Assembly (NCBI RefSeq): GCF_045037415.1
Contig: NZ_CP173438.1
Direction: 5' to 3' (one strand)
Length of the DNA stretch: 64,000 nucleotides
Source: Escherichia coli
GTDB lineage: Bacteria; Pseudomonadota; Gammaproteobacteria; Enterobacterales; Enterobacteriaceae
This document shows positions 1 through 64,000 of the stretch, one piece after another. How positions within the stretch are numbered: the stretch's first letter is position 1; the number at the start of each line of letters is the position of its first letter. The notes below the pieces were generated by a model. That model had not been told where the DNA came from. It ran no database searches and was given only the letters and a program-made list of their open reading frames with translations. Both the position numbers and the translations under genes were made by a program.

Positions 1-334
1 GCGCGATTTCAGCGAAGAAGAGATTATCGCCCGCATGATGATCCCGATGGTCAACGAAGTGGTCCGCTGTCTGGAAGAGGGCATTATCGCCACTCCGGCA
101 GAAGCGGATATGGCGCTGGTCTACGGCCTGGGCTTCCCTCCGTTCCACGGCGGCGCGTTCCGCTGGCTGGACACCCTCGGCAGCGCAAAATACCTCGATA
201 TGGCACAGCAATATCAGCACCTCGGCCCGCTGTATGAAGTACCGGAAGGTCTGCGTAATAAAGCACGTCATAACGAACCGTACTATCCCCCGGTTGAGCC
301 AGCCCGTCCGGTTGGCGACCTGAAAACGGCTTAA
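1..334 (+). CDS. fadB: Fatty acid oxidation complex alpha subunit, C-terminal fragment (5' end outside window)
   Basis: ORF running in from the window edge and ending 10 bp before fadA; position matches the fadBA operon. Confidence 0.8.
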
Positions 335-1507
<1,173 letters not shown>

Positions 1508-1511
1508 CCAC

Positions 1512-1620
1512 TTGCCGGATGCGGCGTGAACGCCTTATCCGGCCCACGGTTCAGAACTTTTGTAGGCCCGATAAGACGCGGCAGCGTTGCATCGGGCACT
1601 GTTTGCCGGATGCAACGTAG
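1512..1620. repeat. REP/BIME cluster (2-3 REP palindromic units in alternating orientation)
   Basis: Sequences such as gccggatgcggcgtgaacgccttatccggcc and its inverted partner gtaggcccgataagacgcgg match the E. coli REP consensus. Confidence 0.6.
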
Positions 1621-1654
1621 AGTAATGCCACTGTATAAAGTTTTAGTTGCCGTT

Positions 1655-1685
1655 CTTCCCGCCTGTCAGGGGCGGGTTTTTTATA
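1655..1685 (+). terminator. Rho-independent terminator after fadBA
   Basis: GC stem cccgcc-tgtcag-gggcggg followed by a run of 7 T. Confidence 0.6.
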
Positions 1686-1687
1686 TC

Positions 1688-2389
1688 TCAGATAAATGCA
1701 AACGCATCGCCAAACAGGCGATCTTCCCGCGCATTACGCTCGCTGCAAAACAGGTCACGGGCAATTTTCGCCATCTCAAAACGTCCGGCAATATAGATAT
1801 CATGCTCTGCCAGCGTACCATGATCCTGCAATACCGCCGTTAACACGGTGCCAGTACGCCCACGCCAGCCCGCTTCCGGTTGTTCAACCACCGGCACCAC
1901 TTGTAGACCAGGATGCTTCAACGAAAGCGCCTCAAGCTCGCAGAGATCATACAGATGCTGCTCTTCACGCCCGCCCCAGTAAATGGTGATATCACGGTTT
2001 GGGTTACGCGCCAACGCTGTCAGCAAAATCGAGCGGGCATAAGAGAACCCGGTGCCGCCCGCAATCAAAATCATCGGACGCTCTTCATCATCGCGCAGCC
2101 ACGCTTCTCCGTGGGGAATATCGACCACGATTTGATGATCTTTGAGGATGCGGTCCATGACTGCTTTCGCGTAAAGGTTGATTTCAGAAGCGCCAATATG
2201 CAGCTCGATAAACCCTTTTTCATCTGGCGTCGAAGCCATTGAGAACGGACGTTTGTCGCGCTCATCCATCACTACCATCAAATACTGACCAGCACGAAAA
2301 GAAAAGGCCGCGTCTGGCACGATGCGGACACGATATACGGTATCCGTGATAGCTTCTACCGAGGTCACTTTACAGCTTAAGGTTGTCAT
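1688..2389 (-). CDS. fre: NAD(P)H-flavin reductase
   Basis: Translation from [14 protein letters not shown] matches Fre (233 aa); the ORF track extends 11 codons upstream to a TTG that I trimmed. Confidence 0.9.
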
Positions 2390-2434
2390 GCGCTTTCTCT
2401 GTCGGATCGATAAATAGGGCAAAACAAACGCGCA

Positions 2435-3928
2435 TCAGGCGCTTTTACCGTTGTTAAAAATAGCCAGTTCATCCCAAATGGCGTCAATATGCGCGACAAC
2501 ATCTGGATCTTTTTTGATGGGACGTCCCCATTCACGCTGGGTTTCACCCGGCCATTTATTCGTGGCATCCAGCCCCATTTTTGAACCCAGCCCGGAGACA
2601 GGCGAGGCAAAATCCAGATAATCAATAGGCGTATTTTCTACCAGAACAGTATCCCGCGCCGGGTCCATACGGGTGGTAATCGCCCAAATCACATCGTTCC
2701 AGTCGCGGGCGTTGACGTCATCATCGCAAACGATCACAAATTTAGTGTACATAAACTGGCGTAAGAACGACCAGACGCCCATCATGACGCGCTTCGCGTG
2801 TCCGGCGTACTGTTTTTTGATCGTCACTACCGCCAGACGATAAGAACAGCCTTCCGGCGGCAGATAAAAATCGACAATTTCCGGGAACTGTTTTTGCAGA
2901 ATCGGCACGAACACTTCGTTCAGTGCTACACCCAGTACCGCAGGTTCATCTGGCGGACGCCCGGTATAGGTGGAATGATAAATCGCATCTTCACGCTGGG
3001 TAATATGCGTCACGGTAAATACCGGAAAACTATCGACTTCGTTATAGTAACCGGTATGGTCGCCATACGGCCCTTCCGGCGCAGTTTCGCCTTGTTCGAT
3101 ATACCCTTCCAGCACAATCTCCGCACTGGCGGGCACTTCAAGGTCATTGGAGATACACTTCACCACTTCGGTCTTGGTACCGCGCAGCAATCCGGCAAAC
3201 GCATACTCTGAAAGCGTATCCGGAACGGGGGTGACTGCACCGAGAATCGTGGCAGGATCGGCACCCAGCGCCACAGAAACCGGGAAACGTTCGCCCGGAT
3301 GCGCCGCACACCACTCCTGATAATCCAACGCGCCGCCGCGATGCGACAGCCAGCGCATAATCAGTTTGTTTTTACCAATTAGCTGCTGGCGATAAATGCC
3401 CAGATTCTGCCGCTCTTTATGCGGGCCACGCGTTACGGTGAGCCCCCAGGTAATCAGCGGCGCGGCATCTTCCGGCCAGCAGGTCATAATGGGAATGCGA
3501 TTGAGATCGACGTCATCGCCAGAGACGATTTTTTGTTGGCAGGGTGCACCACGCAGTCGCTTTGTCGGCATGTTCAATACTTGCTTAAACTGCGGCAGTT
3601 TATCAAACAGGTCGCGGAAACCTTTTGGCGGCTCCGGCTCTTTCAGAAACGCCAATAATTTACCAACTTCACGCAGCGCCGAAACATCTTCCTGCCCCAT
3701 GCCCATCGCCACGCGCTTTGGCGTACCGAACAGGTTGCACAGCACCGGCATTGAGTAGCCTTTAGGGTTTTCGAACAACAGCGCAGGCCCACCGGCACGC
3801 AAAGTGCGGTCAGCAATTTCAGTGATTTCCAGGTGCGGATCCACCGGGAGCGTGATACGTTTTAGCTCACCCTGCTGTTCAAGCAGCGTCAAGAAGTCGC
3901 GTAAATCGTTATATTTCATGGCGTCCAT
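2435..3928 (-). CDS. ubiD: 3-octaprenyl-4-hydroxybenzoate decarboxylase
   Basis: 497 aa, full-length match to UbiD ([13 protein letters not shown]...). Confidence 0.95.
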
Positions 3929-4049
3929 TGTAGCCTCTTAATCTGCGCCCATTATACGGCGTTCATCTTTGCGATGCTGTAAATTTGTTAAATTAGCGTG
4001 AACTCTGACGGTATAACGCAAACCGGGGAATATAATTAACTTAGCGTAA

Positions 4050-5362
<1,313 letters not shown>

Positions 5363-5403
5363 CCTGTACTCCATATGACAACCGCCCTGACGGGCGGTTG
5401 AAT

Positions 5404-6180
5404 TTATTCTTCAGTTTTTTCGCTTTCTGCTTCAGCGTCGTTTTCCTCTTCCCGGTTTCGCCCTTTACCAACGTAAAAGCGTGAGAAGAAGACACCGATT
5501 TCAAACAGGCAGTACATCGGGATCGCCAACAGCGTTTGCGAGAAGACATCCGGCGGCGTCAGCAACATCCCGACAACGAATGCACCAACCAGCACATACG
5601 GGCGTTTTTTGCGTAAGTCTTCTGGCGAGGTAATCCCCATCCAGCACAGCAGCACAATTGCCACCGGCACTTCAAAGGAGACACCAAACGCCATAAACAG
5701 CGCCATAACGAAGCTTAAATAGCTCGCGATGTCGGTGGATACCTGTACCCCTTCCGGCGCGGTATTGGCAAGGAAGCCAAATGCCAGCGGAAAGACCACA
5801 AAGTAGGCGAACGCCATGCCGATATAAAACAGCAGAGAGCTGGAAACCAGCAGCGGCACCACCAGGCGACGTTCATGCTTATACAGCGCTGGGGCGATAA
5901 ACGCCCACACCTGATAGAGAATCACCGGCGCTGACAGAATCAGCGACACCATAAAGGTCAGCTTGATCGGCGTAAAGAACGGCGAGGCCACGTCGGTGGC
6001 GATCATCGTTGAACCTTGCGGCAACTGCTTGATCAATGGCGCGGATACCAGGTGATAGATGTCATTGGCGAAATAGACCAGACACAGGAATATCACGATC
6101 ACCGAGATAATGCAGTTCAGCAGACGCTTACGCAGCTCAATCAGATGCGTGATAAGCGGTTGAGTATCTTCTACAGACAT
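5404..6180 (-). CDS. tatC: Sec-independent protein translocase TatC
   Basis: 258 aa polytopic membrane protein matching TatC. Confidence 0.95.
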
Positions 6181-6182
6181 GT

Positions 6183-6698
6183 TTACGGTTTATCACTCGA
6201 CGAAGGGGAAGGTGCAGCGGTTTTCGGTTCAGCGTCCGCAGCAGGTTTTACCACCGGCTCTGGCGTGGTTTCTGGCTTCTGTTCCGGCGAACTGGCCTGC
6301 GTTTGTGCAGCAGCAGGCGTTACGCCTTCATGCACAGTTTCATTGTCTTTCACCACCGGGTTATGGATGGTGTGCGCTTCATCGCTCGCCTTTTCAGGAT
6401 CGTTTGCAACGTAGGAACGCTTCATCGACTCCGCAGCCTGGCGTAATTCATCCATCGACGCTTTCAGTTCGGGCGTCAGGTTAGTGAGGCTCGCCTTTTC
6501 AACCTTTTTCAGACTGTCCTGAAACTCCTGGAGTTTTAACTCCTGGGTCAGTTCGTTCTGCACCGTTGTCGCCAGTGAACGCAACGCACGAATCCAGCCC
6601 GCTACCGTTTTTACCGCCACAGGCAGTCGTTGCGGCCCCAGAACGACGAGGCCGATGATGAACACCAATAGCAGTTCGCTAAAACCGATATCAAACAC
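6183..6698 (-). CDS. tatB: Sec-independent protein translocase TatB
   Basis: 171 aa, N-terminal TM helix + amphipathic helix, matches TatB. Confidence 0.95.
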
Positions 6699-6701
6699 AG
6701 A

Positions 6702-6971
6702 TTACACCTGCTCTTTATCGTGGCGCTTCGCGTCTTCTGTTTTAGCCTGTTCCTGATTCGTATCCGCCTGCTTATCGGCGATAGTTTTCGCAGTAAAATC
6801 AGCATCCTGGCTGGTTTTATCCTGCTTTGGTTCATCATCGCTCATTGCTTTTTTAAAGCCTTTGATCGACGCACCAAGATCGGAACCGATGGAGCCGAGC
6901 TTTTTGGTGCCAAAAAGCAGTACAACGATGACGGCAATAATCAATAACTGCCAAATACTGATACCACCCAT
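6702..6971 (-). CDS. tatA: Sec-independent protein translocase TatA
   Basis: Matches TatA from [14 protein letters not shown] (89 aa); ORF-track extension of 14 codons trimmed. Confidence 0.9.
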
Positions 6972-7049
6972 ACATGTTCCTCTGTGGTAGATGATGATTA
7001 AACAAAGCCGCATTATACGTTACACGGCCCGCCTTGAGCGATGAAAAAA

Positions 7050-9292
<2,243 letters not shown>

Positions 9293-9305
9293 TTCCGGTC
9301 TCCTG

Positions 9306-10061
9306 TCAGAACTTATAACCACGATGCAGCGCCACAACCCCTGCCGTCAGATTGTAGTAGTCAACACTTTCGAATCCGGCATCCTGCATCATGGTTTTCA
9401 GGGTATCCTGATCGGGATGCATACGGATGGATTCTGCCAGATAACGGTAGCTGTCGGCGTCGTTCGCGACCAGTGAGCCAATACGCGGCAGCACATGGAA
9501 GGAGTATGCATCATAGGCTTTGCTCAGCGGCTCGATAATTGGCTTCGAGAACTCAAGCACCAGCAGGCGGCCGCCGGGTTTCAGCACGCGATACATTGAA
9601 CGCAGTGCTTTATCTTTGTCGGTGACGTTACGCAGACCAAACGAAATGGTGATGCAATCAAAGGTGTTATCCGGGAACGGCAGCGCCTCAGCGTTCGCCT
9701 GAACATACTCAACGTTGCCAATCACACCGATATTACGCAGCTTCTCGCGGCCCATTTTGAGCATGGATTCATTGATATCAGCAAGGACCACTTTGCCAGT
9801 TTCTCCGACCAGGCGAGAGAATTTCGCTGTCAGGTCGCCGGTGCCACCAGCCAGATCCAGCACGGTCTGCCCACGGCGTACGCCGCTGCAATCAATCGTG
9901 AATCGCTTCCACAAACGATGAATACCGAATGACATCAAATCATTCATGACATCGTATTTTGATGCCACGGAATGGAAAACGTGGGCGACCATATCCGCTT
10001 TTTGTTCCTTCGCGACGGTCTGAAAACCAAAGTGCGTCGTTTCTTGTGACTTATCCACCAT
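9306..10061 (-). CDS. ubiE: Ubiquinone/menaquinone C-methyltransferase
   Basis: 251 aa, SAM-MTase motif LDLAGGTGD, matches UbiE. Confidence 0.95.
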
Positions 10062-10155
10062 CTCAATGCCTGCTCATCAAAAAATTGTTCCAGAAGTGTA
10101 ACAGATTGGGCGTCGATGCCCTAGATTTCTACCCGGCTTAACTACCCCCAATGGG

Positions 10156-11583
10156 CTAGCGCGACTGCTGATTATATTCATCATCGCGTTGATAAGCTTC
10201 ATCATTCGGCTGCTCCGGAACCGACCGAAGTCGATACTCTTCATCCTGGCTCACCGCCTGTTCAGCCAAATCCGGATTAATCTCGCGTTTAATTTCTACC
10301 CCTAAACCGCGAAACGCTTCTGCCTGCGCCAGCACATTTCCGCGACCTGAAGAGAGTTTTTTCATTGCCTGGCGATAGTTATCCTGCGCTTTGTCGAGAC
10401 TTTGACCAATCGCGGACATGTCATCGATGAACAAACGCATCTTGTCGTACAGCTTGCTGGCACGATCGGCGATTTGCTGGGCGTTGCGGCTTTGATGCTC
10501 ATAACGCCACAGGTTGGCGATAGTGCGCAGCGCCACCAGCAGCGTAGTCGGGCTAACCAGCATGATATTGTTTTTCAACGCTTCGGTGATCAGCTCCGGC
10601 TGACGGTCAAGCGCCAGTAAAAAAGCGGGTTCAACGGGAATAAACATCAGCACGTAATCCAGAGTTCGCAGCCCCGGCAGCTGTTGATAATCTTTGCGTC
10701 CCAGCAAACGGATATGGTTACGCACCGACGCGATATGTTCCTGTAGCGCGCTTTCACGTGTGTAGTCATCTTCAGCGTTGAAATAACGTTCATAGGCAAC
10801 CAGCGTCATTTTGGCGTCGATCACCACATCTTTGCCCTGCGGCAGCCGCACGATGACATCCGGTTGCATTCGCGAACGAGTGTCGGTTTCGATACTCACT
10901 TGAGTCTGATATTCATACCCTTCACGCAGACCAGACGCCTCCAGTACGCGGGTTAGCACCACTTCGCCCCAGTTGCCCTGGGTTTTATTGTCGCCTTTCA
11001 GCGCACGCGTCAGGTTGATCGCTTCCTGGGCCATTTGCGCGTTGAGTTGCTGGAGATTGCGGATTTCGTGAGTCAGGGTATGACGTTCTTGTGCTTCTTT
11101 ACCGAAACTGTCCTGAACCTGACGGCGAAAACCGTCCAGTTGTTCACGCAACGGCGACAAAAGACTGTTCAGACTCTGGCGATTTTGCTCATCAACCCGA
11201 CGATTACTGTGTTCAAAAATACGGTTGGCAAGGTTTTCAAATTGCTCACTGAGGCGCTGTTCGCTGTTGATCATCTGGCGAATTTTATCGTCAGCGTGTT
11301 GCTGTGCGGCTTCCATCCGCGTGGTCACTTCACGCAGATCGGCCTCCAGCGAGGTGTTAATACTTTGCAGGCTGCGCACTTCGTTATTGAGCAATTCACA
11401 CTCTGCGCGCCAGTGCTCGCTTTGGGTAATTTGTTGTTTTGCCGCGCTTAACTCCGCGACCATCTCTTCACGTTCAGCTAATTGCTCGGCTTTTTGCTGC
11501 GCATGTTGATAACTGGCAAACAGCCAGCCAATTGCCACACCCACCAACGCAATGACTGCGTAAACCATGATTGAGAAATCCAC
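10156..11583 (-). CDS. rmuC: DNA recombination protein RmuC (YigN)
   Basis: 475 aa, N-terminal TM segment + long coiled-coil + RmuC nuclease-like C-terminus. Confidence 0.9.
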   Translation of the reverse strand: MDFSIMVYAVIALVGVAIGWLFASYQHAQQKAEQLAEREEMVAELSAAKQQITQSEHWRAECELLNNEVRSLQSINTSLEADLREVTTRMEAAQQHADDKIRQMINSEQRLSEQFENLANRIFEHSNRRVDEQNRQSLNSLLSPLREQLDGFRRQVQDSFGKEAQERHTLTHEIRNLQQLNAQMAQEAINLTRALKGDNKTQGNWGEVVLTRVLEASGLREGYEYQTQVSIETDTRSRMQPDVIVRLPQGKDVVIDAKMTLVAYERYFNAEDDYTRESALQEHIASVRNHIRLLGRKDYQQLPGLRTLDYVLMFIPVEPAFLLALDRQPELITEALKNNIMLVSPTTLLVALRTIANLWRYEHQSRNAQQIADRASKLYDKMRLFIDDMSAIGQSLDKAQDNYRQAMKKLSSGRGNVLAQAEAFRGLGVEIKREINPDLAEQAVSQDEEYRLRSVPEQPNDEAYQRDDEYNQQSR

Positions 11584-11702
11584 AACGCCTCCTGACGCAA
11601 CAACTTACCCGCACAAAATAGAATTGTGCTGTACAAACGTCCAGTTTGAAAGAAGTTTCCTGCGAGGCGCTACGCAAAACGATCGTTAATTTTCATTATT
11701 TT

Positions 11703-11738
11703 ATCCCATAATATGAGATGAAGTTTATATTGTGGGAT
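11703..11738. promoter_or_regulatory. Imperfect inverted repeat upstream of the IclR-family gene (candidate operator)
   Basis: atcccataatat-N12-atattgtgggat, arms one mismatch from perfect, about 60 bp upstream of the start codon. Confidence 0.3.
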
Positions 11739-11799
11739 ATATCACCTTTTCCCCACGTCATTATGTGGAACACTTCAGCAATATCATCAGGAGAAACGT

Positions 11800-12567
11800 A
11801 TGGCAGAAACCTCTTCAACCACCGCAGGCGCACAAACGTTATTACGTGGACTGGCGGTTCTTAATGCTGTTTATAACGGCTGCCATGACCTAAAAAGTAT
11901 CGGCGAGTTCACCGGCACGACCCGGAGCACAACCCATCGTTTAGTCACCGTTCTGGTGGAACAACGCTACCTGCGCCATGTCCCAACGCAGGGCTACCAA
12001 CTGGGTGCCAAACTGATCGAATTCGGTGCCAGAGCACTGGAAAGCACCTCGCTGTACGAAATTGCCCAGCCCGTTTTGCAACGCCTTGCCCGTTACACCC
12101 TGGACACCGTGCATCTGGGGATCGTTGAAGGCGACGAAGTGCTGTATCTGGAGAAGATCAACAGTCAGCGCGGGCTGGAAATGCGCTCACGCCCAGGCCA
12201 TCGCATGCCACTGGCAATCACCGGCATCGGCAAGGCATTGATCCTCAACCGAACAGAAGAAGAGTGGCGCACGCTGTTTAAGACCTGTGGTGATGAAACA
12301 AAACTGGGCGCATTTATTCAGAACATGCGTCGTTATGCCGCCAGTGGTTTTGCTTTTGATCTGGAAGAGAACGAGCCGACTATCCGTTGCGTTGCAGCGC
12401 CGGTTTACAACGCCCGGGATGAAATTGTGGCGGCTATTTCTGTCGCCAGTACCACCACGTATATGTCGCTGGCGCGTCTGGAAGAACTGGCACCTTACGT
12501 CAAATCCTGTGCAGAAGAGATATCCGCTGAACTGGGCTGGGGTAAGCACGTCCGCAAAGATAAATAA
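11800..12567 (+). CDS. IclR-family transcriptional regulator (KdgR-like)
   Basis: 255 aa; N-terminal wHTH followed by an IclR effector domain; RBS aggag 8 bp upstream. Confidence 0.8.
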   Translation: MAETSSTTAGAQTLLRGLAVLNAVYNGCHDLKSIGEFTGTTRSTTHRLVTVLVEQRYLRHVPTQGYQLGAKLIEFGARALESTSLYEIAQPVLQRLARYTLDTVHLGIVEGDEVLYLEKINSQRGLEMRSRPGHRMPLAITGIGKALILNRTEEEWRTLFKTCGDETKLGAFIQNMRRYAASGFAFDLEENEPTIRCVAAPVYNARDEIVAAISVASTTTYMSLARLEELAPYVKSCAEEISAELGWGKHVRKDK

Positions 12568-12590
12568 ACCATGATTAAAGGAAACGACTA

Positions 12591-13595
12591 ATGCCGGGAG
12601 CACCCTCATTTATTGCCCTGGACTGGGGAACGTCATCGCTTCGGGCATGGCGTTTTGGCGAATCACCAAATCCACAAGAAAAACGTGAATTCCCCTGGGG
12701 GATCATGAAATTACCCTCCCAGGCAGCAACACGTGAGGACGCTTTCCACGATACGTTTTTACGTGTCTGCGGCGACTGGCTGGCACAAACCCCATGCCCG
12801 GTACTGGCTTGCGGCATGCTCGGCAGTGCGCAAGGGTGGCAACCAGCAGCTTATTTACCTTGCCCGGTCACTCTCGAGGGTCTGGCGAAGCAGTTGACGC
12901 CTGTTATCCACCAGCAGCAGACAATGCTGCACATCATTCCTGGCGTGATTAAAGAAGGTGAAATGCCCGAAGTGATGCGTGGCGAAGAGACACAAATCTT
13001 CGGTGCTATCTCGATGGAACCGTCCCTGCAAAATGCGATCCATCAGGGTATGCCAGTGCTGATAGGCTTACCCGGCACACATGCGAAATGGGCAGTAGTT
13101 GAAAACAACACCATTACCGATTTCCGAACCTTTATGACGGGCGAGTTATTTGATGTTTTATCCCGCCATTCGATTCTCGGTGCCACCATGCATCCTGGAG
13201 ATGAACTGCACTGGGATGCCTTCACCCACGGGCTGACAGCAGCACAAGAGCATCATCAGACCGGATTATTATCGACGCTGTTTTCGACCCGTTCGCGCCT
13301 GCTGACCAGTAATCTTACGTCGTCCTCGCAGGGGGATTACCTTTCCGGATTACTGATAGGCCATGAATTATGTGGTCTGGCATCCAGTTTGCTACGTGAT
13401 TTACCCGCCACAACACCGATCGCCTTAATCGGTAGCGCAAATCTGAACAGCCGCTATTCACAAGCATTCAGCCACGTTTTTCCCGACAGACAGATACACG
13501 CCATTCCTAATGCCACTGAACAGGGATTATGGCGAATCGCCCACGCTGCCGGGTTACTGTCCACCAACGCCAGGGAATGTACCCATGCCATTTAA
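12591..13595 (+). CDS. 2-dehydro-3-deoxygalactonokinase-family sugar-acid kinase (DgoK-like)
   Basis: 334 aa; shares DgoK motifs IALDWGTS, MRGEETQ, PGTHAKW, FRTFMTGEL, LSGLLIG. Confidence 0.8.
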   Translation: MPGAPSFIALDWGTSSLRAWRFGESPNPQEKREFPWGIMKLPSQAATREDAFHDTFLRVCGDWLAQTPCPVLACGMLGSAQGWQPAAYLPCPVTLEGLAKQLTPVIHQQQTMLHIIPGVIKEGEMPEVMRGEETQIFGAISMEPSLQNAIHQGMPVLIGLPGTHAKWAVVENNTITDFRTFMTGELFDVLSRHSILGATMHPGDELHWDAFTHGLTAAQEHHQTGLLSTLFSTRSRLLTSNLTSSSQGDYLSGLLIGHELCGLASSLLRDLPATTPIALIGSANLNSRYSQAFSHVFPDRQIHAIPNATEQGLWRIAHAAGLLSTNARECTHAI

Positions 13596-14214
13596 TACGC
13601 TTTTGCAAAAAACCGGGTTAGTCGCCATTTTACGCGGCGTGAAACCGGATGAGATTGTCGCCATCGGTGAAAAACTGTACGCCGCCGGATTCCGCCTGAT
13701 TGAGATTCCTATGAACTCGCCGGAGGCGTTGCAAAGTATCAGTTTACTGCGCGACGCCCTGCCTAAGGACTGCCTGGTCGGAGCCGGAACTGTGCTTTCG
13801 GTAGAGCAGGTGGTTGCGGTTAAAGAGGCTGGGGGCCAGATTATCGTGATGCCGCATTGCGATACTGCGGTGATCCGTCGCGCCCGTGCGCTGGGTATGT
13901 ATTGTGCGCCTGGCGTCGCCACGCCCACCGAAGCCTTTACTGCCATTGAACATGGTGCTAATGCCATCAAGCTGTTCCCGGCTGAACAAATTACGCCAGA
14001 AGTTACCAAAGCCTGGCGTGCGGTTATTCCACAATCCGTTCCGATGTTACCGGTTGGCGGTATCACACCGGAAACCATGGCGCGTTATCTGAGCCACGGC
14101 GCAAACGGCTTTGGCCTCGGTTCTGCGCTATATCACCCCGGCATGACGCCAGAGCAAGTCTATGAAAATGCAGTACTGTTTATGAACGCATGGAACAATT
14201 TAAATAGCAACTAA
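13585..14214 (+). CDS. 2-dehydro-3-deoxy-6-phosphogalactonate/KDPG-type aldolase (DgoA/Eda family)
   Basis: Start chosen at MPFNTLLQ, overlapping the kinase stop by 11 bp; motifs LVAILRG, GAGTVL, KLFPA, GGITPE typical of class I KDPG/KDPGal aldolases. Confidence 0.75.
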   Translation: MPFNTLLQKTGLVAILRGVKPDEIVAIGEKLYAAGFRLIEIPMNSPEALQSISLLRDALPKDCLVGAGTVLSVEQVVAVKEAGGQIIVMPHCDTAVIRRARALGMYCAPGVATPTEAFTAIEHGANAIKLFPAEQITPEVTKAWRAVIPQSVPMLPVGGITPETMARYLSHGANGFGLGSALYHPGMTPEQVYENAVLFMNAWNNLNSN

Positions 14215-14238
14215 CTGATAAATAAGGATATAAAAGCA

Positions 14239-15213
14239 ATGATAAAACATCTTACCTTACCGAAAAAAATGGCTGCAATGGTACTTCTTGCAGGCGCTGC
14301 CCTCAGCATTGCGCCTGTACAGGCTGCCTCCTGGCCAACCAAACAGATCGAGTTAGTCGTTCCCTACGCTGCCGGAGGCGGTACGGATCTGGTTGCCCGT
14401 GCCTTTGCTGATGCCGCCAAAAACCATTTACCCGTCAGCATCGGGGTTATCAATAAACCTGGCGGAGGCGGTGCTATCGGCCTGAGTGAAATCGCCGCTG
14501 CCCGCCCTGGCGGTTACAAAATTGGTTTAGGCACGGTTGAACTGACCACCCTTCCCAGCCTCGGAATGGTGCGTTTTAAAACCAGCGACTTTAAACCCAT
14601 TGCCCGTCTGAATGCGGATCCGGCTGCTATCACAGTCCGTGCCGATGCGCCGTGGAATAGCTATGAAGAATTTATGACTTACGCCAAAGCGAATCCCGGA
14701 AAAGTACGCATTGGTAACTCAGGCACCGGAGCTATCTGGCATCTGGCGGCAGCTGCACTGGAAGACAAAACGGGCGCAAAGTTTTCTCATGTCCCGTATG
14801 ACGGCGCAGCCCCTGCCATTACAGGCCTGTTAGGCGGGCACATTGAAGCGGTTTCCGTAAGCCCAGGAGAAGTTATCAACCATGTGAAAGGCGGCAAGCT
14901 GAAGACACTGGTAGTGATGGCGGATGAGCGAATGAAAACCATGCCTGACGTCCCGACGTTAAAAGAGAAAGGCGTTGATCTCTCCATCGGCACCTGGCGC
15001 GGCCTGATTGTGTCGCAAAAAACGCCGCAGGATGTGGTGGATGTTCTGGCAAAGGCAGCAAAAGAGACGGCTGAAGAGCCTGCATTCCAGGATGCACTAC
15101 AAAAGTTGAATCTCAACTATGCATGGCTTGACGCTGCCAGCTTCCAGACCCAAATCAGCGAACAGGAAAAGTACTTTGACGAGTTGCTGACTCGCCTGGG
15201 CCTGAAAAAATAA
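14239..15213 (+). CDS. Tripartite tricarboxylate transporter substrate-binding protein (TctC/Bug family)
   Basis: 324 aa with signal peptide (AAL-SIAPVQA) and Bug-family length and composition. Confidence 0.75.
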   Translation: MIKHLTLPKKMAAMVLLAGAALSIAPVQAASWPTKQIELVVPYAAGGGTDLVARAFADAAKNHLPVSIGVINKPGGGGAIGLSEIAAARPGGYKIGLGTVELTTLPSLGMVRFKTSDFKPIARLNADPAAITVRADAPWNSYEEFMTYAKANPGKVRIGNSGTGAIWHLAAAALEDKTGAKFSHVPYDGAAPAITGLLGGHIEAVSVSPGEVINHVKGGKLKTLVVMADERMKTMPDVPTLKEKGVDLSIGTWRGLIVSQKTPQDVVDVLAKAAKETAEEPAFQDALQKLNLNYAWLDAASFQTQISEQEKYFDELLTRLGLKK

Positions 15214-15226
15214 ACCTGAGGTACGG

Positions 15227-15736
15227 TTGATGAACACAAAACAGTCTGTTGCTCAACTCGCCGTACCGCACCGCAAGCGCCTTTCATCAACGATGGTGGT
15301 GGCGCTGTTACTTTGTGTGGTTGCTGGCGCGGTGATGATTAATGCCGCTGATTTTCCAGCAACTGCCATTGAAACGGATCCCGGTGCAAGTGCCTTCCCT
15401 ACCTTCTATGCCTGTGCCCTGATTGTGCTCGCTGTCTTGCTGGTGATACGCGATCTTTTGCAGGCAAAACCAGCCTCTTGCGCCAACGCACAGGAAAAAC
15501 CGGCATTCAGGAAAACGGCAACAGGAATTGCGGCAACCGCGTTTTATATTGTGGCGATGAGCTACTGCGGTTATCTCATTACTACTCCTGTTTTCCTCAT
15601 CGTCATTATGACGTTGATGGGCTACAGGCGATGGGTACTCACACCGGGTATTGCGCTGCTGTTAACGGCAATCCTCTGGTTGCTGTTTGTCGAAGCGTTA
15701 CAGGTGCCATTGCCTGTCGGCACATTTTTCGAATAA
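15227..15736 (+). CDS. Tripartite tricarboxylate transporter small membrane subunit (TctB-like)
   Basis: 169 aa hydrophobic 4-TM protein immediately between the TctC-like and TctA-like genes. Confidence 0.6.
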   Translation: MMNTKQSVAQLAVPHRKRLSSTMVVALLLCVVAGAVMINAADFPATAIETDPGASAFPTFYACALIVLAVLLVIRDLLQAKPASCANAQEKPAFRKTATGIAATAFYIVAMSYCGYLITTPVFLIVIMTLMGYRRWVLTPGIALLLTAILWLLFVEALQVPLPVGTFFE

Positions 15737-15748
15737 CAGGGGCCAGCA

Positions 15749-17239
15749 ATGTTTGAAAGTGAACTTTTAACTCAGGGTTTTTCGACATTACTCAATAATC
15801 CTCAGGCGCTGCTGTTTGCCACTTTTGGGGTGATGCTGGGTATTGTGATTGGCGCTCTGCCTGGTCTGACAGCGACCATGGGTGTGGCGATTTTGCTGCC
15901 TTTCACCTACGGCATGGAGCCTGTTTCTGGCTTGTTGATGATTTGCGGCGTCTTTTTTGGCGGCGTCTATGGCGGTTCTATCACCGCAATTTTGCTCAAA
16001 ATTCCCGGTACGCCTGCCGCCGCAGCCACCGCCATTGACGGATATGAGCTGACGAAGCAGGGAAAAGCAGGGCTGGCATTGAGTGCCGCCACGTTCTCTT
16101 CCTTTAGTGGCGGAACGCTCAGCATTATCGTGCTGATGTTTCTCTCTCCGGTACTTGCCAGTTGGGCGCTGAAATTTAGTGCCTCGGAGTCCTTCGCCCT
16201 GGCAACCTTCGGACTGAGCATTATTGCCAGTATTTCCGGTGAGTCGCTGATTAAGGGGCTGATTGCCGGGGTTGGCGGATTGCTGATCGCAACGATAGGC
16301 CTTGATCCAATGGGCGGTTTTCCACGGTTTACAGGTGGATTTGTGGAGCTGATGAATGTGCCATTTATCCCGGTGATGATTGGTTTATTTGCTGCTTCAG
16401 AAGCATTCCGCTCTATGGAGCAAAACCAGCAAATTCGTCAGGGGGCGAAGGTGGCTATCGGCAGTCTGTTACTGCCCTGGCAAACACTACGCCGCATCGC
16501 ATTAACCATTTTGCGCTCATCAGGATTAGGGGTTTTTATCGGCATGATCCCCGGTGCGGGGGCGGATATTGCAGCTTTTGTTGCCTATAACGAAACTCGT
16601 CGTTTCAGTAAGACACCAGAAAACTTTGGTAAGGGTGAAATTAAAGCTGTGGCCTCCTGTGAGGCAGGCGCGAATGGCTGCACCGGTGGCGCATTGTTAC
16701 CTATGCTGACGCTGGGGATCCCTGGCGATGCGGTAACCGCCATCATGCTGGGCGCGTTAACGTTACAGGGAATGCAACCAGGCCCGCTGATGTTTACCGA
16801 CCACGGCGATATGGTTTATACACTGTTTGTCGGCATGATCTTCTGTTACTTCATGCTACTAGTTCTTGGACTGCTCTCTTTGAAAGTCATCGGTAATGTG
16901 GTGAAAATTCCCGGCAATATTCTCACACCGATGATCCTCGCACTTTGTGTGGTCGGGACTTATGCGTTGAACAATAGCCTTTTTGATGTTGGCATTATGC
17001 TGATTGCAGGCGTGGTGGGCTATTTCATGCAGAAAGGAGGATATCCGGCATCACCCGTAGTGCTGGCATTGATTATGGGGCCAATGGCGGAAAGTAATTT
17101 TCGCCGTGCGCTGTCGCTTTCTGGTGGGTCACTCGACTTTCTGTATACCCGACCGATCACTCTGGCATTGCTGACTCTGGCAGCCTTTACGCTACTGACG
17201 CCAATAATCCGCAAAATAATGCGTTTACGGCGTCAATAA
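15749..17239 (+). CDS. Tripartite tricarboxylate transporter large permease (TctA family)
   Basis: 496 aa polytopic membrane protein with TctA-like glycine-rich repeats. Confidence 0.8.
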   Translation: MFESELLTQGFSTLLNNPQALLFATFGVMLGIVIGALPGLTATMGVAILLPFTYGMEPVSGLLMICGVFFGGVYGGSITAILLKIPGTPAAAATAIDGYELTKQGKAGLALSAATFSSFSGGTLSIIVLMFLSPVLASWALKFSASESFALATFGLSIIASISGESLIKGLIAGVGGLLIATIGLDPMGGFPRFTGGFVELMNVPFIPVMIGLFAASEAFRSMEQNQQIRQGAKVAIGSLLLPWQTLRRIALTILRSSGLGVFIGMIPGAGADIAAFVAYNETRRFSKTPENFGKGEIKAVASCEAGANGCTGGALLPMLTLGIPGDAVTAIMLGALTLQGMQPGPLMFTDHGDMVYTLFVGMIFCYFMLLVLGLLSLKVIGNVVKIPGNILTPMILALCVVGTYALNNSLFDVGIMLIAGVVGYFMQKGGYPASPVVLALIMGPMAESNFRRALSLSGGSLDFLYTRPITLALLTLAAFTLLTPIIRKIMRLRRQ

Positions 17240-17246
17240 CTGATAT

Positions 17247-17276
17247 CGCTCCCCGAAGTTGGGGAGCGTTTTTTTA
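17247..17276 (+). terminator. Rho-independent terminator after the TctA-like gene (overlaps the udp stop)
   Basis: cgctcccc-gaagtt-ggggagcg stem followed by 8 T. Confidence 0.55.
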
Positions 17277-18038
17277 TTTCAGCAGACGACGCGCCGCTTC
17301 CACCACGATTTTCACCGCATGGCTTTCGGTTTGTTTCATCGTCTCAGCATTCGGGATCTCTTGCTGGGTGCGGTTAACGATAACCCCCGCTACCATACCG
17401 GCACGCAGGCCCTGACTTGCACACATGGTCAGCAGGGTTGCAGATTCCATTTCATAGTTCATTACGCCCATCGCCTGCCACTCTTCCATAGAACCTTTAA
17501 AGTGACGAACTACGCGACCAGAGTAAGTATCGTAACGTTCCTGACCTGGGTAGAAGGTATCAGAAGAAGCTGTCACGCCAACGTGAGTCGTCGCGCCAAT
17601 GGATTTCGCAGCTTCAACCAGCGCAGTCGTACATTCGAAATCAGCGACAGCCGGGAATTCCAGCGGTGCGAAGTGCAGGCTCGCGCCATCCAGACGAACA
17701 GACGCCGTGGTAACCAGGACATCACCCACATTAATATGCGGCTGAATAGCGCCCGTTGTACCGATACGCAGGAAGGTGCGAATGCCCAGCTGTGCCAGCT
17801 CTTCAACAGCAATAGAGGTAGACGGGCCGCCGATACCGGTAGAGCAGACGATAACAGGTTTACCATCCAGCTCTGCACGCCAGGTGGTGAATTCGCGGTG
17901 AGATGCCAGCTTAACCGGCTTATCCATCAGCGCGGCGATCTTTTCCACACGATCCGGGTCGCCAGGGACGATGGCAAGCGTAGCCCCTTGTAAATCGTTT
18001 TTAGTGAGGCCGAGATGAAAAACATCAGACTTGGACAT
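17274..18038 (-). CDS. udp: Uridine phosphorylase
   Basis: Matches Udp from [16 protein letters not shown] (253 aa). Confidence 0.95.
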
Positions 18039-18129
18039 ATACAACTCCTCTGTGAATCGGTTTAGTCAGAAGAAGCAAAAAGACACTTTACCGAAGGGTT
18101 TAACATTTTTTCGTGATACTCATCACCAT

Positions 18130-18180
18130 GACGAAAATGTGTTGCATAAATTTACCCATCAAAAGTGATGCAAATCACAT
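18130..18180 (-). promoter_or_regulatory. udp promoter region with CRP-like half-site pairs (CRP/CytR-regulated promoter)
   Basis: gtgatgcaaatcac (TGA-N6-TCA core) and a second tgtg..ttgca element upstream of udp; udp is a known CRP/CytR target. Confidence 0.4.
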
Positions 18181-18299
18181 AAATCACTCTTCATTCTGCA
18201 GGACTGCATAAAAGATGAGCCGATTCAGGCAATGTGATTTGTTGCATGCTGACTATAGTTAACATTGCGCAACATTTTTATAAGGGTACGGAGAATACC

Positions 18300-19109
18300 A
18301 TGGCAACAACACAACAATCTGGATTTGCACCTGCTGCATCGCCTCTCGCTTCGACCATCGTTCAGACTCCGGACGACGCGATTGTGGCGGGCTTCACCTC
18401 TATCCCTTCACAAGGGGATAACATGCCTGCTTACCATGCCAGACCAAAGCAAAGCGATGGCCCACTGCCAGTGGTCATTGTAGTGCAGGAAATTTTTGGC
18501 GTGCATGAACATATCCGCGACATTTGTCGCCGTCTGGCGCTGGAGGGGTATCTGGCTATCGCACCTGAACTTTACTTCCGCGAAGGCGATCCGAATGATT
18601 TTGCCGATATCCCCACGTTGCTTGGCGGTCTGGTAGCAAAAGTGCCTGACTCGCAGGTGCTGGCCGATCTCGATCATGTCGCCAGTTGGGCTTCCCGCAA
18701 CGGCGGCGATGTTCATCGTTTAATGATCACCGGATTCTGCTGGGGTGGACGTATCACCTGGCTGTATGCCGCGCATAATCCACAGCTAAAAGCCGCAGTG
18801 GCGTGGTACGGCAAACTGACGGGCGATAAGTCGCTGAATTCACCGAAACAACCTGTTGATATCGCAACCGATCTTAACGCGCCGGTTCTCGGCTTATATG
18901 GCGGCCAGGATAACAGCATTCCGCAAGAGAGTGTGGAAACGATGCGCCAGGCGCTGCGGGCAGCAAACGCGAAAGCAGAGATTATCGTGTACCCGGATGC
19001 AGAGCATGCGTTCAACGCCGATTATCGTCCGAGCTATCATGCCGAGTCTGCGAAAGACGGCTGGCAGCGAATGTTGGAATGGTTTACACAGTATGGTGTT
19101 AAAAAGTAA
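18300..19109 (+). CDS. ysgA: Dienelactone hydrolase-family protein (YsgA/DlhH)
   Basis: Start at MATTQQSGF with RBS ggag; alpha/beta hydrolase with the DLH-family GFCWGG nucleophile motif. Confidence 0.85.
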   Translation: MATTQQSGFAPAASPLASTIVQTPDDAIVAGFTSIPSQGDNMPAYHARPKQSDGPLPVVIVVQEIFGVHEHIRDICRRLALEGYLAIAPELYFREGDPNDFADIPTLLGGLVAKVPDSQVLADLDHVASWASRNGGDVHRLMITGFCWGGRITWLYAAHNPQLKAAVAWYGKLTGDKSLNSPKQPVDIATDLNAPVLGLYGGQDNSIPQESVETMRQALRAANAKAEIIVYPDAEHAFNADYRPSYHAESAKDGWQRMLEWFTQYGVKK

Positions 19110-19175
19110 CGCCATAGTCGCTAAATCTGATGATTAAGCTCACACAATTTCAACGATTTTTTTAATCTCAAAACC

Positions 19176-19272
19176 ATACAGCATCAAAAAATTTGTTGCT
19201 GTATGCCACTCTTTGACTCCCTTCACATTCGTCATCACACCACCTGCTGAATGCAAAAATTTCGTTGCTGTG
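19176..19272. promoter_or_regulatory. Two related ~20-bp motifs upstream of the isochorismatase-family gene (candidate regulator binding sites)
   Basis: atacagcatcaaaaaatttgttgctgtat (perfect 8-bp inverted arms ATACAGCA/TGCTGTAT) and the related tgcaaaaatttcgttgctgtg about 50 bp downstream. Confidence 0.3.
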
Positions 19273-19365
19273 CGGCAAACTTTTTTCCTGTTTTGTGCCG
19301 CTTTTCTCCTGAATACTCGTTCTCAGAACAACTGGATCGTTTAAACATCAGACAGGAGATTTACC

Positions 19366-20034
19366 ATGACGCAATCCATTTTTCAGGCTCAACCCTTTGA
19401 ATTACCTTTTGATCCGCGCACAACTGCACTGGTCATGATCGACATGCAGCGTGACTTTGTCGAAGCCGGGGGCTTCGGTGAGGCACTGGGCAATGATGTT
19501 TCACGGGTACGCACGGCTATCGCACCATGTACAGAGGTGCTGGCAGCCGCACGTCAAAAAGGAATTATGGTTATTCATACTCGTGAAGGCCATCGTGCAG
19601 ACTTAAGCGACTGCCCGCCAGCCAAACTGACGCGCGGCGGAAAAACCTTTATTGGTGAACCAGGACCGATGGGACGCATTCTGGTCAGAGGTGAAGCAGG
19701 TCATGACATCATTCCTGAACTGTACCCGGTGGCAGGCGAACCGGTGATTGATAAGCCTGGCAAAGGCGCGTTTTATCAAACCGACTTACATCTGATTTTG
19801 CAAAACCACGGTATCAAGACGCTGATAGTTTGTGGTGTAACAACCGAAGTTTGCGTAACCACCACCGTGCGCGAAGCAAATGATCGTGGCTATGAATGCA
19901 TTATCCCGGAAGATTGTGTCGGCTCCTATTTCCCGGAATTCCAGAAATACGCCCTCGAGATGATCAAAGCACAAGGTGCCATTTTCGGTTGGGTTACTGA
20001 TTCCAAAGCCATTATTGCAGGTCTGGAAGGCTAA
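19366..20034 (+). CDS. Isochorismatase-family cysteine hydrolase (RutB / N-carbamoylsarcosine amidase / biuret hydrolase-like amidase)
   Basis: 222 aa; family triad context D (LVMIDMQRDF), K (DKPGKGAF), C (LIVCGVTTEVCV); RBS aggag upstream. Confidence 0.75.
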   Translation: MTQSIFQAQPFELPFDPRTTALVMIDMQRDFVEAGGFGEALGNDVSRVRTAIAPCTEVLAAARQKGIMVIHTREGHRADLSDCPPAKLTRGGKTFIGEPGPMGRILVRGEAGHDIIPELYPVAGEPVIDKPGKGAFYQTDLHLILQNHGIKTLIVCGVTTEVCVTTTVREANDRGYECIIPEDCVGSYFPEFQKYALEMIKAQGAIFGWVTDSKAIIAGLEG

Positions 20035-20039
20035 CGCCG

Positions 20040-20900
20040 ATGGTACAGGTTACGCTTTGCGCATCGTCGTTGGGATATCTTTTCCCGCAGGATGAAACGC
20101 AAGATTTACGTCTACATAGCGCTTTTAAACATGCGGTAAATCTGTATTCAGACGCGGGAACATTCATCACTCTGTTGTGTGCGCAAACGTATCTGAATCT
20201 CCCTGATGCTGCCAGAGTCTGGCTACCTGAATGTTGGGACTGGCGAAGAGAGATTGCCCATTCAGATCCCATTCAGTTAACCCCAGGCTTGCTGCGGACA
20301 CCTCGATTTTGTGTGGCGCTCGATAACGCAACGCTCTGGCAGTCGCCATTTGTGGGGGGAATGCTGACACTTGAGGCATTCCCTTTGGTTTTCCAGCACT
20401 ACCCAACGATGGCATCGCAACGGCTTTTATTTTGTCTGGAGCATAACGTTCAAAGCACATTGCACCTGCCGGATAGTCTCACGCACCAGGGATTAGCGAT
20501 TATGGAGCATCCAGATGCGCTGGAACGCCAGGTGCCACAACTGATCGGCTTTGGTAAAGGCTTAACGCCCGATGGAGATGACTATTTGTTGGGCTATCTG
20601 GCAGCGCTCTGGTTATGGCAACTCCCTGCACCACTTGCCGATCATCAATACCGGTTGCAGCAGGCAATTGATCAACATGCGCACAACACCACGGATATCA
20701 GTCGTCATTATCTGGAGCGTGCGCTTCAGGGACATTTTTCAGAACCGATTTGCCAGTTACTCGCACAACTGGTTGGGAGCGCATCGGCAATGACAATCGC
20801 ATCCTGTGCAGAACAGGTCATGCAATTTGGCGCAACGTCAGGAGTAGATTGCCTTGCAGGAATGCTGCATGGCTTTCGAACCCTGAACACCATGAATTGA
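20040..20900 (+). CDS. DUF2877-like protein (YahE/YlbF-like; putative carbamoyltransferase accessory subunit)
   Basis: 286 aa ORF starting 6 bp after the amidase stop. Assignment rests mainly on length and its position directly upstream of the FdrA-like gene, as in the yahEFG and fdrA-ylbEF clusters. Confidence 0.45.
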   Translation: MVQVTLCASSLGYLFPQDETQDLRLHSAFKHAVNLYSDAGTFITLLCAQTYLNLPDAARVWLPECWDWRREIAHSDPIQLTPGLLRTPRFCVALDNATLWQSPFVGGMLTLEAFPLVFQHYPTMASQRLLFCLEHNVQSTLHLPDSLTHQGLAIMEHPDALERQVPQLIGFGKGLTPDGDDYLLGYLAALWLWQLPAPLADHQYRLQQAIDQHAHNTTDISRHYLERALQGHFSEPICQLLAQLVGSASAMTIASCAEQVMQFGATSGVDCLAGMLHGFRTLNTMN

Positions 20901-20994
20901 TTTCAACCTTTTCTCCCGTAGCCCGTTTATGGGGCTACACGGGGATGCTTTGCCCGAATTTTGCTATCGGGCGGAATGAAACAGGCGTAACAGC

Positions 20995-22554
20995 ATGAAA
21001 GTTAAATATAAAGTTTTCAGTAATCTTTATCAGGACTCAGTTTCTCTGATGCAGATTTCCGCGCAAATCAGCAAGTTGCCCGGTATTCAACAGGCCTCGG
21101 TCGTCATGGGAACGCCCAATAATCTCGAACAATTGCGCGATGCGGGTCTGGGTAACGAAATCAACGCCAGTCCCAATGATTTAGTGATTGCAGTCATGGG
21201 TGAAGAAGATATTTGCAATGAAGCACTGATACTGGCCCAGCAACGTCTGACCAGCAAACCCGATGATGAAACGGATAGTGGCATTAAAACACCGGAAAAG
21301 GTCAGCCTGGAAATGGCACTGGAAGCCGAACCCGAAGCCAACCTGGCACTCATTTCTGTACCGGGAGACTACGCCGCCGCCGAAGCAATTAAAGCGTTAA
21401 ACCTCGGAATGAACGTGATGATGTTCAGCGATAACGTCAGTATCGTGCAGGAAAAATCCATCAAAACGCTTGCCCGAGAACGTCAGCGCATCGTAATGGG
21501 ACCTGACTGTGGAACCGCCATTGTTAACGGCATTCCGTTAGGCTTCGCTAATGTGGTGAAACGCGGAGCAATTGGTGTTATTGGCGCGTCAGGCACCGGG
21601 CTACAGGAAGTGACTTGCCGAATCGACCAGCTCGGAGCGGGTATTTCTCAGGCGTTGGGAACAGGCGGACATGATCTCAGTAAAGAGATTGGTGGAATAT
21701 CGATGCTCTTCGCTTTAGATGCGCTGGCGCAAGACGATGAAACTCGCGTAATTGTGCTGATTTCAAAACCGCCTTCACCGATCGTTGCCCGGACTATTCT
21801 GGAGCGCGCCGAGGCTTGTGGAAAACCCGTGGTGGTGAATTTCCTCGGGGCGAATCCGCATGATCTGGCACGTCCCAATATCACTGCCGCCACCACACTT
21901 GCCAGCGCCGCCGACATCGCTGTGGCGTTACTGAATGCTCAGCCACTTCCGGCTGTCGAAACCGATGTACCCTGCGACGATCTCACAATGTTACAAAACG
22001 CCTGCCAGCGCCTGCCAGCCCATCGCCAGGCGATACGCGGTGTTTTCGCCGGAGGAACCTTCTGCTACGAAGCGCAACTTATCTGCCAACAAAAGGGATT
22101 CAGCGCAGCTTCCAATACGCCAGTTGCGGGTAATCGTGCTCTGGCAAATATCTGGCAAAGCGAAGATCACACGTTGATCGATATGGGCGACGATGATTTC
22201 ACCCGTGGCAAACCGCATCCAATGATCGACCCGACTCTGCGCAATCAACGTCTGCTCAACGAACTCAACGACTCACACACTGCCGTCGTGTTATTCGACC
22301 TGGTACTTGGTTATGGCGCTTCCACGACGCCTGCCAGCGAATTACTGGACCAACTTTCACACATCGACATGAATAACGCTCCGTTGCTGATTGCGCACGT
22401 TTGCGGAACGGAAGCTGATCCGCAAATACGCAGTCAGCAGATAAGCGCACTACAAAATGCAGGGGTCATCATCGCCAGCAGCAATGCACAGGCGGCGCTA
22501 TGGGCCAGCACCGTTGCACAGACTCAGTTGCAGAAAAAGGGGCTAAACGCATGA
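20995..22554 (+). CDS. FdrA-family protein (succinyl-CoA-synthetase-like fold)
   Basis: 519 aa; motifs QDSVSLM, NLALISVPGDYAA, NVMMFSDNV, MGPDCGT, GVIGASGTG, KPHPMIDPTLRNQ shared with E. coli FdrA/YahF. Confidence 0.7.
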   Translation: MKVKYKVFSNLYQDSVSLMQISAQISKLPGIQQASVVMGTPNNLEQLRDAGLGNEINASPNDLVIAVMGEEDICNEALILAQQRLTSKPDDETDSGIKTPEKVSLEMALEAEPEANLALISVPGDYAAAEAIKALNLGMNVMMFSDNVSIVQEKSIKTLARERQRIVMGPDCGTAIVNGIPLGFANVVKRGAIGVIGASGTGLQEVTCRIDQLGAGISQALGTGGHDLSKEIGGISMLFALDALAQDDETRVIVLISKPPSPIVARTILERAEACGKPVVVNFLGANPHDLARPNITAATTLASAADIAVALLNAQPLPAVETDVPCDDLTMLQNACQRLPAHRQAIRGVFAGGTFCYEAQLICQQKGFSAASNTPVAGNRALANIWQSEDHTLIDMGDDDFTRGKPHPMIDPTLRNQRLLNELNDSHTAVVLFDLVLGYGASTTPASELLDQLSHIDMNNAPLLIAHVCGTEADPQIRSQQISALQNAGVIIASSNAQAALWASTVAQTQLQKKGLNA

Positions 22555-23975
22555 ATACCTTATTTAATCAGCCTTTGAAGGTTGTGAACGCGGGACTACA
22601 CAGTTTTGCTGACAATATTCAACATGCCGGGGGAAGCGCAATTGCACTCAACTGGCAGCCACCAGCACAAGGCGATATTGACGCTGGATTGGATCTGGCA
22701 TCGTTGCTACGTCATCCCCTGGTAGAAAATGCCAACCAAATCGCCATGGCACGTTATCTCGAAGCACAGCCCGTGCTGGTGGATGTCATGCTTGCTAAAG
22801 AGGCCATTCCAGCAATGGCTGAACAAAAACGTATTTTGCACTCTGGCCCGCCGATTGCCTGGGAAGAGATGTGTGGTCCGGTAAAAGGGGCGATTATTGG
22901 TGCCATGCTGTACGAAGGTTGGGCCACCAGCCAGCAAGACGCTGAAAACCAGATAAACGCAGGCGAAATCGACCTTGCCCCTTGTCATCATTATCACGCG
23001 GTTGGCCCAATGGCAGGCATCATCAGCCCGTCGATGCCGTTATGGGTGGTAGAAAACAAAACCAACGGCCACCGTACTTTTAGCAATTTCAATGAAGGTC
23101 TGGGTAAGGTTCTCCGTTTTGGCGCCAATAACGATGAAGTTCTCAATCGTCTGGCCTGGATGCGCGATGAACTGACGCCGGCAATGAAAGCAGCAATCGC
23201 ACAACACGGCGAGCTGGAACTCAAGCCATTAATGGCGCAGGCGCTGCATATGGGGGATGAAGTTCATAACCGCAATGCTGCCGCTACCGGTTTGCTGATT
23301 AAGCGCCTGCTCCCGGCATTGCTGGCCTGCTCTCTTCCACAGGAACATATCCAGCGCGTCGTGGCATTTATCACCGGTAACGATCACTTCTTCCTCAATC
23401 TGTCGATGGCCGCCTGTAAAGCAATGATGGATGCCGCCGCCAATGTACCGTTCAGTTCAATGGTTACGGTGATGGCGCGTAACGGGGTGAATTTTGGTAT
23501 TCGGATTTCCGGTACTGGCGATCGCTGGTTCCAGGCTCCTGCCAATGCCGTTGAAGGTCTGTTCTTCCCCGGATTTGGCGTTGACGACGCTGCTGCTGAC
23601 CTGGGTGATAGCGCAATTACTGAAACCGCAGGTGTGGGTGGCTTCGCGATGGCGTCGTCTCCGGCGATCGTCAAATTTGTGGGAGGCACCCCTGCCGATG
23701 CCACCAATAACAGCCGTCGGATGCAAGCCATCACCCTCGGCGGTAACCCCGCATTTACACTTCCAGCCCTCAATTTTGCCCCCACCGCAGCAGGGATTGA
23801 TGCGCGTAAAGTGACCGATCGCGGCATTTTACCGGTCATCAATACGGGTATCGCCCACAAACAAGCGGGGGTCGGGCAAATTGGTGCCGGGATCACCACT
23901 GCGCCGATGGCCTGTTTTGTCGCCGCTGTACGTGCACTGGCGGAGATCGTCGCAAAGGAGAACCATCATGGTTAA
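22551..23975 (+). CDS. DUF1116-family protein (YlbE/YahG-like)
   Basis: Start ATG overlaps the FdrA-like stop as ATGA (translational coupling); ~474 aa, the size of YlbE/YahG. Confidence 0.6.
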   Translation: MNTLFNQPLKVVNAGLHSFADNIQHAGGSAIALNWQPPAQGDIDAGLDLASLLRHPLVENANQIAMARYLEAQPVLVDVMLAKEAIPAMAEQKRILHSGPPIAWEEMCGPVKGAIIGAMLYEGWATSQQDAENQINAGEIDLAPCHHYHAVGPMAGIISPSMPLWVVENKTNGHRTFSNFNEGLGKVLRFGANNDEVLNRLAWMRDELTPAMKAAIAQHGELELKPLMAQALHMGDEVHNRNAAATGLLIKRLLPALLACSLPQEHIQRVVAFITGNDHFFLNLSMAACKAMMDAAANVPFSSMVTVMARNGVNFGIRISGTGDRWFQAPANAVEGLFFPGFGVDDAAADLGDSAITETAGVGGFAMASSPAIVKFVGGTPADATNNSRRMQAITLGGNPAFTLPALNFAPTAAGIDARKVTDRGILPVINTGIAHKQAGVGQIGAGITTAPMACFVAAVRALAEIVAKENHHG

Positions 23976-24924
23976 GCCACTGGCTGTCGTCGCGGTTGGC
24001 GGCAATGCGCTCATTCAGGACGAGCAACGCAATAGTATTCCCGATCAATATGTTGCAGTGATGGAAAGCGTGCAGCATATCGTTGATATGGTTGAAGCCG
24101 GATGGGACCTGGTGCTAACCCACGGTAATGGCCCGCAGGTGGGCTTTATTCTGCGCCGCTCTGAACTCGCCAGTAACGAAGTTTCTCCGGTTCCACTTGA
24201 TTACGCCGTGGGTGATACACAAGGTGCAATTGGCTACATGTTCCAGAAAGCGCTGCATAACGAACTCGCTCGCCGTGGCATAAACAAACCGGTAATTGCC
24301 CTGGTGACACAAACGCGAGTCAGCCCACATGACGATGCTTTCGCCAGCCCCAGTAAACCGATTGGCGCGTTTCTCGATGAAGCAACGGCCCAACAACGCC
24401 AACAACAACTCGGCTGGACGCTGATGGAGGACGCCGGGCGTGGTTGGCGGCGTACAGTTCCCTCTCCTGCACCACTGGAAATTATTGAGCACGACACCAT
24501 CGCTCACCTGGTGCGCCAGGGATATCTGGTTATTGCCTGCGGCGGCGGCGGTATTCCGGTGGTGCGAGACGGGCAACAACTGAAAGGTGTAGAAGCCGTG
24601 ATCGATAAAGATCTGGCCTCCGCGCTGCTCGCCAGTCAGTTAGGCGCAGATCTGCTGGTGATCCCCACCGGTGTAGAAAAAGTGGCGATTAACTTTGGTA
24701 CACCACAACAACAGTGGCTCGACGCTATCAGCGTTGCCGAAGCGCAAACGCTGTTGCGGGAAGGTCAGTTTGGTGTCGGCAGTATGCAACCCAAAGTGGA
24801 AGCCATTGTTGATTTCATCAATGCCAGCCAGCAACAAGGCAAACAGGCCAGCGGCCTGATTACTTCACCGCAAACCATAAAAGCAGCCCTGGCGCATCAG
24901 AGCGGTACATGGATAACCCTTTAA
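23968..24924 (+). CDS. Carbamate kinase
   Basis: Start at MVKPLAVVAVGGNAL with RBS aaggag; carbamate-kinase motifs THGNGPQVG, CGGGGIPV, VIDKD, GSMQPK; overlaps the upstream stop by 8 bp. Confidence 0.8.
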   Translation: MVKPLAVVAVGGNALIQDEQRNSIPDQYVAVMESVQHIVDMVEAGWDLVLTHGNGPQVGFILRRSELASNEVSPVPLDYAVGDTQGAIGYMFQKALHNELARRGINKPVIALVTQTRVSPHDDAFASPSKPIGAFLDEATAQQRQQQLGWTLMEDAGRGWRRTVPSPAPLEIIEHDTIAHLVRQGYLVIACGGGGIPVVRDGQQLKGVEAVIDKDLASALLASQLGADLLVIPTGVEKVAINFGTPQQQWLDAISVAEAQTLLREGQFGVGSMQPKVEAIVDFINASQQQGKQASGLITSPQTIKAALAHQSGTWITL

Positions 24925-24940
24925 TTCTCTGGAGAACACA

Positions 24941-25330
24941 ATGACTACAACGCTTTTAGCCGTTAACGGAACGCTGATGCGCGGCCTGGAACTCAACCCA
25001 AATATGCAAAAAGCGGGCGGTATTTTTGTCCGTGAAGACCGAACTGACGCCCATTACCGGTTGTGGAGTATTAATGATCGCCATCCGGGAATGATTCGCG
25101 TGAATGAAGGAGGAACACACGTCGACGTAGAAATTTGGCAATTACCGCTGGCCAGTTTTGCCGCTCTGTTAATGAGCGAACCCGCTGGGCTGGCAATTGG
25201 CAAAATCAAACTTGCCGATGGTAGCGAAGTGCTGGGCGTACTGGCAGAAAACTGGCTGACCGAAGGCCAACGGGAAATTACAGAACTGGGTAGCTGGCGT
25301 AAATACACCGGGCATTTTCATACTGTGTAA
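24941..25330 (+). CDS. Gamma-glutamylcyclotransferase-like (AIG2/GGCT fold) small protein
   Basis: 129 aa, N-terminal LLAVNGTLMRG resembles the GGCT-fold YGSL-type motif; function inferred only weakly. Confidence 0.4.
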   Translation: MTTTLLAVNGTLMRGLELNPNMQKAGGIFVREDRTDAHYRLWSINDRHPGMIRVNEGGTHVDVEIWQLPLASFAALLMSEPAGLAIGKIKLADGSEVLGVLAENWLTEGQREITELGSWRKYTGHFHTV

Positions 25331-25355
25331 CGCGCATTTATAAAGGGAACATACT

Positions 25356-26579
25356 ATGCGTAAAAAAGAAGAGAATCTGAATACGGCATCAGGATTGCGT
25401 ATTGCCATGATTTTGCTGGGTATTGCCGTCACACCTGTGCTGTTGTCATCCTCAAGCCTCGGCAATCAACTTTCCAGCGGCAGTTTAATTAGCGTCGTAT
25501 TGTTAGGCGGCGTCATTCTGACCTTACTTTCAGCCATCACCATTAGCGTGGGAGAAAAAGCCCGCCTGCCAACGTATGGCATTGTGAAATATTCGTTTGG
25601 CGAAAAAGGGGCCATCGCCATTAACATTTTGATGGCGATAAGTCTGTTCGGCTGGATTGCCGTTACCGCCAATATGTTTGGTCATTCGGTACATGACTTA
25701 CTGGCTCAACATGGACTGGAAGTTCCACTGGCACTGTTAGTGGCGGCTGGCTGTGTCATTTTTGTCGCCTCTACGGCATTTGGCTTTGCCGTTCTGGGAA
25801 AAATTGCCCAGGTTGCCGTGCCGGTTATCGCGCTGGTGCTGTGTTACATCCTCTATGTGGCAACCCATACCGAAGTGGCAGTACCAGCGGCGATTGTGGA
25901 GATGAATACAGGTGTCGCCGTTTCCACCGTTGTTGGCACCATTATTGTGCTGGTTGCCACACTGCCTGATTTCGGTAGTTTTGTGCATAACCGCAAACAT
26001 GCGCTGATTGCCGCAGGCGTGACGTTTCTGGTTGCCTACCCTCTGCTCTACTGGGCGGGTGCAACGCCGAGCGCCATTAGTGGTCAGGGATCTTTACTGG
26101 GTGCGATGGCGGTATTCGGTGCAGTTCTGCCTGCGGCGCTGTTGTTGATTTTCGCCTGCGTCACCGGTAACGCGGGCAATATGTTCCAGGGCACGCTGGT
26201 GGTTTCCACACTGCTTACCCGCTTTCCCAAATGGCAGATTACCGTGGCGCTGGGTATCCTTTCCGCCATCGTAGGCAGTATGGATATTATGGCGTGGTTT
26301 ATTCCGTTTCTGCTGTTCCTGGGTATCGCCACGCCACCCGTTGCCGGAATTTATATCGCTGACTTTTTCCTTTATCGCCGTAATGGCTATCAAGAGTCAG
26401 TGTTAGCCCAGGAGTCACAGATTAAAGTGCTGACATTCGCAGCATGGATCATAGGCGCAGCGGTTGGCTTTATGACCGTAAAAGGCTTATTCACCCTGAC
26501 GACGATCCCTTCGGTAGACTCGATTCTGGTGGCATGTATCGCGTATGCGATTCTCAGTCGGGCAAGTCAACACCGCTAA
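25356..26579 (+). CDS. NCS1-family nucleobase/ureide permease (cytosine permease CodB-like)
   Basis: 407 aa, ~12 TM segments, size and composition like CodB/allantoin-type permeases. Confidence 0.65.
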   Translation: MRKKEENLNTASGLRIAMILLGIAVTPVLLSSSSLGNQLSSGSLISVVLLGGVILTLLSAITISVGEKARLPTYGIVKYSFGEKGAIAINILMAISLFGWIAVTANMFGHSVHDLLAQHGLEVPLALLVAAGCVIFVASTAFGFAVLGKIAQVAVPVIALVLCYILYVATHTEVAVPAAIVEMNTGVAVSTVVGTIIVLVATLPDFGSFVHNRKHALIAAGVTFLVAYPLLYWAGATPSAISGQGSLLGAMAVFGAVLPAALLLIFACVTGNAGNMFQGTLVVSTLLTRFPKWQITVALGILSAIVGSMDIMAWFIPFLLFLGIATPPVAGIYIADFFLYRRNGYQESVLAQESQIKVLTFAAWIIGAAVGFMTVKGLFTLTTIPSVDSILVACIAYAILSRASQHR

Positions 26580-26656
26580 TTCCTGGGTATACTCAGGCAA
26601 TGATTACGGCTGAATCTGGAGAGATTCAGCCACTTTACCACTGACCAGGGAGCCTT

Positions 26657-27562
26657 ATGTTCATCTCAGACGAAACGCTTCGTGTTATTCATCTGGTCGC
26701 CAGACACCAGAGCATTACCACCGCAGCCGAGCAGTTAAATAAAGTCCCTTCCGCCATCAGTTACACCATCAAGAAAGCGGAAGAGAGCCTGGGCGTTGAA
26801 CTGTTCATTCGTAAGGGACGCTATATTGAATTATCGCCAGCGGGAAGTTACTTCATCGAACATAGCAAAACTATTCTTGGCGACCTGGAAGCATTAAAGC
26901 GCAACACAGTGCTGATTCACGATGGTATTGAGCGTGAACTGACAATTGCGGTAAACAATATTATTCCTGGTGATTTGCTGGTGGCATTTATTCGAGATTT
27001 TGAACGGCAATTCACATCAACAACACTGACGGTAGATCTTGAGGTATACAACGGCTGCTGGGATGCGCTGTACAGTAAGCGTGCTGATCTGGTCTACGGT
27101 GCTCCTCATGCAGTACCAAGCAGTGAAGGCATCATTAGCGAACCGGTCGGACAAATGGAATGGGATTTTGTCGTCAGCCCACTCCACCCACTGGCAGCGA
27201 AGCGGCATCCATTAGAAAACAGTGAATTGCGTCATTATCCAGCGGTTTGTATCCGCGATACCTCCGTTAACTTCCCCCCGATGCAAGCCTGGTTGTTGGA
27301 AGGACAAAAACCCATTTTTGTTCCTGACTTCGCTACGGCAATCGCCTTAATAGAACAAAACGTCGGTATTGGTTATATTCCACATCATCTGGCATTACCG
27401 TTATTGAACAGCGGTAAATTGCTTAAAAAGCCAATGCGCGAACATAAACACGCCACCAAGTTATTTCTTGCCGCTCGTTCCGATGGTATGGGCAAAGCCT
27501 GTCAGTGGTGCATAGAATATTTAAGAAACCAGCAATTAATGACACGATTTGTATTTAATTGA
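26657..27562 (+). CDS. LysR-family transcriptional regulator
   Basis: 301 aa; N-terminal HTH (TAAEQLNKVPSAISYTIKKAEESLGVELF) plus LysR substrate-binding domain. Confidence 0.8.
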   Translation: MFISDETLRVIHLVARHQSITTAAEQLNKVPSAISYTIKKAEESLGVELFIRKGRYIELSPAGSYFIEHSKTILGDLEALKRNTVLIHDGIERELTIAVNNIIPGDLLVAFIRDFERQFTSTTLTVDLEVYNGCWDALYSKRADLVYGAPHAVPSSEGIISEPVGQMEWDFVVSPLHPLAAKRHPLENSELRHYPAVCIRDTSVNFPPMQAWLLEGQKPIFVPDFATAIALIEQNVGIGYIPHHLALPLLNSGKLLKKPMREHKHATKLFLAARSDGMGKACQWCIEYLRNQQLMTRFVFN

Positions 27563-27689
27563 CAATACAATGATAAAAATATAAGTCTTGCTTTAATTAG
27601 AGCGCCCGTTTAAATTATTTTTGTGCAGTTGACGTAATTCATGAAAATTAACCGGTCTGTTAATCATTACGTTCACTGCACACCTTCAT

Positions 27690-27761
27690 TTTTTCACACC
27701 TATCCACGCCTGAAAACTATGTTATAATCAGCACTTTCTGTCAGAATGAAATTTACTAATT
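27690..27761 (+). promoter_or_regulatory. Putative promoter of the RpiR-family gene (extended -10 TGTTATAAT)
   Basis: tgttataat about 35 bp upstream of the ATG in an AT-rich intergenic region. Confidence 0.3.
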
Positions 27762-28607
27762 ATGAATAACATAACCGTAAAAAGTCTGATTCAAAGCAAT
27801 TACCCTACACTGCATCAGGCGGAAAAAAAGGTCGCTGACTATATTCTTAGCCACGCACATGAAGTCGTGAACTATAGTGTCACTGAACTATCAGAAAAAA
27901 GCCATGCCAGTGAAGCGACTATCGTACGCACCTGTAAGAAATTAGGTTATCAGGGTTATTACCATTTAAAAATTGCATTAGCAAAAGAAGTCATTAATCC
28001 TGACAATAGCTATCCTGAAAATACCGACTTCAGCGATATAACATCTTTGGCAACCTTTTTATTAAAAAAACAGGCCGAAGATTTAATACAATCAACGCAA
28101 TTTTTTAATGCCGACGTGCTTGAGTCCATTCTCAAACTACTTGCTAATTGCGATACTATTTTCTTTTTTGCTGCCGGAAATTCAAACCCACTGGCCGTTT
28201 ATAGTGCTTATAAATTCAGCCAACTCGGATTAAAAACCGTTGTTCACGTCAGCCCGGAAATGCAAATTAATGCGGCATATTCTATGGGGAAACGCGACCT
28301 GGCGATTGGTATTTCTAACTCTGGCAGCACCAACTTAATGGTCGATATCTTTAAAGTGGTGAAAGAGCGCGGTGCCAAATCCGTTTGTATCACTAACTAT
28401 ATTAAATCTCCGTTATCAAAACTCTCCACCCATCAACTCAATACCGCGGTCAGCGATAAAATCTTCTTTGAAGCCTTCGACTCCACTCGCGTTCCGGCAA
28501 TGGGCGTTATTGATATGCTGGTGCTGTTGTTTATGTATAAAAACAAGGCGCATTACGAGAAATACCGCACCCGTGAAGAGTTTCTTGGCTCCCGTTTCAA
28601 GGGGTAA
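27762..28607 (+). CDS. RpiR/MurR-family transcriptional regulator (HTH_6 + SIS domain)
   Basis: 281 aa; N-terminal RpiR-type HTH (LSEKSHASEATIVRTCKKLGYQGY) and C-terminal SIS sugar-phosphate-binding domain. Confidence 0.8.
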   Translation: MNNITVKSLIQSNYPTLHQAEKKVADYILSHAHEVVNYSVTELSEKSHASEATIVRTCKKLGYQGYYHLKIALAKEVINPDNSYPENTDFSDITSLATFLLKKQAEDLIQSTQFFNADVLESILKLLANCDTIFFFAAGNSNPLAVYSAYKFSQLGLKTVVHVSPEMQINAAYSMGKRDLAIGISNSGSTNLMVDIFKVVKERGAKSVCITNYIKSPLSKLSTHQLNTAVSDKIFFEAFDSTRVPAMGVIDMLVLLFMYKNKAHYEKYRTREEFLGSRFKG

Positions 28608-28629
28608 AAGGTCATCCTTTCACCCCTTG
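28598..28629. terminator. Hairpin between convergent RpiR-family and transketolase genes
   Basis: caaggggtaaaagg-tcat-cctttcaccccttg inverted repeat; no clean U-tract on either strand. Confidence 0.35.
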
Positions 28630-28636
28630 TGCAGGT

Positions 28637-30634
28637 TTAGCTGTTCAGTAGCTCACGCGCCTGCGCCAGGACATTTTCCGGCGTAAAACCAAAGTGTTTG
28701 AACAACACATTCGCCGGAGCAGACTCACCAAAGCTCGTCATGCCGATCACTTTACCGTCCAGGCCCACGTAGCGTTCCCAGAATCCGGCGATGCTGGCTT
28801 CTACCGCCAGACGTTTGCGTACAGCTTTTGGCAATACCGACTCTTTGTACGCCGCATCCTGATTATCGAAACGCTCGGTACACGGCATGGAAACCACGCG
28901 AACTTTACGCCCTTCTTCCGTTAACGCTTTTGCGGCGCTGACCACTAACTCAATCTCTGAACCCGCAGAAATGAGGATCATCTCAGGCTGACCGTCACAA
29001 TCACTCAGTACATAACCACCACGCGCAATCTCTGCCAACTGTGCAGCGGTGCGCGGCTGTTGCGCCAGAGGTTGGCGCGTTAATACCAACGACGTTGGGC
29101 CATCTTTGCGCTCAATCGCCTGTTGCCAGGCCACCGCCACTTCCACCTGATCGCAACCGCGCCAGGTTTCCATATTCGGCGTCAGACGCAGCGACGCCAG
29201 TTGCTCAACGGGCTGATGTGTCGGGCCGTCTTCGCCCAGGCCGATGGTATCGTGGGTATAAACAAACACCGAGCGGATCTTCATCAGCGCCGCCATGCGC
29301 AGTGCATTACGCGCATATTCCATAAACATCAGGAAAGTACCGCCGTAAGGGATAAACCCACCATGCAGCGCAAGACCGTTCATGATGGCCGACATACCAA
29401 ATTCACGCACGCCATAGGAGATGTAATTCCCCGCCGGATTTTCTCCGGTGAAATCAACCGATTTCTGATGGCGAGTCAGGTTAGAGGGCGACAAGTCCGC
29501 CGAGCCGCCCATCAGTTCCGGCAGCATATCTGCGAAGTGATTGAGGCATTTCTGGCTAACCTGACGGGTTGCCAGCGCCGCCGGATGGGATTGCAGATCG
29601 TGCACATATTTCTGCATATTCTCGACCCAGCCAGCAGGCAAATCACCCTTCATGCGACGAGTAAACTCCGCCGCCAGTTCCGGCCACTGCTTCGCGTAGT
29701 CGGCAAACAGTGCATCCCATTCCTGTTGAACCTGCGCGCCTTTCTCGGTCGCATCCCATTCGGCATAAATTTCACCAGGAATTTCGAAAGGGGCATACGG
29801 CCATTGCAGACGTTCACGCACCAGCGCCACTTCATCTGCACCCAGCGCCGAGCCGTGGCAATCGTGGCTGTTGGCTTTATTTGGCGAACCAAAACCGATA
29901 ATCGTTTTGCAGCACAGCAGACTGGGCTTATCCGTGACGCTTTTCGCTTCACGCACCGCAGCATCTACCGCTTCTGGATCGTGACCATCAACGCCTTCAA
30001 TGACATGCCAGCCGTAGGCACGAAAACGGGCAGCCGTATCTTCAGCGAACCAGCCTTCTACGTGACCATCGATCGAAATACCGTTATCGTCCCAGATAGC
30101 AATCAGATTGCCGAGCTTCAGCGTTCCTGCAAGACCACAGGCCTCGTGGGAGATCCCTTCCATCAGACAGCCATCACCCAAAAATAACCATGTGTGATGA
30201 TCAACAATATTAAAGCCCGGTTTGTTAAATTCTGCCGCCAGCGCCTTCTCCGCAATCGCCATCCCCACCGCATTAGCTACGCCCTGCCCCAACGGGCCGG
30301 TGGTGGTTTCAACACCCGGCGTATAACCATATTCTGGATGACCCGGCGTGCGGGAGTGGAGCTGACGAAAGTCGCGAATATCATCCATCGACAGGTCGTA
30401 GCCTGTAAGATGCAGCAAAGCGTAAATCAACATGGAGCCGTGACCGTTCGACTGAACATAGCGGTCGCGGTTAAACCACTGCGGATTTTTTGGGTTATGA
30501 CGCAGGTGACGACGCCAGACCACTTCGGCAATATCCGCCATCCCCATCGGCGCGCCCGGATGACCGGAGTTCGCTTTCTGGATCGCATCAACACTTAACA
30601 TTCGGATGGCATTAGCCAGTAATTGTGAATTCAT
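28637..30634 (-). CDS. Transketolase (full-length, additional paralogue of TktA/TktB)
   Basis: 665 aa; collinear with TktA over the whole length ([15 protein letters not shown], ThDP-binding [20 protein letters not shown]) but clearly divergent from both TktA and TktB as I recall them. Confidence 0.9.
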
Positions 30635-30684
30635 ACTTCAGCTCTCTCTGTCTGGCGGGCTGAAACCAGCCCGCTAATCTCGAA

Positions 30685-32193
30685 TTAGTTAGCACAGGCC
30701 ACTGTCATTTCTGTCGGGCGCGGTCTGCTCATTACGGTTTTGATTTCGTCGCGCAGGATTTGCGATTTGCCGCCAAATATCACCTGTACACCGCCATCAC
30801 CCAGTTTCACTAAACCCGCAGCCCCCAACTCCTTCAGCCGTTTTTCATTCACTTTCTTATCGTCTACCAGCGCCAGCCTTAGGCGTGTTGCGCAGGCATC
30901 CACATCTTCGATATTGTCGAAACCACCTACTGCTTCGATGATTTGGTATGGACGTTCTTCGCGCGTTAATGTGGTTGCAACGGCAATCTCTTCATCCTCA
31001 CGCCCCGGTGTTTTCAGATTCAACTTGCGGATCAGTACCCGAAATACGGTGTAGTAAATCGCTGCATAGCCCGCGCCTGCCAGGAACACCAGATACCACG
31101 GCGTGCGGTTTGGCATAACGCCATTCAGTACGAAATCAATAAGACCGCCAGCAAAAGGATGACCAATGTGCACATTCAGGATGTTCATCAGCACAAATGA
31201 AGTGGCATATAAGAAGATGTGAATGATGTAGAGAACCGGCGCTGCAAACAAAAATGCATATTCCAGCGGCTCCGTAATCCCGGTAACAAATGTGGTCAGC
31301 GCACCGGAGAGTAAAAGGCCTTTAATCAGCGCCTTACGTTCCGGTTTTGCTTCCTGATACATCGCCAACGCGGCGGCAGGTAACGCAAACATCATGATCG
31401 GGAAACGACCTGTCATAAACAGCCCCGCCGTCAACGGAGCACCGTCGCGCAATTGGGCAAAGAACACCGGAATATCGCCCGTCACCAGTTGCCCGGATTT
31501 GGTCATGTAGTCGCCAAAGTTGTAATAAAACGGCACGTTCCAGATATGATGCAGGCCAAAAGGAATCAGCGAACGTTCGCCAACGGCGTAAATAAAGGCC
31601 GCGAAGTTCGCGTTATGTCCACTGGTCACCAGCGTTGAAAGCGACGCCAGACCTTTTTGTACCGGTATCCACAGCCACGGCAATAAATAGCCGACAATAA
31701 TTGCCGCCACAGCCGTAATAATCGGTACAAAGCGTTTTCCACCGAAGAAACCAAGAAACTGAGGCAATTCAATATTGTGGAAGCGGGTATAGAGCAGATA
31801 AACAAAGATGGCGACAATCAGACCGCCAAACACTCCCGTTTGTAACGTCGGTACCCCGAGGATCATCGCATAATCACCGTTACTGGCTGCAACGGACTCC
31901 GCAGTAATGCCAAGTTGCGTTCCCATCGTGGCATTCATGATCATGTAACTGATAATCGCTGAAAGTGATGAAGAACCATCACCTGTCAGGCCAATCACAA
32001 TACCGACACAAAACAGCAAAGGAAGGTTGGCGAAAATCAGGCCGCCGCAATTCGCCAGCAGCTCAATGTTAAATGAAATCCCGATGGCTAAAATCAAACC
32101 CGCCGCCGGAAGAATGGCGATTGGTAACATCAGAGCAGAAGAAAATTTCTGCAACTTCTTGAAGTTAAACAAGGATGTTATTTTTTTGCTCAT
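30685..32193 (-). CDS. PTS system glucose-family EIICB component
   Basis: 502 aa; EIIC membrane domain with GITEPLEY motif and C-terminal EIIB domain with the phospho-cysteine motif CATRLR. Confidence 0.85.
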   Translation of the reverse strand: MSKKITSLFNFKKLQKFSSALMLPIAILPAAGLILAIGISFNIELLANCGGLIFANLPLLFCVGIVIGLTGDGSSSLSAIISYMIMNATMGTQLGITAESVAASNGDYAMILGVPTLQTGVFGGLIVAIFVYLLYTRFHNIELPQFLGFFGGKRFVPIITAVAAIIVGYLLPWLWIPVQKGLASLSTLVTSGHNANFAAFIYAVGERSLIPFGLHHIWNVPFYYNFGDYMTKSGQLVTGDIPVFFAQLRDGAPLTAGLFMTGRFPIMMFALPAAALAMYQEAKPERKALIKGLLLSGALTTFVTGITEPLEYAFLFAAPVLYIIHIFLYATSFVLMNILNVHIGHPFAGGLIDFVLNGVMPNRTPWYLVFLAGAGYAAIYYTVFRVLIRKLNLKTPGREDEEIAVATTLTREERPYQIIEAVGGFDNIEDVDACATRLRLALVDDKKVNEKRLKELGAAGLVKLGDGGVQVIFGGKSQILRDEIKTVMSRPRPTEMTVACAN

Positions 32194-32234
32194 TTTTATT
32201 CTCCTGTAGGGTATCGAGCAAATAACGGCGACGA

Positions 32235-32804
32235 CTATTCCAGATTGGCGTGGCGCTTAAACAGTTCACTTTCCGGCGCACCACTTTCAGCAGCCATCTT
32301 CATCACTAATGCATCGGCAATCACCAGCAAAGCTTGCTCATACAACGACGCCATCGGCTGTGCCGAGCGGAAAACAGAATCTTTTTGATTTTTGGAAGGG
32401 GCATTGATTTGCACGATGACGTCGACAAACTCGGTGATAGTGGCGTGTCGATTCGTGGTTAACACCGCCACAGCGCCGCCGAGCTGACGTGCTTTTTTCG
32501 CCAGCGCCACCAGTTGTGCTGTCTCACCGGAAGCAGAAGAAACGATAAACAGATCGCCAGGCCCAAAGTTCGGCGTAATGGTTTCCGTCAGGAAGTAAAC
32601 CTCTTTTCCCATATGCATCAGGCGCATGGTGAAGGCTTTCATAGAAAAACCGGCGCGTCCCAGGCCATAGCAGAAAACGCGCTGGCTTTGCTGAATAGTG
32701 TCGATCAATTTGGTGCAGTCATCCTCACGGATAGAGTCCTTAACGAAGGTTAATTCATTGATGATCTCAGTGATGTACAGCTTTGCGTCCATTTCACACC
32801 TCAT
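32235..32804 (-). CDS. 6-phospho-3-hexuloisomerase-like SIS-domain protein (HxlB/PHI family)
   Basis: ~185 aa single SIS domain; MRLMHMG, QPMASLYEQ and C-terminal HANLE closely resemble B. subtilis HxlB. The true start may be the second Met (MDAKLYI, 12 bp in). Confidence 0.75.
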   Translation of the reverse strand: MRCEMDAKLYITEIINELTFVKDSIREDDCTKLIDTIQQSQRVFCYGLGRAGFSMKAFTMRLMHMGKEVYFLTETITPNFGPGDLFIVSSASGETAQLVALAKKARQLGGAVAVLTTNRHATITEFVDVIVQINAPSKNQKDSVFRSAQPMASLYEQALLVIADALVMKMAAESGAPESELFKRHANLE

Positions 32805-32829
32805 GAAATAATTTTCTCAAACACAAAAT

Positions 32830-32850
32830 CTCATGAAATTTTATTTCATT
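32830..32850. promoter_or_regulatory. Perfect palindrome TGAAAT-TTT-ATTTCA upstream of the PHI-PTS-transketolase operon (candidate operator)
   Basis: tgaaattttatttca about 30 bp upstream of the SIS gene start; related TGAAAT/ATTTCA copies near 32793-32810, 32865 and 32990. Confidence 0.3.
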
Positions 32851-33091
32851 CCAATGCATCAGTATGAAATGTGAAGCTAGTCACAAGAAAGATCATAGGT
32901 TGATATGTTTTTCATTAAAAAACATAGAGATATCAAGTAATTTTTAATATGTGATGGAGAGGCAGATAGAAAAAATGGCGGAAATGACGAAATTTATTTC
33001 ATGAGAAGGGAATAAAGAAGATTTTCTTAAACAGGGTATGAACTGATATCTGGAATGGTTTACGCAGTATGCTGGGAAGACGTCGCTGTAA

Positions 33092-33122
33092 TGAGAAAAG
33101 ACCGGGTGGTATTACCACCCGG
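33092..33122 (-). terminator. Rho-independent terminator downstream of metE
   Basis: ccgggtggt-att-accacccgg stem with a T-rich tract on the minus strand just after the metE stop. Confidence 0.5.
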
Positions 33123-33130
33123 TTTGGATT

Positions 33131-35392
33131 TTACCCCCGACGCAAATTCTGCGCCGCCTGCACCATGTTCGCCAGTGCCGCGCGGGTTTCTGGCCAGCCG
33201 CGCGTTTTCAGGCCACAGTCCGGGTTGACCCACAGACGCTCTGCCGGAATGCGTTTTGCCGCTTTCTTCAGCAAGGCTTCAATCCATTCCACGCTCGGTA
33301 CGTTTGGCGAGTGAATGTCATAGACGCCAGGACCGATTTCATTTGGATAATCAAACTCTTCAAACGACTCCAGCAACTCCATGTCGGAACGCGAGGTTTC
33401 GATGGTGATGACGTCTGCGTCCAACGCCGCAATCGAATCCATAATGTCGTTGAACTCGCAGTAACACATGTGAGTGTGGATTTGTGTGTCATCTTTCGCC
33501 ACGGCGGCGTTGATACGGAAAGCCTCCACGCCCCACTGGAGATAGGCATCCCAGTCGCTGCGACGCAGTGGTAAACCTTCGCGCAATGCCGGTTCGTCAA
33601 TCTGAATGATGCCAATTCCAGCGGCTTCCAGATCGGCCACTTCATCACGCAGTGCCAGCGCAATCTGTTTGGCGATGGTTTCACGGCTGACATCTTCACG
33701 CGGGAACGACCAGCAGAGAATAGTCACCGGGCCAGTCAACATCCCTTTCACCGGTTTATCAGTCAGGGATTGCGCATATTTTGCCCACTCCACGGTAATC
33801 GGTGCCGGGCGGCTAACGTCACCAATAACAATCGGTGGCTTCACGCAGCGGGAACCGTAGCTCTGTACCCAACCGTTTTGCGTAAAGACAAAGCCATCCA
33901 GATGCTCGCCAAAGTATTCCACCATGTCATTACGCTCGGCCTCGCCATGTACCAGCACATCCAGTCCCAAACGTTCCTGCTCAACAATGGCCTGCTTGAT
34001 ATGTTCCGCAATGCCCGTGCGGTAGTTATTGGCGTCGATATTACCCTTTTTAAAATCCAGACGCAGGGTACGAATCTCCGTGGTTTGCGGGAAGGAACCA
34101 ATCGTGGTGGTCGGCCACGCGGGCAGTTTAAAACGCGCACGCTGGGCTTCAGCACGCACTTCATAGACATTCGCACGCTGACTGTCCTGGGCGGTGATCG
34201 CCGCCAGACGCTTTTCTACTGCCGGATTATGTACACGAGTAGAGTGACGACGCGCCTGAATCGGAGCGCTCCACTCTGCCAGAGCTGCCGTATCACCACT
34301 GTTCAGCGCATCGCGCAGCAATGCCAGTTCATGACATTTTTGCAAGGCGAAGGCAAACCAGCTTTTCACTTCTGCATCAAGACGCGTTTCCACGCTCAGG
34401 TCGATGGGGCTGTGCAGCAGTGAGCAGGAAGATGCCACCCACAAATCACGTTTGCCGACAATGTCCTTAATTTGCGCATATTTCTCGGTAAGATCGGCGC
34501 GCCAGACGTTACGACCATTGATAAGACCCGCAGACAGCAGCCAGTCAGAAGGCAGGCGCTTGTGCAGTTCAGCAACGTCATCTTTACCATGTACAAGATC
34601 GACATGCAGACCCTGAACAGGCAGCGCAGTAATCGTGTCGAGGTTTGGCGTTACGCCTTCAAAATAGGTGGTCAGCAGCAGTTTCACCTGGCCCTGGAGC
34701 GCGTCGTAAGCGGGTTTGTATGCATCCAGCCACGCCTGCGGCAGTTCCAGCACTAGCGCGGGTTCGTCGATCTGTACCCACTCAATGCCGCGTTTCGCTA
34801 GTTCTGCCAGCACTTGCTGATAAACCGGCAGAATGTCGTTCAGCAGGCTCAGGCGATCAAACTGTTCACCTTTCACTTTACCCAGCCACAGGTAGGTAAC
34901 CGGCCCCAGCAGCACAGGTTTCACCTTGTGGCCCAGCGCCAGCGCCTCGTCCACTTCCTCCAGCAGCTGCGTCCAGGTCAGTTTGAACTGTTGGCCTTTA
35001 ACGAACTCCGGCACCATGTAGTGATAGTTGGTGTTAAACCATTTGGTCATTTCCGCTGCCGCCGCAGGTTCGCCAGTCGGTGCACGTCCACGACCAATAC
35101 GGAACAGGGTATCGATATCTACCGAACCATCGTTGTTCTGATGACGTTGCGGAACATTACCCAGCAGCAGACTGGTTGTCAGTACATGATCGTACCAGGC
35201 AAAATCGCCCACCGGCAGCAGGTCGATACCCGCTTGCTTTTGTTGATCCCAGTGACGAGCACGCAATTCACGCCCTACCGCCAGCAGTTCTTCACGCGTG
35301 GAGTTCCCCGCCCAATAACTCTCTTGCGCTTTTTTCAGCTCGCGACGCAGGCCAACGCGAGGGAAACCGAGGGTGTGATTAAGAATTGTCAT
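33131..35392 (-). CDS. metE: Cobalamin-independent methionine synthase
   Basis: 753 aa, full-length match to MetE ([23 protein letters not shown]...). Confidence 0.95.
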
Positions 35393-35422
35393 TATATGCC
35401 CCTTATGGAATTTTTAGTATTT

Positions 35423-35446
35423 AGCCGTCCAGATGTTTACACATCC
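35423..35446. promoter_or_regulatory. Tandem MetJ-box-like 8-mers in the metE-metR divergent control region
   Basis: agccgtcc agatgttt acacatcc, each 5-6/8 to the met-box consensus AGACGTCT. Confidence 0.4.
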
Positions 35447-35509
35447 ATAATTGGCGGTTACTGTATATTCCTCAAGCGCAAATTATTCATGCCGAAGTGA
35501 AGGACTTTC

Positions 35510-36463
35510 ATGATCGAAGTAAAACACCTGAAAACGCTACAAGCGTTGCGGAACTGCGGCTCACTCGCAGCCGCTGCGGCGACGTTGCATCAAACGCAAT
35601 CCGCCCTGTCTCACCAGTTTAGCGATCTGGAACAACGCCTTGGCTTCCGGCTATTTGTGCGTAAAAGCCAGCCGCTTCGCTTTACACCGCAGGGAGAAAT
35701 CCTGTTGCAACTGGCAAATCAGGTGCTGCCGCAAATTAGCCAGGCACTGCAAGCCTGCAATGAACCGCAGCAGACGCGCCTGCGCATTGCCATAGAGTGC
35801 CATAGCTGTATTCAGTGGCTGACGCCCGCATTAGAAAATTTCCATAAGAACTGGCCGCAGGTGGAGATGGATTTTAAATCGGGCGTAACGTTTGATCCGC
35901 AGCCTGCGTTGCAACAGGGCGAGCTGGATCTGGTGATGACGTCCGATATTCTGCCGCGCAGTGGCCTGCATTATTCGCCGATGTTCGACTATGAAGTACG
36001 TCTGGTGTTAGCACCTGACCATCCACTGGCGGCAAAAACGCGTATTACACCGGAAGATCTCGCCAGCGAAACGCTGTTGATTTATCCGGTGCAGCGTAGC
36101 CGACTGGATGTCTGGCGGCATTTTCTTCAGCCAGCAGGCGTCAGCCCGTCACTGAAAAGCGTCGATAACACCTTATTGTTGATTCAGATGGTTGCCGCAC
36201 GGATGGGTATTGCCGCACTACCTCATTGGGTGGTGGAGAGTTTTGAACGCCAGGGTCTGGTGGTCACCAAAACCCTGGGCGAAGGCTTGTGGAGCCGACT
36301 GTACGCCGCCGTGCGCGATGGCGAGCAGCGTCAGCCGATTACAGAAGCGTTTATTCGTTCAGCGCGCAATCACGCCTGCGATCATCTGCCGTTTGTGAAG
36401 AGCGCGGAGCGACCCACTTACGATGCACCCACAGTGAGGCCAGGATCACCAGCGCGCCTGTAA
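35510..36463 (+). CDS. metR: LysR-family regulator of methionine biosynthesis MetR
   Basis: 317 aa, matches MetR. Confidence 0.95.
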
Positions 36464-37250
36464 TAAACGTTGGCCAGTGCGGCTGTTGGTGCCAGATAGC
36501 CAGGTTTACCAGCAGCCCTGCCGGAACGTGCATATTATTCATAATGCCCAGCGTTCCGGCGTCCACCTGCGTCGCGCCGTAGTTCCACATAAAGTAGCCA
36601 ATCCCGGAAGCCACCACGCCAAGAAACACCAGAATGCCCCATTGCAACGTGGTTTGCGGCATTTTCTGCGCATTTCCCAGCAAGAACCATGCAATCACTG
36701 CCACCAGGAACGCGCCAAGATAGAACCACGCAAAGGCGTTATGCTGCGGCATCGGGCGAGTTTCCATCAGACGTTTGTAACCCACCATGCCGATGGCAAA
36801 AGTGATATTGGAGAGTTGCACCAGCAACAAGCCAGTCCAGAAATGGTCGGTGACCTGATCATAGCGAATAATCCCGGCACCAATCACCGCCAACAAGGCG
36901 CTAAAAGCATAGCCCCAGCGCAGACGGCGCTTACTCATGATGTCATAAATCAGCGTGATGTAGAGCGGCGTCAGTACGGTGAACAACAGCAGTTCAGAAA
37001 CCGTCAGGTAGAGATAGGCGCGGAAACTCAGCATATACATCACACCGAGCTGCATCGCGCCCACCAGCATATACAGGCCGACCGTTTTCAGGCTATTGCC
37101 ACGGGTACGCAGAAACGGCAGAAAAACAAGTGCCGCCAGACCAACGCGCACCAGCACCGCAAAATAGCTATCGACGTGCCCCGCAAGGTACTCGCCATAA
37201 AAGCTAAAGGAGAAGGCCCACAGAATCGTGGTGATGATAAGTAGCGCCAC
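36351..37250 (-). CDS. yigM: Inner-membrane transporter YigM (EamA/DMT family)
   Basis: 299 aa, 10-TM DMT-family protein matching YigM; 3' end overlaps metR convergently. Confidence 0.85.
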
Positions 37251-37325
37251 AATGGAAAACTCTTTGATTAACGAGTATCCATTGTAGCGAAGTATCAGGT
37301 TGACAACTGACCAAATAAAGAACGA

Positions 37326-38126
37326 TTACGATAAATAGAGCTTACGCAGATAATGCGGCACTGCGTCTTCGGCGTTAGTACCAATCACTTCCAGCTCTGG
37401 ATGCAGATCTTTCAGCCGTTGATGCGCGCTGCCCATAATGCAGCCTTTCCCCGCCATCGACAGCATTTCGGCATCGTTCATTCCATCGCCAAAGGCAATA
37501 CAATCTTGCAGGCTGTAACCCAGTTTCTTCGCTACCGCTTCCAGGGCATGGCCTTTTGAAACGCCGCCAGCCATGACTTCCAGGCAGGTTAAGGTAGAGA
37601 AACTGACATTGACGCGATCGCCCCAGCGAGCGTTAATCGCTTGCTCCAGTGGCAGAAGTTTTTCATGGGAATCGCAGGTGAAGAACACTTTGCTGACGCC
37701 TTCCGGCTCCAGCAATCCCGGCTCATACAGCGCATAATTGAACACCGCTTCTTTGAAAAAGCGCATCTCTTCCGGGCGATGGCGATTCATAAACCATTCG
37801 TCGTCGCGATAAACGTTAGTAATGATGTCCGGATTGTCGTTGACTACGCCAAACAGATCGCTGGCAATGTCGCGATCCAGGTTATGAGCAAAAATCAGGT
37901 TGCCATCCAGATCGTGAACGCGCGCGCCATTGGAGGTAATCATGTAAGACTTAATCTCCAGATTATCGCGAATTTGCCCCACATCAACGTGGTGACGACC
38001 GGTCGCAAACACAAAGTTGATGCCGCGCGCGGTGAGCAGCTTCAGAGTTTCTTTGGCGTAAGGGGATAACGTATGGTCGGGAGAAAGTAACGTGCCATCT
38101 AAATCAGACGCAACAACCTGGTACAT
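37326..38126 (-). CDS. yigL: HAD-family (Cof-type) sugar phosphatase YigL
   Basis: Matches YigL from MYQVVASDLDGTLL (266 aa); ORF-track N-terminal extension trimmed. Confidence 0.85.
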   Translation of the reverse strand: MYQVVASDLDGTLLSPDHTLSPYAKETLKLLTARGINFVFATGRHHVDVGQIRDNLEIKSYMITSNGARVHDLDGNLIFAHNLDRDIASDLFGVVNDNPDIITNVYRDDEWFMNRHRPEEMRFFKEAVFNYALYEPGLLEPEGVSKVFFTCDSHEKLLPLEQAINARWGDRVNVSFSTLTCLEVMAGGVSKGHALEAVAKKLGYSLQDCIAFGDGMNDAEMLSMAGKGCIMGSAHQRLKDLHPELEVIGTNAEDAVPHYLRKLYLS

Positions 38127-38133
38127 AAGAAAT

Positions 38134-39156
38134 TTAAACCTCTGTAGAGCGGTTTCCGCTGGGTGAGTTATGCCTGTTGAAAAAATCAACGATAGCGTGG
38201 AGCGCGACTGAGCGCATTGCGTCCTTTTCAAAAAGGATCTCATGGTACGCACCTTTAATTACCAACGGCCGTCCTCCTTCGACAGGATGGCCCGCAGCGG
38301 TGCGTAGTTCACAAAAACGGTCGTGCATGCGGTTATCCACCACGCGTTCCTCTTCAGCTTGTAAGAGAAGCGTTGGCGTGGCGTCATCACCCGCACCGGC
38401 TAACACCTGTTCGCCAGCCAGAATACTTTCGCGTACCCAATGGTAGGTCGGCCCACCGACGCGAATCGTTGGGTCATCAGCATAGAAACGTAAGTTACGT
38501 CGATATCGCTGTCTGCTGTGGGTCAGTACGTTGATAGCAAACGGCAACGCGCGCCAGCGCCCGGTGCCTATTGCATAGCCATCACGGAAACGTGGATGCG
38601 CTTCGGCCCAATTGAGGATCTGCCGTGCCATAAATGACGGCATACGAATCACGATCCCAAACATTGGCGCAGTTAGCGCAATGGCGTCACATACACCTGG
38701 ATGGCGTTGCAGAAATAATGTGGAGATCGCACCGCCCATCGAATGTGCCAGTATATAGCGTTTACGCCACGGACCGGGCTGAACCTCCTGTTGCCAGAAT
38801 GCCGCCAGATCATCAACATAATCATTAAAGCGATTAACATGCCCGAGATGTGGATCGGCTAACAGGCGACCGGAACGTCCCTGCCCGCGATGGTCGATGA
38901 TTAAAACATCAAACCCCGAATGGAACAGGTCGTAGGCCAGTTCCGCATATTTTACGTAGCTCTCAATACGCCCCGGGCAGATAACTACCACCCGGTCATG
39001 GTGCTGTGCGCGAAAACGGACAAAGCGAACCGGAATGTCATCCACACCAGTAAACTCTGCTTCATCACGCTGACGCCAGAAATCAGTCAGCGGTCCCATG
39101 GTAAAAGCAGCAAACGCGTTTTCTCTTGTTTCCCAGTCTTTTTGCTGCTGAAACAT
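38134..39156 (-). CDS. pldB: Lysophospholipase L2
   Basis: 340 aa alpha/beta hydrolase with HSMGG nucleophile motif, matches PldB. Confidence 0.9.
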   Translation of the reverse strand: MFQQQKDWETRENAFAAFTMGPLTDFWRQRDEAEFTGVDDIPVRFVRFRAQHHDRVVVICPGRIESYVKYAELAYDLFHSGFDVLIIDHRGQGRSGRLLADPHLGHVNRFNDYVDDLAAFWQQEVQPGPWRKRYILAHSMGGAISTLFLQRHPGVCDAIALTAPMFGIVIRMPSFMARQILNWAEAHPRFRDGYAIGTGRWRALPFAINVLTHSRQRYRRNLRFYADDPTIRVGGPTYHWVRESILAGEQVLAGAGDDATPTLLLQAEEERVVDNRMHDRFCELRTAAGHPVEGGRPLVIKGAYHEILFEKDAMRSVALHAIVDFFNRHNSPSGNRSTEV

Positions 39157-39266
39157 CGGGTAATCTGCCTCTTAAACCACGTAAAATCGTTTTTTTAAGC
39201 GTGCCTGACACAACGCTGCGACAGTAGCGTATTGTGGCACAAAAATAGACACACCGGGAGTTCATC

Positions 39267-39887
39267 ATGACCTTAGAATGGTGGTTTGCCTACCTGCTGA
39301 CATCGATCATTTTAAGCCTGTCGCCAGGCTCTGGCGCAATCAACACCATGACCACCTCGCTCAACCACGGTTATCGCGGCGCGGTGGCGTCTATTGCTGG
39401 GCTTCAGACCGGACTGGCGATTCATATTGTGCTGGTTGGCGTGGGGTTGGGGACGCTATTTTCCCGCTCAGTGATTGCGTTTGAAGTGTTGAAGTGGGCA
39501 GGCGCAGCTTACTTGATTTGGCTTGGGATCCAGCAGTGGCGCGCCGCTGGCGCAATTGATCTTAAATCGCTGGCCTCTACTCAATCGCGTCGACATTTGT
39601 TCCAGCGCGCAGTTTTTGTCAATCTCACCAATCCCAAAAGTATTGTGTTTCTGGCGGCGCTATTTCCGCAATTCATCATGCCGCAACAGCCGCAGCTGAT
39701 GCAGTATATCGTGCTCGGCGTCACCACTATTGTGGTCGATATTATTGTGATGATCGGTTACGCCACCCTTGCTCAACGGATTGCTCTATGGATTAAAGGA
39801 CCAAAGCAGATGAAGGCGCTGAATAAGATTTTCGGCTCGTTATTTATGCTGGTGGGAGCGCTGTTAGCATCGGCGAGGCATGCTTAA
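39267..39887 (+). CDS. rhtB: Homoserine/homoserine-lactone efflux protein (LysE/RhtB family)
   Basis: 206 aa, matches RhtB. Confidence 0.9.
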
Positions 39888-40045
39888 AACTGGAATAAAG
39901 CTCACGTAAATTAATGTGCCTCGAGAGATTGTTACATCCGCGCTCGAGGCATCTCGTAATAAGCGTAATCTGTTAATTTATTTACTATTTACTTCTCTTT
40001 GTTAGTGCCAGAATGCCGCCATATTTCACCCACGGATGATGAAAA

Positions 40046-40906
40046 ATGACGGAAGCAACGACACCACATGACGCAATCTTTAAGGCTTTTTTATCCCGAC
40101 CAGAAACGGCCCGTGACTTTATTGAAATTCATCTGCCGCCTTCTTTAGTTAAACTCTGCAATCTTGATACGCTCCATCTCGAGTCCAGCAGTTTTGTAGA
40201 GGAAAACCTACGCCAGTATTACAACGACGTACTTTATTCAGTAGAGACGACGAAAGGGTGCGGATATATCTATGTGTTGATTGAGCATCAAAGTTCACCT
40301 GATGAAAATATGGCGTTCCGTATGCTTCGCTATGCTATTGCCACCATGCAGCGGCATCTTGAAGCGGGACATGATTATCTGCCTCTGGTGATCCCCATTC
40401 TTTTTTACCAGGGAAAGCGTAGCCCATATCCATGGTCAACAAACTGGCTCGATGGTTTTCCGGATCCGGACATTGCACGCGATCTCTATTTTCATGCTTT
40501 TCCGCTGGTTGATATTACGCTAATTCCTGATGACGAAATCATGCAACACCGCAGCATGGCCGCCTTTACGCTGGTACAGAAGCATATCCGTCAACGGGAT
40601 ATGACAACGCTGTTAGATAAGTTATCCCGCTTAATGATTCTGGGGCAGATGAGCGGACAGCAAATACGCATGTTGATAAACTACATGGCGCTGGTAGGTG
40701 AAGCACAGGATGTACGAACATTAGTACATGGTCTGGCACAACGAGTGCCTCAACAAGGAGAGGAACTGATGACTTTAGCGGAAGAACTTCGGCGCGATGC
40801 CCTTCTCAATGTCGCAAAAGCCATGCTACAGCGTGGCTTTGATTTGCAGTTGATTATGGAAATGACCGGGCTTTCTCAGGAAGACCTTTATCAATTGCAA
40901 TCCTGA
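40046..40906 (+). CDS. Rpn-family recombination-promoting nuclease (YhgA-like, PD-(D/E)XK)
   Basis: 286 aa; N-terminus MTEATTPHDAIFKAFL and the D...VLIEHQS nuclease core are characteristic of Rpn/YhgA proteins. Confidence 0.75.
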   Translation: MTEATTPHDAIFKAFLSRPETARDFIEIHLPPSLVKLCNLDTLHLESSSFVEENLRQYYNDVLYSVETTKGCGYIYVLIEHQSSPDENMAFRMLRYAIATMQRHLEAGHDYLPLVIPILFYQGKRSPYPWSTNWLDGFPDPDIARDLYFHAFPLVDITLIPDDEIMQHRSMAAFTLVQKHIRQRDMTTLLDKLSRLMILGQMSGQQIRMLINYMALVGEAQDVRTLVHGLAQRVPQQGEELMTLAEELRRDALLNVAKAMLQRGFDLQLIMEMTGLSQEDLYQLQS

Positions 40907-40909
40907 TGT

Positions 40910-40940
40910 TATTCCCCCTGATAGCGTATCAGGGGGGAAG
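40910..40940. terminator. Hairpin between convergent rpn-like and rhtC genes
   Basis: ttccccctgata-gcg-tatcaggggggaa inverted repeat directly after the rpn stop and before the rhtC stop. Confidence 0.4.
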
Positions 40941-40943
40941 CGC

Positions 40944-41564
40944 TTAACGCGAAATAATCAAATGAATGCCAAATCCGGCAAATAACGCCCCGGCAAAACC
41001 ATCAATCCACTTCGCCAGACGTTGATAACCACAGCGCATTTGCGGCAGAGCAAACAGGCTGGCAACGACGGTAAACCACGCCAGTGTTTCGACAATAATC
41101 AACGCGAAAATGCCCCAGCGTTCGGTGGTGCCGACATTATCACCGACAAACAGCGAGAACACCGAACCAAAGTAGATAATCGCTTTAGGATTCGCGAGAT
41201 TGGTCAGTAAGCCCTTAAGAAAACTGCGCCCGCTTTTCGCCAGTTCGACTTGTGGCGCAGGGGCAGAAACAACCTCTTTTTTCAGTGCACCACGTAGCAT
41301 CTGGTAACCCATCCAGCAGAGATACAGGCCACCGCCCACCATAATCAGCGTATGCAGCCAGGCCATTTTTTCGATAATCAAATGTAGGCCAAGCAACGCA
41401 ATCCCAGCCCAAACCATTACGCCGCAGGTAATGCCCAGCACGCCCATCATCGCTTCTTTACGGGAACGACTAACAGCGGTCTGAGATACAAAAAAGAAAT
41501 CGGGACCGGGGCTCATAAGCGCCACAATGTGCACCATGGCGACGGTGAGGAATAACATCAACAT
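40944..41564 (-). CDS. rhtC: Threonine efflux protein (LysE/RhtB family)
   Basis: 206 aa, matches RhtC. Confidence 0.9.
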   Translation of the reverse strand: MLMLFLTVAMVHIVALMSPGPDFFFVSQTAVSRSRKEAMMGVLGITCGVMVWAGIALLGLHLIIEKMAWLHTLIMVGGGLYLCWMGYQMLRGALKKEVVSAPAPQVELAKSGRSFLKGLLTNLANPKAIIYFGSVFSLFVGDNVGTTERWGIFALIIVETLAWFTVVASLFALPQMRCGYQRLAKWIDGFAGALFAGFGIHLIISR

Positions 41565-41628
41565 ACATTAGACTCGCGGGGGGAAACGTTTACGGAGTCT
41601 TCATCCTGGCACTTTTTTATGCTGCTGA

Positions 41629-43458
41629 CTACTCTTCGTCGTCACCATCGACATGCGCACGAATCAGCGCCATAAACGGTTTGCCAAAGCGTTCCAGCTT
41701 GCGCATACCAACGCCGTTAACGCTGAGCATTTCGCTGGCGGTGATCGGCATCTGTTCAGCCATCTCAATCAAGGTAGCGTCGTTAAACACCACGTACGGC
41801 GGGACATTGCTTTCATCGGCAATCGATTTACGCAGTTTGCGTAATTTGGCGAACAGTTTGCGATCATAGTTGCCGCCGAACGATTTCTGCATCGCTTTCG
41901 GTTTGAGCGCCACGATACGCGGCACGGCAAGTTGCAAAGAGGATTCGCCGCGCAGCACCGGACGCGCAGCCTCTGTCAGTTGTAGGGCAGAATGCTGGGC
42001 AATATTTTGCGTCACCAGGCCGAGGTGAATCAGCTGGCGGATCACGCTCACCCAATGTTCATGGCTTTTATCACGGCCCATGCCATAGACTTTCAGTTTG
42101 TCATGACCATAGTCGCGGATACGCTGATTATTAGCACCGCGAATCACTTCCACCACATAACCCATCCCAAACCGCTGATTCACACGACCAATGGTGGAAA
42201 GGGCAATCTGCGCATCGGTTGAACCATCGTACTGTTTTGGCGGATCGAGGCAGATATCGCAGTTCCCGCACGGCTCCTGACGCCCTTCGCCAAAATAGTT
42301 CAGCAATACCAAACGACGGCAAGTTTGCGCTTCAGCAAACGCGCCCATCGCATTGAGTTTATGACGTTCGATATCCTGCAACTGCCCCTGCGGCTTCTCT
42401 TCCAGACAACGGCGCAGCCACGCCATATCAGCCGGATCGTAAAACAGCATCGCTTCCGCGGGCAGGCCATCACGCCCGGCGCGTCCAGTTTCCTGATAAT
42501 AGGATTCGATATTGCGCGGAATATCAAAATGCACCACGAAGCGAACGTTAGGCTTGTTGATGCCCATGCCGAACGCCACCGTCGCCACCACAATTTGCAG
42601 GTCATCGCGCTGGAATTTTTCCTGCACATCAGCGCGAACATTATTTTCCAGCCCGGCATGATAGGCCGCCGCGCTAATTCCCTTGCTTTGCAGGCGCGCA
42701 GCGGTGTCTTCTACTTTCGCACGACTATTACAGTAAATAATCCCCGACTTACCGCGTTGTTCCTGTACATAACGCATCAACTGATCGAGCGGTTTGAATT
42801 TCTCCATCAGCATGTAGCGAATATTCGGACGGTCAAAACTGCTGATTTGAATCAGCGGATCGTTCAGCCCCAGCAGGCGCACGATATCCTGGCGCGTGGT
42901 GTCATCGGCTGTGGCAGTCAGCGCCATAAACGGCAGCGTCGGAAAACGCTGACGCAGCTGACCGAGGGCAGCGTATTCCGGGCGGAAATCGTGACCCCAT
43001 TGGGAGATACAGTGCGCCTCATCAACGGCTAATAACACCGGATTCCAGTGCGCCAGATGCTCAAGAAAGTTATCCAGCATCAGGCGTTCCGGCGCGATAT
43101 AAAGCAGGCTGATTTGCCCGGTGCGACAGCCTGTCATCACTTCAAGTTGCTGCTCGCGGGTTTGCGTCGAGTTAAGGCACGCCGCCGCCACGCCGTTGGC
43201 TTGCAGTTGATCTACCTGATCTTTCATCAACGAAATCAGCGGTGAGACAACCACGGTAAGGCCGTTTAGCAATAAGGCAGGGATTTGATAGCAAAGGGAT
43301 TTTCCGCCACCAGTGGGCATGACGACCAGGCAATCGCGACCGGAAAGTACGGTGTCGATAATCTCTTCCTGGCCGGGGCGAAACTGTTGGTAGCCAAAGG
43401 TTTCTTGTAAAACCTGTTTAGCTCCGGACTCCAGATTCAACACTTCCGCCTGCGCCAC
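41629..43458 (-). CDS. recQ: ATP-dependent DNA helicase RecQ
   Basis: 609 aa from the GTG at 43458 (the ORF track starts 2 codons upstream); DEAH helicase, RQC and HRDC regions match RecQ. Confidence 0.9.
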
Positions 43459-43477
43459 ATTCACCCCGATTGCCTGA

Positions 43478-43507
43478 AATAAAAACAGGCGCTATTTTCA
43501 GCGCCTG
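43478..43507 (-). terminator. Rho-independent terminator downstream of pldA
   Basis: On the minus strand: caggcgct-gaaaat-agcgcctg followed by tttttattt. Confidence 0.6.
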
Positions 43508-43582
43508 CGCGAGAAACTGCAATGCTTTTAGTCTCTGAGAGGGTAATCCTGGATGCTGGATTCCAGATTTGCCAACCATTCA

Positions 43583-44452
43583 TCAAAACAGGTCGTTTAG
43601 CATAACTCCCACACCAACGCGGGTCTGGTTGAAGTTATAGTCGATGAGCGATTCGCCGTAACCGCTGTAAACCTGAGTATAAAGGCGCACATGTTTGGTG
43701 ATCGGGTAGCTTAAGCCTAACTCCGCGCCGCCGTAACCGGTGTTCCAGTTGTACTGCCCTTTCGCGCTCAGTACCGCATCACCGAGGTGATAGCCGATTT
43801 TAAGCTGGTAGTAACCCATATATTTGGTGATGTCCGGGTTATCGTCCGTATTCCCCACCACATACCACGGCTTCACCTCTACCAACCAGTTACCGTTTTC
43901 TGCCATCAGGCGGGTATAAAGGCGGTTCCAGCTGCGGGAAGTCGGGTCTGAACGCCCGTTTGAGTCGTGGTTGTAGCCCATTTCCACATCGCGCAGCGTC
44001 CAGCCAGCAAAGTTGTAATCCGTGGCAAAACCGAGGAACAATTGCGGTTCGTAGTTAGTTTCACGAAACGGTGATGACTCATCGCTATTAGAAAGCTGCC
44101 ACCAGGATTTCTGTGTGTAGGAGGCGCCCAGTACAGAGTTTGGCCCCAAAATCCCACGCCACAGCGGAAACGCCAGGCTCAACTGGAACTTTACTTCATC
44201 CTTACGCGCGTTTTCCGCCCAGTCGTAACTGGCAATCGCTTCTTTATTCAGATCGCTGGTTTGGGTGTAGATGATGTAGTTGGTGTCATAAGGATAAAGG
44301 GTGAACGGATTGTCATGCTCCTGCAGCATATTGGCGATAATACTGCCACGCACCGCTGGCGCGTCATGCACCTCTTTCACCGTTGCCTCTTGTGCATATA
44401 CTGCCATAGGCAACATAAACACCGGCAACAACCAGCCCTGCAGAGTCCGCAT
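43583..44452 (-). CDS. pldA: Outer-membrane phospholipase A
   Basis: 289 aa with signal peptide, matches PldA. Confidence 0.95.
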   Translation of the reverse strand: MRTLQGWLLPVFMLPMAVYAQEATVKEVHDAPAVRGSIIANMLQEHDNPFTLYPYDTNYIIYTQTSDLNKEAIASYDWAENARKDEVKFQLSLAFPLWRGILGPNSVLGASYTQKSWWQLSNSDESSPFRETNYEPQLFLGFATDYNFAGWTLRDVEMGYNHDSNGRSDPTSRSWNRLYTRLMAENGNWLVEVKPWYVVGNTDDNPDITKYMGYYQLKIGYHLGDAVLSAKGQYNWNTGYGGAELGLSYPITKHVRLYTQVYSGYGESLIDYNFNQTRVGVGVMLNDLF

Positions 44453-44616
44453 CGCTCGTGTTCTCCGTAACGAATTATTGATAAGGTGAATATTTTTCTG
44501 CGGGCTATTTTACATACTTAACTCCATAGCCGTTAGTTATCCCTTCCTAAAGTAGAAACCAACAATAAATAAGCATAAAATCAACATTTCATTAACTAAT
44601 GAAGTGTAAGGATGTT

Positions 44617-45084
44617 ATGTCTGCCGTACTGACCGCTGAACAAGCCCTCAAATTAGTGGGTGAGATGTTTGTTTATCACATGCCATTTAACCGCGCATTG
44701 GGGATGGAACTGGAGCGTTACGAAAAAGAGTTCGCACAGCTGGCCTTTAAAAATCAGCCGATGATGGTGGGCAACTGGGCGCAAAGCATTTTACACGGCG
44801 GGGTCATTGCGTCGGCGCTGGATGTCGCCGCAGGTCTGGTGTGCGTGGGAAGTACCTTAACCCGCCACGAAACCATCAGTGAAGATGAACTACGCCAGCG
44901 GCTATCGCGGATGGGGACCATTGATCTTCGCGTCGATTATCTGCGCCCAGGCAGAGGAGAGCGTTTTACTGCTACCAGTAGCCTGTTGCGTGCAGGCAAT
45001 AAAGTCGCCGTCGCCCGCGTTGAATTACACAATGAAGAACAGCTTTATATTGCCAGTGCCACCGCCACCTATATGGTAGGTTGA
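44617..45084 (+). CDS. yigI: Hotdog-fold acyl-CoA thioesterase YigI
   Basis: Matches YigI from [14 protein letters not shown] (155 aa). Confidence 0.85.
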
Positions 45085-45135
45085 AGACATAAAAGCAGGT
45101 AAACTGCTGTTACCAATTAAAAATGAGTATTCCCG

Positions 45136-46026
45136 ATGGATGCAAAACAAACGCGGCAGGGCGTATTACTCGCTCTTGCCGCTTATTTTATTTGGGGTAT
45201 TGCGCCAGCGTACTTCAAACTGATTTACTACGTGCCCGCCGATGAGATCCTGACGCATCGCGTGATCTGGTCGTTTTTCTTTATGGTGGTGCTGATGAGC
45301 ATTTGCCGCCAGTGGTCCTATTTAAAAACGCTGATTCAGACGCCACAGAAAATTTTTATGCTGGCAGTCTCTGCCGTGCTGATTGGTGGCAACTGGCTAC
45401 TGTTTATCTGGGCGGTGAACAATCACCATATGCTGGAAGCGAGCCTTGGTTACTTTATTAACCCACTGGTGAACATTGTGCTGGGGATGATTTTCCTCGG
45501 CGAGCGATTCCGCCGGATGCAATGGCTGGCGGTGATTCTGGCGATTTGTGGCGTGTTGGTTCAGTTGTGGACTTTTGGTTCACTGCCGATCATCGCGCTG
45601 GGGCTGGCGTTTAGTTTTGCTTTCTACGGCCTGGTGCGCAAGAAGATTGCTGTTGAAGCGCAAACCGGCATGTTAATCGAAACTATGTGGTTGCTGCCCG
45701 TGGCGGCGATTTACCTGTTTGCTATTGCCGACAGCTCAACCAGTCATATGGGGCAAAACCCGATGTCGCTGAATTTACTGCTGATCGCCGCCGGTATTGT
45801 CACCACCGTGCCACTGTTGTGTTTTACTGCAGCTGCGACACGCCTGCGTCTCTCAACGTTAGGCTTTTTCCAGTACATTGGTCCGACGCTGATGTTCCTG
45901 CTGGCTGTGACGTTTTATGGTGAAAAACCGGGTGCCGATAAGATGGTGACTTTCGCCTTTATTTGGGTGGCGCTGGCAATTTTTGTGATGGATGCGATTT
46001 ATACGCAGCGTAGAATTTCCAAATAA
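45136..46026 (+). CDS. rarD: EamA/DMT-family transporter RarD
   Basis: 296 aa, 10-TM, matches RarD. Confidence 0.9.
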   Translation: MDAKQTRQGVLLALAAYFIWGIAPAYFKLIYYVPADEILTHRVIWSFFFMVVLMSICRQWSYLKTLIQTPQKIFMLAVSAVLIGGNWLLFIWAVNNHHMLEASLGYFINPLVNIVLGMIFLGERFRRMQWLAVILAICGVLVQLWTFGSLPIIALGLAFSFAFYGLVRKKIAVEAQTGMLIETMWLLPVAAIYLFAIADSSTSHMGQNPMSLNLLLIAAGIVTTVPLLCFTAAATRLRLSTLGFFQYIGPTLMFLLAVTFYGEKPGADKMVTFAFIWVALAIFVMDAIYTQRRISK

Positions 46027-46120
46027 AAAATAAATATATTCTGAAAAAATATGCCTGCTCTTGCATAAGAGCGGGAATATTGCCATGCTAACGAAATTCT
46101 TACACAAGGATGTAAAATTA

Positions 46121-46501
46121 ATGTTGCGTATATTTATTCCAACATCTAAAGGCAGAATTTCCAGACGCCGCTATATATTTTCATTTATTTTTACAAATCT
46201 AATTTGTATCTTACTTATTTCTTTTTTTTCCAATGCCGGGGCTGGTTTCTTTGTTATAACATCTACCATTCTTTTACATTATCTCGTTATCAACATGAAT
46301 TGCCAACGACTCCGGGATAGTGGTTTTACTTATATAAAAACTTATATTTTTAGTACATTAGTAGTCTATATCATTTCTTTCATCATCATGGTTGCTGAGC
46401 ATTTTGACTGTTCTGGCAATGGTTCGATGATTTTTTTGATTTGTTATTTTTCCACCTTTGGCATGTTAGTTCTTGCCCCCACTGATTCCCCCCGTAAATA
46501 A
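46121..46501 (+). CDS. yigG: DUF805-like inner-membrane protein (YigG)
   Basis: AT-rich ORF; start chosen at [18 protein letters not shown] to give 126 aa (the ORF track starts 20 codons earlier). Confidence 0.55.
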
Positions 46502-46515
46502 TTAATGGAGATTTT

Positions 46516-46896
46516 ATGAGTAAGGATTATATGGCAGATGGCTCATTAACTGAAAAGTGGAAGTACCGCTTTTCGTTTTATGATGAACATGGCTTCCCTG
46601 GATTTTGGGGTGCAAGCCCAGAATATAAACAAGCATTAAAAGGATTAAACACAAGGCAAAAGATAATAATTAGAACAAATGTTATTGCTTTTTTCTTCTC
46701 GTGGGTCTATTTATTTGTATTGGGTTTATGGAAGAAGGCTATTGTTGTTCTATTCCTGGCGATATTTTCTTTAATTTTTGGTTACATGATTGGCTATAAT
46801 GTATTTGGATTCATTATCGCCGCTTATGTTTCATACAATACCAACAGATGGTTCTATGAAAAAGAAGTAAAAGGTATTCATACCTGGAGCCTTTAA
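46516..46896 (+). CDS. yigF: Small inner-membrane protein YigF
   Basis: 126 aa, 2 TM helices, RBS gga-g upstream; position as in K-12. Confidence 0.55.
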   Translation: MSKDYMADGSLTEKWKYRFSFYDEHGFPGFWGASPEYKQALKGLNTRQKIIIRTNVIAFFFSWVYLFVLGLWKKAIVVLFLAIFSLIFGYMIGYNVFGFIIAAYVSYNTNRWFYEKEVKGIHTWSL

Positions 46897-46902
46897 ATAA
46901 TC

Positions 46903-46940
46903 GGTGGCTTAGCCAGGCTAAGCCACCGTTCTCGTTTTTT
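46903..46940. terminator. Bidirectional terminator between yigF and corA
   Basis: ggtggcttagcc-agg-ctaagccacc stem followed by gttctcgtttttt. Confidence 0.6.
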
Positions 46941-47889
46941 ACAGCCAGTTCTTCCGCTTAAAGTACAGATACGGTGCCAGGCCCGCGAGGATCATAAAGA
47001 TAATCGCGCCTGGGTAGCCGAAGCTCCACTTCAGTTCCGGCATAAACTCAAAGTTCATCCCGTAGCTGGAAGCGACCAGCGTCGGTGGCAGGAACACCAC
47101 GGATACCACCGAGAAGATTTTGATGATGCGGTTCTGCTCGATATTGATAAAGCCCATCGCCGCCTGCATCAGGAAGTTCACCTTCTGGAACAGGGATTCG
47201 TTATGCGGCAGCAGGGATTCGATATCTCGCAGGATTTCACGCGCCTGCTCCAGTTGCCCACCCGGTAAGCGTGCTTTACGTACCAGGAAGTTGAGCGCGC
47301 GCTGGGTATCCATCAGACACAGGCGAACTTTCCAGCCGATATCTTCCAGTTCCGCCAGCGTGGAGAGCGCCTCGTCGTACTCATCGCCCTGATGCCCTTC
47401 CATAATTACCCGGCTCAACTGCTCCAGGTCGCTGTAGATATTTTCAATTTCATCTGCCAACTGTTCGATTTTGGTTTCGAACAGATCCAGCAGCAGCTCG
47501 TAGGCGTTACCGTCCACCATTGACTGGCTACGGGCACGCATACGATACAGACGAAAAGCGGGCAGTTCACGCTCACGCAGAGTAAACAGACGACCATCAC
47601 GGATGGTAAATGCCACAGTGGAGTTACCGGCGTGATCTTCCGCATCTTCAAAGAAGAAGAAGGAGTGAATATGCAGGCCGTCATCGTCTTCAAAGAAACG
47701 TGCCGATGCTTCGATGTCTTCCAGTTCCGGGCGGGTTGCCAGGCTCTGGCCAAGTTCAGATTGTACGCGCAGTCGCTCGTCGTCGTCCGGTTCGACAAGA
47801 TCAATCCATACTGCATTTACAAGGGGTTGTGACTCTTCGACTTCCAGCCGGGTCAGTCGGTTATTTTCCAGTTGAAATGCGCTCAGCAT
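46939..47889 (-). CDS. corA: Magnesium/cobalt transport protein CorA
   Basis: Matches CorA from [15 protein letters not shown] (316 aa), including the GMN motif ([11 protein letters not shown]). Confidence 0.9.
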
Positions 47890-48258
47890 GACCGGGACTC
47901 CCAATGCTTAAAATATCGGACAGTTCGGTGGGCACACAGAAACAAATTGGGTTTCAGACCATTAAACAGCCTGACTCAGCGCGACGGGAAAAATTGAGGT
48001 CGCTGACAACCGCTAAGGCTATCAGCAAAAAGGGATAGCCTTAGGAGTTGATCCTGGATGACAGGATAGTGAGCCAGTATCTACTGGGTGTGTCCAAGGC
48101 GAATGTCCTCTTAGAGTGATCGTGCGCGCATGTTACGCCAGCAAAATTTTGCCGTCAACACGCAACAGAACACCACAGAACAATAGTTGAACTTCGCGCT
48201 TTTTGGTACTCGTCAAGGTCGCTAACAGGATAAAAAAATCCCACATTCAGGGCCTATA

Positions 48259-49023
48259 ATGGCGCATCGGCTATTCATTGGTAAAGGAATGATCACCTTG
48301 AATCTCAAACGGATTTTTCTCACCCTCACCTTACTTCCCTTGTTTGCTGTTGCCGCTGATGATTGCGCACCCTCAGATCCGACGCTGACCGTACAGGCGT
48401 ATACCGTTAATCCTCAAACAGAGCGGGTGAAAATGTACTGGCAAAAAGCCAATGGCGAAGCGTGGGGAACGTTACATGCGCTGCTGGCGGATATTAATAG
48501 TCAGGGTCAGGTGCAGATGGCGATGAACGGCGGCATCTATGATGAAAGCTATGCGCCGCTCGGTTTGTACATCGAAAACGGTCAGCAGAAGGTGGCGTTA
48601 AATCTCGCTTCAGGTGAAGGGAATTTCTTTATTCGCCCTGGCGGCGTGTTTTATGTCGCGGGAGATAAAGTCGGCATCGTTCGTCTGGATGCCTTTAAAA
48701 CCAGTAAAGAGATTCAGTTTGCGGTGCAGTCAGGGCCATTGTTGATGGAAAACGGTGTAATTAATCCGCGTATTCATCCCAACGTCGCCTCACGTAAAAT
48801 TCGTAACGGTGTTGGGATTAATAAACATGGGAACGCCGTGTTTTTGCTGAGCCAGCAGGCGACAAATTTTTATGATTTTGCCTGTTATGCCAAAGCGAAA
48901 CTGAACGTTGAGCAGCTGCTTTATCTTGATGGCACAATTTCACATATGTATATGAAAGGCGAGGCAATCCCGTGGCAACGCTATCCTTTTGTCACCATGA
49001 TTTCCGTCGAGCAGAAAGGTTAA
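48259..49023 (+). CDS. yigE: DUF2233-family secreted protein YigE
   Basis: 254 aa with N-terminal signal-like hydrophobic segment, matches YigE. Confidence 0.8.
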   Translation: MAHRLFIGKGMITLNLKRIFLTLTLLPLFAVAADDCAPSDPTLTVQAYTVNPQTERVKMYWQKANGEAWGTLHALLADINSQGQVQMAMNGGIYDESYAPLGLYIENGQQKVALNLASGEGNFFIRPGGVFYVAGDKVGIVRLDAFKTSKEIQFAVQSGPLLMENGVINPRIHPNVASRKIRNGVGINKHGNAVFLLSQQATNFYDFACYAKAKLNVEQLLYLDGTISHMYMKGEAIPWQRYPFVTMISVEQKG

Positions 49024-49105
49024 ACATTGTACACTCGAGGAGGCCAGACAAACTGGGGCTGGCTACACAGCTGGAAAATCATCAGATAAATGAAGGGAAA
49101 CAAAA

Positions 49106-50008
49106 ATGAAAAAAACGCTCGCAACATTATTTTTATTAACCTGTCTGGGGTCATCATCCGCTTATGCGGATAACGCTTTGATTTTACAAACGGATTTTAG
49201 CCTGAAAGATGGTGCCGTCTCGGCGATGAAAGGGGTCGCATTCGGTGTTGACCATAATCTTAAAATCTTTGATTTAACACACGAAATTCCACCGTATAAC
49301 ATCTGGGAAGGCGCTTATCGCCTGTATCAGACTGCCAGTTACTGGCCGCAAGGTTCGGTGTTTGTTAGCGTGGTCGATCCAGGTGTTGGTACAGACCGTA
49401 AATCGGTAGTGCTGAAAACCAAAAACGGTCAGTACTTCGTTTCACCAGATAACGGTACGCTCACGTTGGTGGCGGAATCGCTGGGTATTGAGAGCGTCCG
49501 GCAAATCGATGAAAAAACCAACCGTCTGAAAGGTTCCGAAAAGTCATATACCTTCCATGGTCGTGATGTATATGCCTACACCGGTGCGCGTCTGGCTTCC
49601 GGGGCGATCACGTTCGAGCAGGTGGGGCCAGAGCTTCCTGCAAAAGTTGTCGAACTTTCTTATCAGAAAGCCAAAGCAACAAAAGGTGAAGTGAAGGGCA
49701 ATATCCCGATTCTCGATATTCAGTACGGCAACGTCTGGAGCAATATCAGCGACGAGTTGCTGAATCAGGCAGGAATCAAACTCAACGACACGTTGTGTGT
49801 GACCATTTCCGAAGGTTCCCAGCAAAAATACGCAGGGAAAATGCCGTATGTCGCAAGCTTCGGCGATGTGCCGGAAGGCCAGCCGATGGTGTATCTGAAC
49901 AGCTTATTGAATGTTTCCGTGGCGCTGAATATGGATAATTTCGCGCAGAAACATCAGGTTGCGTCTGGTGCTGACTGGAATATTGATGTGAAGAAGTGCG
50001 CTAAGTAA
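49106..50008 (+). CDS. DUF62 / SAM hydroxide adenosyltransferase-family protein with N-terminal signal peptide
   Basis: 300 aa; signal peptide MKKTLATLFLLTCLGSSSAYA; DUF62 N-terminal motif LILQTDFSLKDGAVSAMKGVAFGV. Confidence 0.65.
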   Translation: MKKTLATLFLLTCLGSSSAYADNALILQTDFSLKDGAVSAMKGVAFGVDHNLKIFDLTHEIPPYNIWEGAYRLYQTASYWPQGSVFVSVVDPGVGTDRKSVVLKTKNGQYFVSPDNGTLTLVAESLGIESVRQIDEKTNRLKGSEKSYTFHGRDVYAYTGARLASGAITFEQVGPELPAKVVELSYQKAKATKGEVKGNIPILDIQYGNVWSNISDELLNQAGIKLNDTLCVTISEGSQQKYAGKMPYVASFGDVPEGQPMVYLNSLLNVSVALNMDNFAQKHQVASGADWNIDVKKCAK

Positions 50009-50017
50009 GGTGCTGAT

Positions 50018-50049
50018 GCCGGATGCGGTGTAGCGCACCGCATCCGGCA
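50018..50049. repeat. REP element
   Basis: gccggatgcggtg-tagc-gcaccgcatccggc palindrome between the DUF62 gene and the uvrD 3' end. Confidence 0.6.
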
Positions 50050-50062
50050 ACGGAATCGTAAA

Positions 50063-52225
50063 TTACACCGTCTCCAGTCGGGCGTAAGCCGCCACCAGCC
50101 ATTTAATACCCTGGCCCTGGAATGCCACCTGCAAACGGCTATGCTCGCCGCTGCCTTCCATATTGACGATGGTGCCTTCACCAAACTTAGCGTGGCGTAC
50201 GCGCTGGCCGAGCTTGTAGCCGCTGTCGTTCTCGACCATCGGCGTCCCCATACGCTGATGGCTGACCGGGCGGCTTACCGTGGCGCGCAGGCGCACCTCT
50301 TCCACACACTCTTCCGGCAACTCACCGATAAAGCGCGACGGGCGATGGTAAACCTCTTTGCCATATAGACGGCGGGTTTCCGCGTAGGTCAGCGTCAGTT
50401 TCTGCATCGCGCGGGTTACGCCAACGTAGGCCAGACGGCGTTCTTCTTCCAGACGCCCGCCTTCATCTAGCGACATCTGGCTTGGGAACATGCCCTCTTC
50501 CATACCAACGATAAACACCTGCGGGAATTCCAGACCTTTCGCCGAGTGTAGCGTCATCAACTGCACCGCGTCCTGCCAGGTATCCGCCTGCCCCTCGCCC
50601 GCTTCCAGCGCCGCATGGGAGAGGAATGCCTGCAGCGGCATTAAATCTTCGTCTTCTTCGTTGTAGCTGAACTGGCGCGTTGCCGTCACCAGTTCCTCTA
50701 AGTTTTCGATACGCGTCTGACCTTTTTCGCCCTTCTCCTGCTCGTACATGGTGCGCAGGCCGGAGTCTTTAATTACCCGGTCAGTCTGTACATGCAGCGG
50801 CATATCGGCAGTTTCCTGCGCTAAGGCGTCGATCAGCTCCATAAACCGCTGTAAGGCGCTGGCAGCACGTCCGGCGAGGGCTTTTTCCTGCAACAGTTCA
50901 CGACATGCCTGCCAGAGTGTTAACTGGCGATCTCGCGATGTCTGACGTACCACGTCCAGCGTCCGGTCACCAATACCCCGCGTTGGCGTATTCACCACAC
51001 GCTCAAAGGCCGCGTCGTCGTTGCGGTTGGCAATCAGGCGCAGATACGAGAGCGCATCTTTGATTTCCTGGCGTTCGAAGAAGCGCATCCCGCCGTAAAT
51101 ACGATACGGCATACTCGCCTGCAATAACGCCTCTTCCAGCACACGCGACTGGGCGTTGCTGCGGTAGAGAATGGCGCACTCAGCGAGCGCCCCGCCGTTG
51201 TCCTGCCAGGTTTTGATGCGATTAACCACAAAACGCGCTTCGTCGAGTTCGTTAAAAGCGCAATAAAGGGAAATCGGCTCACCGTCCGCGCCATCGGTCC
51301 ACAGTTTTTTACCCAAACGCCCGTTGTTGTTTTCAATCAGGGCGTTCGCGGCGCTCAGAATATTGCTGGTAGAGCGGTAGTTCTGCTCCAGACGGATAGT
51401 TTCAGCACCGGGGAAATCATTGAGGAAACGCTGAATATTCTCCACCTGCGCTCCGCGCCAGCCGTAGATTGACTGATCGTCATCGCCAACGATCATCACT
51501 TTGCCGGTATCGCCCGCCAGCAGGCGGATCCACGCATACTGAATGTTGTTGGTATCCTGGAATTCGTCCACCAGGATATTGGTAAACCGTTCGCGATAGT
51601 GCTGAAGGATATGCGGCTTGTTAAGCCACAACTCGTGAGCACGTAGCAGCAGCTCGGCGAAGTCCACCAGGCCCGCGCGGTCACACGCTTCCTGATACGC
51701 CTGATACACCTTCTGCCAGGTCTGCTCCACCGGATTACCGTAGCTCTGAATATGATGCGGACGCAGCCCCTCATCTTTCTGGCTGTTGATGTACCACATT
51801 GCCTGACGCGGCGGCCACTGCTTCTCGTCGAGATTCATCGCCTTGATCAAACGCTTAAGCAGACGTAGCTGGTCTTCACTGTCGAGGATCTGGAAATCCT
51901 GCGGCAGGTTGGCGTCCATATGGTGCGCACGCAGCAGGCGGTGCGCCAGCCCGTGGAAGGTGCCGACCCACATACCGCCCTGGCTAGTGCCCATCAGTTG
52001 CCCGATACGATGACGCATCTCCGCCGCCGCTTTGTTGGTAAACGTCACCGCCATAATCGAATACGGCGAGCAGTTTTCCACGCTCATCAACCAGGCGATA
52101 CGATGCACCAGTACGCGCGTCTTACCACTGCCCGCGCCCGCCAGCACCAGAAGGTTGCTGCGTGGCGCGGCCACCGCTTCGCGCTGTTTGTCATTAAGGC
52201 TGTCGAGCAGGTAAGAAACGTCCAT
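50063..52225 (-). CDS. uvrD: DNA helicase II
   Basis: 720 aa from MDVSYLLDSLNDKQREAV (the ORF track extends 62 codons upstream); Walker A AGAGSGKT. Confidence 0.95.
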   Translation of the reverse strand: MDVSYLLDSLNDKQREAVAAPRSNLLVLAGAGSGKTRVLVHRIAWLMSVENCSPYSIMAVTFTNKAAAEMRHRIGQLMGTSQGGMWVGTFHGLAHRLLRAHHMDANLPQDFQILDSEDQLRLLKRLIKAMNLDEKQWPPRQAMWYINSQKDEGLRPHHIQSYGNPVEQTWQKVYQAYQEACDRAGLVDFAELLLRAHELWLNKPHILQHYRERFTNILVDEFQDTNNIQYAWIRLLAGDTGKVMIVGDDDQSIYGWRGAQVENIQRFLNDFPGAETIRLEQNYRSTSNILSAANALIENNNGRLGKKLWTDGADGEPISLYCAFNELDEARFVVNRIKTWQDNGGALAECAILYRSNAQSRVLEEALLQASMPYRIYGGMRFFERQEIKDALSYLRLIANRNDDAAFERVVNTPTRGIGDRTLDVVRQTSRDRQLTLWQACRELLQEKALAGRAASALQRFMELIDALAQETADMPLHVQTDRVIKDSGLRTMYEQEKGEKGQTRIENLEELVTATRQFSYNEEDEDLMPLQAFLSHAALEAGEGQADTWQDAVQLMTLHSAKGLEFPQVFIVGMEEGMFPSQMSLDEGGRLEEERRLAYVGVTRAMQKLTLTYAETRRLYGKEVYHRPSRFIGELPEECVEEVRLRATVSRPVSHQRMGTPMVENDSGYKLGQRVRHAKFGEGTIVNMEGSGEHSRLQVAFQGQGIKWLVAAYARLETV

Positions 52226-52280
52226 TGGCACCGCCGCGTAAAAATAGGTTGGGCGGAGAAGCGCAACGCCCTCCGCCAAA

Positions 52281-52300
52281 AAGCTGGGTATATATACAGA
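52281..52300 (-). promoter_or_regulatory. LexA (SOS) box of the uvrD promoter
   Basis: Minus-strand atCTGTatatatacCCAGct, i.e. CTGT-N8-CCAG, one mismatch from the CTGT-N8-ACAG consensus, about 55 bp upstream of the uvrD start. Confidence 0.6.
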
Positions 52301-52308
52301 TTTGCTGA

Positions 52309-53025
52309 TTATATCAGCGAGGTCAGAGATGCCAACCGGGAAATTTCCAGATGCGGCAGTAAACGGCTGTCCCAGGTTTGCATCAGATCGCCATTTTCCG
52401 GTCTGATCCAACAGGCCTGCATTCCGCTGCGAATTGCCCCACCCACGTCAGTGGTGAGATCGTCCCCGACATGTAAGATCTCGCCGATCGGCACGTTGAG
52501 TTTTTCCGCCGCCAGGAAGTACATATCGCTGAACGGTTTTGAGCGCCCGTGCGGGCCAGCGCGCAGCACAAACTCAAAATAATCCCCCAAACCAAACAGT
52601 TCCGGCTGGGCGTTACCGTTGGTGATCGCCACCAGCGGCCATTTCTTCGCCAGCTGTTTTAAGGTGTCGTGGGTTTGCTGCGGGACGTCGATCCGGCTGC
52701 GCCATTTGGCAAAGTTGATCATTGCTGCATGTGCGCCTGCACTGGCTTCTTCGGCACTCAGCCCGGCGTCGAGCATCGCTTGTTCAATCGAACGAAAACG
52801 CCAGCGCGTCACGTCGTGATAAATCTCAGGTTCCGCTTCCCGTACCGCCTGGCGCAGGCGTTGCAGATCTTCATTCTGGAAGCTGCGCAGCGCCGGATGA
52901 TAATTTTGCACAAAGGTAAGCGCCTCTCGCTCGGTGCGCAAAATCACCGGACGGTTATCGTAAAGGGTATCATCCAGGTCAAAGGTGAGCGCCGAGATGC
53001 GCCCCAAAGGCCGGTAAAAACGCAT
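52309..53025 (-). CDS. yigB: HAD-family phosphatase YigB
   Basis: 238 aa, HAD motif I (LTFDLDDTL), matches YigB. Confidence 0.85.
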
Positions 53026-53921
53026 TATTTCCCCCGTTTGGCGCGTGGATGCGCCGCATCGTACACCGAGGCAAGGTGTTGAAAATCAAGATGAGTATAG
53101 ATTTGCGTGGTGGAGAGGTTGGCATGACCCAGCAGCTCCTGCACACCACGAAGATCGCCGCTCGACTCCAGCATATGGGTAGCGAACGAGTGACGTAATT
53201 TATGCGGGTGAACGTGATTATTCAGCCCTTGTTTTATGCCCCATTCGGCAAAGCGTTTCTGCACATTACGCGCGGAGATGCGTTTGCCCAGTTTCGACAG
53301 AAAAAGCGCGTCGTCTTCGCTACCAAACAGGTCGCGCAAATCAAGCCAGTGCTCAATCCACGCCACGGCGTTGCGACCAATCGGCAGGCGGCGCTCTTTG
53401 CTGCCTTTTCCCATCACCCACACTTCGCCAGACTCCAGGTCGAGGTGTTTGATATCGAGCCCCACCAGCTCGGAAAGACGCAGACCCGCGCCGTACATCA
53501 CTTCCAGCATTGCCCGATCGCGCACGGCGAGGGGATCGTTGATATCAATATCCAGCAGCCGATTCATATCATCGACGTCGATGTTTTTCGGCAGATGACG
53601 CGGCGCTTTCGGTGCCGAAACACCTTTCGCCGGGTTAGCTTTGAGTTCATTCTGGCTGACCAGCCAGTCAAAAAAGCTACGTAGCGCAGAAAGCCGTAAC
53701 GCCAGACTTGCAGCTCCCAGCCCTTTACGGCGACTGCGTACAGCAAAATTACGCACCATCGTCACATCACATTGCTGCCAGCTTTGCAGGCCGTTTTCGC
53801 TGGCAAAATGGATGATCGCCTCAAGCTGTCGCTGGTAGTTAAGCAGGGTTATCGGGCTAAGCTGGCGCTCCACGCTCAGATAACGTAGGTAGCGTTCTAC
53901 ATCGGTGTGTAAATCGGTCAT
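53025..53921 (-). CDS. xerC: Tyrosine site-specific recombinase XerC
   Basis: 298 aa, matches XerC (C-terminal [10 protein letters not shown]...[14 protein letters not shown] with catalytic Tyr). Confidence 0.95.
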
Positions 53922-54625
53922 ACGCGTTCAATCCAACGCGCCAGAAGCTCCGGCAACATCAGCGCAATTTCATGAAGTAACTGCGTTCCCTGCCCTTGTT
54001 GATAGTGACTGGCATCGCGACTGGTAAACAGCACAACCCCCAAATCAGCATCGCTTCCCAGCATCGACATCGCCACCGATCCCACCGCTTTCGCTTCCGG
54101 TAGCACCACCAGCAGCTCCGGTCCGTTAAGCGGTCCCAGATAGTGCTGTTCCTGCCCCAGACGCTGAATACGCAGCGGTTCGAAAGACTGACGGCTTAAT
54201 GCCAGATGAGTGTGGTTCGACGGCGCACCTAAGCGCCAGCGATCTGGAAACAGGCGCAGACTCGCACCTGCCAGGCCGAGATCGCGCGCCCAGCGGTGAA
54301 AGCGCATCAGCATATCATCGAGACTGCTGGCGGCGGTGAGACTGCGCTGCAGGTAGAGTAGACGATAAAACAGGCCTTCGTTGGCGATAGCCTGTTCCAT
54401 CAACAACGCCATGTTCTCTTCCAGAACATGAATATGATTACGTGCGCGGGCCATGTGCCACTCGACCAACGAAACGGTGCCGCGTACCGGATGCGGCACA
54501 CGTATCGCTTCTACTGCGCGCGCATTGCGGATAAAAAACTCAGGATTTTTAATCAGATAATCGACAACCGCCCGGTCATCAAGCTCCGTGAGTGTTTCCT
54601 GCAGTTCTTCCCCTGGTTGCTTCAT
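53918..54625 (-). CDS. yigA: DUF484-family protein YigA
   Basis: 235 aa, 4-bp overlaps with both xerC and dapF as in the dapF-yigA-xerC-yigB operon. Confidence 0.8.
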
Positions 54626-55446
54626 AGATGAATAAATCCGTCGTAGACATGTACCGCCGGGCCAGTCATATATAACGGGTGACCCGGACCTTTCCAGGCG
54701 ATATCAAGACGACCGCCAGGGAGTTCCACGCGTACTTCTTCGGCCAGCAAACCTTGCTGAATCCCTACCGCCACCGCCGCACACGCGCCGCTGCCGCAGG
54801 CCTGGGTTTCTCCTGCCCCACGCTCATAAACGCGTAAACGAATATGCTCGCGCTTAACCACTTGCATAAAACCGATATTGGCGCGCTCCGGAAAACGTTC
54901 GTGGCTTTCCAGAACAGGACCAAGCGTTTCTACCGCCGCAGTATCAACATCATCAACCTGAATCACGCAGTGCGGATTTCCCATCGACACCACGCCGCAT
55001 AAGATTGTCTGCTCGGCGGCGCGCATAATATAGGTCTTTTCCGCTTTGTTAGCGCGAAATGGCACGGCAGAAGGTTCGAAGTTGGGTTCGCCCATATTGA
55101 CGCGGACCAGATCATCATCGGTGACGGTCAACACCATCCGTCCGTTGGCGGTGCTGACGCGGATATCGCGCTTATTGGTCAGCCCTTTCAGGCGCACAAA
55201 ACGGGCAAAGCAGCGCGCACCGTTGCCGCACTGCGCTACTTCACTGCCATCAGCATTGAAAATGCGATAGTGAAAATCCAGTTCCGGATCATACGGTGGC
55301 TCAACCACCAGCAGCTGGTCAAACCCTATCCCCAGGTGCCGATCCGCCAGGCGACGAATCAGCTCCGGTGAAAAAAAGACATTCTGCGTTACCGCGTCGA
55401 CGACCATAAAATCGTTGCCAAGGCCATGCATTTTCGAGAACTGCAT
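54622..55446 (-). CDS. dapF: Diaminopimelate epimerase
   Basis: 274 aa from [17 protein letters not shown]; catalytic Cys motifs GNGARC and CGSGACA. Confidence 0.95.
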
Positions 55447-55482
55447 CATTTACTCCAATCACGCGGGTACAGAAACTGACTT

Positions 55483-55686
55483 TTAGTAATTCACCTGGGA
55501 TGGACCATCGCCAGTGGCGCGGTCGTTTTTGTCCGGCACCGTGGATTGCGTTTGCGTCTCTACCGGTTTGGTCGGCGGCGGTGCGTTTTTATCTGCAGGC
55601 GGGAAATAGAGCGGACCTTTCAGACCGCAGCCCGTCAGGCTGAAGAGAGTAAGTAATACAGTGAGTGCCTTAAACACGTTTTTCAT
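55483..55686 (-). CDS. yifL: Small lipoprotein YifL
   Basis: 67 aa with lipobox LTGC, Pro-rich tail. Confidence 0.8.
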   Translation of the reverse strand: MKNVFKALTVLLTLFSLTGCGLKGPLYFPPADKNAPPPTKPVETQTQSTVPDKNDRATGDGPSQVNY

Positions 55687-56155
55687 TATGGATTGCCTGT
55701 AAAGTTCATCGCTTTCTGCTTTCTATCATCGCAGGAGAAGGCGTAAAAGCAAGCGTTTAGCGACTCTTTATGAAGTCTGAAAAGTGAGGAAATGCTGCGA
55801 GTATAACGCTTACTCGTGGCGATTTATGTTTTGCTGGTAGTTTCGTGATCGGCACCTCGCGCCAGGATGGCTTTATGCACTATCGCAATGTGGTTTGTTT
55901 ATTGTCTTGTTCGTTGTTCTTATCATCGGCATGGGGATGTCGGCTTGATGAGCCGGAACATAATATTTACCAGAAACAGGGAAAAGGCGTGGTGTATTTG
56001 CGCCCTTATGAAAAGACCAATCTTTCGCTATATAGAGATATTATTATTCCGGTGACGGATGAATCATGCCGGAACGCAGCAGCAGACGGGCAAACTTTGA
56101 AGCCCTGACCCCATGCCGCTATACTGCCGCCATCACTTAAAAACAGGATACAACA

Positions 56156-56476
56156 ATGAACGACAGTGAATTTCATCGCCTGGCTGATCAACTGTGGCTG
56201 ACCATTGAAGAACGTCTGGACGACTGGGATGGCGACAGCGATATCGACTGTGAAATCAACGGCGGTGTACTAACCATTACCTTTGAGAACGGCAGCAAAA
56301 TCATTATCAACCGCCAGGAACCACTGCACCAGGTATGGCTGGCAACCAAACAGGGCGGCTACCATTTTGATCTGAAAGGCGATGAGTGGATTTGCGATCG
56401 CAGCGGCGAAACCTTCTGGGATTTGCTGGAACAGGCGGCGACGCAGCAGGCGGGAGAAACCGTCAGTTTTCGTTAA
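56156..56476 (+). CDS. cyaY: Frataxin homologue CyaY
   Basis: 106 aa acidic protein, matches CyaY. Confidence 0.9.
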
Positions 56477-56478
56477 GA

Positions 56479-56514
56479 GCTAATGCCGGATAAGCCTCGC
56501 TTTCCGGCATTAGC
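56479..56514. terminator. Bidirectional hairpin between convergent cyaY and cyaA
   Basis: gctaatgccgga-N12-tccggcattagc inverted repeat between the two stop codons. Confidence 0.5.
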
Positions 56515-56515
56515 A

Positions 56516-59062
56516 TCAAGAAAAATACTGCTGCAACAGCGGCGCGTCATGCTCCTGATTGGCAGGTGGCATGTTACCGATAGATTTGGTGCGAAACGGA
56601 ATCACCTGTTCACGACCATCAACCTTCACAATCTGATAGAACTGCGGCAGGTTGAAGTTGATGAAGCTTGAGCCGTAGGTGAAACGGTCGTGCGAAGACG
56701 AGTAGAAGCGACTGACGTCACGCACCAGTTCCTCTTTGCTGCCTTCGCAGTGGTGATACACCTCAACCCGGTTGCTTTCGTCGAGAATGTAGATATTAAA
56801 GCCATTCTCGTCTTGCGTTTCTTCGAAGAAGAACTGGATGATCCCTTCGCTGGCAAAGCCGTCCACCACCGCCGGTAATTTGACGTGATTGGTTTCAACC
56901 TGCACTGACAGGCCGTGCAGTTTGTTATGCGAAATAGCGCCATAAAACTCGATGGCGTTTTCCAGTTTCTGTACCGATACATTCAGCCGTTCGAAGAACA
57001 AGCCCCAGGTTTGACCGGAGACGCGCAGCGCCTTGAAGCGCCCGGTTTCCTGGCGGGTGCTGGAAAGACGCAGTTCAATACACTCAGAAACCAGTTGCTG
57101 CACGCGAGTACGGATTAACCCGCGCAGATGCTGGCTATAACAGAAGACTTCCACGCTATCTGGCGGTGCGGCGTCCTGATGCATTTTGCCGAGAATAGTT
57201 TTCAGGGCTTCGATCATCGATTGCTCGCCGTTGAAGTGCAGCGTACGCACTTCGTTCCACGAGTTGCGATACAGCAGGTCAACGCTACCCACCAGGCAAT
57301 TTTGATTCTCGCCAAAGCTGAAGACATCCAGCTTACGGAAATCAAAATGCACCACCTGATTGCGGAAGGCTGCCGTCGGGTCATATTCCAGGTTAACGAT
57401 AATCGCCAGATGGCGGATCTCACACGGGCTGTAGAGCGCCTTCGGTGTCGGTGCAGGTAAGCGCAGCGGGAAATGGTGCGACACGTCTGCGACCATCTCC
57501 TGCAACTTAGGCAAATCGACAATGCCGTTACCTTTAATATACAAACGGGTGCGAGAGGTCAGCAGGCCGTTAAACCATGCCCACGCCACCAGTTTATTCA
57601 GGTAGCGATTATATTCCAGCGGCTGATGGCTGATGATTGACTCAATATTTGGCGCGCGGTTATACAGATACCAACCTGAACGGTTGGCGCGGCCCGGCGG
57701 TACATAAATAAAGGTCAGATTCGGTTCCGAGAGATCGGGCGAAATCTGCGGGTTTACCAGCGTCACTTTACCCGGTAATGCTTCAAACGCGGCGTACAGT
57801 TTACGTGTCAGCACGCCGATATCCTGCGGGCTGGCGGAGACGCTAAGGTTATTGCGGCGCGCAAAGCGGATCAGATTACGGTAGCTCTGCATCATTGCGT
57901 CGAGCAGCTCGTTGTGCGCCTCACGCACCTGATCTATCTTCCAGTTAGCGCGGTTATCGAGCATTGCCAGACGAGCTTCGTCCCAACCCCACTCGCTCAC
58001 TAACTGGCTCAACACTGCGCGACGCCAGCCTACACAGGCGCGTTCACGGCTGAGCTTTTCGCACACTTTTAAATAGAAGCAGCGACGCACTAAATCCAGA
58101 CGGGTGAAATCTTCAATCGCCGTCAGGTATTCAGTAACACGCTCCAGCATCATGCAGTACGGGTCGAGGCCAAACGATACAATCTCGCCGTCGTGCAAAC
58201 GCTGTTTGATATCTTTCGCCAGCAGACGTGGGTTCGGGTATTCCCAGGAATAGGCTTCCAGCAGCAGTGTTTTCAGCACCGCTTTGTATGGGGAATCGAT
58301 ACTCTTGTAGAGCTGCCAAAGGCTGGCACCAAAGTACTCTTCAGCAGAAAGCGAGCTTAAGCCACCAAGATCCAGCCATTCATTTGGCGTCAGCACGCCC
58401 TGCGCGTAAAGCGTCATCACATAGTCGTCGTAATGCTCTTCTTCGTCGCACGGCACCATATTCCACAGAATACGCTTACCGGCGAGACGCACGGCGGTAC
58501 GATAAAATTCGTCAAGCAGCAGTATATGCTGGGTGGAGCCACAATCTTCGCCCCCCAGGCTGCCGCTTTCATTATGACGGAAGCGGTTTTCATCAATCAG
58601 GAAGAAGCTGACTTCCACACCCAGCGAGGCGGCCCAGCTTTCCAGCAGACTACATTTACGTTGTAGCAACTGGCGCTCTTCGCTATCGAGCCAGGATTGA
58701 TGACAGACCCAGATATCCAGGTCAGAGGAACAACTTTGCCCTACGGACGAGGTGCTGCCCATGGTGTATACACCAGTAATTGGAAGCTCACCTTTCGGTG
58801 GGTCCTGTACTGACATTCCACGATACAGTTCAAGCTCGTTCAGGTAGTGGCGTTGAGTTTCATCAGGCGTGTAAAGGCAAATGCCTTTGGGAACGTTACC
58901 ATCAAGGTAACCCGGCATTAGCGGATGGTGATAGTGCAACAATGTCGGCAGTAGACTGTAGACCTGTTGGAATGCAGGCCCCATAGCAGCAAGCGCGCGA
59001 TCCACACGCAATTGATTTATGGCATCCAGTCTCTGTTTCAGAGTCTCAATATAGAGGTACAA
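56516..59062 (-). CDS. cyaA: Adenylate cyclase (class I)
   Basis: 848 aa, matches CyaA; non-ATG (TTG) start as in K-12. Confidence 0.95.
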
Positions 59063-59448
59063 GACGTATCGCCTGATTTGCTACCCGTCATGACTGTGAT
59101 TCCGCCAACATCAACGGTAACACGCGGCATTCGGGATATTTCGTATGTCAAAGGTAACCGTTACCACTTTTCGCGCCTGGTTTTTTTAGTTTCACGACGA
59201 AAAAATGGTCTAAAACGTGATCAATTTAACACCTTGCTGATTGACCGTAAAGAAAGATGCGCTACATACAAGTGTAGCACCGTTTATTCTCTGTAAATTC
59301 CTTATTACGAAGGCTCAAAGCGCCTGTCAGGATCCACTGCCCGACCTCATTTTACGGTTTGCGCAGGCGTCTACGTTTCACCACAACACTGACATCGCTC
59401 TGGCAAGGATGTTAGGATGGACCACGGATGATAATGACGGTAACAAGC

Positions 59449-60390
59449 ATGTTAGACAATGTTTTAAGAATTGCCACACGCCAAAGCCCACTTGCACTCT
59501 GGCAGGCACACTATGTCAAAGACAAGTTGATGGCGAGCCATCCGGGCCTGGTCGTTGAACTGGTACCGATGGTGACGCGCGGCGATGTGATTCTTGATAC
59601 GCCGCTGGCGAAAGTAGGCGGAAAAGGCTTATTTGTTAAAGAGCTGGAAGTCGCGCTCCTCGAAAATCGCGCCGATATCGCCGTACATTCGATGAAAGAT
59701 GTGCCGGTTGAATTCCCGCAAGGTCTGGGGCTGGTCACTATTTGCGAGCGTGAAGATCCTCGCGATGCATTTGTGTCCAATAACTATGACAGTCTGGATG
59801 CGTTACCGGCAGGCAGTATCGTCGGGACGTCCAGTTTACGTCGCCAGTGCCAACTGGCTGAACGCCGCCCGGATCTGATTATCCGCTCCCTGCGCGGCAA
59901 CGTCGGCACTCGCCTGAGCAAACTGGATAACGGTGAATACGATGCCATCATTCTTGCCGTAGCCGGACTAAAACGTTTAGGTCTGGAGTCCCGCATTCGC
60001 GCCGCGTTGCCACCCGAGATTTCTCTTCCGGCGGTAGGGCAAGGTGCGGTGGGCATTGAATGCCGCCTTGATGATGCACGCACTCGCGAGCTGCTCGCCG
60101 CGCTGAATCACCACGAAACTGCACTGCGTGTTACCGCCGAACGCGCCATGAATACCCGTCTCGAAGGCGGATGTCAGGTGCCAATTGGTAGCTACGCCGA
60201 GCTTATTGATGGCGAAATCTGGCTGCGTGCGTTGGTCGGCGCGCCGGACGGTTCGCTGATTATTCGCGGTGAACGCCGCGGTGCGCCGCAAGATGCCGAA
60301 CAAATGGGGATTTCGCTGGCAGAAGAGCTACTGAATAACGGCGCGCGCGAGATCCTCGCTGAAGTCTATAACGGAGACGCCCCGGCATGA
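59449..60390 (+). CDS. hemC: Porphobilinogen deaminase (hydroxymethylbilane synthase)
   Basis: 313 aa from [19 protein letters not shown] (the ORF track starts 7 codons upstream). Confidence 0.9.
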
Positions 60391-61127
60391 GTATCCTGGT
60401 CACCCGCCCGTCTCCCGCAGGAGAAGAGTTAGTGAGCCGTCTGCGCACACTGGGGCAGGTGGCCTGGCATTTTCCGCTGATTGAGTTTTCTCCGGGTCGA
60501 CAATTACCGCAACTTGCTGATCAACTGGCAGCGCTGGGAGAGAGCGATCTGTTGTTTGCCCTCTCGCAACACGCGGTTGCTTTTGCCCAATCACAGCTGC
60601 ATCAGCAAGATCGTAAATGGCCCCGACTACCTACTTATTTCGCCATTGGACGCACCACCGCGCTGGCACTACATACCGTAAGCGGACAGAAGATTCTCTA
60701 CCCACAGGATCGGGAAATCAGCGAAGTCTTGCTACAATTACCTGAATTACAAAATATTGCGGGCAAATGTGCGCTGATATTACGTGGCAATGGCGGTCGT
60801 GAGCTAATTGGGGATTCCCTGACGGCGCGCGGTGCTGAGGTCACTTTTTGTGAATGTTATCAACGATGCGCAATCCATTACGATGGTGCAGAAGAAGCGA
60901 TGCGCTGGCAATCCCGCGAGGTGACGACGGTCGTTGTTACCAGCGGTGAAATGTTGCAGCAACTCTGGTCGCTGATCCCACAATGGTATCGTGAGCACTG
61001 GTTACTACGCTGTCGACTATTGGTCGTCAGTGAGCGTTTGGCGAAACTCGCCCGGGAACTGGGCTGGCAAGACATTAAGGTCGCCGATAACGCTGACAAC
61101 GATGCGCTTTTACGGGCATTACAATAA
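60387..61127 (+). CDS. hemD: Uroporphyrinogen-III synthase
   Basis: 246 aa, 4-bp overlap with hemC, matches HemD. Confidence 0.9.
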
Positions 61128-61148
61128 CTCTCATAACAGGAAGCCATA

Positions 61149-62354
61149 ATGACGGAACAAGAAAAAACCTCCGCCGTGGTTGAAGAGACCAGGGAGGCCG
61201 TGGACACCACGTCACAACCTGTCGCAACAGAAAAAAAGAGTAAGAACAATACCGCATTGATTCTCAGCGCGGTGGCTATCGCTATTGCTCTGGCGGCGGG
61301 CGTCGGTTTGTATGGCTGGGGTAAACAACAGGCCGTCAATCAGACTGCCACCAGCGATGCCCTGGCTAACCAACTTACGGCACTGCAAAAAGCCCAGGAG
61401 AGCCAAAAAGCCGAGCTGGAAGGCATTATCAAGCAACAAGCTGTACAGCTTGAGCAGGCGAATCGTCAGCAAGAAACGCTGGCAAAACAGCTGGATGAAG
61501 TCCAACAAAAGGTCGCCACCATTTCCGGCAGCGATGCTAAAACCTGGCTGCTGGCCCAGGCCGATTTTCTGGTGAAACTCGCCGGACGGAAGCTGTGGAG
61601 CGATCAGGACGTCACGACCGCTGCAGCGTTGCTGAAAAGTGCAGACGCCAGCCTGGCGGATATGAATGACCCGAGTCTGATTACCGTTCGCCGGGCAATT
61701 ACCGATGATATCGCCAGCCTTTCTGCGGTATCGCAGGTGGATTATGACGGTATCATCCTTAAGCTTAATCAGCTTTCAAATCAGGTAGATAATCTGCGTC
61801 TGGCCGATAATGACAGCGATGGTTCGCCGATGGATTCCGACGGTGAAGAGCTTTCCAGTTCCATCAGCGAATGGCGTATCAATCTGCAAAAAAGCTGGCA
61901 GAATTTTATGGACAACTTCATTACGATTCGCCGTCGTGATGACACTGCCGTACCGCTGTTAGCGCCAAATCAGGATATCTATCTGCGCGAAAATATCCGC
62001 TCTCGCCTGCTGGTCGCAGCACAAGCTGTACCGCGTCACCAGGAAGAGACTTATCGCCAGGCGCTGGAGAACGTCTCCACCTGGGTACGTGCTTACTACG
62101 ATACTGATGATGCCACCACCAAAGCGTTCCTCGACGAGGTGGACCAGTTAAGCCAGCAAAATATCTCGATGGATCTTCCGGAAACCCTGCAAAGCCAGGC
62201 GATGCTGGAAAAATTGATGCAGACCCGCGTGCGTAACCTGCTGGCACAACCGGCAGCAGGGACAACGGAAGCTAAACCTGCACCTGCACCTGCACCTGCA
62301 CCTGCACCTGCACCGCAAGCTGATGCTCCGGCAGCCGCGCCGCAAGGAGAATAA
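61149..62354 (+). CDS. hemX: HemX-family membrane protein (putative uroporphyrinogen-III C-methyltransferase)
   Basis: 401 aa; N-terminal TM helix, coiled-coil, C-terminal Pro-Ala repeat. Confidence 0.85.
62277..62312 (+). repeat. Perfect hexanucleotide tandem repeat (cctgca)x6 inside hemX, encoding (Pro-Ala)6
   Basis: Read directly from the sequence: cctgcacctgcacctgcacctgcacctgcacctgca. Confidence 0.9.
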
Positions 62355-62356
62355 CC

Positions 62357-63553
62357 ATGCTAAAAGTGTTATTGCTCTTTGTGTTGCTGATTGCGGGGAT
62401 CGTGGTTGGCCCGATGATTGCCGGCCATCAGGGTTACGTGCTGATCCAGACCGACAACTACAATATTGAAACTAGCGTCACGGGCCTCGCGATTATTTTG
62501 ATTCTGGCGATGGTAGTGCTGTTTGCCATTGAGTGGCTACTGCGGCGAATCTTCCGCACAGGCGCGCACACCCGTGGGTGGTTTGTCGGACGTAAGCGTC
62601 GCCGTGCACGTAAGCAGACCGAACAGGCGCTGCTGAAACTGGCGGAAGGCGATTATCAGCAAGTTGAAAAGCTGATGGCGAAAAATGCCGATCACGCTGA
62701 ACAACCGGTGGTGAACTATCTACTGGCAGCCGAAGCCGCGCAACAACGTGGTGATGAAGCACGCGCCAACCAACATCTGGAACGCGCAGCGGAGCTGGCC
62801 GGCAATGACACCATTCCGGTAGAAATCACCCGTGTACGTCTGCAACTGGCCCGTAATGAAAACCATGCAGCACGTCACGGCGTTGATAAGCTGCTGGAAG
62901 TTACGCCACGCCATCCGGAAGTATTACGTCTGGCGGAACAGGCGTATATCCGCACAGGGGCATGGAGTTCGCTGCTGGATATCATCCCATCAATGGCGAA
63001 AGCCCATGTTGGTGATGAAGAACATCGTGCAATGCTGGAACAACAGGCATGGATTGGCCTGATGGATCAGGCGCGTGCCGATAACGGTAGCGAAGGTTTG
63101 CGTAACTGGTGGAAAAACCAAAGCCGGAAAACGCGTCATCAGGTGGCCTTGCAGGTGGCAATGGCGGAACATCTTATTGAGTGTGACGATCATGATACTG
63201 CCCAGCAAATTATCATCGACGGCCTGAAACGCCAGTATGACGATCGCCTGCTGCTGCCGATCCCGCGTCTGAAAACCAATAATCCGGAACAGCTGGAAAA
63301 AGTGCTGCGCCAACAGATCAAAAACGTGGGCGATCGCCCGCTGTTGTGGAGCACACTGGGTCAGTCGCTGATGAAACACGGAGAATGGCAGGAAGCATCG
63401 CTCGCCTTCCGCGCAGCGCTGAAACAACGTCCGGACGCCTACGATTACGCATGGCTTGCCGACGCGCTGGACAGACTGCACAAGCCGGAAGAAGCCGCAG
63501 CGATGCGTCGCGACGGTTTGATGCTAACGTTGCAAAACAACCCACCGCAGTAA
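62357..63553 (+). CDS. hemY: HemY-family TPR membrane protein
   Basis: 398 aa, 2 N-terminal TM helices + TPR-like repeats, matches HemY. Confidence 0.9.
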   Translation: MLKVLLLFVLLIAGIVVGPMIAGHQGYVLIQTDNYNIETSVTGLAIILILAMVVLFAIEWLLRRIFRTGAHTRGWFVGRKRRRARKQTEQALLKLAEGDYQQVEKLMAKNADHAEQPVVNYLLAAEAAQQRGDEARANQHLERAAELAGNDTIPVEITRVRLQLARNENHAARHGVDKLLEVTPRHPEVLRLAEQAYIRTGAWSSLLDIIPSMAKAHVGDEEHRAMLEQQAWIGLMDQARADNGSEGLRNWWKNQSRKTRHQVALQVAMAEHLIECDDHDTAQQIIIDGLKRQYDDRLLLPIPRLKTNNPEQLEKVLRQQIKNVGDRPLLWSTLGQSLMKHGEWQEASLAFRAALKQRPDAYDYAWLADALDRLHKPEEAAAMRRDGLMLTLQNNPPQ

Positions 63554-63555
63554 TC

Positions 63556-63588
63556 TATATCGCCTCGTTCAGGGGCGATATTTTTTTA
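63556..63588 (+). terminator. Rho-independent terminator of the hemCDXY operon
   Basis: atatcgcc-tcgttcagg-ggcgatat stem followed by 7 T. Confidence 0.6.
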
Positions 63589-63602
63589 CAAGGATGTCAA
63601 AC

Positions 63603-64000
63603 ATGCGCACACCGTCCCGCTATATTTTCCGCTTACCATCACATGAAATTAATCCTTTTCGGGCAACGCTCTTGCTGATTTTGTTGATATGTGCCGTTCT
63701 GGCTGGCGTAAGTTGGCTGATTCTGTCCTTCGTACGTACAGGCAATACATTCATCTTCTGGTTAACACTTTTTATTGGGTATCTGATAGCCATTGCGAAG
63801 CAGGAAAAAATCAAGCTCATCGAGAAGCGCCAGATTATGGCTGATAAACGTCAGGGACTTTCCATTTGTCAGTTCGCACGCCAATTTTCCCCCCACACCG
63901 TAGATACATGGGTGATTCGGGCTGTGTGGAATACCTTACAAGGAAACGGCTATATCGATTATCCATTACCACTGAAAGCCAGTGATAAACTGGACGATGA
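63603..64000 (+). CDS. Hypothetical membrane protein, 5' part only (ORF runs off the window end)
   Basis: ATG at 63603 opens a stop-free frame of at least 132 codons (MRTPSRYIFRLPSHEINPFRATLLLILLICAVLAGVSWLILSFV...), with two predicted TM helices then a charged soluble region. It is not in the ORF track because no stop is reached. Confidence 0.3.
   Translation, partial: MRTPSRYIFRLPSHEINPFRATLLLILLICAVLAGVSWLILSFVRTGNTFIFWLTLFIGYLIAIAKQEKIKLIEKRQIMADKRQGLSICQFARQFSPHTVDTWVIRAVWNTLQGNGYIDYPLPLKASDKLDD

Follow-up and report, generated by a model that had tools for sequence, protein, structure and literature searches.

A hairpin with covarying arms upstream of rpiR in the tkt1 genomic island of Escherichia coli is probably a small regulatory element of rpiR

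INTRODUCTION

Stem-loops at the 5′ terminus of a transcript are expected to affect its stability or processing, and stabilizing stem-loops of this kind exist in enterobacterial mRNAs, for example the hairpin in the ompA 5′ UTR. The inverted repeat described here, which lies between a LysR-type gene and an rpiR-family gene of Escherichia coli, resembles these stabilizers in giving a stable sense-strand hairpin upstream of a coding region, a few nucleotides from a possible transcription start. It differs from them in that this start is predicted only, in that the hairpin is followed by a strongly conserved promoter-like box and in that the loop sequence, which simple stabilizers do not need, is conserved. 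With intrinsic terminators it shares its position downstream of a co-directional gene and, in E. coli, a nearby T-run, but not the 61-nt span, the large structured interior, the conserved loop or the linkage to the downstream gene. REP/BIME elements are likewise imperfect extragenic palindromes between co-directional genes, whereas the present repeat is strictly single copy in 1,135 genomes. Like the RAT antiterminator hairpins of the BglG/LicT family, it is a conserved-sequence hairpin, predicted here as RNA, beside PTS sugar genes, and the hairpin type of one related locus (L084) shares GGATTGT.AC.G with what we take to be the RAT 5′ half. This resemblance is missing in the hairpins of E. 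coli and of a further locus (L091) and, unlike for RAT, no terminator overlaps the hairpin, the module lacks a PRD/CAT antiterminator gene and Rfam gives no match.

Footprinted sites of RpiR-family regulators are short pseudo-palindromes, TTGT-N7-8-ACAA for HexR and TGTAGT/ACTACA, of 15 or 28 bp, for RccR (PMC5489143). The repeat is also palindromic, lies upstream of an rpiR-family gene and has TGTAAY-like words in its centre; unlike the HexR and RccR operators, it has 17-nt arms lying 27–39 nt apart that vary between lineages despite an identical helix-turn-helix (HTH), and a better operator candidate is present at hxlB.

We know of nothing on the regulation of the tkt1 island, in which the repeat lies. 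The gene tkt1 was first identified in a virulence screen. The 16-kb island that carries it shows strong enrichment in B2-group extraintestinal pathogenic E. coli (ExPEC) and was presented as one island, in the metE–ysgA interval, in a paper that makes no mention of an inverted repeat (PMC3349570). The present analysis provides three handles on its regulation: the ‘16-kb island’ is composite, its rpiR-tkt-ptsG-hxlB part being 5.6 kb long with defined ends; the block upstream of rpiR, with its covarying hairpin, conserved apex and invariant extended −10 box, is under constraint; and the catabolic operon carries, besides a CRP-like site, a 6-3-6 palindrome of the RpiR type. The hairpin, which is probably a small regulatory element of rpiR and not a LysR terminator or a scar of module joining, is thereby a testable handle on a virulence-associated island, its function itself being putative.

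RESULTS AND DISCUSSION

Genomic setting

The window, i.e. the whole 64,000-nt stretch of E. coli DNA analysed here, was 100 % identical to many E. coli chromosomes. In strain SK1144 the stretch sits between ysgA and metE, with a cysteine hydrolase-fdrA-arcC-permease-LysR block followed by rpiR (+ strand) and then by tkt, a ptsG-like gene and hxlB (all − strand); it is the tkt1 island of ExPEC, in the ysgA–metE interval. Homology of strain REL606 to the window stops seven codons short of the LysR stop, at 27540, and restarts at 33135, at the metE stop, with about 110 bp of other sequence in place of 27541–33134. The match also ends at window position 27540 (query positions 1–941) in about 420 further E. 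coli genomes and many plasmids, the plasmid version of the LysR block having the same end nucleotide as REL606, and the whole LysR–rpiR stretch was present in 1,134 of 5,426 complete E. coli genomes. The homology gap from 27540 to 33135 in genomes with LysR alone shows that the tkt1 island is composite, with rpiR-tkt-ptsG-hxlB (27541–33134) as a separate 5.6-kb segment. The first-pass annotation had placed the repeat in a spacer between two accessory modules, and this was borne out, the two being separable.

As the segment boundary lies inside the last LysR codons, the C-terminus of the B2-type LysR differs from that of REL606; it reads ...RNQQLMTRFVFN and is three residues longer, the REL606 protein ending in ...RNPQLIFCS. 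The fdrA-arcC-permease-LysR block was also seen, IS-flanked and at about 94 % identity, at 127 plasmid places on large E. coli plasmids (for example pEC5931-1, L003, 1–6948), and seems to be independently mobile.

The inverted repeat

A repeat search placed the inverted repeat between the LysR and rpiR genes, at the place and between the genes that the first-pass annotation had named (Table 1). Its arms, each of 17 nt and 27 nt apart, were complementary at 15 of 17 positions (88 %), the two mismatches (TG/GA) being adjacent. Searching the 64-kb window with a 17-mer arm and up to three mismatches returned the two arms only (0.12 expected), and the exact apex motif TAACCGGTCTG was found once within the window. 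The spacer between the arms holds a smaller palindrome, ATTAAC-cggtct-GTTAAT (27647–27664). Folded as RNA, the + strand of the E. coli hairpin gave −21.4 kcal/mol (z = −4.8), which none of 200 shuffled sequences equalled, and the − strand about −23.4 to −23.7 kcal/mol (z = −4.0). Across E. coli genomes the arm sequences were unchanged except for one T>C at the inner end of the 5′ arm; the other variants seen at the hairpin were one T>C in the loop and a length difference (T6/T7) in the downstream T-run.

Table 1. Features of the rpiR upstream region and of the segment that carries it (window positions)
Feature	Position	Strand	Remarks
LysR-type gene	26657–27562	+	
Left boundary of rpiR-tkt-ptsG-hxlB segment	27540..27541		Within LysR 3′ end; homology with LysR-only genomes stops
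Whole hairpin element, 61 nt	27622..27682	+	Repeat search, folding, covariance model R1; same span at all orthologous loci
5′ arm, TGTGCAGTTGACGTAAT	27622..27638	+	Outer helix (positions 1–11), covarying between lineages
Conserved apex motif, TAACCGGTCTG, core CG[G/T]TCTG	27649..27659	+	Position 28 of the 61-nt element
3′ arm, ATTACGTTCACTGCACA	27666..27682	+	Repeat search, alignment, covariation
T6 run (T7 in many strains)	27689..27694	+	7 nt past the stem; specific to E. coli, other lineages without it
Extended −10-like box, TGTTATAAT	27720..27728	+	Putative proximal rpiR promoter
rpiR-family regulator gene	27762..28607	+	HTH_6 and SIS domains; accompanied by the hairpin
Right boundary of rpiR-tkt-ptsG-hxlB segment	33134..33135		At metE stop

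Linkage to rpiR

Of 5,426 complete E. coli genomes, 1,135 have the repeat, each at one place, and these include every genome that carries both blocks. It was missing from the approximately 420 genomes with LysR alone, which have a different hairpin. A single copy in each of these 1,135 genomes rules out a repeated element of the REP, BIME or MITE type, a possibility that the original observation had raised as one that would count against it. Elsewhere, the hairpin accompanies rpiR in what we count as three other upstream contexts; the contexts found upstream of hairpin and rpiR were a MOFRL glycerate kinase operon, an MFS transporter gene with a canonical terminator and, in E. coli, the LysR gene. 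Since it is absent from LysR-only genomes and follows rpiR elsewhere, the hairpin is not a feature of LysR.

The repeat had also been proposed as a remnant of the event that joined the modules, to be checked in genomes with only one of them. In those genomes the boundaries fall where homology ends and resumes and not at the repeat, which lies 81 bp inside the rpiR segment, measured from the left boundary. Neither the arm search nor the covariance model described below found related sequence at the right end of the segment. Lying off the boundary and lacking a right-end counterpart, the repeat is not a junction mark. A junction scar, a terminal repeat of module joining or a mobile-element end would be in keeping with the closeness of the repeat, within 81 bp, to the segment boundary, but is highly improbable and already largely refuted, also because no related sequence was found elsewhere in the window and because the distance from the hairpin to the rpiR promoter is fixed in genomes without any junction.

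Conservation of the rpiR upstream region

Close relatives of RpiR were rare: a search of 100,044 species representatives gave one contig at 79 % identity, the next best being at 41 %, and a large protein collection yielded further orthologues at 67–80 % identity. Those at 79–80 % came, by source names, from Raoultella, Klebsiella pneumoniae, K. aerogenes, Salmonella enterica and Scandinavium; the others were those of K. grimontii (about 79 %), of uncultured relatives (77 and 73 %) and of Serratia ficaria (67 %). One contig, CACSKA010000003.1 (L005/L137), bears the GTDB title ‘Chryseobacterium sp. 18061’ yet has an enterobacterial locus, and NCBI names its RpiR Scandinavium; the Chryseobacterium title seems to stem from mis-assignment or contamination. 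The L084-type unit had no match in PLSDB and so gave no sign of being carried on plasmids, and a metagenome pattern scan for hairpin variants gave 30 pattern matches, one of which was a true relative.

In all lineages with RpiR orthologues of 75–80 % identity, a hairpin of exactly 61 nt was found at the corresponding place. The block is ordered as hairpin, spacer of 34–37 nt, TGTTATAAT, 33 nt and ATG, with TGTTATAAT starting 42 nt before the rpiR ATG in five lineages (the window; L005, 5953; L084, 5959; L091, 350; L088, 5959). The 11-nt apex motif TAACCGGTCTG (variants TAATCGTTCTG and TAATCGGTCTG) begins 68–71 nt upstream of TGTTATAAT and always at the same hairpin position. The arm sequences were near-completely different by lineage (TGTGCAGTTGACGTAAT in E. 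coli, GGCGCGAAAAT in the Klebsiella type and GGTGTTGGAGTGCATATA in a third type), and despite this divergence the arms were complementary within each lineage. The 73 % orthologue has kept TGTTATAAT and no comparable hairpin was found upstream of it, from which it follows that the hairpin is dispensable for rpiR as such; neither hairpin nor TGTTATAAT was found with the 67 % orthologues. The RpiR HTH was invariant in all orthologues compared.

In the S. ficaria locus (L090, 5693–6000), a SgrR-oxidoreductase-isomerase-hydrolase-glycerate kinase operon is followed by the rpiR orthologue without tkt-ptsG-hxlB downstream, and by eye the intergenic region has a GC-rich stem and a T-run in place of hairpin and box.

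Conservation upstream of rpiR was not uniform. At five loci of Klebsiella, Raoultella, Salmonella and Scandinavium, all-sequence identity was 25–75 % in the upstream part of the region between glycerate kinase and rpiR, and 85–100 % from about 9 nt before the hairpin through the ATG. The pairwise identity profile over the whole 11-kb locus is a mosaic without a step at the hairpin, which rules out a recombination edge there in the Klebsiella group; the conservation of the hairpin block therefore reflects local constraint.

Covariation and strand preference

As all elements are 61 nt long, they could be aligned without gaps, and exact 61-nt spans were used because a MAFFT alignment that included the flanks put a spurious gap into the 5′ arm. 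In the outer helix of 11 bp, 92.4 % of cells formed standard pairs, against 33–55 % when the 3′ partner was slid by 1–3 columns, a control that favours the tested structure, which was read off the same sequences. Six of the 11 pairs change on both sides, and the covariation score of 0.636, which rests on three to four independent lineages, was reached by none of 500 shuffles. RNAalifold independently predicted the same outer helix, plus two short inner helices. The pairing register of the inner half differs in each lineage, so that the conserved parts are the outer helix and the apex sequence and not the detailed fold. The pairing thus seems, from comparison of homologues, to be kept by compensatory changes, as in structured cis-acting RNAs.

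The + strand folded better than the − strand by 3–12 kcal/mol in four sequence types (L005, −23.5 versus −19.8; L084, −23.5 versus −20.4; L101, −23.0 versus −16.4; L091, −23.8 versus −12.0 kcal/mol), because several pairs are G·T and become A·C on the other strand; in E. coli the order is reversed, the − strand being better by about 2 kcal/mol. Two polymorphisms of the outer stem, A7>G in the Salmonella type (L101) and A51>G in K. grimontii (L132), both give G·U on the + strand. A covariance model (R1) built from the ungapped 61-nt alignment scored the window site at 75.3 bits on the + strand and 14.1 bits on the − strand.

Template-switch (quasi-palindrome) mutation can keep arms complementary without selection. 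A neutral palindrome without function, kept by descent and hairpin-templated mutation, would fit with the small number of lineages, the unconserved inner pairing and the 73 and 67 % orthologues that have no hairpin. It is nevertheless very unlikely, given that the non-coding block from the hairpin on is far better conserved than the adjacent intergenic DNA, that the apex is kept between lineages whose arms have fully diverged and that a diverged second copy, described next, has the same layout.

Other copies and known families

With filters off, R1 found no second site in the window, and it found nothing in approximately 1 Mb of loci around distant RpiR relatives; on further fetched loci of RpiR orthologues it found the expected site in every one. 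A second hairpin site was found on a K. grimontii-like scaffold (L131, 12233–12294, − strand; 28.7 bits, E about 1e-4). This copy is a 62-nt hairpin, GGCGCAGGG...ATCGGTCTG...CCTGCGCC, which shares with the rpiR element the TATAA 5′ flank, the GGCGC/GCGCC base and the apex core, has new compensating stem bases and shows a strong strand bias (−23.0 versus −14.9 kcal/mol). Upstream of it are a PTS EIIC-GAT gene and a terminator-like hairpin; its non-coding flank gave no match, so that its original neighbours were not recovered. A Tn3-family resolvase remnant about 90 nt away might point to a mobile-element end, but homology to the plasmid Tn3 element stops inside the resolvase and R1 finds nothing in that element, and a Tn3 transposon end was rejected.

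Searches of Rfam with the window, L084 and L091 gave no relevant match at E-values up to 10, which rules out a known RNA family for these three. The hairpin is a structured element upstream of a regulator gene, lacks an Rfam entry, is narrowly distributed among Enterobacteriaceae and may have one paralogue. Other candidates were also discarded. A small ORF of 28 codons spans the hairpin in E. coli; L005 and L084 lack a start codon there, and the peptides agree only in the residues that the DNA motif itself encodes. Pairing of the loop in trans with the hxlB-ptsG-tkt or rpiR mRNA would involve complementary 7-mers, which occur at non-homologous places only. Resemblances of the centre to IHF, CRP, sigma-54, attC and GntR/FadR-type sites, judged by eye, were in no case conserved across lineages.

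Comparison with terminators

The first-pass annotation had offered a terminator for the LysR gene as one explanation, to be checked by RNA folding. Folding did reveal a stable hairpin, but not the anatomy of a terminator. Intrinsic terminators have a short GC-rich stem with a 3–8-nt loop and a U-tract 0–2 nt after the stem, whereas the hairpin spans 61 nt with an interior of 27–39 nt; the first T-run lies 7 nt past the stem in E. coli, and the L084 type and L091 have GCCTTCCAATG and TTTAAATT, respectively, at that place. A consensus terminator scan called no + strand terminator in 27400–27900 or in L084 5680–6010. A terminator of LysR would be expected to travel with that gene, and genomes with LysR alone do not have the element. 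The proposal of a LysR terminator was therefore not upheld.

A more general barrier or terminator, acting on transcription from whichever gene lies upstream (LysR in E. coli), halting upstream transcripts or marking where their 3′ ends lie, and shielding the rpiR promoter from read-through, was also considered. The upstream gene is co-directional in every context, there is no canonical terminator between LysR or MOFRL and rpiR in E. coli and L084, a T6–7 run follows the stem in E. coli, and S. ficaria, which has the same upstream operon without the hairpin, has by eye a GC-rich stem and T-run there. Such a role is unlikely all the same: the T-run is distant from the stem in E. coli and wanting in the L084 type, the stem-loop is far larger than intrinsic terminators and draws no call from the scan, a conserved loop sequence is not expected for a terminator, LysR-only genomes use a different hairpin, and in L091/L139, as at the second copy in L131, a terminator-like hairpin is already present just upstream of the element.

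Comparison with RpiR operators

An operator had been another explanation offered. With regard to the arms it does not hold: they differ completely by lineage while the RpiR HTH is invariant, and the 17-nt arms are therefore not an RpiR operator. Nor, with such arms 27 nt apart, does the repeat have the form of the 15–28 bp pseudo-palindromes footprinted for the family (PMC5489143), and half-sites conserved among orthologues were not seen, the arms being unrelated and the 11-nt centre alone being kept. Only this conserved centre could still be a DNA site.

The centre (approximately 27645–27665, core CGGTCTG) would then be a double-stranded site, some 80 bp before the transcription start that TGTTATAAT predicts, bound by RpiR or by another transcription factor controlling the rpiR promoter, with the arms either kept complementary by quasi-palindrome template switching or aiding the site through cruciform extrusion. 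In keeping with such a site, no sequence blocks other than the apex motif and TGTTATAAT are kept upstream of rpiR across lineages, and the spacing of these two is near-fixed; TGTAAY/CGTAAT-like words in the region resemble HexR/RccR half-sites; and, the RpiR recognition helix being invariant, its operator should also be conserved. However, the distance from apex to −10 box differs by 3–4 bp between E. coli and the other lineages, which would place the site on another helical face, and the strand-specific G·T bias and the six compensated pairs are left unexplained. The motif is, moreover, missing from the co-regulated hxlB promoter: the hxlB-ptsG-tkt promoter region (32793–33134) contains no copy of the arms or apex. 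We consider a DNA site of this kind somewhat unlikely; if the hairpin does act as DNA, its centre defines the site of a further regulator of the island.

What the hxlB-ptsG-tkt promoter region does contain, upstream of hxlB (32235–32792), is a perfect CRP-type TGTGA-N6-TCACA and a palindrome TGAAAT-AAA-ATTTCA, of the 6-3-6 form of footprinted RpiR-family sites, at 32834–32848 and 32870–32885 on the − strand. Both are kept in the Klebsiella and Scandinavium loci. The 6-3-6 palindrome is likely to be the true RpiR operator, with catabolite control by the CRP-like site.

A proposed sense-strand stem-loop upstream of rpiR

The interpretation that we tentatively prefer is that the repeat encodes a 61-nt stem-loop in sense-strand RNA, as the 5′-most part of a conserved rpiR regulatory block; the transcription, strand and mechanism of the hairpin are what we infer from sequence. 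Its position would be the 5′ end, or close to it, of transcripts that reach rpiR from a short distance upstream, started at a weak distal promoter or, in E. coli, reading through from LysR. There the stem-loop would govern the stability, processing or fate of these transcripts, with the apical CGGUCUG as a recognition site for some factor. The proximal promoter at TGTTATAAT would yield rpiR mRNA without the hairpin.

In L091/L139 and at the second copy in L131, the terminator-like hairpin upstream means that a sense RNA of the element would need its own promoter. Distal promoter-like hexamers that would place a start within a few nucleotides of the stem base were seen, of which only TTGAAA-17-AATTAT of L091 passed the promoter scan; weak candidates recognized by eye were TTTATA-17-TATAAA in L084, CATAAT at the second copy and TTGCTT-17-TAAATT in E. 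coli. The weakness of these distal promoters counts against a sense-strand RNA, as do the slightly better folding of the − strand in E. coli and the 73 % orthologue without the hairpin. A literature search found no transcript map for an island-carrying strain.

Acting as RNA, the hairpin would be a candidate for a new Rfam motif with a narrow and horizontally mobile distribution. It is rather doubtful, though conceivable, that it represents the first of a small, so far undescribed family of enterobacterial cis-regulatory RNAs, in which a 61–62-nt leader with an apical CGGUCUG read by a dedicated factor would control the regulators of horizontally acquired PTS sugar islands, including the ExPEC tkt1 island, the L131 copy being a second member.

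Other observations at the locus

In one K. grimontii genome (L133, 1–2755), the end of a Mu-like prophage (GemA, Mor, Gp27) truncates the oxidoreductase gene that opens the upstream operon. In the window, rpiR (+ strand) and tkt (− strand) are convergent, with 29 nt between their stop codons (28608–28636) and no obvious terminator there, and transcription of the catabolic operon may continue into rpiR in the antisense direction. At the other end of the inserted segment, a hairpin ACCGGGTGG-tatta-CCACCCGGT with a T-rich run on the metE strand lies inside it (33101–33123), so that island DNA supplies the metE terminator of island strains, in place of the hairpin that serves REL606.

Follow-up and report, generated by a model that had tools for sequence, protein, structure and literature searches.

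The MurR–murQP and AlsR (RpiR)–als systems of Escherichia coli each place a local repressor of the RpiR family over a sugar-phosphate catabolic or PTS operon. The DNA sites of two other members of this family have been described. The tetrameric RccR recognizes a 15-bp sequence (TGTAGT-N3-ACTACA), present in two copies upstream of aceE, from which it is released by KDPG (PMC5489143), and the HexR site (TTGT-N7-8-ACAA) tolerates a change of 1 bp in its spacing (PMC5489143, PMC11014249). Proteins of this family can also be activators (PMC11014249). The tkt1 island, horizontally acquired and found mainly in B2 extraintestinal pathogenic E. coli, is the locus of a transketolase gene whose mutation leads to attenuation in chickens (PMC3349570), and its isomerase, PTS and RpiR genes are still uncharacterised according to a 2026 genome paper (PMC12928451). 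The 2012 study of tkt1 neither mentions RpiR nor addresses the regulation of the operon (PMC3349570); in the literature searched, we found no paper combining RpiR, hexuloisomerase, transketolase and PTS, and no description of the candidate operators presented below.

In the E. coli DNA analysed here (a single stretch of 64 kb, hereafter the window), the island is an accessory insertion between ysgA and metE. The leader of the tkt1 operon spans approximately 300 bp, from position 32793 up to the metE terminator, with a G+C content of 32% (table 1). The start codon of the first gene is the ATG at 32792–32790, rather than the ATG at 32804 that would give the longest open reading frame, and the PGAP annotation of an identical E. 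coli locus places the start of hxlB at the equivalent of 32792. The rpiR gene is convergent with tkt1 and lies at the distal end of the operon, with 4.2 kb between it and the leader, so that its description as ‘adjacent’ in a first-pass annotation of this DNA was incorrect. The 1-kb stretch around the sites discussed below is 100% identical in many complete genomes, and is found with at least 80% coverage in 672 of 5,426 complete genomes. In its other half (19366–27562), the island encodes a cysteine hydrolase, a DUF2877 protein, FdrA, a DUF1116 protein, a carbamate kinase, an allophanate-hydrolase-related protein, a cytosine permease and a LysR regulator, apparently as a separate module of nitrogen or pyrimidine type that is unrelated to the tkt1 operon.

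Table 1. Features of the tkt1 operon and its leader (coordinates counted from the first nucleotide of the window).
Feature	Coordinates	Strand	Remarks
RpiR/MurR-family regulator, HTH_6 + SIS, 281 aa	27762–28607	+	proposed repressor binding D, C and P
Transketolase Tkt1, 665 aa	28637–30634	−	last gene of the operon (PMC3349570)
PTS EIICB component, glucose family, 502 aa	30685–32193	−	
hxlB, SIS-domain 6-phospho-3-hexuloisomerase-like, 185 aa	32235–32792	−	first gene of the operon; TIGR03127, 205 bits (cutoff 160)
Shine-Dalgarno GAGG of first gene	32799–32802	−	
Site P, GAAAT-AA-TTTTC	32805–32816		dyad match; N2, 1 mismatch
Site C, GAAAT-TTT-ATTTC	32835–32847		N3, perfect; most conserved block of the enterobacterial leader alignment
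CRP core TGTGA-N6-TCACA, TGTGAAGCTAGTCACA	32870–32885		single perfect match in 64 kb (0.04 expected)
Site D, GAAAT-TT-ATTTC	32989–33000		dyad match; N2, perfect
Intrinsic terminator of metE	33101–33123	−	upstream limit of the leader

The regulator itself matches the NCBIfam models of the RpiR family (HexR, MurR, AlsR and others) over residues 2–279, with scores of 107 bits for HexR (cutoff 296), 72 for MurR (cutoff 408), 95 for AlsR (cutoff 400) and 105 for PRK11337 (cutoff 378). Since all these scores are far below the cutoffs, the island RpiR is an uncharacterised family member outside the HexR, MurR and AlsR orthologue groups. PGAP names it a MurR/RpiR family regulator, and its orthologues carry both PF01418 and PF01380.

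A perfect TGAAAT-TTT-ATTTCA palindrome at approximately 32834–32848, accompanied by further copies of TGAAAT/ATTTCA, had been reported in the leader from the sequence alone. Both observations were borne out: TGAAATTTTATTTCA occupies exactly 32834–32848, without mismatch, and the other copies lie at 32791–32796 (−), 32804–32809 (+), 32865–32870 (+) and 32996–33001 (−). The null model for these counts consisted of dinucleotide-preserving shuffles of the AT-rich stretch itself. In the interval 32790–33005, six hexamers are seen for 1.06 expected, a value that none of 5000 shuffles reached, and the 7-mer ATGAAAT occurs five times for 0.43 expected. The exact 10-mer CTCATGAAAT has three copies in the window, all of them within this leader, two being direct repeats 30 bp apart and the third inverted.

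The functional unit is predicted to be narrower than the TGAAAT hexamer, namely the dyad GAAAT-N2/3-ATTTC, which (with at most one mismatch) matches exactly three times in the 64 kb, at sites P, C and D of this leader. The earlier view of the hexamers as repeated half-sites stands for the four that belong to these dyads. The other two are outside the dyad system: the copy at 32791–32796 overlaps the start codon and is unconserved in orthologous leaders, and the copy at 32865–32870 is the AAATGTGA flank of the CRP site, an element that the first-pass annotation had left out. Measured between centres, the distance from the CRP site to site C is 36.5 bp, and a further 30.5 bp separate C from site P, which abuts the Shine-Dalgarno sequence; the ATG follows 49 bp downstream of the centre of C and 18.5 bp downstream of that of P. 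Site D is found 153.5 bp upstream of C, with a CATGAG flank in the opposite orientation to that of C and P. With this flank (32989–33012), it forms a 24-nt, 83% identical inverted copy of the region of site P and the Shine-Dalgarno sequence (32793–32816), which has the appearance of a remnant, either of a divergent leader or of an inverted duplication on a local scale. Duplication thus seems to have shaped the E. coli leader.

Orthologous loci were gathered through protein searches and contig look-ups, a scan of genome contigs for the isomerase having yielded only two loci. The enterobacterial comparison involved six leaders: those of E. coli, of two Klebsiella-like loci (L002 and L010), of L008 and L012, and of Serratia ficaria (L004); L009, a near-identical second copy of L008, was not counted as distinct. 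The product of the first gene is 71–81% identical across the five further loci. The leaders align poorly overall and share a single architecture, composed of a CRP-like core, site C, site P and the Shine-Dalgarno sequence. The distance from the CRP core to site C is 22 nt in five of the six leaders and 21 nt in Serratia. Site C reads GAAAT-N3-ATTTCATGA and is followed by 18 nt leading to site P (GAAAT-N2-ATTTC), directly 5′ of the Shine-Dalgarno sequence. The alignment columns invariant in all six leaders are the GAAA and TTTCATG of site C (GAAA-N5-TTTCATG), together with the CRP half-sites. A counterpart of site P is found in four of the five other leaders (N2 in L002, L008 and L010, N3 in Serratia) and is degenerate in L012, and the centres of C and P are 30.0–30.5 bp apart wherever both dyads were scored. 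E. coli and the three Klebsiella-type leaders all combine an N3 site C with an N2 site P. The distal element, containing CATGAAAT, is present in four of the six leaders (site D of E. coli, L002, L010 and L012).

Two of these loci display peculiarities of their own. The L002 contig (CACSKA010000003.1) is labelled Chryseobacterium sp. 18061, yet its proteins are 79–90% identical to those of E. coli/Klebsiella and its genes are in synteny with those of K. pneumoniae L010; contamination by enterobacterial DNA or mislabelling of the assembly is the probable cause. In L008 (9578–13602) and L009 (3262–7286), the PTS gene and tkt are separated by the insertion of a second cassette, which encodes PTS EIIC/IIB, a zinc alcohol dehydrogenase, a GntR regulator and EIIA.

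The geometry of site C raises the question of KdgR, the pectin/hexuronate repressor of the IclR family, which might control the operon in place of RpiR if site C were a KdgR box. The published KdgR consensus, AAATGAAACAnTGTTTCATTT, has the same TGAAAx-N3-xTTTCA arrangement (PMC5559549). Site C matches this consensus at 14 of 20 positions, and its L002 and L010 counterparts at 15 of 20. Genes of the KdgR regulon are, moreover, reportedly under CRP control as a rule. However, the authentic kdgT operator of the same E. coli strain scores 17/20 and has an inner C/G pair (AAAC...GTTT) where the island sites have T/A, KdgR prefers T at the position taken by the invariant G that follows TTTCAT, and sites P and D, both N2-spaced, score 12/20 at most. 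The same dyad also recurs with the RpiR module in leaders of Enterococcus and Sebaldella, which do not exceed 12 on the KdgR consensus. Following this comparison with the kdgT operator and the consensus, and since neither the N2 sites nor the leaders of Enterococcus and Sebaldella fit, we rejected the KdgR box, which we now consider very unlikely. Operators of Mlc/NagC and Cra were likewise dismissed on the orientation and spacing of their half-sites, and because neither regulator belongs to the module conserved in Enterococcus and Sebaldella.

More distant orthologues of the island RpiR, with 42–49% identity, were retrieved from Enterococcus (L014 and L017), Sebaldella (L015) and two other contigs (L016 and L019). 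Their modules comprise a SIS isomerase, a split transketolase (tktN-tktC) and a PTS (absent in L019), with rpiR as the last gene. All five leaders carry CGAAAT-N2/3-ATTTCG, in one to five copies each and in at least two copies in four of the five. L016 has two perfect GCGAAATAAATTTCGCC sites, L015 has CGAAATAAAATTTCG, L019 has CGAAATAAATTTC, and both Enterococcus leaders have CGAAAT(A/T)A(A/T)ATTTCG immediately 5′ of the Shine-Dalgarno sequence. In an unbiased search of ten leaders for all 5-mer dyads with gaps of 0–8, GAAAT-N2 ranked first (seven leaders) and GAAAT-N3 second (five leaders), and in shuffled leaders no dyad was common to more than three. The dyad is 57 times as dense in leaders as in the other 184 kb of these loci, and every leader exceeds its own Markov shuffles in dyad matches. 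Chance, composition and duplication are rejected as the source of the dyads, by the shuffles and by conservation across distant lineages.

The dyads could nonetheless be bound by another factor or by none, and be promoter elements, sites for nucleoid proteins (H-NS), relics of duplication or, in Serratia, targets of an SgrR-like protein. A leader with 32% G+C in a horizontally acquired island (PMC3349570), the inverted 24-nt copy of P at site D (hence a duplication), the SgrR-like gene preceding the operon in L004 and L012, and a −10-like hexamer (T-NNN-AT) readable within site C would all fit such an origin. Composition-matched shuffles, however, fail to give the observed counts, and both sequence and position are conserved across otherwise unalignable leaders, from enterobacteria to Enterococcus and Sebaldella. 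As for the SgrR-like gene, none of the E. coli, Klebsiella-like, Enterococcus and Sebaldella loci has it. We regard this family of explanations as quite improbable.

The regulator content of the loci points to RpiR. The rpiR gene is linked to the module in E. coli, L002, L010, Serratia L004, L014, L017, L015, L016 and L019, and no regulator other than the RpiR orthologue is shared by all loci positive for the dyad; the SgrR-like gene is restricted to L004 and L012, and the LysR gene to E. coli. From enterobacteria to Enterococcus and Sebaldella, non-random sites conserved in both sequence and position thus occur together with an RpiR orthologue. Negative controls were taken from homologues of the isomerase whose loci lack this RpiR, namely L005 and L007 (tkt-SIS loci with ROK or LysR neighbours) and L003 from Bacillus, whose context we take to be of RuMP type. 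No dyad was found upstream of the isomerase gene in any of these three. There is none either in L018, where a more distant RpiR homologue (39% identity) stands in another gene context. The HTH region is well conserved among the RpiR orthologues (SEATIxRxxKKxGYxGFYHxKI), as expected if these proteins share a half-site.

The control of rpiR itself seems to differ between lineages. In the Enterococcus, Sebaldella, L016 and L019 modules, rpiR lies inside the dyad-led operon. In E. coli and L002, no dyad was detected upstream of rpiR, and autoregulation through such a site was rejected on this ground for both. An extended −10 element, TGTTATAAT, precedes the gene in both genomes (27721–27729 in E. 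coli). Because of this element and of the lack of an upstream dyad, enterobacteria probably produce the regulator constitutively. A 17-nt inverted repeat (TGTGCAGTTGACGTAAT and ATTACGTTCACTGCACA, 27 nt apart) is also present upstream of the E. coli gene, at 27622–27682.

Turning to transcription of the operon, cores resembling TGTGA-N6-xCACA occupy the position of the E. coli CRP site in the orthologous enterobacterial leaders. A 23-bp palindrome (TATGTTTTT-N5-AAAAACATA, 32904–32926), some 37 bp upstream of the centre of the CRP site, was seen in the E. coli leader and in none of the others. A scan of the E. coli leader with the sigma-70 consensus recognized no promoter, and none of the −10 candidates picked by eye combines a good hexamer with CRP at either textbook position (−41.5 or −61.5). 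The best hexamer, TAAAAT within site C, would place CRP at −46.5; the weak TTTTGT would place it at −61.5, K. pneumoniae reading CATTAT at the equivalent position; and TGaGAAAAT within site P would place it at approximately −72.5 to −73.5. These manual candidates are inconsistent between species, and each of the three places C or P within the footprint of RNA polymerase.

Promoters are more readily recognized in the distant loci. The scan returned TTGACT/TTGACA-17-TATACT in L014, L016 and L017, with 10–11 of 12 consensus positions. In all three leaders a dyad begins 12–13 nt after the −10 hexamer, which corresponds roughly to +5 to +20, and in L014 and L017 another dyad ends approximately 10 nt before the −35 hexamer. 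Strong promoters with a dyad just downstream of the start suggest repression. A conserved TTTGTAAACG precedes and overlaps the promoter-proximal dyad in the same leaders (L014 3336–3346, L016 3046–3056 and L017 2974–2984); it resembles a half-site of cre (CcpA), and would be a Gram-positive counterpart of the enterobacterial CRP site.

A different role for the same protein deserves consideration at this point, as the dyads could be genuine RpiR sites bound by an activator or by a dual regulator switched by its ligand, with N2 and N3 sites possibly differing in their response to the effector. Members of the family activate or repress, and RccR moves between sites with short and long spacers upon binding KDPG (PMC5489143, PMC11014249). 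In the tkt1 leader, C (N3) and P (N2) differ in spacing, and this difference is conserved; the scan, moreover, recognized no E. coli promoter, so that an activator might be required. Yet CRP already provides an activator, site P abuts the Shine-Dalgarno sequence, and in L014, L016 and L017 the dyad just past the −10 of a near-consensus promoter is in a position to block RNA polymerase. Activation or dual regulation by RpiR consequently appears unlikely.

The proximity of site P to the ribosome-binding site also brings up an action at the RNA level, whether through hairpins in the 5′ UTR or through pairing of D (CUCAUGAAAU) with P (AUUUCAUGAG), which would mask the ribosome-binding site. D is perfectly complementary to P or C over 10–11 nt, and P directly abuts the Shine-Dalgarno sequence. 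Each dyad, however, gives merely a 5-bp A/U-rich stem, the proximal 91 nt fold no better than their shuffles (z = −1.47), a search of Rfam returned no family near threshold for the leader, and the upstream dyads of L014, L016 and L017 fall outside the transcripts of the predicted promoters. An RNA-based mechanism is on these grounds extremely unlikely.

We thus favour, as a likely explanation, a CRP-activated promoter repressed through the dyads by the RpiR-family protein of the island, and relieved by a phosphosugar. The suggestion that the half-sites are RpiR operators, already made in the first-pass annotation, is supported by the comparative evidence at hand: the rank of the dyad, its 57-fold density, its conserved position, its co-occurrence with RpiR, its placement relative to promoters and its RccR-like geometry. 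The leader would then act as a dual-control region, in which cAMP-CRP activates transcription from its site whereas the RpiR-family protein binds the three dyads. As C and P, flanked by the CRP site on one side and the ribosome-binding site on the other, are 30.5 bp or about three helical turns apart, a dimer of dimers could occupy both on one face of the helix, possibly looping to D. Bound RpiR would occlude the core promoter and the early transcribed region, and the operon would stay off until RpiR is released by a phosphosugar, formed on PTS uptake or by the isomerase, that binds to its SIS domain. We infer RpiR as the binder, repression, cooperativity and the phosphosugar inducer from these comparisons; cooperative binding in particular is suggested by the 30.5-bp spacing and by the tetramers known in the family. 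The mixture of N2 and N3 spacings is unusual for a single dimeric HTH protein, and counts against the reading of the dyads as RpiR operators. So do the dyad-free upstream regions of the E. coli and Klebsiella-like rpiR genes, the E. coli leader in which the scan recognized no sigma-70 promoter, the resemblance of site C to the KdgR box, the activators known in the family and the dyad-free L018 locus. Overall, the regulatory logic is most likely conventional, a local RpiR-family repressor being combined with co-activation by CRP.

A broader interpretation can be put forward more tentatively. The dyads and RpiR might constitute a mobile regulon of enterobacteria, Enterococcus and Sebaldella, serving an undescribed PTS-sugar pathway, the operators having moved with the genes. 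Such a pathway would involve uptake, isomerization by the SIS enzyme and cleavage by transketolase, often with genes for a GFO/IDH/MocA oxidoreductase, an AP_endonuc_2 protein and a hydrolase, and a single tetramer could, through the conserved combination of N2 and N3 sites, read its effector differently from one site to another, as RccR does. Genes for GFO/IDH/MocA oxidoreductases, AP_endonuc_2 proteins and alpha/beta-hydrolases accompany the isomerase-PTS-RpiR module in varying subsets in Serratia, Klebsiella and L016 (L004 801–4872; L010 12593–14558; L016 23–2750; L012 1–1766), and a gene for a MOFRL glycerate kinase is also present there in enterobacterial loci; this gene content suggests a larger pathway. 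On this reading, knowing the inducer would also disclose which substrate underlies the virulence-associated tkt1 island.

With an operator motif, a CRP site and a candidate repressor, the regulation of the tkt1 operon becomes directly testable, and the candidate operators give a handle for finding the inducing sugar. An operator recurring with its module in distant lineages also makes a tidy example for comparative genomics.

Compared with known systems, the layout of the leader recalls lac-type control by a repressor and CRP, with an activator site upstream, operators that would overlap the promoter or lie downstream of it, and, approximately 150 bp away, an auxiliary one that could permit looping; the regulator family is different, and in the tkt1 leader both the start and the looping are putative. 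The KdgR box of enterobacteria resembles site C in its TGAAAx-N3-xTTTCA geometry, its A/T-rich context and the CRP-dependent catabolic operon downstream, but it differs in the inner base pair and in the outer flanks, N2 spacing is found at two of the three island sites, and the island motif accompanies rpiR into Enterococcus and Sebaldella. Relative to the MurR and AlsR systems, the island protein is non-orthologous (72–105 bits against cutoffs of 355–408), its gene is convergent at the 3′ end of the operon whereas theirs are divergent from the promoter, and no operator is visible upstream of rpiR in the E. coli island. Further parallels are with the KDPG-responsive RccR and HexR of Pseudomonas. 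Their half-sites (TGTAGT for RccR, TTGT for HexR) differ from the GAAAT found here, and they regulate central carbon metabolism, whereas the island RpiR is local to one acquired PTS operon. They nevertheless have the same HTH_6 + SIS architecture as the island RpiR, and both are released by a phosphosugar (PMC5489143, PMC11014249). The RccR 15-mer has the same 6-3-6 geometry as site C (PMC5489143), and its two sites before one target, aceE, are matched by the multiple copies of the island leader, which carries three dyads.

Follow-up and report, generated by a model that had tools for sequence, protein, structure and literature searches.

The convergent genes metR and yigM (bioP) of Escherichia coli share 113 bp at their 3′ ends, and we consider it very likely that this arrangement is a genuine overlap maintained throughout the family, in which two unrelated functional genes carry weakly conserved tails inside each other and each stop codon is locked by the coding sequence of the partner. 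Both genes lie in the window, i.e., the whole stretch of 64,000 nucleotides of contig NZ_CP173438.1 that was analysed, and their coordinates are given in Table 1 together with those of the features discussed below. The metR reading frame is closed by TAA at 36461-36463, followed immediately by a second in-frame TAA at 36464-36466, and yigM starts with GTG at position 37250 and is closed by TAA at 36351-36353. The yigM stop falls in MetR codons 281-282 and the metR stop in YigM codons 263-264, on opposite strands. Within the overlap, position 1 of the metR codons pairs with position 1 of the yigM codons, position 2 with position 3, and position 3 with position 2. The original prediction had placed a 113-bp overlap at exactly this position, as was borne out by the ORF list and the sequence, and the lengths of the two proteins as well as their stops agree with the annotation of K-12 MG1655; neither gene ends earlier in that reference or in the RefSeq annotation of strain SK1144.

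Table 1. Positions in the window of the metR/yigM gene pair and of the features within their overlap.
Feature	Position	Strand	Description
metR CDS	35510..36463	+	ATG start, 317 aa, LysR-type regulator; ORF list and annotation
yigM/bioP CDS	36351..37250	-	299 aa, EamA/DMT-family biotin transporter; ORF list and annotation
Tail-to-tail metR/yigM CDS overlap	36351..36463	both	113 bp
MetR F281-I282 (TTT ATT)	36350..36355	+	Complement is the YigM TAA stop plus the middle base of the E299 codon
Left part of the overlap, MetR-constrained	36351..36401		MetR residues 281-298 (last conserved segment) and YigM variable tail, ~283-299
Doubly constrained centre (~13 nt)	36404..36416		MetR A299-E300-R301-P302 (GCG GAG CGA CCC) versus YigM W279-V280-A281-P282 (TGG GTC GCT CCG)
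Right part of the overlap, YigM-constrained	36413..36463		YigM residues 263-279 and part of V280 (end of the last transmembrane helix); MetR tail 303-317
YigM V268 and I269 codons, choice restricted by the MetR frame	36444..36449	-	Stop avoidance

The metR/bioP overlap is real, ordinary and already known: it is annotated and has been published (PMC5120140), and mutual antisense transcription of the pair has been documented too (PMC12288877). In K-12 MG1655, bioP (b3827, 4011076..4011975, + strand) and metR (b3828, 4011863..4012816, - strand) overlap by 113 bp, and the same 113-bp overlap is present in the RefSeq annotation of strain SK1144, whose locus is 100% identical. Furthermore, of the 5426 complete E. 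coli genomes, 5422 had a match to a 1951-bp region that covered 80% or more of it, and the region is annotated everywhere in E. coli as metR, bioP (biotin transporter) and yigL. The metR/yigM overlap was described by Côté et al. (2016, mBio; PMC5120140), who found that the Keio metR deletion acts like a yigM mutant, being synthetically lethal with bioA and sensitive to the BioA inhibitor MAC13772, and who attributed this phenotype to physical disruption of yigM. Their yigM::apramycin deletion was built to spare the metR stop; its homology arm matches 36435-36484 of the window, where the metR stop is left intact. That deleting metR or bioP can harm the other gene is a practical point that has already been appreciated. 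The feature in the window does not differ in any way from the K-12 overlap of that study, the locus, both stops and the length of 113 bp being identical. The study of Côté et al. is without an analysis of conservation or of the division of constraint between the two frames, and what is new here is the conservation of the 113-bp length (76 of 80 loci) and the partition of the constraint between the frames.

Both metR and yigM are real genes and neither is a shadow ORF, as judged from their domains, structures, annotation and published functions. Specifically, MetR has an N-terminal HTH_1 domain (PF00126, residues 5-63, E = 4e-18) and a C-terminal LysR_substrate domain (PF03466, residues 86-288, E = 7e-48), a combination of Pfam domains that assigns it to the LysR-type regulators, and the PDB entry 5fo5 is E. 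coli MetR residues 1-92, identical over that range. YigM matched EamA (PF00892) in two stretches, the best of which covers residues 139-275. In its AlphaFold2 model, which has a mean pLDDT of 90.3, there are 11 helical elements, two of them being halves of one split transmembrane helix, and the last helix begins at residue 259. The two EamA repeats and approximately ten transmembrane helices obtained from Pfam and AlphaFold2 assign YigM to the 10-helix transporters of the EamA/DMT type, and the function of YigM/BioP has been described (PMC5120140, PMC4049904).

We examined the conservation of the overlap in 80 species-level loci, one genome per species, from approximately 18 genera of Enterobacteriaceae, including Escherichia, Salmonella, Citrobacter, Enterobacter, Kosakonia, Kluyvera, Trabulsiella and Pluralibacter. 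MetR identity in this set was 90-100% and YigM identity 80-98%, the scan having yielded only loci with MetR identity of at least about 90%. The overlap was exactly 113 bp in 76 of the 80 loci, while YigM identity dropped to about 80%. In the remaining loci, it was 116 bp (two loci, L032 and L080), 98 bp (L030, Citrobacter gillenii, with a MetR of 312 aa) and 68 bp (L062, with a YigM of 284 aa). Owing to the relatedness of the species, fewer independent events underlie these counts than the numbers suggest, and we attach no formal P value to them. Its conservation in relatives shows that the overlap is neither an annotation nor a sequencing artefact.

A 50%-representative search added three contigs outside the 80 loci. 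The contig L083 has the gene order yigM-metR-metE and a 98-bp overlap. Its YigM homologue (556-1455) aligns poorly to E. coli YigM only at residues ~205-245, where the segment looks out of frame, suggesting compensating frameshifts that come from an assembly error or a pseudogene. These apparent frameshifts explain why YigM of this contig is only 57% identical overall, whereas its MetR is ~92% identical. The YigM homologues of the other two contigs (L084 and L085; 294 and 292 aa, respectively) are 51% identical and are not adjacent to metR. In L085, the 3′ end of the homologue (3001-3879) extends 23 bp into an M20 peptidase gene that starts there on the same strand (3857-5020), and the C-terminus of the transporter seems prone to running into neighbouring genes. 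Separately, the record CACSKA010000013.1 (L054), which is titled 'Chryseobacterium sp. 18061', contains an Enterobacteriaceae-type metE-metR-yigM locus with a MetR 92% identical to that of E. coli, and it is probably a mislabelled record or a contaminated assembly.

To see how the constraint is shared between the two frames, entropy was calculated by codon position in an ungapped alignment of 78 sequences. In the flanks that belong to a single gene, variation was concentrated at the third codon position, as is usual: the entropies of the first, second and third positions were 0.11, 0.05 and 0.85 in the metR-only flank and 0.13, 0.04 and 1.03 in the yigM-only flank. In the left part of the overlap, entropy reached 0.62 at the third position of the metR codons and was 0.05-0.11 at the first two, indicating that MetR is the selected frame there and the YigM tail is carried along. 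The reverse holds for the right part, where the third position of the yigM codons had an entropy of 0.91 and the first two had 0.22-0.26; here, YigM is the selected frame and the MetR tail is carried along. The protein alignments agree with this division. MetR is invariant up to (K/R)(S/N)AERP and then continues as a variable xxDxPTxxPxSPxxx, and YigM is invariant up to (R/H)S and then continues as a variable xQTxDDRxRxSALxE. The convergent orientation of the genes places the variable tail of each protein across from the conserved end of the other. Most wobble sites in the overlap vary at near-normal rates. The original prediction had also held that the overlap constrains both sequences; this proved right for the ~13 central nucleotides and a handful of frozen wobble positions, but not elsewhere, since each half of the overlap follows the codon periodicity of just one gene.

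We next consider the stop codons, which set the length of the overlap. For invariant residues, the codon entropy within the overlap was set against that of control columns outside it in the same 72 species. The MetR codons F281 (TTT) and I282 (ATT) were found in all 72 species each, which corresponds to control quantiles of 0.05 and 0, and on the other strand the TAA stop of YigM and its E299 codon (GAA) were likewise present in 72 of 72 species. The TAA or TGA stop of metR is, in turn, the complement of the conserved YigM codons F262-(I/L)263-(T/I/M)264, and these codons also supply the tandem second stop of metR. Both stops, and hence the 113-bp length, are fixed because of purifying selection on the Phe-Ile/Leu codons of the partner. 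We also performed a recoding simulation, in which the amino acids of the partner were held and synonymous codons were redrawn from local usage. The 16-codon tail of YigM was open in 88% of the draws, and it was open in 76 of 77 loci observed, indicating that its length is nearly forced by the amino acids of MetR. On the other hand, the 15-codon tail of MetR was open in only 58% of the draws, versus 76 of 77 loci (99%) observed.

In the explanation that we favour, each protein bears a C-terminal extension of approximately 15-20 residues that is poorly conserved and probably flexible. Each extension is read antisense to the conserved terminal segment of the partner and runs on until the Phe-Ile/Leu codons of the partner (TTT ATT or similar) happen to yield a complementary TAA or TGA. 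Purifying selection on those partner residues locks both stops and the 113-bp length across the Enterobacteriaceae, and the sequence of the tails is mostly dictated by the codons of the partner, that is, it hitchhikes. True two-frame selection is seen at few positions: the MetR tail shows avoidance of stops and selection on a few residues, and the YigM tail shows it at Arg291, Arg293 and Glu299. Without a terminator, the mRNAs would enter the partner gene, which would make the pair a convergent 'excludon'; any regulatory consequence of the antisense overlap is putative.

Two inverted repeats were seen at or near the overlap. A perfect 8-nt inverted repeat brackets it, with CGTTTATT at 36348-36355 and AATAAACG at 36462-36469, and both genes show (A/T)-F-I codons (xCG TTT ATT) at the site of the partner's stop. 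The CG part of this repeat is seemingly Escherichia-like only, most other species having Ser (AGC/AGT) at YigM 261, and the bracketing repeat is probably a coincidence. The sole 9-bp inverted repeat (36520-28 / 36552-60) was considered as a metR 3′ structure and rejected; it has no T-run, and no more than 24-29 of 72 species preserve its wobble pairs.

No intrinsic or bidirectional terminator-like site was detected by a consensus scan of 36100-36700, and there was no Rfam match at E ≤ 1 on either strand of 35000-38000. Since no terminator separates the two genes, each transcript must reach at least 113 nt into the CDS of the partner, so that the two have complementary 3′ ends, and the geometry of the coding sequences makes transcript overlap obligatory whenever both genes are expressed. 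Mutual antisense transcription, as implied by the original prediction, is supported by this geometry if both genes are expressed, by the missing terminator, and by the published excludome, in which bioP-metR is among the 165 convergent excludons of MG1655 found with ExcludonFinder (Sanmartin et al. 2025, NAR; PMC12288877). In that study, a pair counted as an excludon when its strand-specific RNA-seq coverage overlapped in at least 50% of the 58 samples. Typical excludons overlap in untranslated regions and have a mean intergenic distance of 95 nt (PMC12288877), whereas in bioP-metR the coding sequences themselves overlap.

Given this antisense arrangement, the overlap could instead be an adaptive one, in which transcriptional interference or cleavage of the RNA duplex by RNase III makes metR and bioP antagonistic, and which has been conserved for coupling methionine/SAM regulation to biotin uptake. 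Biotin synthesis uses SAM, so a metabolic link between metR and bioP is plausible. The retention of the arrangement across the family, the absence of a terminator separating the two genes and the presence of bioP-metR in the core E. coli excludome (PMC12288877) would all fit such a role. However, the excludon call is automatic for any expressed pair with overlapping coding sequences, and purifying selection on both proteins, by locking the stops, fully accounts for the conservation. The Keio metR deletion, whose cassette adjoins yigM, abolishes YigM function, which could be taken as a sign of coupling, but Côté et al. ascribe the phenotype to disruption of yigM itself (PMC5120140). In addition, most wobble sites of the overlap vary at near-normal rates, which speaks against an RNA element selected for its sequence or its structure, and no conserved hairpin was found. 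A literature search on yigM and antisense returned nothing relevant, no anticorrelated expression of metR and bioP was seen in the literature, and the papers examined gave no pair-specific report of mutually exclusive expression or RNase III processing for bioP-metR. We regard an adaptive role of this kind as improbable.

The limits of the folded domains fit the partition of constraint between the two frames. The solved regulatory domain of Neisseria meningitidis MetR (4ab5) aligns to E. coli MetR 87-296, and residues 297-317 are outside the alignment. In the AlphaFold2 model of YigM, pLDDT was 89 for residues 271-280, 62 for residues 281-290 and 44 for residues 291-299. From the domain limits and the YigM model, with the LysR fold extending to ~296 and the YigM helix being confident to ~280, the folded cores do not overlap. 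The AlphaFold2 model of MetR was made from a 28-sequence alignment with 91% identity; its mean pLDDT was 46, and it is uninformative on disorder of the tail. YigM has 34 residues after the near-invariant G265 versus a median of 23 in 71 distant homologues, i.e., it is longer by about 11 residues, and this comparison of sequences is consistent with a modest C-terminal elongation.

Shortened forms of both proteins occur naturally. A YigM of 284-285 aa was found in P0063, P0076, P0077 (Salmonella serovar Gaminara) and L062, the Salmonella cluster with the short YigM having 66 member sequences, and a MetR of 312 aa was found in L030 and L083. These natural losses suggest that neither tail is essential, and we infer that the tails are disordered and largely dispensable. 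Growth on mineral salts medium with biotin has been described for the Keio ΔyigM allele (PMC4049904), which may have left the end of metR in place.

Selection in both frames was evident at a limited number of sites. In the centre of the overlap, codon entropy was 0 at MetR 299, 301 and 302 and at YigM 279, 280 and 282 across the 72 species, and all of these codons that have synonyms were at control quantile 0 (Trp has a single codon). The MetR codons GCG, CGA and CCC were each present in 72 of 72 species, versus averages of 5% for CGA and 11% for CCC in the control columns, and the YigM codons TGG, GTC and CCG were also each present in 72 of 72. In the right part of the overlap, YigM V268 is GTG in 78 of 80 loci; GTT or GTC at this site gives a MetR stop, and the sole locus with GTT (L030) has the truncated MetR of 312 aa. 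YigM I269 is encoded by ATA in 30 of 72 species (42%), versus 1% (maximum 3%) at 12 control Ile columns. It is ATA in all 11 species that have Met270, because ATC or ATT before Met270 would give a MetR stop; these 11 Met270/ATA (VIM) species represent only about 4-6 lineages. In addition, all 72 species encode YigM H276 by CAT, a choice that preserves MetR D305. In the other direction, the codons of MetR I282 (ATT, 72 of 72), H288 (CAC, 67 of 72) and C290 (TGC, 69 of 72) preserve YigM E299, R293 and R291, respectively.

For the MetR tail, 'mere hitchhiking' is an incomplete account, since the tail is open in 99% of loci versus 58% of simulated draws and forces the rare ATA in YigM. The MetR tail may be functional; that the tail (~303-317), or translation of metR deep into bioP, has been selected for a function seems unlikely to us. 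If it has, the MetR frame would impose non-preferred codons on YigM, namely ATA at Ile269, GTG at Val268 and CAT at His276. One possibility would then be that translation of the MetR tail protects the 3′ end of metR against the action of Rho or of bioP antisense, and such protection would link methionine/SAM control with biotin uptake. A new question opens only if these weak signals of selection on the MetR tail reflect a real function. At the other extreme, it is very improbable that one of the tails is non-functional read-through, with the proteins ending at the folded core and the overlap being a neutral frozen accident without selection on the tails: the natural truncations of YigM (including the 66-member Salmonella cluster and L062) and of MetR (L030 and L083), the free variation of tail residues where the wobble of the partner varies and the forced length of the YigM tail in 88% of recodings would fit this, but the frozen or biased synonymous sites (YigM V268, I269 and H276; MetR I282, H288 and C290) are intelligible only via the other frame, and the MetR tail is open far more often (76 of 77 loci) than the 58% expected.

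Tail-to-tail overlaps in prokaryotes arise by stop-codon loss and C-terminal elongation, and the metR/yigM pair resembles this class: its genes are ancient and unrelated, and the part of each that lies inside the partner is just a weakly conserved C-terminal extension. Typical convergent overlaps comprise a few bases, so that metR/yigM, at 113 bp, is much longer, and the length of its overlap is unusually stable across the whole family compared with the class. The antisense overprinted genes laoB and asa of EHEC (PMC5810103, PMC6294744) are similar to metR/yigM in that protein is coded on both strands. However, these are young, short genes lying wholly within an older gene, whereas MetR and YigM belong to old families (LysR and EamA) and only the ends of their genes interpenetrate. 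The pair illustrates in textbook fashion how a long convergent overlap can be maintained.

Two other reading frames in the vicinity were noted. An ORF of 255 aa (36477..37244, + strand), which begins 14 nt past the metR stop and lies antisense to yigM in the directly opposite frame, was rejected as a shadow ORF; it was not conserved, as its longest open run ranged from 69 to 297 codons with differing stops across the 72 species. The mechanically called ORF of yigL (37326-38252, - strand) is 308 aa long from an upstream GTG, and the annotated YigL has 266 aa (801 bp); the annotated start is presumably the real one, since the longer ORF enters the 3′ end of pldB.

Follow-up and report, generated by a model that had tools for sequence, protein, structure and literature searches.

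Rpn modules are a recently recognized toxin–antitoxin and defense design whose antitoxin is encoded inside the toxin gene. To our knowledge, the experiments on chromosomal Rpn proteins have so far dealt only with the five paralogs of Escherichia coli K-12. In all five of these rpn genes a promoter and a start located within the gene give rise to a small C-terminal protein, RpnS, which blocks the toxic full-length nuclease RpnL (PMC10400941). Mutation of the ribosome-binding site and of M244 of rpnA abolished the formation of RpnA-S (PMC10400941), while mutations of residues D11, D63, E82, Q84, R94, and D165, the last of which belongs to the PDDEI motif, abolished or altered the activity of RpnA (PMC5350276). 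A variable number of four-residue repeats, located 8–20 residues after the internal methionine, is a hallmark of the family (PMC10400941). The same genes-within-genes design is present in the plasmid-borne RpnP2 LS, which defends against phages, and phage defense was demonstrated for this one plasmid Rpn only (PMC10400941). The search of the literature found no paper naming an rpn paralog between rhtB and rhtC, and no paper linking Rpn to ST131; the supplementary survey of rpn genes across E. coli in PMC10400941 may list this paralog.

The DNA analyzed here, referred to below as the window, is a stretch of 64,000 nt from E. coli contig NZ_CP173438.1 (assembly GCF_045037415.1). The only long open reading frame located between the convergent genes rhtB (39267..39887, + strand) and rhtC (40944..41564, − strand) starts with ATG and encodes a protein of 286 amino acids (40046..40906, + strand), in agreement with the first-pass annotation, which had described a 286-aa Rpn-family gene at this place. 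This full-length, rpnL-type gene is contained in a cassette of 1056 bp (39888..40943, + strand), which stands in place of a spacer of 61 bp that contains a REP element in K-12-type strains. In a K-12 derivative no gene separates the convergent rhtB and rhtC, which are direct neighbors, as the same annotation had noted for K-12, and the 61 bp between them hold the REP-like palindrome tgtcggatgcggcgtaaacgccttatccgac. Such a REP-containing spacer is found instead of rpn in K-12 and in 88% of complete E. coli genomes. The gene order around the cassette is pldB-rhtB-rpn-rhtC-recQ. The rpn gene is surrounded by housekeeping genes rather than by a defense island. No Rpn model was matched in a PADLOC search, and an E-value scan of the spacers against Rfam gave no known RNA element, only noise below the threshold.

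The comparison with protein families showed that residues 6–206 match positions 1–201 of the 203-position Pfam model PF04754 (Transposase_31/YhgA-like) with an E-value of 4.3e-82, and that the score against the Rpn family model of NCBIfam (TIGR01784) is 180.5 bits, at a cut-off of 52.1. The label "putative transposase", which is used by both PGAP and Pfam, is the label of the family. The scores of 345.8 bits against the RpnA equivalog model NF007361 and of 343.5 bits against the K-12-type model NF007418 (PRK09956) are both under the 583-bit cut-offs. The amino acid identity to RpnA, RpnB, RpnC, and RpnE is 49–56%, and the K-12-type rpn loci, which are feoC-bioH, hisP-yfcH, panD-panC, and glpC-yfaU, all differ from rhtB-rhtC. 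Judged by these scores and identities, the protein is a clear member of the Rpn/YhgA family and is none of RpnA–E. Taken together with its position, this suggests that it is a sixth chromosomal Rpn paralog of E. coli, which is annotated by PGAP and has no gene name.

The putative PD-(D/E)XK/YhgA-like nuclease domain (residues 6–206) contains the catalytic-type residues D9, D61, E80, Q82, and R92, and the sequence PDDEI at positions 161–165. All of them are invariant, both in the alignment with RpnA, RpnB, RpnC, and RpnE (9 sequences) and in that with the orthologs (15 sequences), and they correspond to D11, D63, E82, Q84, R94, and the D165-containing PDDEI of RpnA. Hence, the PD-(D/E)XK motif expected from the first-pass reading is recovered on alignment. 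A structure model of the protein had a pLDDT of 65.5, and the order of its secondary structure elements was compatible with a PD-(D/E)XK core, while the fold searches with this low-confidence model gave weak PD-(D/E)XK matches, which were not significant.

The first-pass annotation had further pointed to reports of Rpn members acting as toxin–antitoxin or antiphage modules, with an antitoxin translated from an internal in-frame start, and to in-frame methionines in the C-terminal third of this gene. The general idea of a toxin with an internal antitoxin fits the sequence, although the methionines then quoted are poor candidates, and the start homologous to that of RpnA-S is M242. The residue M242 (MTLAEELRRD...) is invariant in both the 9-sequence and the 15-sequence protein alignments. 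A phmmer search aligned residues 242–282 to residues 1–45 of the RpnA-S chain in PDB 7TH0 with an E-value of 0.003; residue 1 of this 49-aa chain pairs with M242, and the alignment contains a 4-residue gap. The ATG codon at 40769 is preceded by the Shine–Dalgarno sequence AAGGAGAGG (40755..40763, + strand), with GGAG 8 nt upstream of the ATG, a layout like that of the AAGGAG before the internal start in rpnA, rpnB, and rpnE. The GGAG core, to which the GGA codon of Gly238 belongs, is kept in all 14 orthologs, which come from at least six genera. The RNA structure around the internal start was no more stable than in shuffled sequences. The domain PF27070 (HTH_Rpn_C) is precomputed for proteins 99–100% identical to this one, and the Pfam search of the protein itself did not report it. 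These observations suggest that Met242 (ATG 40769) is the likely antitoxin start, and that the predicted internal gene of rpnS type (40769..40906, + strand) would encode the 45-aa product MTLAEELRRDALLNVAKAMLQRGFDLQLIMEMTGLSQEDLYQLQS.

The codon-level alignment of the 14 syntenic orthologs, together with a non-redundant subset of 10, points to a further signal inside the gene. The mean identity of codons for the same amino acid was 0.54 in the set of 14 and 0.49 in the subset, and it was highest, at 0.78–0.81, over codons 199–213, a maximum that was reached by 0.4% of 5000 shuffles; a second, weaker peak of synonymous constraint covers the Shine–Dalgarno region. Under the main peak, the four codons AGC GGA CAA CAA, which are nearly invariant in their nucleotides, contain the sequence CGGACA (40654–40659), which could serve as a −35 element. 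It is followed, after a spacer of 17 nt that includes TG at 40674–40675, by the −10-like sequence TAAACT (40677–40682). TAAA(C/A)T is kept in 14 of 14 orthologs, and the TG in 13 of them. The corresponding site of rpnA, rpnB, and rpnE reads ATGACA-N17-TTTAAT. The proposed hexamers match the consensus at four of six positions each, and since a scan with a strict σ70 consensus called no promoter in this internal region, the site is taken as a candidate rather than as a mapped promoter. Overall, the conservation makes CGGACA-N17-TGaTAAACT (40654..40682, + strand) a well-supported candidate for an internal promoter of a short transcript.

The orthologs differ in length in a regular manner. Their lengths are 286, 290, 294, 298, 302, 306, 310, 314, 322, 334, and 350 amino acids, all of which equal 286+4n, and the additional residues form tandem units of xEGx/QQGI type, which begin about 10 residues past the internal methionine. 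The E. coli allele contains zero such units, and its syntenic orthologs have from one to about 16 more. The length of 286 amino acids was found in all inspected copies from E. coli and E. fergusonii, and in 16 of the 16 closest protein clusters, and the shortest ortholog seen exceeds the Escherichia allele by one unit. Because there is no repeat in the E. coli allele, repeat slippage would have nothing to act on. Additionally, without repeats the first helix lacks one unit relative to even the shortest ortholog seen, and the interaction of the short product with the full-length protein could therefore differ.

In the spacer between rhtB and rpn the sole block that is well conserved among the 14 orthologs is the 17-nt sequence GTGCCAGAATGCCGCCA (40005..40021, + strand). 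It includes an extended −10-like sequence TGcCAGAAT, with the TG at 40006–40007 and the hexamer at 40009–40014, and could be a candidate promoter and/or operator of the full-length gene. This 17-mer was not found upstream of rpnA, rpnB, rpnC, rpnE, and 69 non-syntenic paralogs, which rules it out as an operator common to Rpn genes and makes it specific to the group of orthologs located between rhtB and rhtC. A twin of the block with 16 of 17 identical positions is present inside pldB. Since it lies in coding sequence (LAAFWQQ), is present in strains without the cassette, and drifts in other genera, this similarity is probably due to chance. The start codon of the full-length protein is preceded by the weak Shine–Dalgarno-like sequence GGATGA (40034..40039, + strand), which is kept as GGA(T/C)G(A/G) in the alignment of the orthologs.

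The two hairpins that had been reported to flank the gene are both present in the sequence. The upstream one (39917..39951, + strand), located 30 nt past the rhtB stop codon, has a perfect stem of 9 bp (arms 39917–39925 and 39943–39951) and a loop of 17 nt. It is barely more stable than shuffled sequences (z −1.7), is kept in E. fergusonii, and is not recognizable in other genera. It may be a structure at the rhtB 3′ end, a reading that is weakly supported. The downstream hairpin (40912..40938), which is located between the convergent rpn and rhtC stop codons, is formed by 10 perfect pairs and two further ones, closed by a 3-nt loop. Its folding energy is about −21 kcal/mol, with z values of −3.0 (+ strand) and −3.9 (− strand). 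It is found at the same place in all orthologs, with compensatory changes in four of eight consensus pairs, and is probably a 3′-end or terminator structure shared by the convergent rpn and rhtC transcripts. There is no T-run after the upstream hairpin, and none on either strand after the downstream one, which rules out both of them as canonical intrinsic terminators.

The distribution of the gene was compared at two levels, which are the genus Escherichia and other enterobacterial genera. All relatives with at least 64% identity, which come from six other genera and from E. fergusonii, are located in the rhtB-rhtC spacer within the order pldB-rhtB-rpn-rhtC-recQ. They are found in two Pseudocitrobacter species (80%), two Citrobacter species, Pseudescherichia vulneris, Klebsiella pneumoniae, an uncultured Klebsiella, Kluyvera, the Enterobacteriaceae MAG MGYG-HGUT-00110, Enterobacter sp. 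ENT03, and E. fergusonii (99%). On the other hand, all relatives with at most 61% identity are located at other genome positions. This division indicates that the genes in the spacer form an orthologous group defined by the locus, rather than a set of random insertions. In the other genera rpn and its flanks have diverged to the same degree at synonymous sites, and the Rpn protein evolves faster, as expected for vertical descent of a gene as old as its flanks. The occupancy of the spacer is patchy among species. Among the best 80 loci of the genome collection there were no representatives of Escherichia species.

Of 5426 complete E. coli genomes, 645 carry the cassette, in each case between rhtB and rhtC, in one copy per genome, and with at least 99% identity in all 645, about 85% of which carry an allele identical to that of the window. 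Many of the carriers are labeled O25b:H4/ST131, and we take MNCRE44, H105, and U14A to be ST131 strains. The remaining carriers (IMT16316, FDAARGOS_497, LD67-1) belong to a second E. coli lineage. The cassette differs by 0.3% between these two lineages, compared to 1.8–3.4% in rhtB, rhtC, recQ, and pldB, and between E. coli and the E. fergusonii-like L104 it differs by 1.4%, compared to 6–9% in the same four genes. Hence, within Escherichia the cassette is 6–10 times less diverged than its flanks, which indicates a much more recent common ancestor than that of the flanks, and recent movement between Escherichia lineages. As judged from the carriers, this spread mostly involves ST131-type genomes, the second E. 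coli lineage, and E. fergusonii. In comparison with the E. fergusonii-like copy there are 3 nonsynonymous and 6 synonymous differences, and the resulting dN/dS of ~0.14 indicates that the gene is under purifying selection. The gene was intact in the inspected E. coli copies with the exception of one that is frameshifted, and since this copy is located beside a frameshifted recQ, an assembly error is the probable cause.

The alignment of E. coli strains showed that the exchange of the REP spacer for the cassette is exact, and takes place between the stop codons of rhtB and rhtC. On the left side the first differences from empty-site strains are in the wobble position of the final rhtB codon and in the stop codon, which read GCT TAA in the cassette strain versus GCG TGA in empty-site strains, while the protein encoded by rhtB is the same in strains with and without the cassette. 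The right boundary is the rhtC stop codon, where TAA and TGA also alternate among cassette-free strains. SNP density shows a sharp step close to both stop codons, at a distance of no more than about 10 nt for rhtB and about 90 nt for rhtC. All E. coli compared share an identical sequence in the final 45 nt of rhtB. No target duplication or terminal inverted repeats were found at 39888 and 40943, which, together with the single copy per genome, rules out that the cassette is a transposon or an insertion sequence. The cassette was absent from the plasmids in PLSDB, and phage records held only distant paralogs. Its movement within E. coli is most simply explained by recombination at the ends of the genes, which are highly conserved; the left boundary, which is very tight in comparison with E. 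fergusonii, could also be explained by a nuclease-assisted or microhomology route, which is unlikely. These data qualify the earlier description of the gene as inserted between rhtB and rhtC, which is appropriate within Escherichia, but not for the other genera, which hold an ortholog in the same spacer.

We consider it probable, at roughly 80%, that the gene is a sixth Rpn paralog built as an RpnL/RpnS toxin–antitoxin module, and an accessory cassette at a fixed site. The nuclease activity, toxicity, antitoxin action, transcription start, and phage defense that we infer for it would be connected as follows. The 286-aa product would be a Mg-dependent, sequence-nonspecific DNA endonuclease of PD-(D/E)XK type, toxic when unopposed. 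The 45-aa product would be translated from Met242 with the use of its own ribosome-binding site, from a short transcript driven by the internal promoter near 40654–40682, and would be more abundant than the full-length protein. It is predicted to form the C-terminal three-helix domain, and in this form would bind the full-length nuclease and inhibit it. If the module works in the same way as the plasmid-borne RpnP2, the nuclease would be set free upon infection and would thereby defend the cell against phages. The home site of the module is the rhtB-rhtC spacer, where orthologs occur in several enterobacterial genera, and in Escherichia it is an accessory, recently spread cassette, with the E. 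coli allele as the minimal form containing zero four-residue repeats.

A different role for the same active nuclease would be in recombination or horizontal transfer, as in the original Kingston model, or in a homing-like import of its own gene into empty rhtB-rhtC spacers, rather than in a defense toxin–antitoxin module. The same spacer is filled in at least seven genera and patchily among species, the Escherichia cassette is far younger than the flanks, with abrupt boundaries of SNP density, and neither a plasmid nor a phage carrier was found, all of which would agree with such a role, as would the site-specific acquisition that Kingston et al. proposed for rpnC. Nevertheless, we regard it as unlikely, because RpnA had no sequence specificity in vitro (PMC5350276), because Zhong et al. 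saw no sign of autonomous mobility and reported variable ends at other rpn loci, and because the synonymous divergence in other genera is that expected for vertical descent. Moreover, boundaries like these could arise in E. coli by ordinary homologous recombination within the final 45 nt of rhtB, which are highly conserved. A specific form of this explanation, in which rpn is a site-faithful mobile cassette whose own endonuclease stimulates a homing-like replacement of the REP spacer at empty sites, appears similarly improbable. If it were true, it would jointly explain the use of the same spacer across genera, the patchiness, the lack of a plasmid or phage vehicle, and the presence in Escherichia of a cassette 6–10 times younger than its flanks, which remain native up to about 10–90 nt from the two stop codons.

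The remaining two alternatives concern the integrity of the gene and the position of its internal start. The "putative transposase" label, the sporadic presence within E. coli, and the one genome with a frameshifted copy could suggest a decaying remnant of a transposase or an insertion sequence without present function. This explanation is very improbable given that the cassette lacks terminal inverted repeats and a target duplication and occurs once per genome, that all 645 genomes are at least 99% identical in it and the single frameshift looks like an assembly error, and that dN/dS is ~0.14. Moreover, the catalytic residues, the internal start, its Shine–Dalgarno sequence, and the internal promoter are conserved across genera. 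Slightly less probable still is that the antitoxin starts at M171 or M186, the residues highlighted in the first-pass annotation, and has a length of 101–116 amino acids. Both of them are indeed in-frame ATG codons, and M171 is invariant, but M171 is located inside the conserved YhgA-like domain (6–206) and has no purine-rich Shine–Dalgarno sequence upstream, while M186 is replaced by Leu or Ile in several orthologs. Neither residue aligns with the mapped start of RpnA-S, and both are located upstream of the conserved internal promoter. Hence, the toxin–antitoxin reading with the start at M242 is the one that we prefer.

The sixth paralog, which is missing from K-12, is present in most of the sampled genomes of the pandemic ST131-type lineage. 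Its predicted antitoxin, with 45 amino acids and zero repeats, would be the simplest possible one, and therefore a convenient natural minimal case for the function of the repeats. The set of syntenic orthologs, with from none to about 16 extra units, provides comparative support for the internal promoter and the internal start, and the contrast between the age of the cassette and that of its flanks is a clean example of the movement of a single-gene island within a genus. The current understanding of the Rpn family is left unchanged by this paralog.

Among the known systems, RpnA (YhgA) LS of E. coli K-12 shares with the protein described here the two-domain layout, the catalytic residues, and PDDEI. 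The internal M244 of RpnA is the equivalent of M242, with a Shine–Dalgarno sequence of AAGGAG type before each, and in both genes a promoter-like site is located about 90 nt upstream of the internal methionine. Similarly to the gene between rhtB and rhtC, rpnA forms an island of a single gene, flanked on both sides by conserved housekeeping genes. On the other hand, the two proteins are 53% identical, with the new one below the RpnA equivalog cut-off, and the sites differ, with rpnA between feoC and bioH, and the rhtB-rhtC gene absent from K-12. The predicted RpnS is 4 residues shorter than RpnA-S and has no repeat unit, and the upstream regions are different, with the conserved 17-nt block belonging to the rhtB-rhtC group. 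The closest K-12 paralog is RpnB (YfcI), with DNA identity of about 67% over nt 16–558 and protein identity of 55–56%. RpnB differs in its hisP-yfcH locus, in its presence in nearly all E. coli, and in having another C-terminal domain with repeat-type residues. The syntenic orthologs from other genera, which are 64–80% identical to the E. coli protein, share with it the spacer, the orientation, the 17-nt block, the internal promoter and Shine–Dalgarno sequence, and the position of the downstream hairpin; their rpn genes have the same age as the flanks, while the Escherichia copy is much younger than the DNA around it. In contrast to the plasmid-borne RpnP2, the rpn gene between rhtB and rhtC is chromosomal and was found on no PLSDB plasmid, and a role in defense is proposed for it by analogy with RpnP2.

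The only strongly conserved element in the spacer between rhtB and the rpn gene was a 17-nt block, GTGCCAGAATGCCGCCA, at window positions 40005-40021, as defined by its conservation across 14 orthologues from at least six genera, in which an rpn gene occupies the same rhtB–rhtC spacer. The block contains both an extended -10-like sequence, TGcCAGAAT, and a TGCC-N4-TGCC direct repeat, and it could serve as a promoter and/or an operator. It was not found upstream of the K-12 paralogues rpnA, rpnB, rpnC and rpnE, nor upstream of 69 non-syntenic paralogues.

A 16/17 match to this block, TTGCCAGAATGCCGCCA, is located 1.2 kb further upstream, at window positions 38791-38807, on the antisense strand within pldB, where the coding strand of that gene specifies LAAFWQQ. 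This near-copy is probably coincidental, even though such a match is improbable by chance alone, because it is also kept in strains that do not carry the cassette, and it drifts in other genera.

The boundaries of the insertion site were compared among loci with and without the cassette. The stop codon and the last codon of rhtC (window positions 40944-40949) vary among strains without the cassette (TAA/CGT, TAA/CGG and TGA/CGG; empty-site loci L097, L099 and L100). At the left boundary the TAA variant of the rhtB stop codon was seen only together with the cassette. In the engineered Nissle derivative E. coli SYNB1934, the rhtB–rhtC spacer holds an engineered pheP and lacI cassette (L002, 4189-7907); hence, this site has served as a neutral position for integration, and it tolerates kilobases of foreign DNA. 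In the search of E. coli genomes one of the 645 places with the rpn cassette fell in a plasmid-classified record, and the cassette had no match in PLSDB. Another single-gene island is present at a distance of two genes from the rpn cassette in the E. fergusonii-like chromosome AP027926.1, where the interval between recQ and pldA holds an additional gene for a 160-aa protein with a WapI domain (PF24716; L104, 7481-7963). Neither the window nor any of the compared E. coli loci has this gene.

The single frameshifted rpn copy seen was that of E. coli CUVET21-1780 (L102, 3159-4017), with the shift just 3′ of the internal start. Because the adjacent recQ is likewise annotated as frameshifted, the data suggest a sequencing error rather than decay. 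The longest copy seen was the syntenic orthologue of Enterobacter sp. ENT03 (L041, 831-1883; 350 aa), which differs from the repeat-less E. coli allele by 16 extra four-residue units. In E. coli HM670, a partial "transposase" pseudogene is annotated directly downstream of rpnC (L015, 1841-2008), and it probably corresponds to rpnC-Ss, an additional, free-standing copy of RpnS that Zhong et al. described (PMC10400941).

Follow-up and report, generated by a model that had tools for sequence, protein, structure and literature searches.

The window analysed in this work is a stretch of 64,000 nucleotides from Escherichia coli (contig NZ_CP173438.1, assembly GCF_045037415.1), in which the divergent genes corA and yigE are separated by a gap of 369 bp (47890-48258). 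Of 5426 complete E. coli genomes, 5425 contain a match to the interval 47850-48300, the median number of places being one per genome, and many complete chromosomes of the species carry it with 100% identity. Gene borders were taken from the RefSeq annotation of an identical strain (Table 1), in which the corA ATG lies at 47889-47887 on the minus strand. The first-pass annotation, made from the letters alone, had described about 350 bp of non-coding DNA between the two genes. The gap is there, but it is larger than stated; its left border had been set at 47905, which is the end of the longest corA ORF, read from an upstream in-frame TTG, and not the annotated start. In turn, the description as non-coding does not hold for 48041-48097 (minus strand), where RefSeq annotates ysgD.

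The yigE side of the gap is poorly conserved. A perfect TATAAT hexamer (48255-48260) overlaps the annotated yigE start codon (48259), and an in-frame ATG found ten codons into the gene (48289-48291) precedes a signal-peptide-like sequence (MITLNLKRIF...). The annotation of the yigE start and promoter may be worth rechecking. Between yigE and uvrD, the plus strand hosts a gene of 300 aa (49106-50008), annotated as a member of the SAM hydrolase / SAM-dependent halogenase family, the product of which has a signal-peptide-like N-terminus. This gene is not known from E. coli K-12, and it may represent an accessory insertion.

Promoter and extent of the corA leader

A promoter scan of positions 47700-48500 revealed one sigma-70-like site only, TTGACG-17-TAACAT, at 48158-48130. 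Kriner and Groisman reportedly described the RNA leader of Salmonella corA in J Mol Biol in 2015. The leader has been characterised in Salmonella (PMC5314796, Kriner & Groisman 2016/17, NAR) and in E. coli (PMC11552253, Vézina Bédard et al. 2024, RNA Biol), where the corA transcript begins 232 nt 5' of the AUG (PMC11552253). The start site was located in the window by means of the primers listed in the supplement of the latter paper (GencorAfor/PBADCorArev junctions, oFM4, F-pLacUV5-corA, corA41-71 and corA68-99). The junctions of the Ptet, PBAD and lacUV5 constructs, and primers corA41-71 and corA68-99, all agree on position 48121, and +1 was assigned there since the names of the latter two primers fit solely this position. 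Transcript position N corresponds to window position 48122-N. The placement agrees with the occurrence of a promoter-like site just upstream, and with a boundary of conservation which coincides with the -35 hexamer. The long corA 5' UTR envisaged in the first-pass annotation is thus borne out by the published start and the promoter, though at 232 nt rather than about 350 nt, and transcription does not start close to the corA start codon, as would be expected if there were no long leader.

The discriminator GCGCGCAC, 8 nt in length, is conserved in at least 90% of sequences across genera. GC-rich discriminators of this kind resemble those of stringently controlled promoters, rrnB P1 as an example. 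A literature search for control of the corA promoter by ppGpp, or through its discriminator, found none, and a search for Term-seq data on corA found nothing usable. A perfect 12-bp palindrome (GCAAAATTTTGC, 48141-48152) resides in the promoter spacer, and is poorly conserved outside Escherichia.

Table 1. Features of the corA leader region. Transcript positions (nt) are counted from +1; stem coordinates were reconstructed from the 2016 and 2024 papers (PMC5314796, PMC11552253) and the primers.
Feature	Window coordinates	Strand	Description
corA CDS	46939-47889	minus	Mg2+/Co2+ channel; regulated gene; RefSeq annotation of identical strain
corA Shine-Dalgarno	47902-47898	minus	GGGAG; overlapped by termination zone
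Rho-dependent termination zone	47902..47912 (+/-1)	minus	published U211, G216-U220; overlaps corA Shine-Dalgarno
Major RNA polymerase pause motif	47933..47943	minus	G-10 ... U-1 G+1; +4 offset from PMC5314796
Stem-loop E	47954..47974	minus	nt 148-168 (Salmonella nt 152-172); UCAGGC-UGUUUAAUG-GUCUGA
Stem-loop D (ON)	47981..48003	minus	nt 119-141; GCGAC-13 nt-GUCGC
Rho-loading (rut) region, putative borders	47986..48037	minus	pyrimidine-rich UAUCCCUUUUU (nt 85-95) and GACCUCAAUUUUUCCC (nt 121-136), flanking stem B
Stem-loop B (OFF)	48002..48026	minus	nt 96-120; GCUGAUAGCC-UUAGC-GGUUGUCAGC
Stem-loop C (ON)	48007..48050	minus	nt 72-115; first-pass hairpin (core 48015-48042) plus extension
Stem-loop A (OFF)	48027..48112	minus	nt ~10-94; three-way junction enclosing corL; predicted folds
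Stem-loop A, base		minus	nt 22-28/78-84, plus Shine-Dalgarno pairing nt 10-15/89-94; predicted
Stem-loop A, arm hairpins	48087-48074; 48067-48051	minus	nt 35-48; nt 55-71; predicted
corL uORF (ysgD)	48041..48097	minus	nt 25-81; UUG start, 18 codons plus stop; 18-codon gene ysgD of the corA-yigE gap in RefSeq
corL Shine-Dalgarno	48107..48112	minus	AAGAGG; nt 10-15; invariant in alignment
Transcription start (+1, G)	48121	minus	deduced from published primers; 1-nt uncertainty
corA leader (5' upstream region)	47890..48121	minus	232 nt
Discriminator	48129-48122	minus	GCGCGCAC; GC-rich, between -10 and +1
corA promoter	48130..48158	minus	-35 TTGACG (48158-48153), 17-bp spacer, -10 TAACAT (48135-48130)
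yigE	from 48259	plus	RefSeq annotation of identical strain

Alternative folds and termination signals

The hairpin pointed out in the first-pass annotation occurs exactly once, at 48015-48042, and can be extended to 17-nt arms (48007-48023 and 48034-48050) with 88% complementarity. In the extended form it corresponds to stem-loop C, which as minus-strand RNA has a folding energy of -20.4 kcal/mol, compared to -7.2 ± 2.2 kcal/mol for shuffled sequences (z = -6.0). The whole leader folds at -76.4 kcal/mol, its shuffled versions at -58.9 ± 4.4 kcal/mol (z = -4.0). A chance palindrome was rejected, since only about 0.01 matches to the hairpin are expected. A REP/BIME-like repeat was rejected as well, given that the window holds a single match, and E. 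coli genomes a median of one. Hairpins are thus present in the gap, as had been claimed; yet, the one singled out is not a static structure, but one of two alternative folds that cannot coexist.

Stem C is the longest helix of the leader (16 pairs), and its 5' arm holds the corL stop codon (48043-48041). Stem-loops B and C both use nt 99-115, and are therefore mutually exclusive. The published mutagenic primers match the two structures: corAOFF1F, for the OFF state, rewrites exactly stem B, whereas corAON1F and corAON1F-reamp, for the ON state, turn stem C into a perfect helix (PMC11552253 supplement). Stem-loop B (-14.5 kcal/mol, z = -5.3) includes G-U pairs which work solely on the corA-sense strand, and the structure was assigned to this strand for that reason. 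Stem-loop A is predicted to fold at -23.2 kcal/mol (z = -2.2). Stem A sequesters the Shine-Dalgarno of the uORF, and its three-way junction encloses the uORF (PMC11552253). In the predicted co-transcriptional folds the corL Shine-Dalgarno pairs with a pyrimidine run at nt 89-94; we infer the exact pairs of stem-loop A, this pairing included, from such models. The stem at 47981-48003 (z = -3.6) plausibly equates, by position, to the published stem-loop D. As for stem-loop E (z = -4.4), the published Salmonella bases (YC 152-153, G155, G156, C157, U158, G166, G167, U168, C169 and C175-177) all match the E. coli sequence at a +4 offset.

Folds computed for the growing transcript switch from A to C, then to A+B, and eventually to C+D as nt 95, 116, 122 and 142 emerge. 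The A junction is seen at nt 85-100, C at nt 116, A+B at nt 122 (-40.0 kcal/mol), C+D at nt 142 (-44.3 kcal/mol). When B or C are forced within nt 1-175, the energies are -50.0 and -55.3 kcal/mol, respectively, hence about 5 kcal/mol apart. The alternation of the modelled folds and the energy gap between B and C would be the behaviour expected of a kinetic switch. Pairing of the stem C loop to the corL Shine-Dalgarno region is predicted at -7.7 kcal/mol, compared to a mean of -5.5 kcal/mol for shuffled loops; it reaches the 5% level in just 35 of 95 species, which lends it modest support.

The pyrimidine-rich flanks of stem B constitute the rut site (PMC11552253). Around stem B, C residues exceed G residues and YC dinucleotides are dense; the exact borders of the rut region in Table 1 are probable ones. 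Farther downstream, G 47943, U 47934 and G 47933 fit the consensus for RNA polymerase pausing, and are near-invariant in the alignment. The pause U (nt 188, 47934) is equivalent to Salmonella U192, and pausing at this site is predicted from the mapping. In vitro, termination stimulated by Rho and NusG occurs at U211 and G216-U220 (PMC11552253); to match these bases to the sequence, the numbering has to be moved by 1 nt relative to the +1 derived from the primers. A termination score of 3.3 has been obtained by ChIP-qPCR in the Rho R66S mutant (PMC11552253).

The corL reading frame and conservation among Enterobacteriaceae

The uORF translates as (M)DTPSRYWLTILSSRINS, followed by a stop. It shares with the published corL (PMC11552253) the UUG start, an internal CUG and the presence of a single proline, so that ysgD and corL are the same gene. 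The YsgD product has been detected independently, both by Ribo-RET along with epitope tagging and by PIRT-seq. A second open frame overlaps corL on the minus strand (48022-48120, transcript frame +2). It starts with AUC at nt 2, replaced by AUU in most other species, and runs for 32 codons to a UGA located past the corL stop. The frame is open at 32 codons in 70 of 82 species, though with so conserved a sequence this figure carries no information. It may correspond to the 'CDS177' of the PIRT-seq study (PMC12350097).

A search by degenerate DNA pattern, targeted at the N-terminus of CorA, identified 119 loci in Enterobacteriaceae, from which 95 non-redundant leaders were obtained; no Salmonella locus was retrieved by this pattern. 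Between the -35 hexamer (48158) and the corA ATG most positions are conserved at 90% or more; conservation collapses upstream of ~48160, the yigE-proximal ~100 bp being poorly conserved. The boundary suggests that the functional unit, made of promoter and leader, covers only ~270 of the 369 bp of the gap.

The UUG start of corL is kept in all of the 95 species, the length of 18 codons in 94. Of the peptide, the N-terminal MDTPS(R/K)(Y/C)WL is conserved; farther on, the C-terminal half varies freely at fixed length. Column entropies summed over codon positions 1, 2 and 3 amount to 4.9, 8.5 and 2.4 bits, respectively: variability is highest at position 2 and lowest at position 3. This pattern denotes conservation of the reading frame, not of the peptide. 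Conserved frame, length and RNA fit the notion that corL is a purely cis-acting uORF. A natural variant of the corA switch is found in Enterobacter sp. EA-1 (L076:5373-5614), where a deletion of 7 nt (AACUCCU) cuts into both the corL stop codon and the 5' arm of stem C, and corL is extended to 22 codons.

Both alternative folds are conserved. Pairing is kept across the 95 species in 100% of cases for B, 99.1% for C, 100% for D and 97% for E. A single A to G change, found in 36 species, keeps a G-U pair in B and a U-G pair in C. In stem B changes from U-A to U-G to C-G are observed, the U-A to C-G double change being found in one species, and two pairs covary in the arm hairpin of stem A at nt 55-71 (UA to AU or the reverse, in 18-21 sequences). 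The loop of stem D varies from ~10 to 22 nt, and the stem is kept. Covariation is thin as the leader is nearly invariant: double changes involve few pairs only, and come mostly from single clades. Nucleotides, those at the wobble positions of corL codons 1-9 among them, are more invariant than pairing alone would demand. Assemblies labelled Alistipes, Chryseobacterium and Paenibacillus (L036, L062 and L110) carry an Enterobacteriaceae-type corA with this leader, which in L110 is 95% identical to the window. These off-lineage leaders probably denote contamination, or mis-binning, of public genomes.

Two segments around the corL start, nt 14-22 (GGACAUUCG) and nt 26-34 (UGGACACAC), are complementary to nt 195-204 and nt 185-193, respectively (48088-48108 with 47918-47937 in the window), thus to the region of the pause site. 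Minimum-energy folding of the E. coli leader yields the resulting helices, and so does the consensus fold of the 95 species. In E. coli, moreover, nt 1-9 pair with nt 221-232, beside the corA start codon (48113-48121 with 47890-47901). In the alignment, 94.9% of the cells of the long-range helices are paired, and nearly all pairs are invariant. One double change only was found (8 sequences), in a clade where adjacent pairs are disrupted, and RNAalifold yields a covariation term of just -0.94. That the near-total invariance of the leader hides an undescribed long-range helix seems quite unlikely. If the helix existed, it would require a corL initiation region devoid of ribosomes, and could link the upstream fold to pausing >100 nt downstream. 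In Salmonella the upstream fold does alter RNA polymerase pausing >100 nt downstream, and pairing between upstream and downstream sequences was raised as a possibility by the authors, without naming the partners (PMC5314796).

Probable translation-coupled attenuation and its alternatives

The region flagged in the first-pass annotation corresponds, in all likelihood, to the corA promoter and to a 232-nt leader acting as a translation-coupled, Rho-dependent transcription attenuator. According to the model, transcription would start at ~48121 on the minus strand, and the nascent RNA, carrying corL, would adopt either of two folds: OFF, in which stem-loop A, enclosing corL, coexists with B, or ON, formed by C and D. 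Efficient translation of corL, favored by higher intracellular Mg2+, would place a ribosome over the 5' arm of C. With this arm occupied, B would form, and the pyrimidine-rich flanks, left single-stranded, would serve as Rho-loading site. Rho would then catch the paused RNA polymerase, and transcription would stop at ~nt 211-220, ~10-25 nt before the corA AUG. When corL is translated inefficiently, C and D would form, rut would be hidden, and the polymerase would read into corA. Stem-loop E would tune where Rho can act.

Published experiments show that Rho is involved. In E. coli the 5' region confers Mg2+ control independently of the promoter, and answers to intracellular, not external, Mg2+ (PMC11552253). 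[quoted passage not shown] Regulation by Mg2+ drops from 3.3-fold to 2.4-fold in the Rho R66S mutant, and 1.3-fold regulation is retained in the corL AGG mutant (PMC11552253). The partial loss observed in the two mutants implies that Rho and corL translation do not explain everything. The long, structured and regulated 5' UTR anticipated by the first-pass annotation is thus confirmed by a published leader, which confers Mg2+-responsive and partly Rho-dependent control.

A rival hypothesis is that the leader is a true Mg2+ riboswitch, in which direct binding of the ion to the RNA selects A+B over C+D, and corL plays a secondary role, or works as an amplifier. The published architecture has been called very similar to that of the Mg2+-sensing leader of mgtA, and the authors allow for direct effects of the ion on folding (PMC11552253). 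Regulation at the 1.3-fold level without the corL start codon, and an invariance beyond pairing needs, point in the same direction. However, changes in the corL start codon shift corA expression strongly, and in the predicted directions, and covariance models do not recognize the region. In the first-pass annotation no known riboswitch had been recognised, and an Rfam scan had been proposed. The scan agrees with that reading: no relevant family was found in 47600-48600 at E <= 10, and no family was assigned to the corA leader at gathering score in a scan of the whole window. In particular, Mg_sensor (RF01056) was matched neither at E <= 10 in 47600-48600 nor at gathering score in the window. 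No riboswitch aptamer model was matched at E <= 10 either, the only hits being three sub-threshold chance matches (mir-76, AaHKsRNA54 and tracrRNA). A riboswitch proper is, on balance, improbable. The sole match at gathering score in the whole window is the Erse small RNA (RF02757; 8687-8938, minus strand, 317 bits), which is unrelated to the corA leader. The corA leader is absent from Rfam, and covariance-model scans will keep missing it.

Slightly better placed, though still doubtful, is the idea that the hairpin region is mainly an entry site for RNase III, which would set the half-life of the corA mRNA by using stem C as substrate. The levels of corA mRNA have been reported in the literature to depend on RNase III. 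Lim et al. are said to have found, in 2012, that RNase III cleavage sites lie in the corA 5' UTR. Stem C, the sole helix of ~17 bp in the leader, would be the obvious candidate. Yet, the link to stem C is our own, substrates of RNase III are usually ~22 bp or longer, and cleavage would add a layer of control, not replace attenuation. A role for YsgD as a functional small protein, with the effect on corA being incidental, is very unlikely. The tagged protein is detectably translated, the gene is annotated as coding for a protein, and the N-terminal residues are conserved; but changes concentrated at codon positions 1 and 2, and rarest at position 3, are the opposite of what purifying selection on a peptide would leave. 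The freely changing C-terminal half, fixed in length, argues against the hypothesis as well, and the invariance of N-terminal codons also at wobble positions denotes a constraint at the RNA level. Of all alternatives the least credible is a classical Rho-independent attenuator, in which stem B and a following U-run would terminate transcription intrinsically. A consensus scan does flag B (12 pairs, loop of 5), followed by CCTCAATTTT, but two such sites were found vs 0.8 ± 1.0 expected. Moreover, the U-run begins 8 nt past the 10-bp stem B, is interrupted, and resides in the loop of stem D, and the stop observed in vitro is stimulated by Rho/NusG and falls at nt 211-220, ~90 nt downstream of the ~130 position required (PMC11552253). 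The displaced U-run and the published termination site led to reject this candidate.

The attenuator controlled by translation of corL remains the preferred reading. It is already known in detail, and its current understanding is unchanged; this analysis shows its anatomy and energetics, the mutual exclusivity of B and C, and how both folds, as well as the corL frame, are conserved across Enterobacteriaceae. In enteric bacteria CorA is the main Mg2+ channel, and its leader offers a textbook-grade case in which regulated Rho-dependent termination is coupled to the translation of a uORF. A reader working without tools had correctly flagged a real regulatory leader.

Locus and element described here are the same published for Salmonella and E. 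coli, with an 18-codon uORF starting with UUG, the A+B vs C+D alternative and stem E. The pause motif, and the termination zone just upstream of the AUG, are found here as in the published leader, and there is no substantive difference. E. coli numbers trail those of Salmonella by 4 nt at stem E, and by 6 nt at the start codon: in Salmonella the AUG includes U240, and the E. coli leader is 232 nt long.

The closest relative in terms of organization is the mgtA leader with its uORF mgtL. Both precede the gene of a Mg2+ transporter, and host a uORF inside a 5' three-way junction. In both, two exclusive folds expose or hide rut, and translation of the uORF is inverse to downstream expression. The similarity does not extend to detectable homology, in sequence or structure, of the corA leader to the Rfam model of the mgtA leader (RF01056). 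MgtL is proline-rich, whereas in corL proline occurs once and acidic codons are few. Unlike mgtA, the corA promoter is not under the control of PhoP, and the corA leader also responds to Mn2+. In E. coli, the involvement of Rho has been shown for corA, not for mgtA. Attenuators of the trp, his and pheA type share with the corA leader a short translated leader ORF, which picks the fold that sets read-through. They rely, however, on an intrinsic terminator, and sense charged tRNA through regulatory codons. In the corA leader no run of such codons is evident, and the stop is Rho-dependent and located >100 nt downstream of the switch.

What the first reader, a model, noticed from the sequence alone, without database searches (positions are those of the whole stretch)
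49024..50062. Signal-peptide-bearing DUF62 (SAM hydroxide adenosyltransferase-like) protein between yigE and uvrD
DUF62 enzymes (SAM hydroxide adenosyltransferase, fluorinase/chlorinase relatives) act on S-adenosylmethionine in the cytoplasm. This homologue has a clear Sec-type signal peptide (…SSSAYA/DNA), predicting a periplasmic location where SAM is not expected, so its substrate is probably different. I do not recall any DUF62 gene in K-12. A REP element follows the gene.
Basis: partly seen in the sequence, partly recalled or inferred. Interest (0 to 1): 0.6.

Follow-up and report, generated by a model that had tools for sequence, protein, structure and literature searches.

The report
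Exported SAM-hydrolase-like enzyme, shared with Helicobacter
This accessory E. coli gene encodes a SAM-cleaving (DUF62) enzyme with an export signal, so it probably works outside the cytoplasm; it belongs to a large uncharacterised exported branch of the family, and its closest relative outside Escherichia is Helicobacter pylori HP0709 (89% identical).

Summary
ORF 49106..50008 (+, 300 aa) lies between yigE and uvrD. It matches both DUF62 Pfam domains (E 5e-53 and 4e-18) and models as that fold (pLDDT 94).

Residues 1-21 form a canonical Sec/SPase I signal peptide (MKK, hydrophobic core, AYA|DN) outside the fold. No solved or characterised DUF62 protein has such an extension.

The gene is absent from K-12. 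It is present in 2413 of 5426 complete E. coli genomes, and 3007 carry the K-12-type empty site. A REP-like palindrome follows it.

New findings:
- The signal peptide is conserved in kind, not sequence, in about 80 homologues from at least 8 phyla and in 46 of 72 nearest 50%-identity cluster representatives. This is an exported DUF62 subfamily.
- The hydrolase triad (D91/R98/H151) and SAM-contact motifs are intact, so a changed substrate is not indicated.
- A Cys231/Cys298 pair is present in all 35 proteobacterial-clade members and in none of 117 others, suggesting a disulfide.
- The nearest non-Escherichia relative is H. pylori HP0709 (89% aa, 83% nt), nested inside an Enterobacterales clade, which implies transfer into H. 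pylori.
- dN/dS is 0.04-0.06.

Best reading: a periplasmic SAM hydrolase releasing adenosine and methionine. The activity, substrate and location are untested.

The parts
49106..50008 (+). CDS of the exported DUF62 / SAM_HAT family protein (300 aa plus stop)
   Evidence: ORF list. Pfam PF01887 and PF20257. RefSeq annotates the same CDS as 'SAM hydrolase/SAM-dependent halogenase family protein'. AF2 pLDDT 94.2; Foldseek target TM-scores 0.88-0.92 to 2zbu, SalL and PH0463.
49093..49098 (+). Shine-Dalgarno AAGGGA, 7 nt before the ATG
   Evidence: Read from the sequence. The H. pylori copy has AAGGA at the equivalent place.
49106..49168 (+). Signal peptide codons 1-21 (MKKTLATLFLLTCLGSSSAYA, predicted SPase I cut before D22)
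   Evidence: Rule-based n/h/c regions and AXA site; KD(10) 2.47. Lies outside the fold: pLDDT 51-59 with no secondary structure, and the first strand is 25-29. Equivalent extensions occur in about 80 homologues. dN is 0.2-0.4 here against 0.04-0.056 in the mature part. An in-frame 2-codon deletion in H. pylori SA213A keeps the frame.
49169..50005 (+). Mature enzyme (residues 22-300)
   Evidence: All 16 solved DUF62 chains align from profile position 21-26 onward. Non-exported relatives start exactly here.
49193..49195 (+). Asp30 codon (the TDF motif Asp)
   Evidence: Invariant in A2 and in both groups. Its ribose-binding role is taken from knowledge of the fluorinase and SalL structures, not tested here.
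49376..49378 (+). Asp91 codon (hydrolase triad, equivalent to PH0463 Asp68)
   Evidence: VVDPGVG motif. D in 120/125 exported and 26/27 non-exported relatives. SalL has Tyr at this position (alignment).
49397..49399 (+). Arg98 codon (triad, equivalent to PH0463 Arg75)
   Evidence: R in 115/125 and 25/27. SalL has Thr here.
49556..49558 (+). His151 codon (triad, equivalent to PH0463 His127) in the TFHGRD motif
   Evidence: H in 105/125 and 22/27. SalL has TWYGKD.
49796..49798 (+). Cys231 codon, one half of a putative disulfide
   Evidence: Co-occurs with Cys298 in 35/35 proteobacterial-clade sequences; neither is present in the other 117; no sequence has only one.
49997..49999 (+). Cys298 codon, other half of the putative disulfide
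   Evidence: Together with Cys231 these are the only two Cys of the mature protein.
50018..50048 (.). REP-like perfect palindrome between the convergent DUF62 gene and uvrD
   Evidence: The GCCGGATGCGG core matches on both strands. Hairpin -36.3 kcal/mol, z -5.1. Sub-threshold match to the REP-derived naRNA4 family.
49025..50033 (.). Segment present here but replaced by about 120 bp of unrelated REP sequence in K-12 (the presence/absence polymorphism)
   Evidence: Alignment with MG1655. Gene allele in 2413 and K-12-type allele in 3007 of 5426 genomes.
49080..50014 (+). Segment homologous to H. pylori HP0709 DNA (935 bp, 82.9% identity); homology stops 26 bp upstream of the ATG and 6 bp after the stop
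   Evidence: blastn of window 47000-52000 against H. pylori locus L003.
48259..49023 (+). yigE (DUF2233 / phosphodiester glycosidase family), upstream on the same strand with an 82-bp spacer; possible co-transcription
   Evidence: No + strand promoter-like or terminator-like site was found in the spacer.

Best explanation
[quoted passage not shown] It is made with a cleavable Sec signal peptide and so acts in the periplasm.

Proposed mechanism, inferred rather than shown:
1. SecYEG exports the unfolded precursor.
2. Signal peptidase I cuts after Ala21.
3. The mature protein folds, probably as the family's usual trimer, and is probably stabilised by a Cys231-Cys298 disulfide.
4. The Asp91-Arg98-His151 triad activates water to attack C5' of an exogenous adenosyl-sulfonium compound, most simply SAM or its spontaneously formed (R)-sulfonium epimer.
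5. Adenosine and L-methionine are released and enter through the cell's existing nucleoside and methionine transporters.

On this reading the enzyme is a nutrient-scavenging device for a compound that these bacteria cannot import.

Population and evolutionary picture:
- The gene is a stand-alone accessory gene under strong purifying selection.
- It is old in Escherichia at the yigE-uvrD site and deleted in about 55% of E. coli, including K-12.
- An Escherichia-like enterobacterium passed it to the ancestor of H. pylori, where it is HP0709.
For: Shown here:
- DUF62 domains and fold.
- The hydrolase-type triad and family motifs are conserved, and the halogenase-type residues are absent.
- The N-terminal 21 residues have signal-peptide properties and lie outside the fold.
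- The same kind of extension, with unrelated sequence, is present in virtually all of about 80 homologues of 56-97% identity. They come from Proteobacteria, Bacteroidota, Verrucomicrobiota, Synergistota, Thermotogota, Fusobacteriota, Firmicutes and Planctomycetota.
- It is also present in 46 of 72 full-length nearest cluster representatives.
- The signal-peptide codons evolve 5-8 times faster at nonsynonymous sites yet stay hydrophobic, and an indel there is in frame.
- The Cys231/Cys298 pair co-occurs perfectly: 35 sequences have both, 0 have one, 117 have neither.
- dN/dS is 0.04-0.06.
- The locus is a clean presence/absence polymorphism. Cryptic Escherichia clades carry the gene at the same site.
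- E. coli and H. pylori copies form a clade with 100% bootstrap, sister to Edwardsiella (87%), inside a gamma/beta-proteobacterial clade (92%).

From papers:
- HP0709 was detected in H. pylori outer-membrane-vesicle proteomes (PMC8756444).
- It is recognised by patient antibodies (PMC11394471).
- A 'salL'-annotated H. pylori SS1 gene, probably this one, rises 2.9-fold in biofilm in the same table as the methionine permease metI (PMC6212823).

From established knowledge, not tested here:
- E. coli has no SAM importer.
- H. pylori requires exogenous purines and methionine.
Against: - No activity, localisation or substrate has been measured for any exported DUF62 protein that I could find.
- SignalP could not be run.
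- The OMV lists also contain many ribosomal and cytoplasmic proteins, so that evidence for export is weak.
- No conserved neighbour, such as a nucleoside or methionine transporter or a nucleotidase, links the gene to salvage across phyla.
- No SAM, methionine or purine riboswitch precedes it in 14 loci from phyla that use such riboswitches.
- Whether SAM is available at useful concentrations outside cells in the gut or stomach is not established.
- NCBIfam's (R)-SAM hydrolase equivalogs are matched far below their cut-offs (131.8 vs 350; 114.7 vs 470).
- The disulfide is inferred from co-occurrence only; no coordinates were available to measure the distance.
Confidence: 0.55

Rival explanations
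1. The protein is exported and keeps the DUF62 SN2 chemistry, but its physiological substrate is not SAM. It could be another 5'-substituted adenosine with a good leaving group met outside the cell, such as decarboxylated SAM, a SAM-derived natural product or toxin, or a halogenated adenosine. This is essentially the first reader's view.
For: SAM is an intracellular cofactor with no known periplasmic role. Seven positions are conserved in exported members but differ in non-exported ones: L121, A123, L177, Y207, P247, N265 and L267. The curated (R)-SAM hydrolase models score far below their cut-offs.
Against: The triad and every near-invariant family motif are retained. None of the seven group-specific positions is a triad residue. 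There is no biosynthetic or detoxification gene context and no PADLOC hit. No alternative substrate is known for any hydrolase-type DUF62 enzyme.
Confidence: 0.2
2. The N-terminal extension is not a working signal peptide. The start could be mis-set, for example at TTG Leu25, which would give MILQTDFS..., a typical cytoplasmic DUF62 N-terminus. Alternatively the extension could be an uncleaved anchor. Either way the protein would be an ordinary cytoplasmic (R)-SAM repair hydrolase.
For: A TTG codon lies at residue 25, exactly where non-exported relatives begin. All characterised DUF62 enzymes are cytoplasmic.
Against: The Shine-Dalgarno sequence sits before the ATG at 49106 in both E. coli and H. 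pylori; none is obvious before the TTG. The extension stays open in frame and signal-peptide-like in about 80 homologues across phyla, despite no sequence conservation. The in-frame indel in SA213A and the Cys pair restricted to this clade point the same way. Some subfamily members carry lipoboxes or are fused to extracytoplasmic-type enzymes such as a VanX-like dipeptidase.
Confidence: 0.07
3. The exported enzyme serves host interaction rather than nutrition. It would generate extracellular adenosine, an anti-inflammatory host signal, or deplete host or competitor SAM at the mucosa. That would explain retention in H. pylori and many pathogenic E. coli.
For: A nonsynonymous HP0709 SNP (D49N) was among the top hits of an H. 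pylori gastric-cancer GWAS (PMC6090961). The protein is seroreactive and is found in OMVs.
Against: The subfamily is widespread in free-living soil and water bacteria such as Chitinophaga, Verrucomicrobia, Thermotogota and Aeromonas, where host modulation is irrelevant. The GWAS association is statistical and has no mechanism attached.
Confidence: 0.1
4. In E. coli the gene is a functionless remnant on its way to loss, since more than half of the strains have already lost it.
For: 55% of complete genomes lack it. Some Shigella and E. coli copies are truncated.
Against: dN/dS is 0.04 between Escherichia alleles at dS 0.28-0.36. 2412 of the 2413 positive genomes carry at least 80% of the region.
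Confidence: 0.05

Closest known systems
SAM hydroxide adenosyltransferase / SAM hydrolase (adenosine-forming): Pyrococcus horikoshii PH0463 (PDB 1wu8, 2wr8), Salinispora StDUF62, and the archaeal (R)-SAM hydrolases MJ1651, Saci0719 and HvSAMH
   Same: Same two-domain DUF62 fold (target TM-score 0.88, E 1e-25). Same Asp-Arg-His triad and TFHGRD / VDPGVG / PDNG motifs.
   Different: All of these are cytoplasmic and begin at the first beta-strand. This protein has a 21-residue signal peptide and a clade-specific Cys pair. Identity is only about 30%. The curated equivalog cut-offs are not reached.
Thermotoga maritima uncharacterised DUF62 protein (PDB 2zbu/2zbv)
   Same: Best sequence and structure match among solved proteins (E 7.5e-44, 34-36% identity, target TM-score 0.91). 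It is hydrolase-type in its motifs.
   Different: It has no signal peptide, and its function has not been determined either.
SalL chlorinase and FlA fluorinase (SAM-dependent halogenases)
   Same: Same fold and the same SN2 attack on C5' of SAM. Target TM-scores are 0.90-0.92 for SalL and 0.81-0.85 for FlA.
   Different: The halogenases lack the hydrolase triad: SalL has Tyr72, Thr79 and Tyr130 where this protein has D91, R98 and H151. TIGR04507 scores 84 bits against a cut-off of 400. The 'adenosyl-chloride synthase / salL' labels given to HP0709 by automated annotation are therefore not supported.
Helicobacter pylori HP0709 (jhp0648; UniProt O25413)
   Same: Orthologue by horizontal transfer. 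300 aa with no indels, 89% aa and 83% nt identity. It has the same signal peptide architecture, triad and Cys pair.
   Different: It sits in a different genome context (uvrA-omp-rsmH-HP0708 | HP0709 | homA/B-HP0711-rpoN). GC3 has drifted to 0.45. It is uncharacterised and carries conflicting annotations such as 'acetolactate synthase' and 'adenosyl-chloride synthase'.
Periplasmic nucleotide and nucleoside scavenging enzymes of enterobacteria (UshA, CpdB, AphA, RNase I)
   Same: The proposed logic is the same: a Sec-exported hydrolase converts a non-importable adenosine-containing compound into importable products. This is a comparison from general knowledge.
   Different: The folds and chemistry are unrelated. 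No regulatory or genomic link was found, apart from an RNase T2/RNase I-like gene next to the Aeromonas copies.

Membership tests
DUF62 / SAM_HAT superfamily (Pfam PF01887 + PF20257) | Significant match to the N-terminal domain model | tested here: met
   PF01887 at residues 26-174, E 4.8e-53, covering model positions 2-145 of 145.
DUF62 / SAM_HAT superfamily (Pfam PF01887 + PF20257) | Significant match to the C-terminal beta-barrel domain model | tested here: met
   PF20257 at residues 198-291, E 3.9e-18.
DUF62 / SAM_HAT superfamily (Pfam PF01887 + PF20257) | Two-domain fold superimposable on solved members | tested here: met
   AF2 pLDDT 94.2. Foldseek target TM-scores 0.81-0.92 to 2zbu, SalL, FlA and PH0463.
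SAM hydrolase (adenosine-forming), PH0463 type | Asp-Arg-His triad (PH0463 D68/R75/H127) that is absent from the halogenases | tested here: met
   D91, R98 and H151 lie in the VVDPGVGTDR and TFHGRD motifs. The alignment offset to 1wu8 (query 26 to chain 3) places D91 at 68 and R98 at 75. The PH0463 numbering is taken from memory of Deng et al. 2009.
SAM hydrolase (adenosine-forming), PH0463 type | Converts SAM plus water to adenosine plus L-methionine | not testable with these tools
   Needs an enzyme assay with the mature protein.
SAM hydrolase (adenosine-forming), PH0463 type | Cytoplasmic protein without a targeting sequence, as in all characterised members | tested here: not met
   A 21-residue signal peptide is present. 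All 16 solved chains start at profile position 21-26.
(R)-S-adenosyl-L-methionine hydrolase equivalogs (NCBIfam NF058624, NF053629) | Score at or above the curated whole-protein cut-off | tested here: not met
   131.8 bits against 350, and 114.7 bits against 470.
SAM-dependent halogenases (fluorinase TIGR04507; SalL chlorinase) | Curated model cut-off and halogenase-type active-site residues | tested here: not met
   TIGR04507 scores 84.3 bits against a cut-off of 400. Where SalL has Tyr72/Thr79/Tyr130, this protein has the hydrolase triad D91/R98/H151. G152 aligns with SalL Gly131; FlA has Ser at that site (from memory of the FlA structure), so the protein lacks the fluorinase Ser.
Sec-dependent, signal peptidase I-cleaved signal peptide | Positively charged n-region, hydrophobic h-region of 7-15 residues, polar c-region with small residues at -3 and -1 | tested here: met
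   MKK / TLATLFLLTCL / GSSSAYA|DN. KD(10) is 2.47 against 0.45-1.28 in cytoplasmic neighbours. The assessment is rule-based because SignalP was not available.
Sec-dependent, signal peptidase I-cleaved signal peptide | Conserved in kind, not in sequence, among orthologues | tested here: met
   About 80 homologues and 46 of 72 cluster representatives. dN is 5-8 times higher in the signal peptide than in the mature part.
Sec-dependent, signal peptidase I-cleaved signal peptide | Actual export and cleavage | not testable with these tools
   The only indirect evidence is HP0709 in OMV proteomes and its seroreactivity.
Bacterial lipoprotein (SPase II lipobox) | [LVI][ASTVI][GAS]-C lipobox | tested here: not met
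   L-L-T-C13 has Thr at -1, and Cys13 is lost in H. pylori SA213A (LATQIG). Some distant subfamily members do have lipoboxes.
Tat signal peptide | Twin-arginine motif (S/T-R-R-x-F-L-K) | tested here: not met
   There is no RR in residues 1-21.
REP (repetitive extragenic palindromic) element | Extragenic imperfect palindrome with a GCCGGATGCGG-type core, repeated in the genome | tested here: met
   The core is present on both arms at 50018-50048 and again at 1514 in the window; 0.11 matches are expected by chance. The hairpin is stable. The palindrome is perfect rather than imperfect.

The most novel reading that the evidence does not exclude
Exported DUF62 enzymes form an unrecognised extracytoplasmic SAM (adenosyl-sulfonium) salvage step found across many bacterial phyla. 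They would split environmental SAM into adenosine and methionine outside the cytoplasm. On this reading H. pylori, which needs both purines and methionine from its host, captured the gene from an Escherichia-like gut bacterium and fixed it as HP0709. Allelic variation in it (the D49N gastric-cancer GWAS hit) would then reflect host-nutrient or adenosine-signalling interplay.
Probability: 0.35. Interest if true: 0.75.

Novelty: new variant of a known kind. Interest (0 to 1): 0.55.

Why it matters
DUF62 enzymes are studied as cytoplasmic SAM-repair hydrolases and as the only known fluorinases and chlorinases that use SAM. Every characterised member is intracellular.

A large, well-conserved exported branch with intact catalytic residues implies one of two things. 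Either SAM, or a close relative of it, is a relevant extracellular metabolite. Or this chemistry has an unknown extracytoplasmic use. Members of this branch stay at 56% identity or more across phyla.

The E. coli gene offers a tractable test system. Natural plus and minus strains exist, including BL21 and Nissle (plus) and K-12 (minus).

The result also gives a concrete hypothesis for H. pylori HP0709. That gene is uncharacterised, is mis-annotated as 'acetolactate synthase' or 'adenosyl-chloride synthase', is seroreactive, and was flagged in a gastric-cancer GWAS.

Finally, it documents an unusually clear gene transfer from an enterobacterium into H. pylori.

Tried and rejected
- **Gene-neighbourhood analysis of about 80 loci** (all-against-all clustering, then NCBIfam). 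The only cross-phylum 'shared' neighbours were GGDEF, RhlE-type helicase and LysR proteins. These are large promiscuous families, so the matches are chance. The gene is stand-alone.
- **Riboswitch or leader search** in 14 loci from Tissierellia, Fusobacteriales, Synergistota and Thermotogota. Nothing was found except a 16S fragment.
- **Rfam on the window region.** Only sub-threshold REP-derived naRNA4 matches appeared.
- **PADLOC defence models.** No hit for this protein or for YigE.
- **Promoter and terminator scan.** There is no + strand sigma-70-like site in the 82-bp yigE-gene spacer and no terminator there. Co-transcription with yigE is possible but unproven.
- **Literature searches** for DUF62 or SAM hydrolase combined with signal peptide, periplasm or secretome. 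They returned only DUF62xx false positives or papers on cytoplasmic enzymes. The two key family papers (PMC7736106, PMC2692205) are not held in the library.
- **Lipoprotein and Tat readings** of the signal were rejected on motif grounds.
- **Contamination as the cause of the H. pylori similarity** was rejected. The gene lies in complete H. pylori chromosomes between H. pylori genes, at 83% rather than 100% nt identity, in thousands of genomes.
- **Composition as a guide to transfer direction** was uninformative. GC3 is 0.52 in E. coli, the same as yigE, and 0.45 in H. pylori, against 0.39-0.44 for its neighbours. Direction therefore rests on the tree and on synteny.
Full report
**1. What is there**

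The interval 49024-50062 is the whole gap between yigE (48259..49023, +) and the convergent uvrD (stop at 50063, -). It holds one ORF, 49106..50008 (+), 300 aa. An AAGGGA Shine-Dalgarno lies 7 nt before the ATG. RefSeq annotates exactly this CDS in an identical strain as 'SAM hydrolase/SAM-dependent halogenase family protein'.

Pfam gives PF01887 (SAM_HAT_N, residues 26-174, E 4.8e-53) and PF20257 (SAM_HAT_C, 198-291, E 3.9e-18). The best solved relatives are the Thermotoga maritima protein 2zbu (E 7.5e-44), the chlorinase SalL and the SAM hydroxide adenosyltransferase PH0463.

An AlphaFold2 model built on a 51-sequence alignment has mean pLDDT 94.2 and pTM 0.88. It superimposes on these structures with target TM-scores of 0.81-0.92. 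The DUF62 assignment is secure.

**2. The signal peptide**

Residues 1-21 read MKK-TLATLFLLTCL-GSSSAYA, followed by DN. This gives two positive charges, an 11-residue hydrophobic core, a small polar c-region, and Ala at -3 and -1.

- The maximum 10-residue Kyte-Doolittle mean is 2.47. The exported neighbour YigE scores 2.35, and UvrD, CorA, YigB and XerC score 0.45-1.28.
- In the model, residues 1-20 have pLDDT 51-59 and no secondary structure. The first strand of the fold is residues 25-29.
- All 16 solved DUF62 sequences align from profile position 21-26 onward, so none has this extension.
- There is no twin-arginine motif.
- The L-L-T-C13 string is not a lipobox: Thr sits at -1, and Cys13 is lost in an H. 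pylori variant.

SignalP was not available, so this assessment is rule-based. The comparative evidence below is stronger than any single prediction.

**3. It is a subfamily, not an oddity**

A scan of one genome per GTDB species returned 80 loci encoding relatives of 56-97% identity. They come from Gamma- and Betaproteobacteria, Desulfobacterales, Bacteroidota, Verrucomicrobiota, Planctomycetota, Synergistota, Thermotogota, Fusobacteriota and Tissierellia.

Virtually every one has an N-terminal extension with K/R, then a hydrophobic stretch, then an AXA-like site. The extension ends 2-5 residues before the conserved ALV[FL]QTDFG strand, and its sequence is unrelated between lineages.

In the 1.84-billion-protein representative library the query has 8762 relatives at E<=1e-3 and 400 at E<=1e-30. 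Among the 72 full-length proteins in the best 150, 46 have a signal-peptide-like extension (several with lipoboxes). Another 23 start directly at the first strand.

Between E. coli and H. pylori the signal-peptide codons have dN 0.20-0.41, against 0.04-0.056 for the mature part. H. pylori SA213A has an in-frame 2-codon deletion there. This is the usual behaviour of a translated, functional signal peptide.

**4. The Cys pair**

Cys231 and Cys298 are the only cysteines of the mature protein. Both are present in all 35 sequences of the proteobacterial clade and in none of the other 117 aligned relatives, exported or not. No sequence has just one of them. This pattern suggests a structural disulfide, which would fit a periplasmic location. 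I could not measure the distance because model coordinates are not returned.

**5. Active site**

The Asp-Arg-His triad distinguishes DUF62 hydrolases from the halogenases. In PH0463 it is D68/R75/H127; that numbering is from my knowledge of Deng et al. 2009 and agrees with the alignment offset. It corresponds to D91, R98 and H151 here.

- SalL has Tyr72, Thr79 and Tyr130 at these positions.
- In 125 exported relatives the three residues are conserved at 96%, 92% and 84%. In 27 non-exported relatives the figures are 96%, 93% and 81%.
- D30, P114-D115-N116-G117, F150-G152-R153-D154 and N209 are near-invariant in both groups.
- Only seven positions are group-specific: 121, 123, 177, 207, 247, 265 and 267.
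- NCBIfam's curated equivalogs for (R)-SAM hydrolase and fluorinase are matched far below their cut-offs.

I therefore file the protein in the superfamily and call it 'hydrolase-type'. I do not file it as a member of any curated equivalog. The compartment differs; the chemistry apparently does not.

**6. Distribution in E. coli**

The region is present in 2413 of 5426 complete genomes. It is almost always chromosomal and single-copy, at 90-100% identity. Carriers include Nissle-type and BL21 strains.

K-12 MG1655 has a 146-bp yigE-uvrD gap with unrelated REP sequence. That empty-site allele is found in 3007 genomes. Together the two alleles account for 5420 of the 5426 genomes.

Two cryptic-clade Escherichia genomes carry the gene at the same site. 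Their dS to the window allele is 0.28-0.36 and dN/dS is 0.04. The gene is therefore old at this locus, K-12 carries a deletion, and the gene is under strong purifying selection.

Edwardsiella piscicida has a 72%-identical copy about 5 kb from rarD and corA. This is consistent with long residence in Enterobacterales. In each lineage the gene's GC content matches its host genome.

**7. The H. pylori connection**

After Escherichia and Shigella, the next best hits are H. pylori and H. acinonychis. They are 88-89% identical over all 300 residues with no indels. Aeromonas follows at 72-76%.

The H. pylori gene lies in complete chromosomes between uvrA, an HP_OMP gene, rsmH and HP0708 on one side and the homA/B locus, HP0711 and rpoN on the other. 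It is HP0709 / jhp0648.

- Nucleotide identity is 83.4%, or 0.89/0.96/0.645 by codon position.
- DNA homology covers window 49080-50014 only. It starts 26 bp before the ATG and ends 6 bp after the stop.
- A neighbour-joining tree groups Escherichia and H. pylori with 100% bootstrap. That clade is sister to Edwardsiella (87%), inside a gamma/beta-proteobacterial clade (92%).
- No other member of the Campylobacterota appeared among the 80 best loci.

The simplest reading is transfer from an Escherichia-like enterobacterium into the ancestor of H. pylori.

The transfer predates H. pylori diversification. The hpAfrica2 strain SA213A differs from another strain by dS 0.52 and 8% of residues. Escherichia and H. 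pylori differ by dS 0.88-1.3 and 7-11% of residues. Of the differences that outgroups can polarise, 14 fall on the H. pylori branch and 6 on the E. coli branch.

GC3 in H. pylori has drifted to 0.45, with neighbours at 0.39-0.44. A prophage integration hotspot adjoins this gene and homA in H. pylori (PMC11321410).

I found no paper reporting this transfer. The library is incomplete, so it may still have been reported.

**8. What is known about HP0709**

Very little is known.
- It appears in OMV proteome lists, which also contain many cytoplasmic proteins (PMC8756444).
- Anti-HP0709 antibodies are part of a serological panel (PMC11394471).
- A D49N SNP was a top hit in a gastric-cancer GWAS, whose authors note that the function is uncertain and the annotations conflict (PMC6090961).
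- A gene annotated 'salL', probably this one, is up 2.9-fold in SS1 biofilm, in the same table as metI at 2.2-fold (PMC6212823).

**9. Mechanism proposed**

Shown: the fold, an intact triad, a signal-peptide-like extension conserved across a subfamily, purifying selection, and the clade-specific Cys pair.

Inferred: Sec export, cleavage after Ala21, a disulfide, trimer formation, and hydrolysis of exogenous SAM (either sulfonium epimer) to adenosine plus methionine, followed by uptake.

The appeal of this reading rests on established knowledge. E. coli cannot import SAM, and H. pylori needs exogenous purines and methionine.

Weaknesses:
- There is no conserved transporter or nucleotidase neighbour.
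- No riboswitch precedes the gene.
- No biochemical data exist for any exported member.
- The availability of extracellular SAM is uncertain.

My confidence that the protein is exported and hydrolase-type is about 0.85. My confidence that SAM scavenging is its role is about 0.4-0.5.

**10. Verdict**

The finding is a new variant of a known kind: an exported branch of DUF62. It comes with a clear enterobacterium-to-Helicobacter transfer and a testable hypothesis for an H. pylori gene of clinical interest. Interest is moderate to good at 0.55. The gene is already annotated at family level, but its compartment, its subfamily and its H. pylori kinship appear undescribed.

Noticed in passing
window 49080-50014 vs L003:5981-6909 (H. 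pylori CP079344.1): H. pylori HP0709 is 89% aa and 83% nt identical to the E. coli gene. DNA homology is confined to the gene plus 26 bp upstream and 6 bp downstream. In the tree it nests within Enterobacterales, which implies inter-phylum transfer into H. pylori.
   Followed up: yes
window 48259-49023 (yigE): YigE is only 93% identical in amino acids between this strain and two cryptic-clade Escherichia genomes. The flanking CorA, UvrD, YigB and XerC are 98.3-100% identical. yigE and the DUF62 gene also share a lower GC3 (0.51-0.52) than corA (0.63) and uvrD (0.70). The yigE-DUF62 pair looks like a faster-evolving or separately acquired islet.
   Followed up: partly
window 46061-46896: Two small membrane-protein-like ORFs lie between rarD and corA (146 aa and 126 aa). 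In the identical strain SK1144 the first is annotated as a frameshifted hypothetical pseudogene and the second as a DUF2628 protein.
   Followed up: no
window 50053-50062: A 10-bp indel (GAATCGTAAA, present here and absent in K-12) lies immediately after the uvrD stop codon, next to the REP arm shared by both alleles.
   Followed up: no
L067:6001-7920 and L076 (Fervidobacterium MAGs); P0204; P0161: Some exported DUF62 proteins are fused to further domains. In Fervidobacterium these are a second SAM_HAT_C-like repeat plus a CX5R (HCVEGKDR) phosphatase-like domain. P0204 carries a VanX-like D-Ala-D-Ala dipeptidase-like domain, and P0161 an alpha/beta-hydrolase-like domain. The domain names are judged by eye from motifs and were not searched.
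   Followed up: partly
L010:7625-8455 and 10 other Aeromonas loci: In Aeromonas a ribonuclease T2 / RNase I-like gene follows the exported DUF62 gene. The match is weak (E 8e-9, below the cut-off). It is the only neighbour hinting at nucleic-acid or nucleoside scavenging, and it is conserved only within the genus.
   Followed up: partly
L009:4814-5707 (H. pylori SA213A, hpAfrica2): This allele has a 2-codon in-frame deletion in the signal peptide and lacks Cys13. It differs from another H. pylori allele by dS 0.52, which is unusually deep within-species divergence for this gene.
   Followed up: partly
H. pylori locus L003-L006, downstream of 6903: The space between HP0709 and HP0711 is variable: a 656-661-aa homA/B-like gene is present in three loci and absent in L004. 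The literature reports a prophage integration hotspot next to homA and this gene (PMC11321410).
   Followed up: no
Shigella proteins P0044, P0045, P0053; E. coli HS-02 (hit H20): Some Shigella copies are shortened (276-290 aa), and one E. coli genome keeps only 42% of the region. This suggests occasional pseudogenisation.
   Followed up: no
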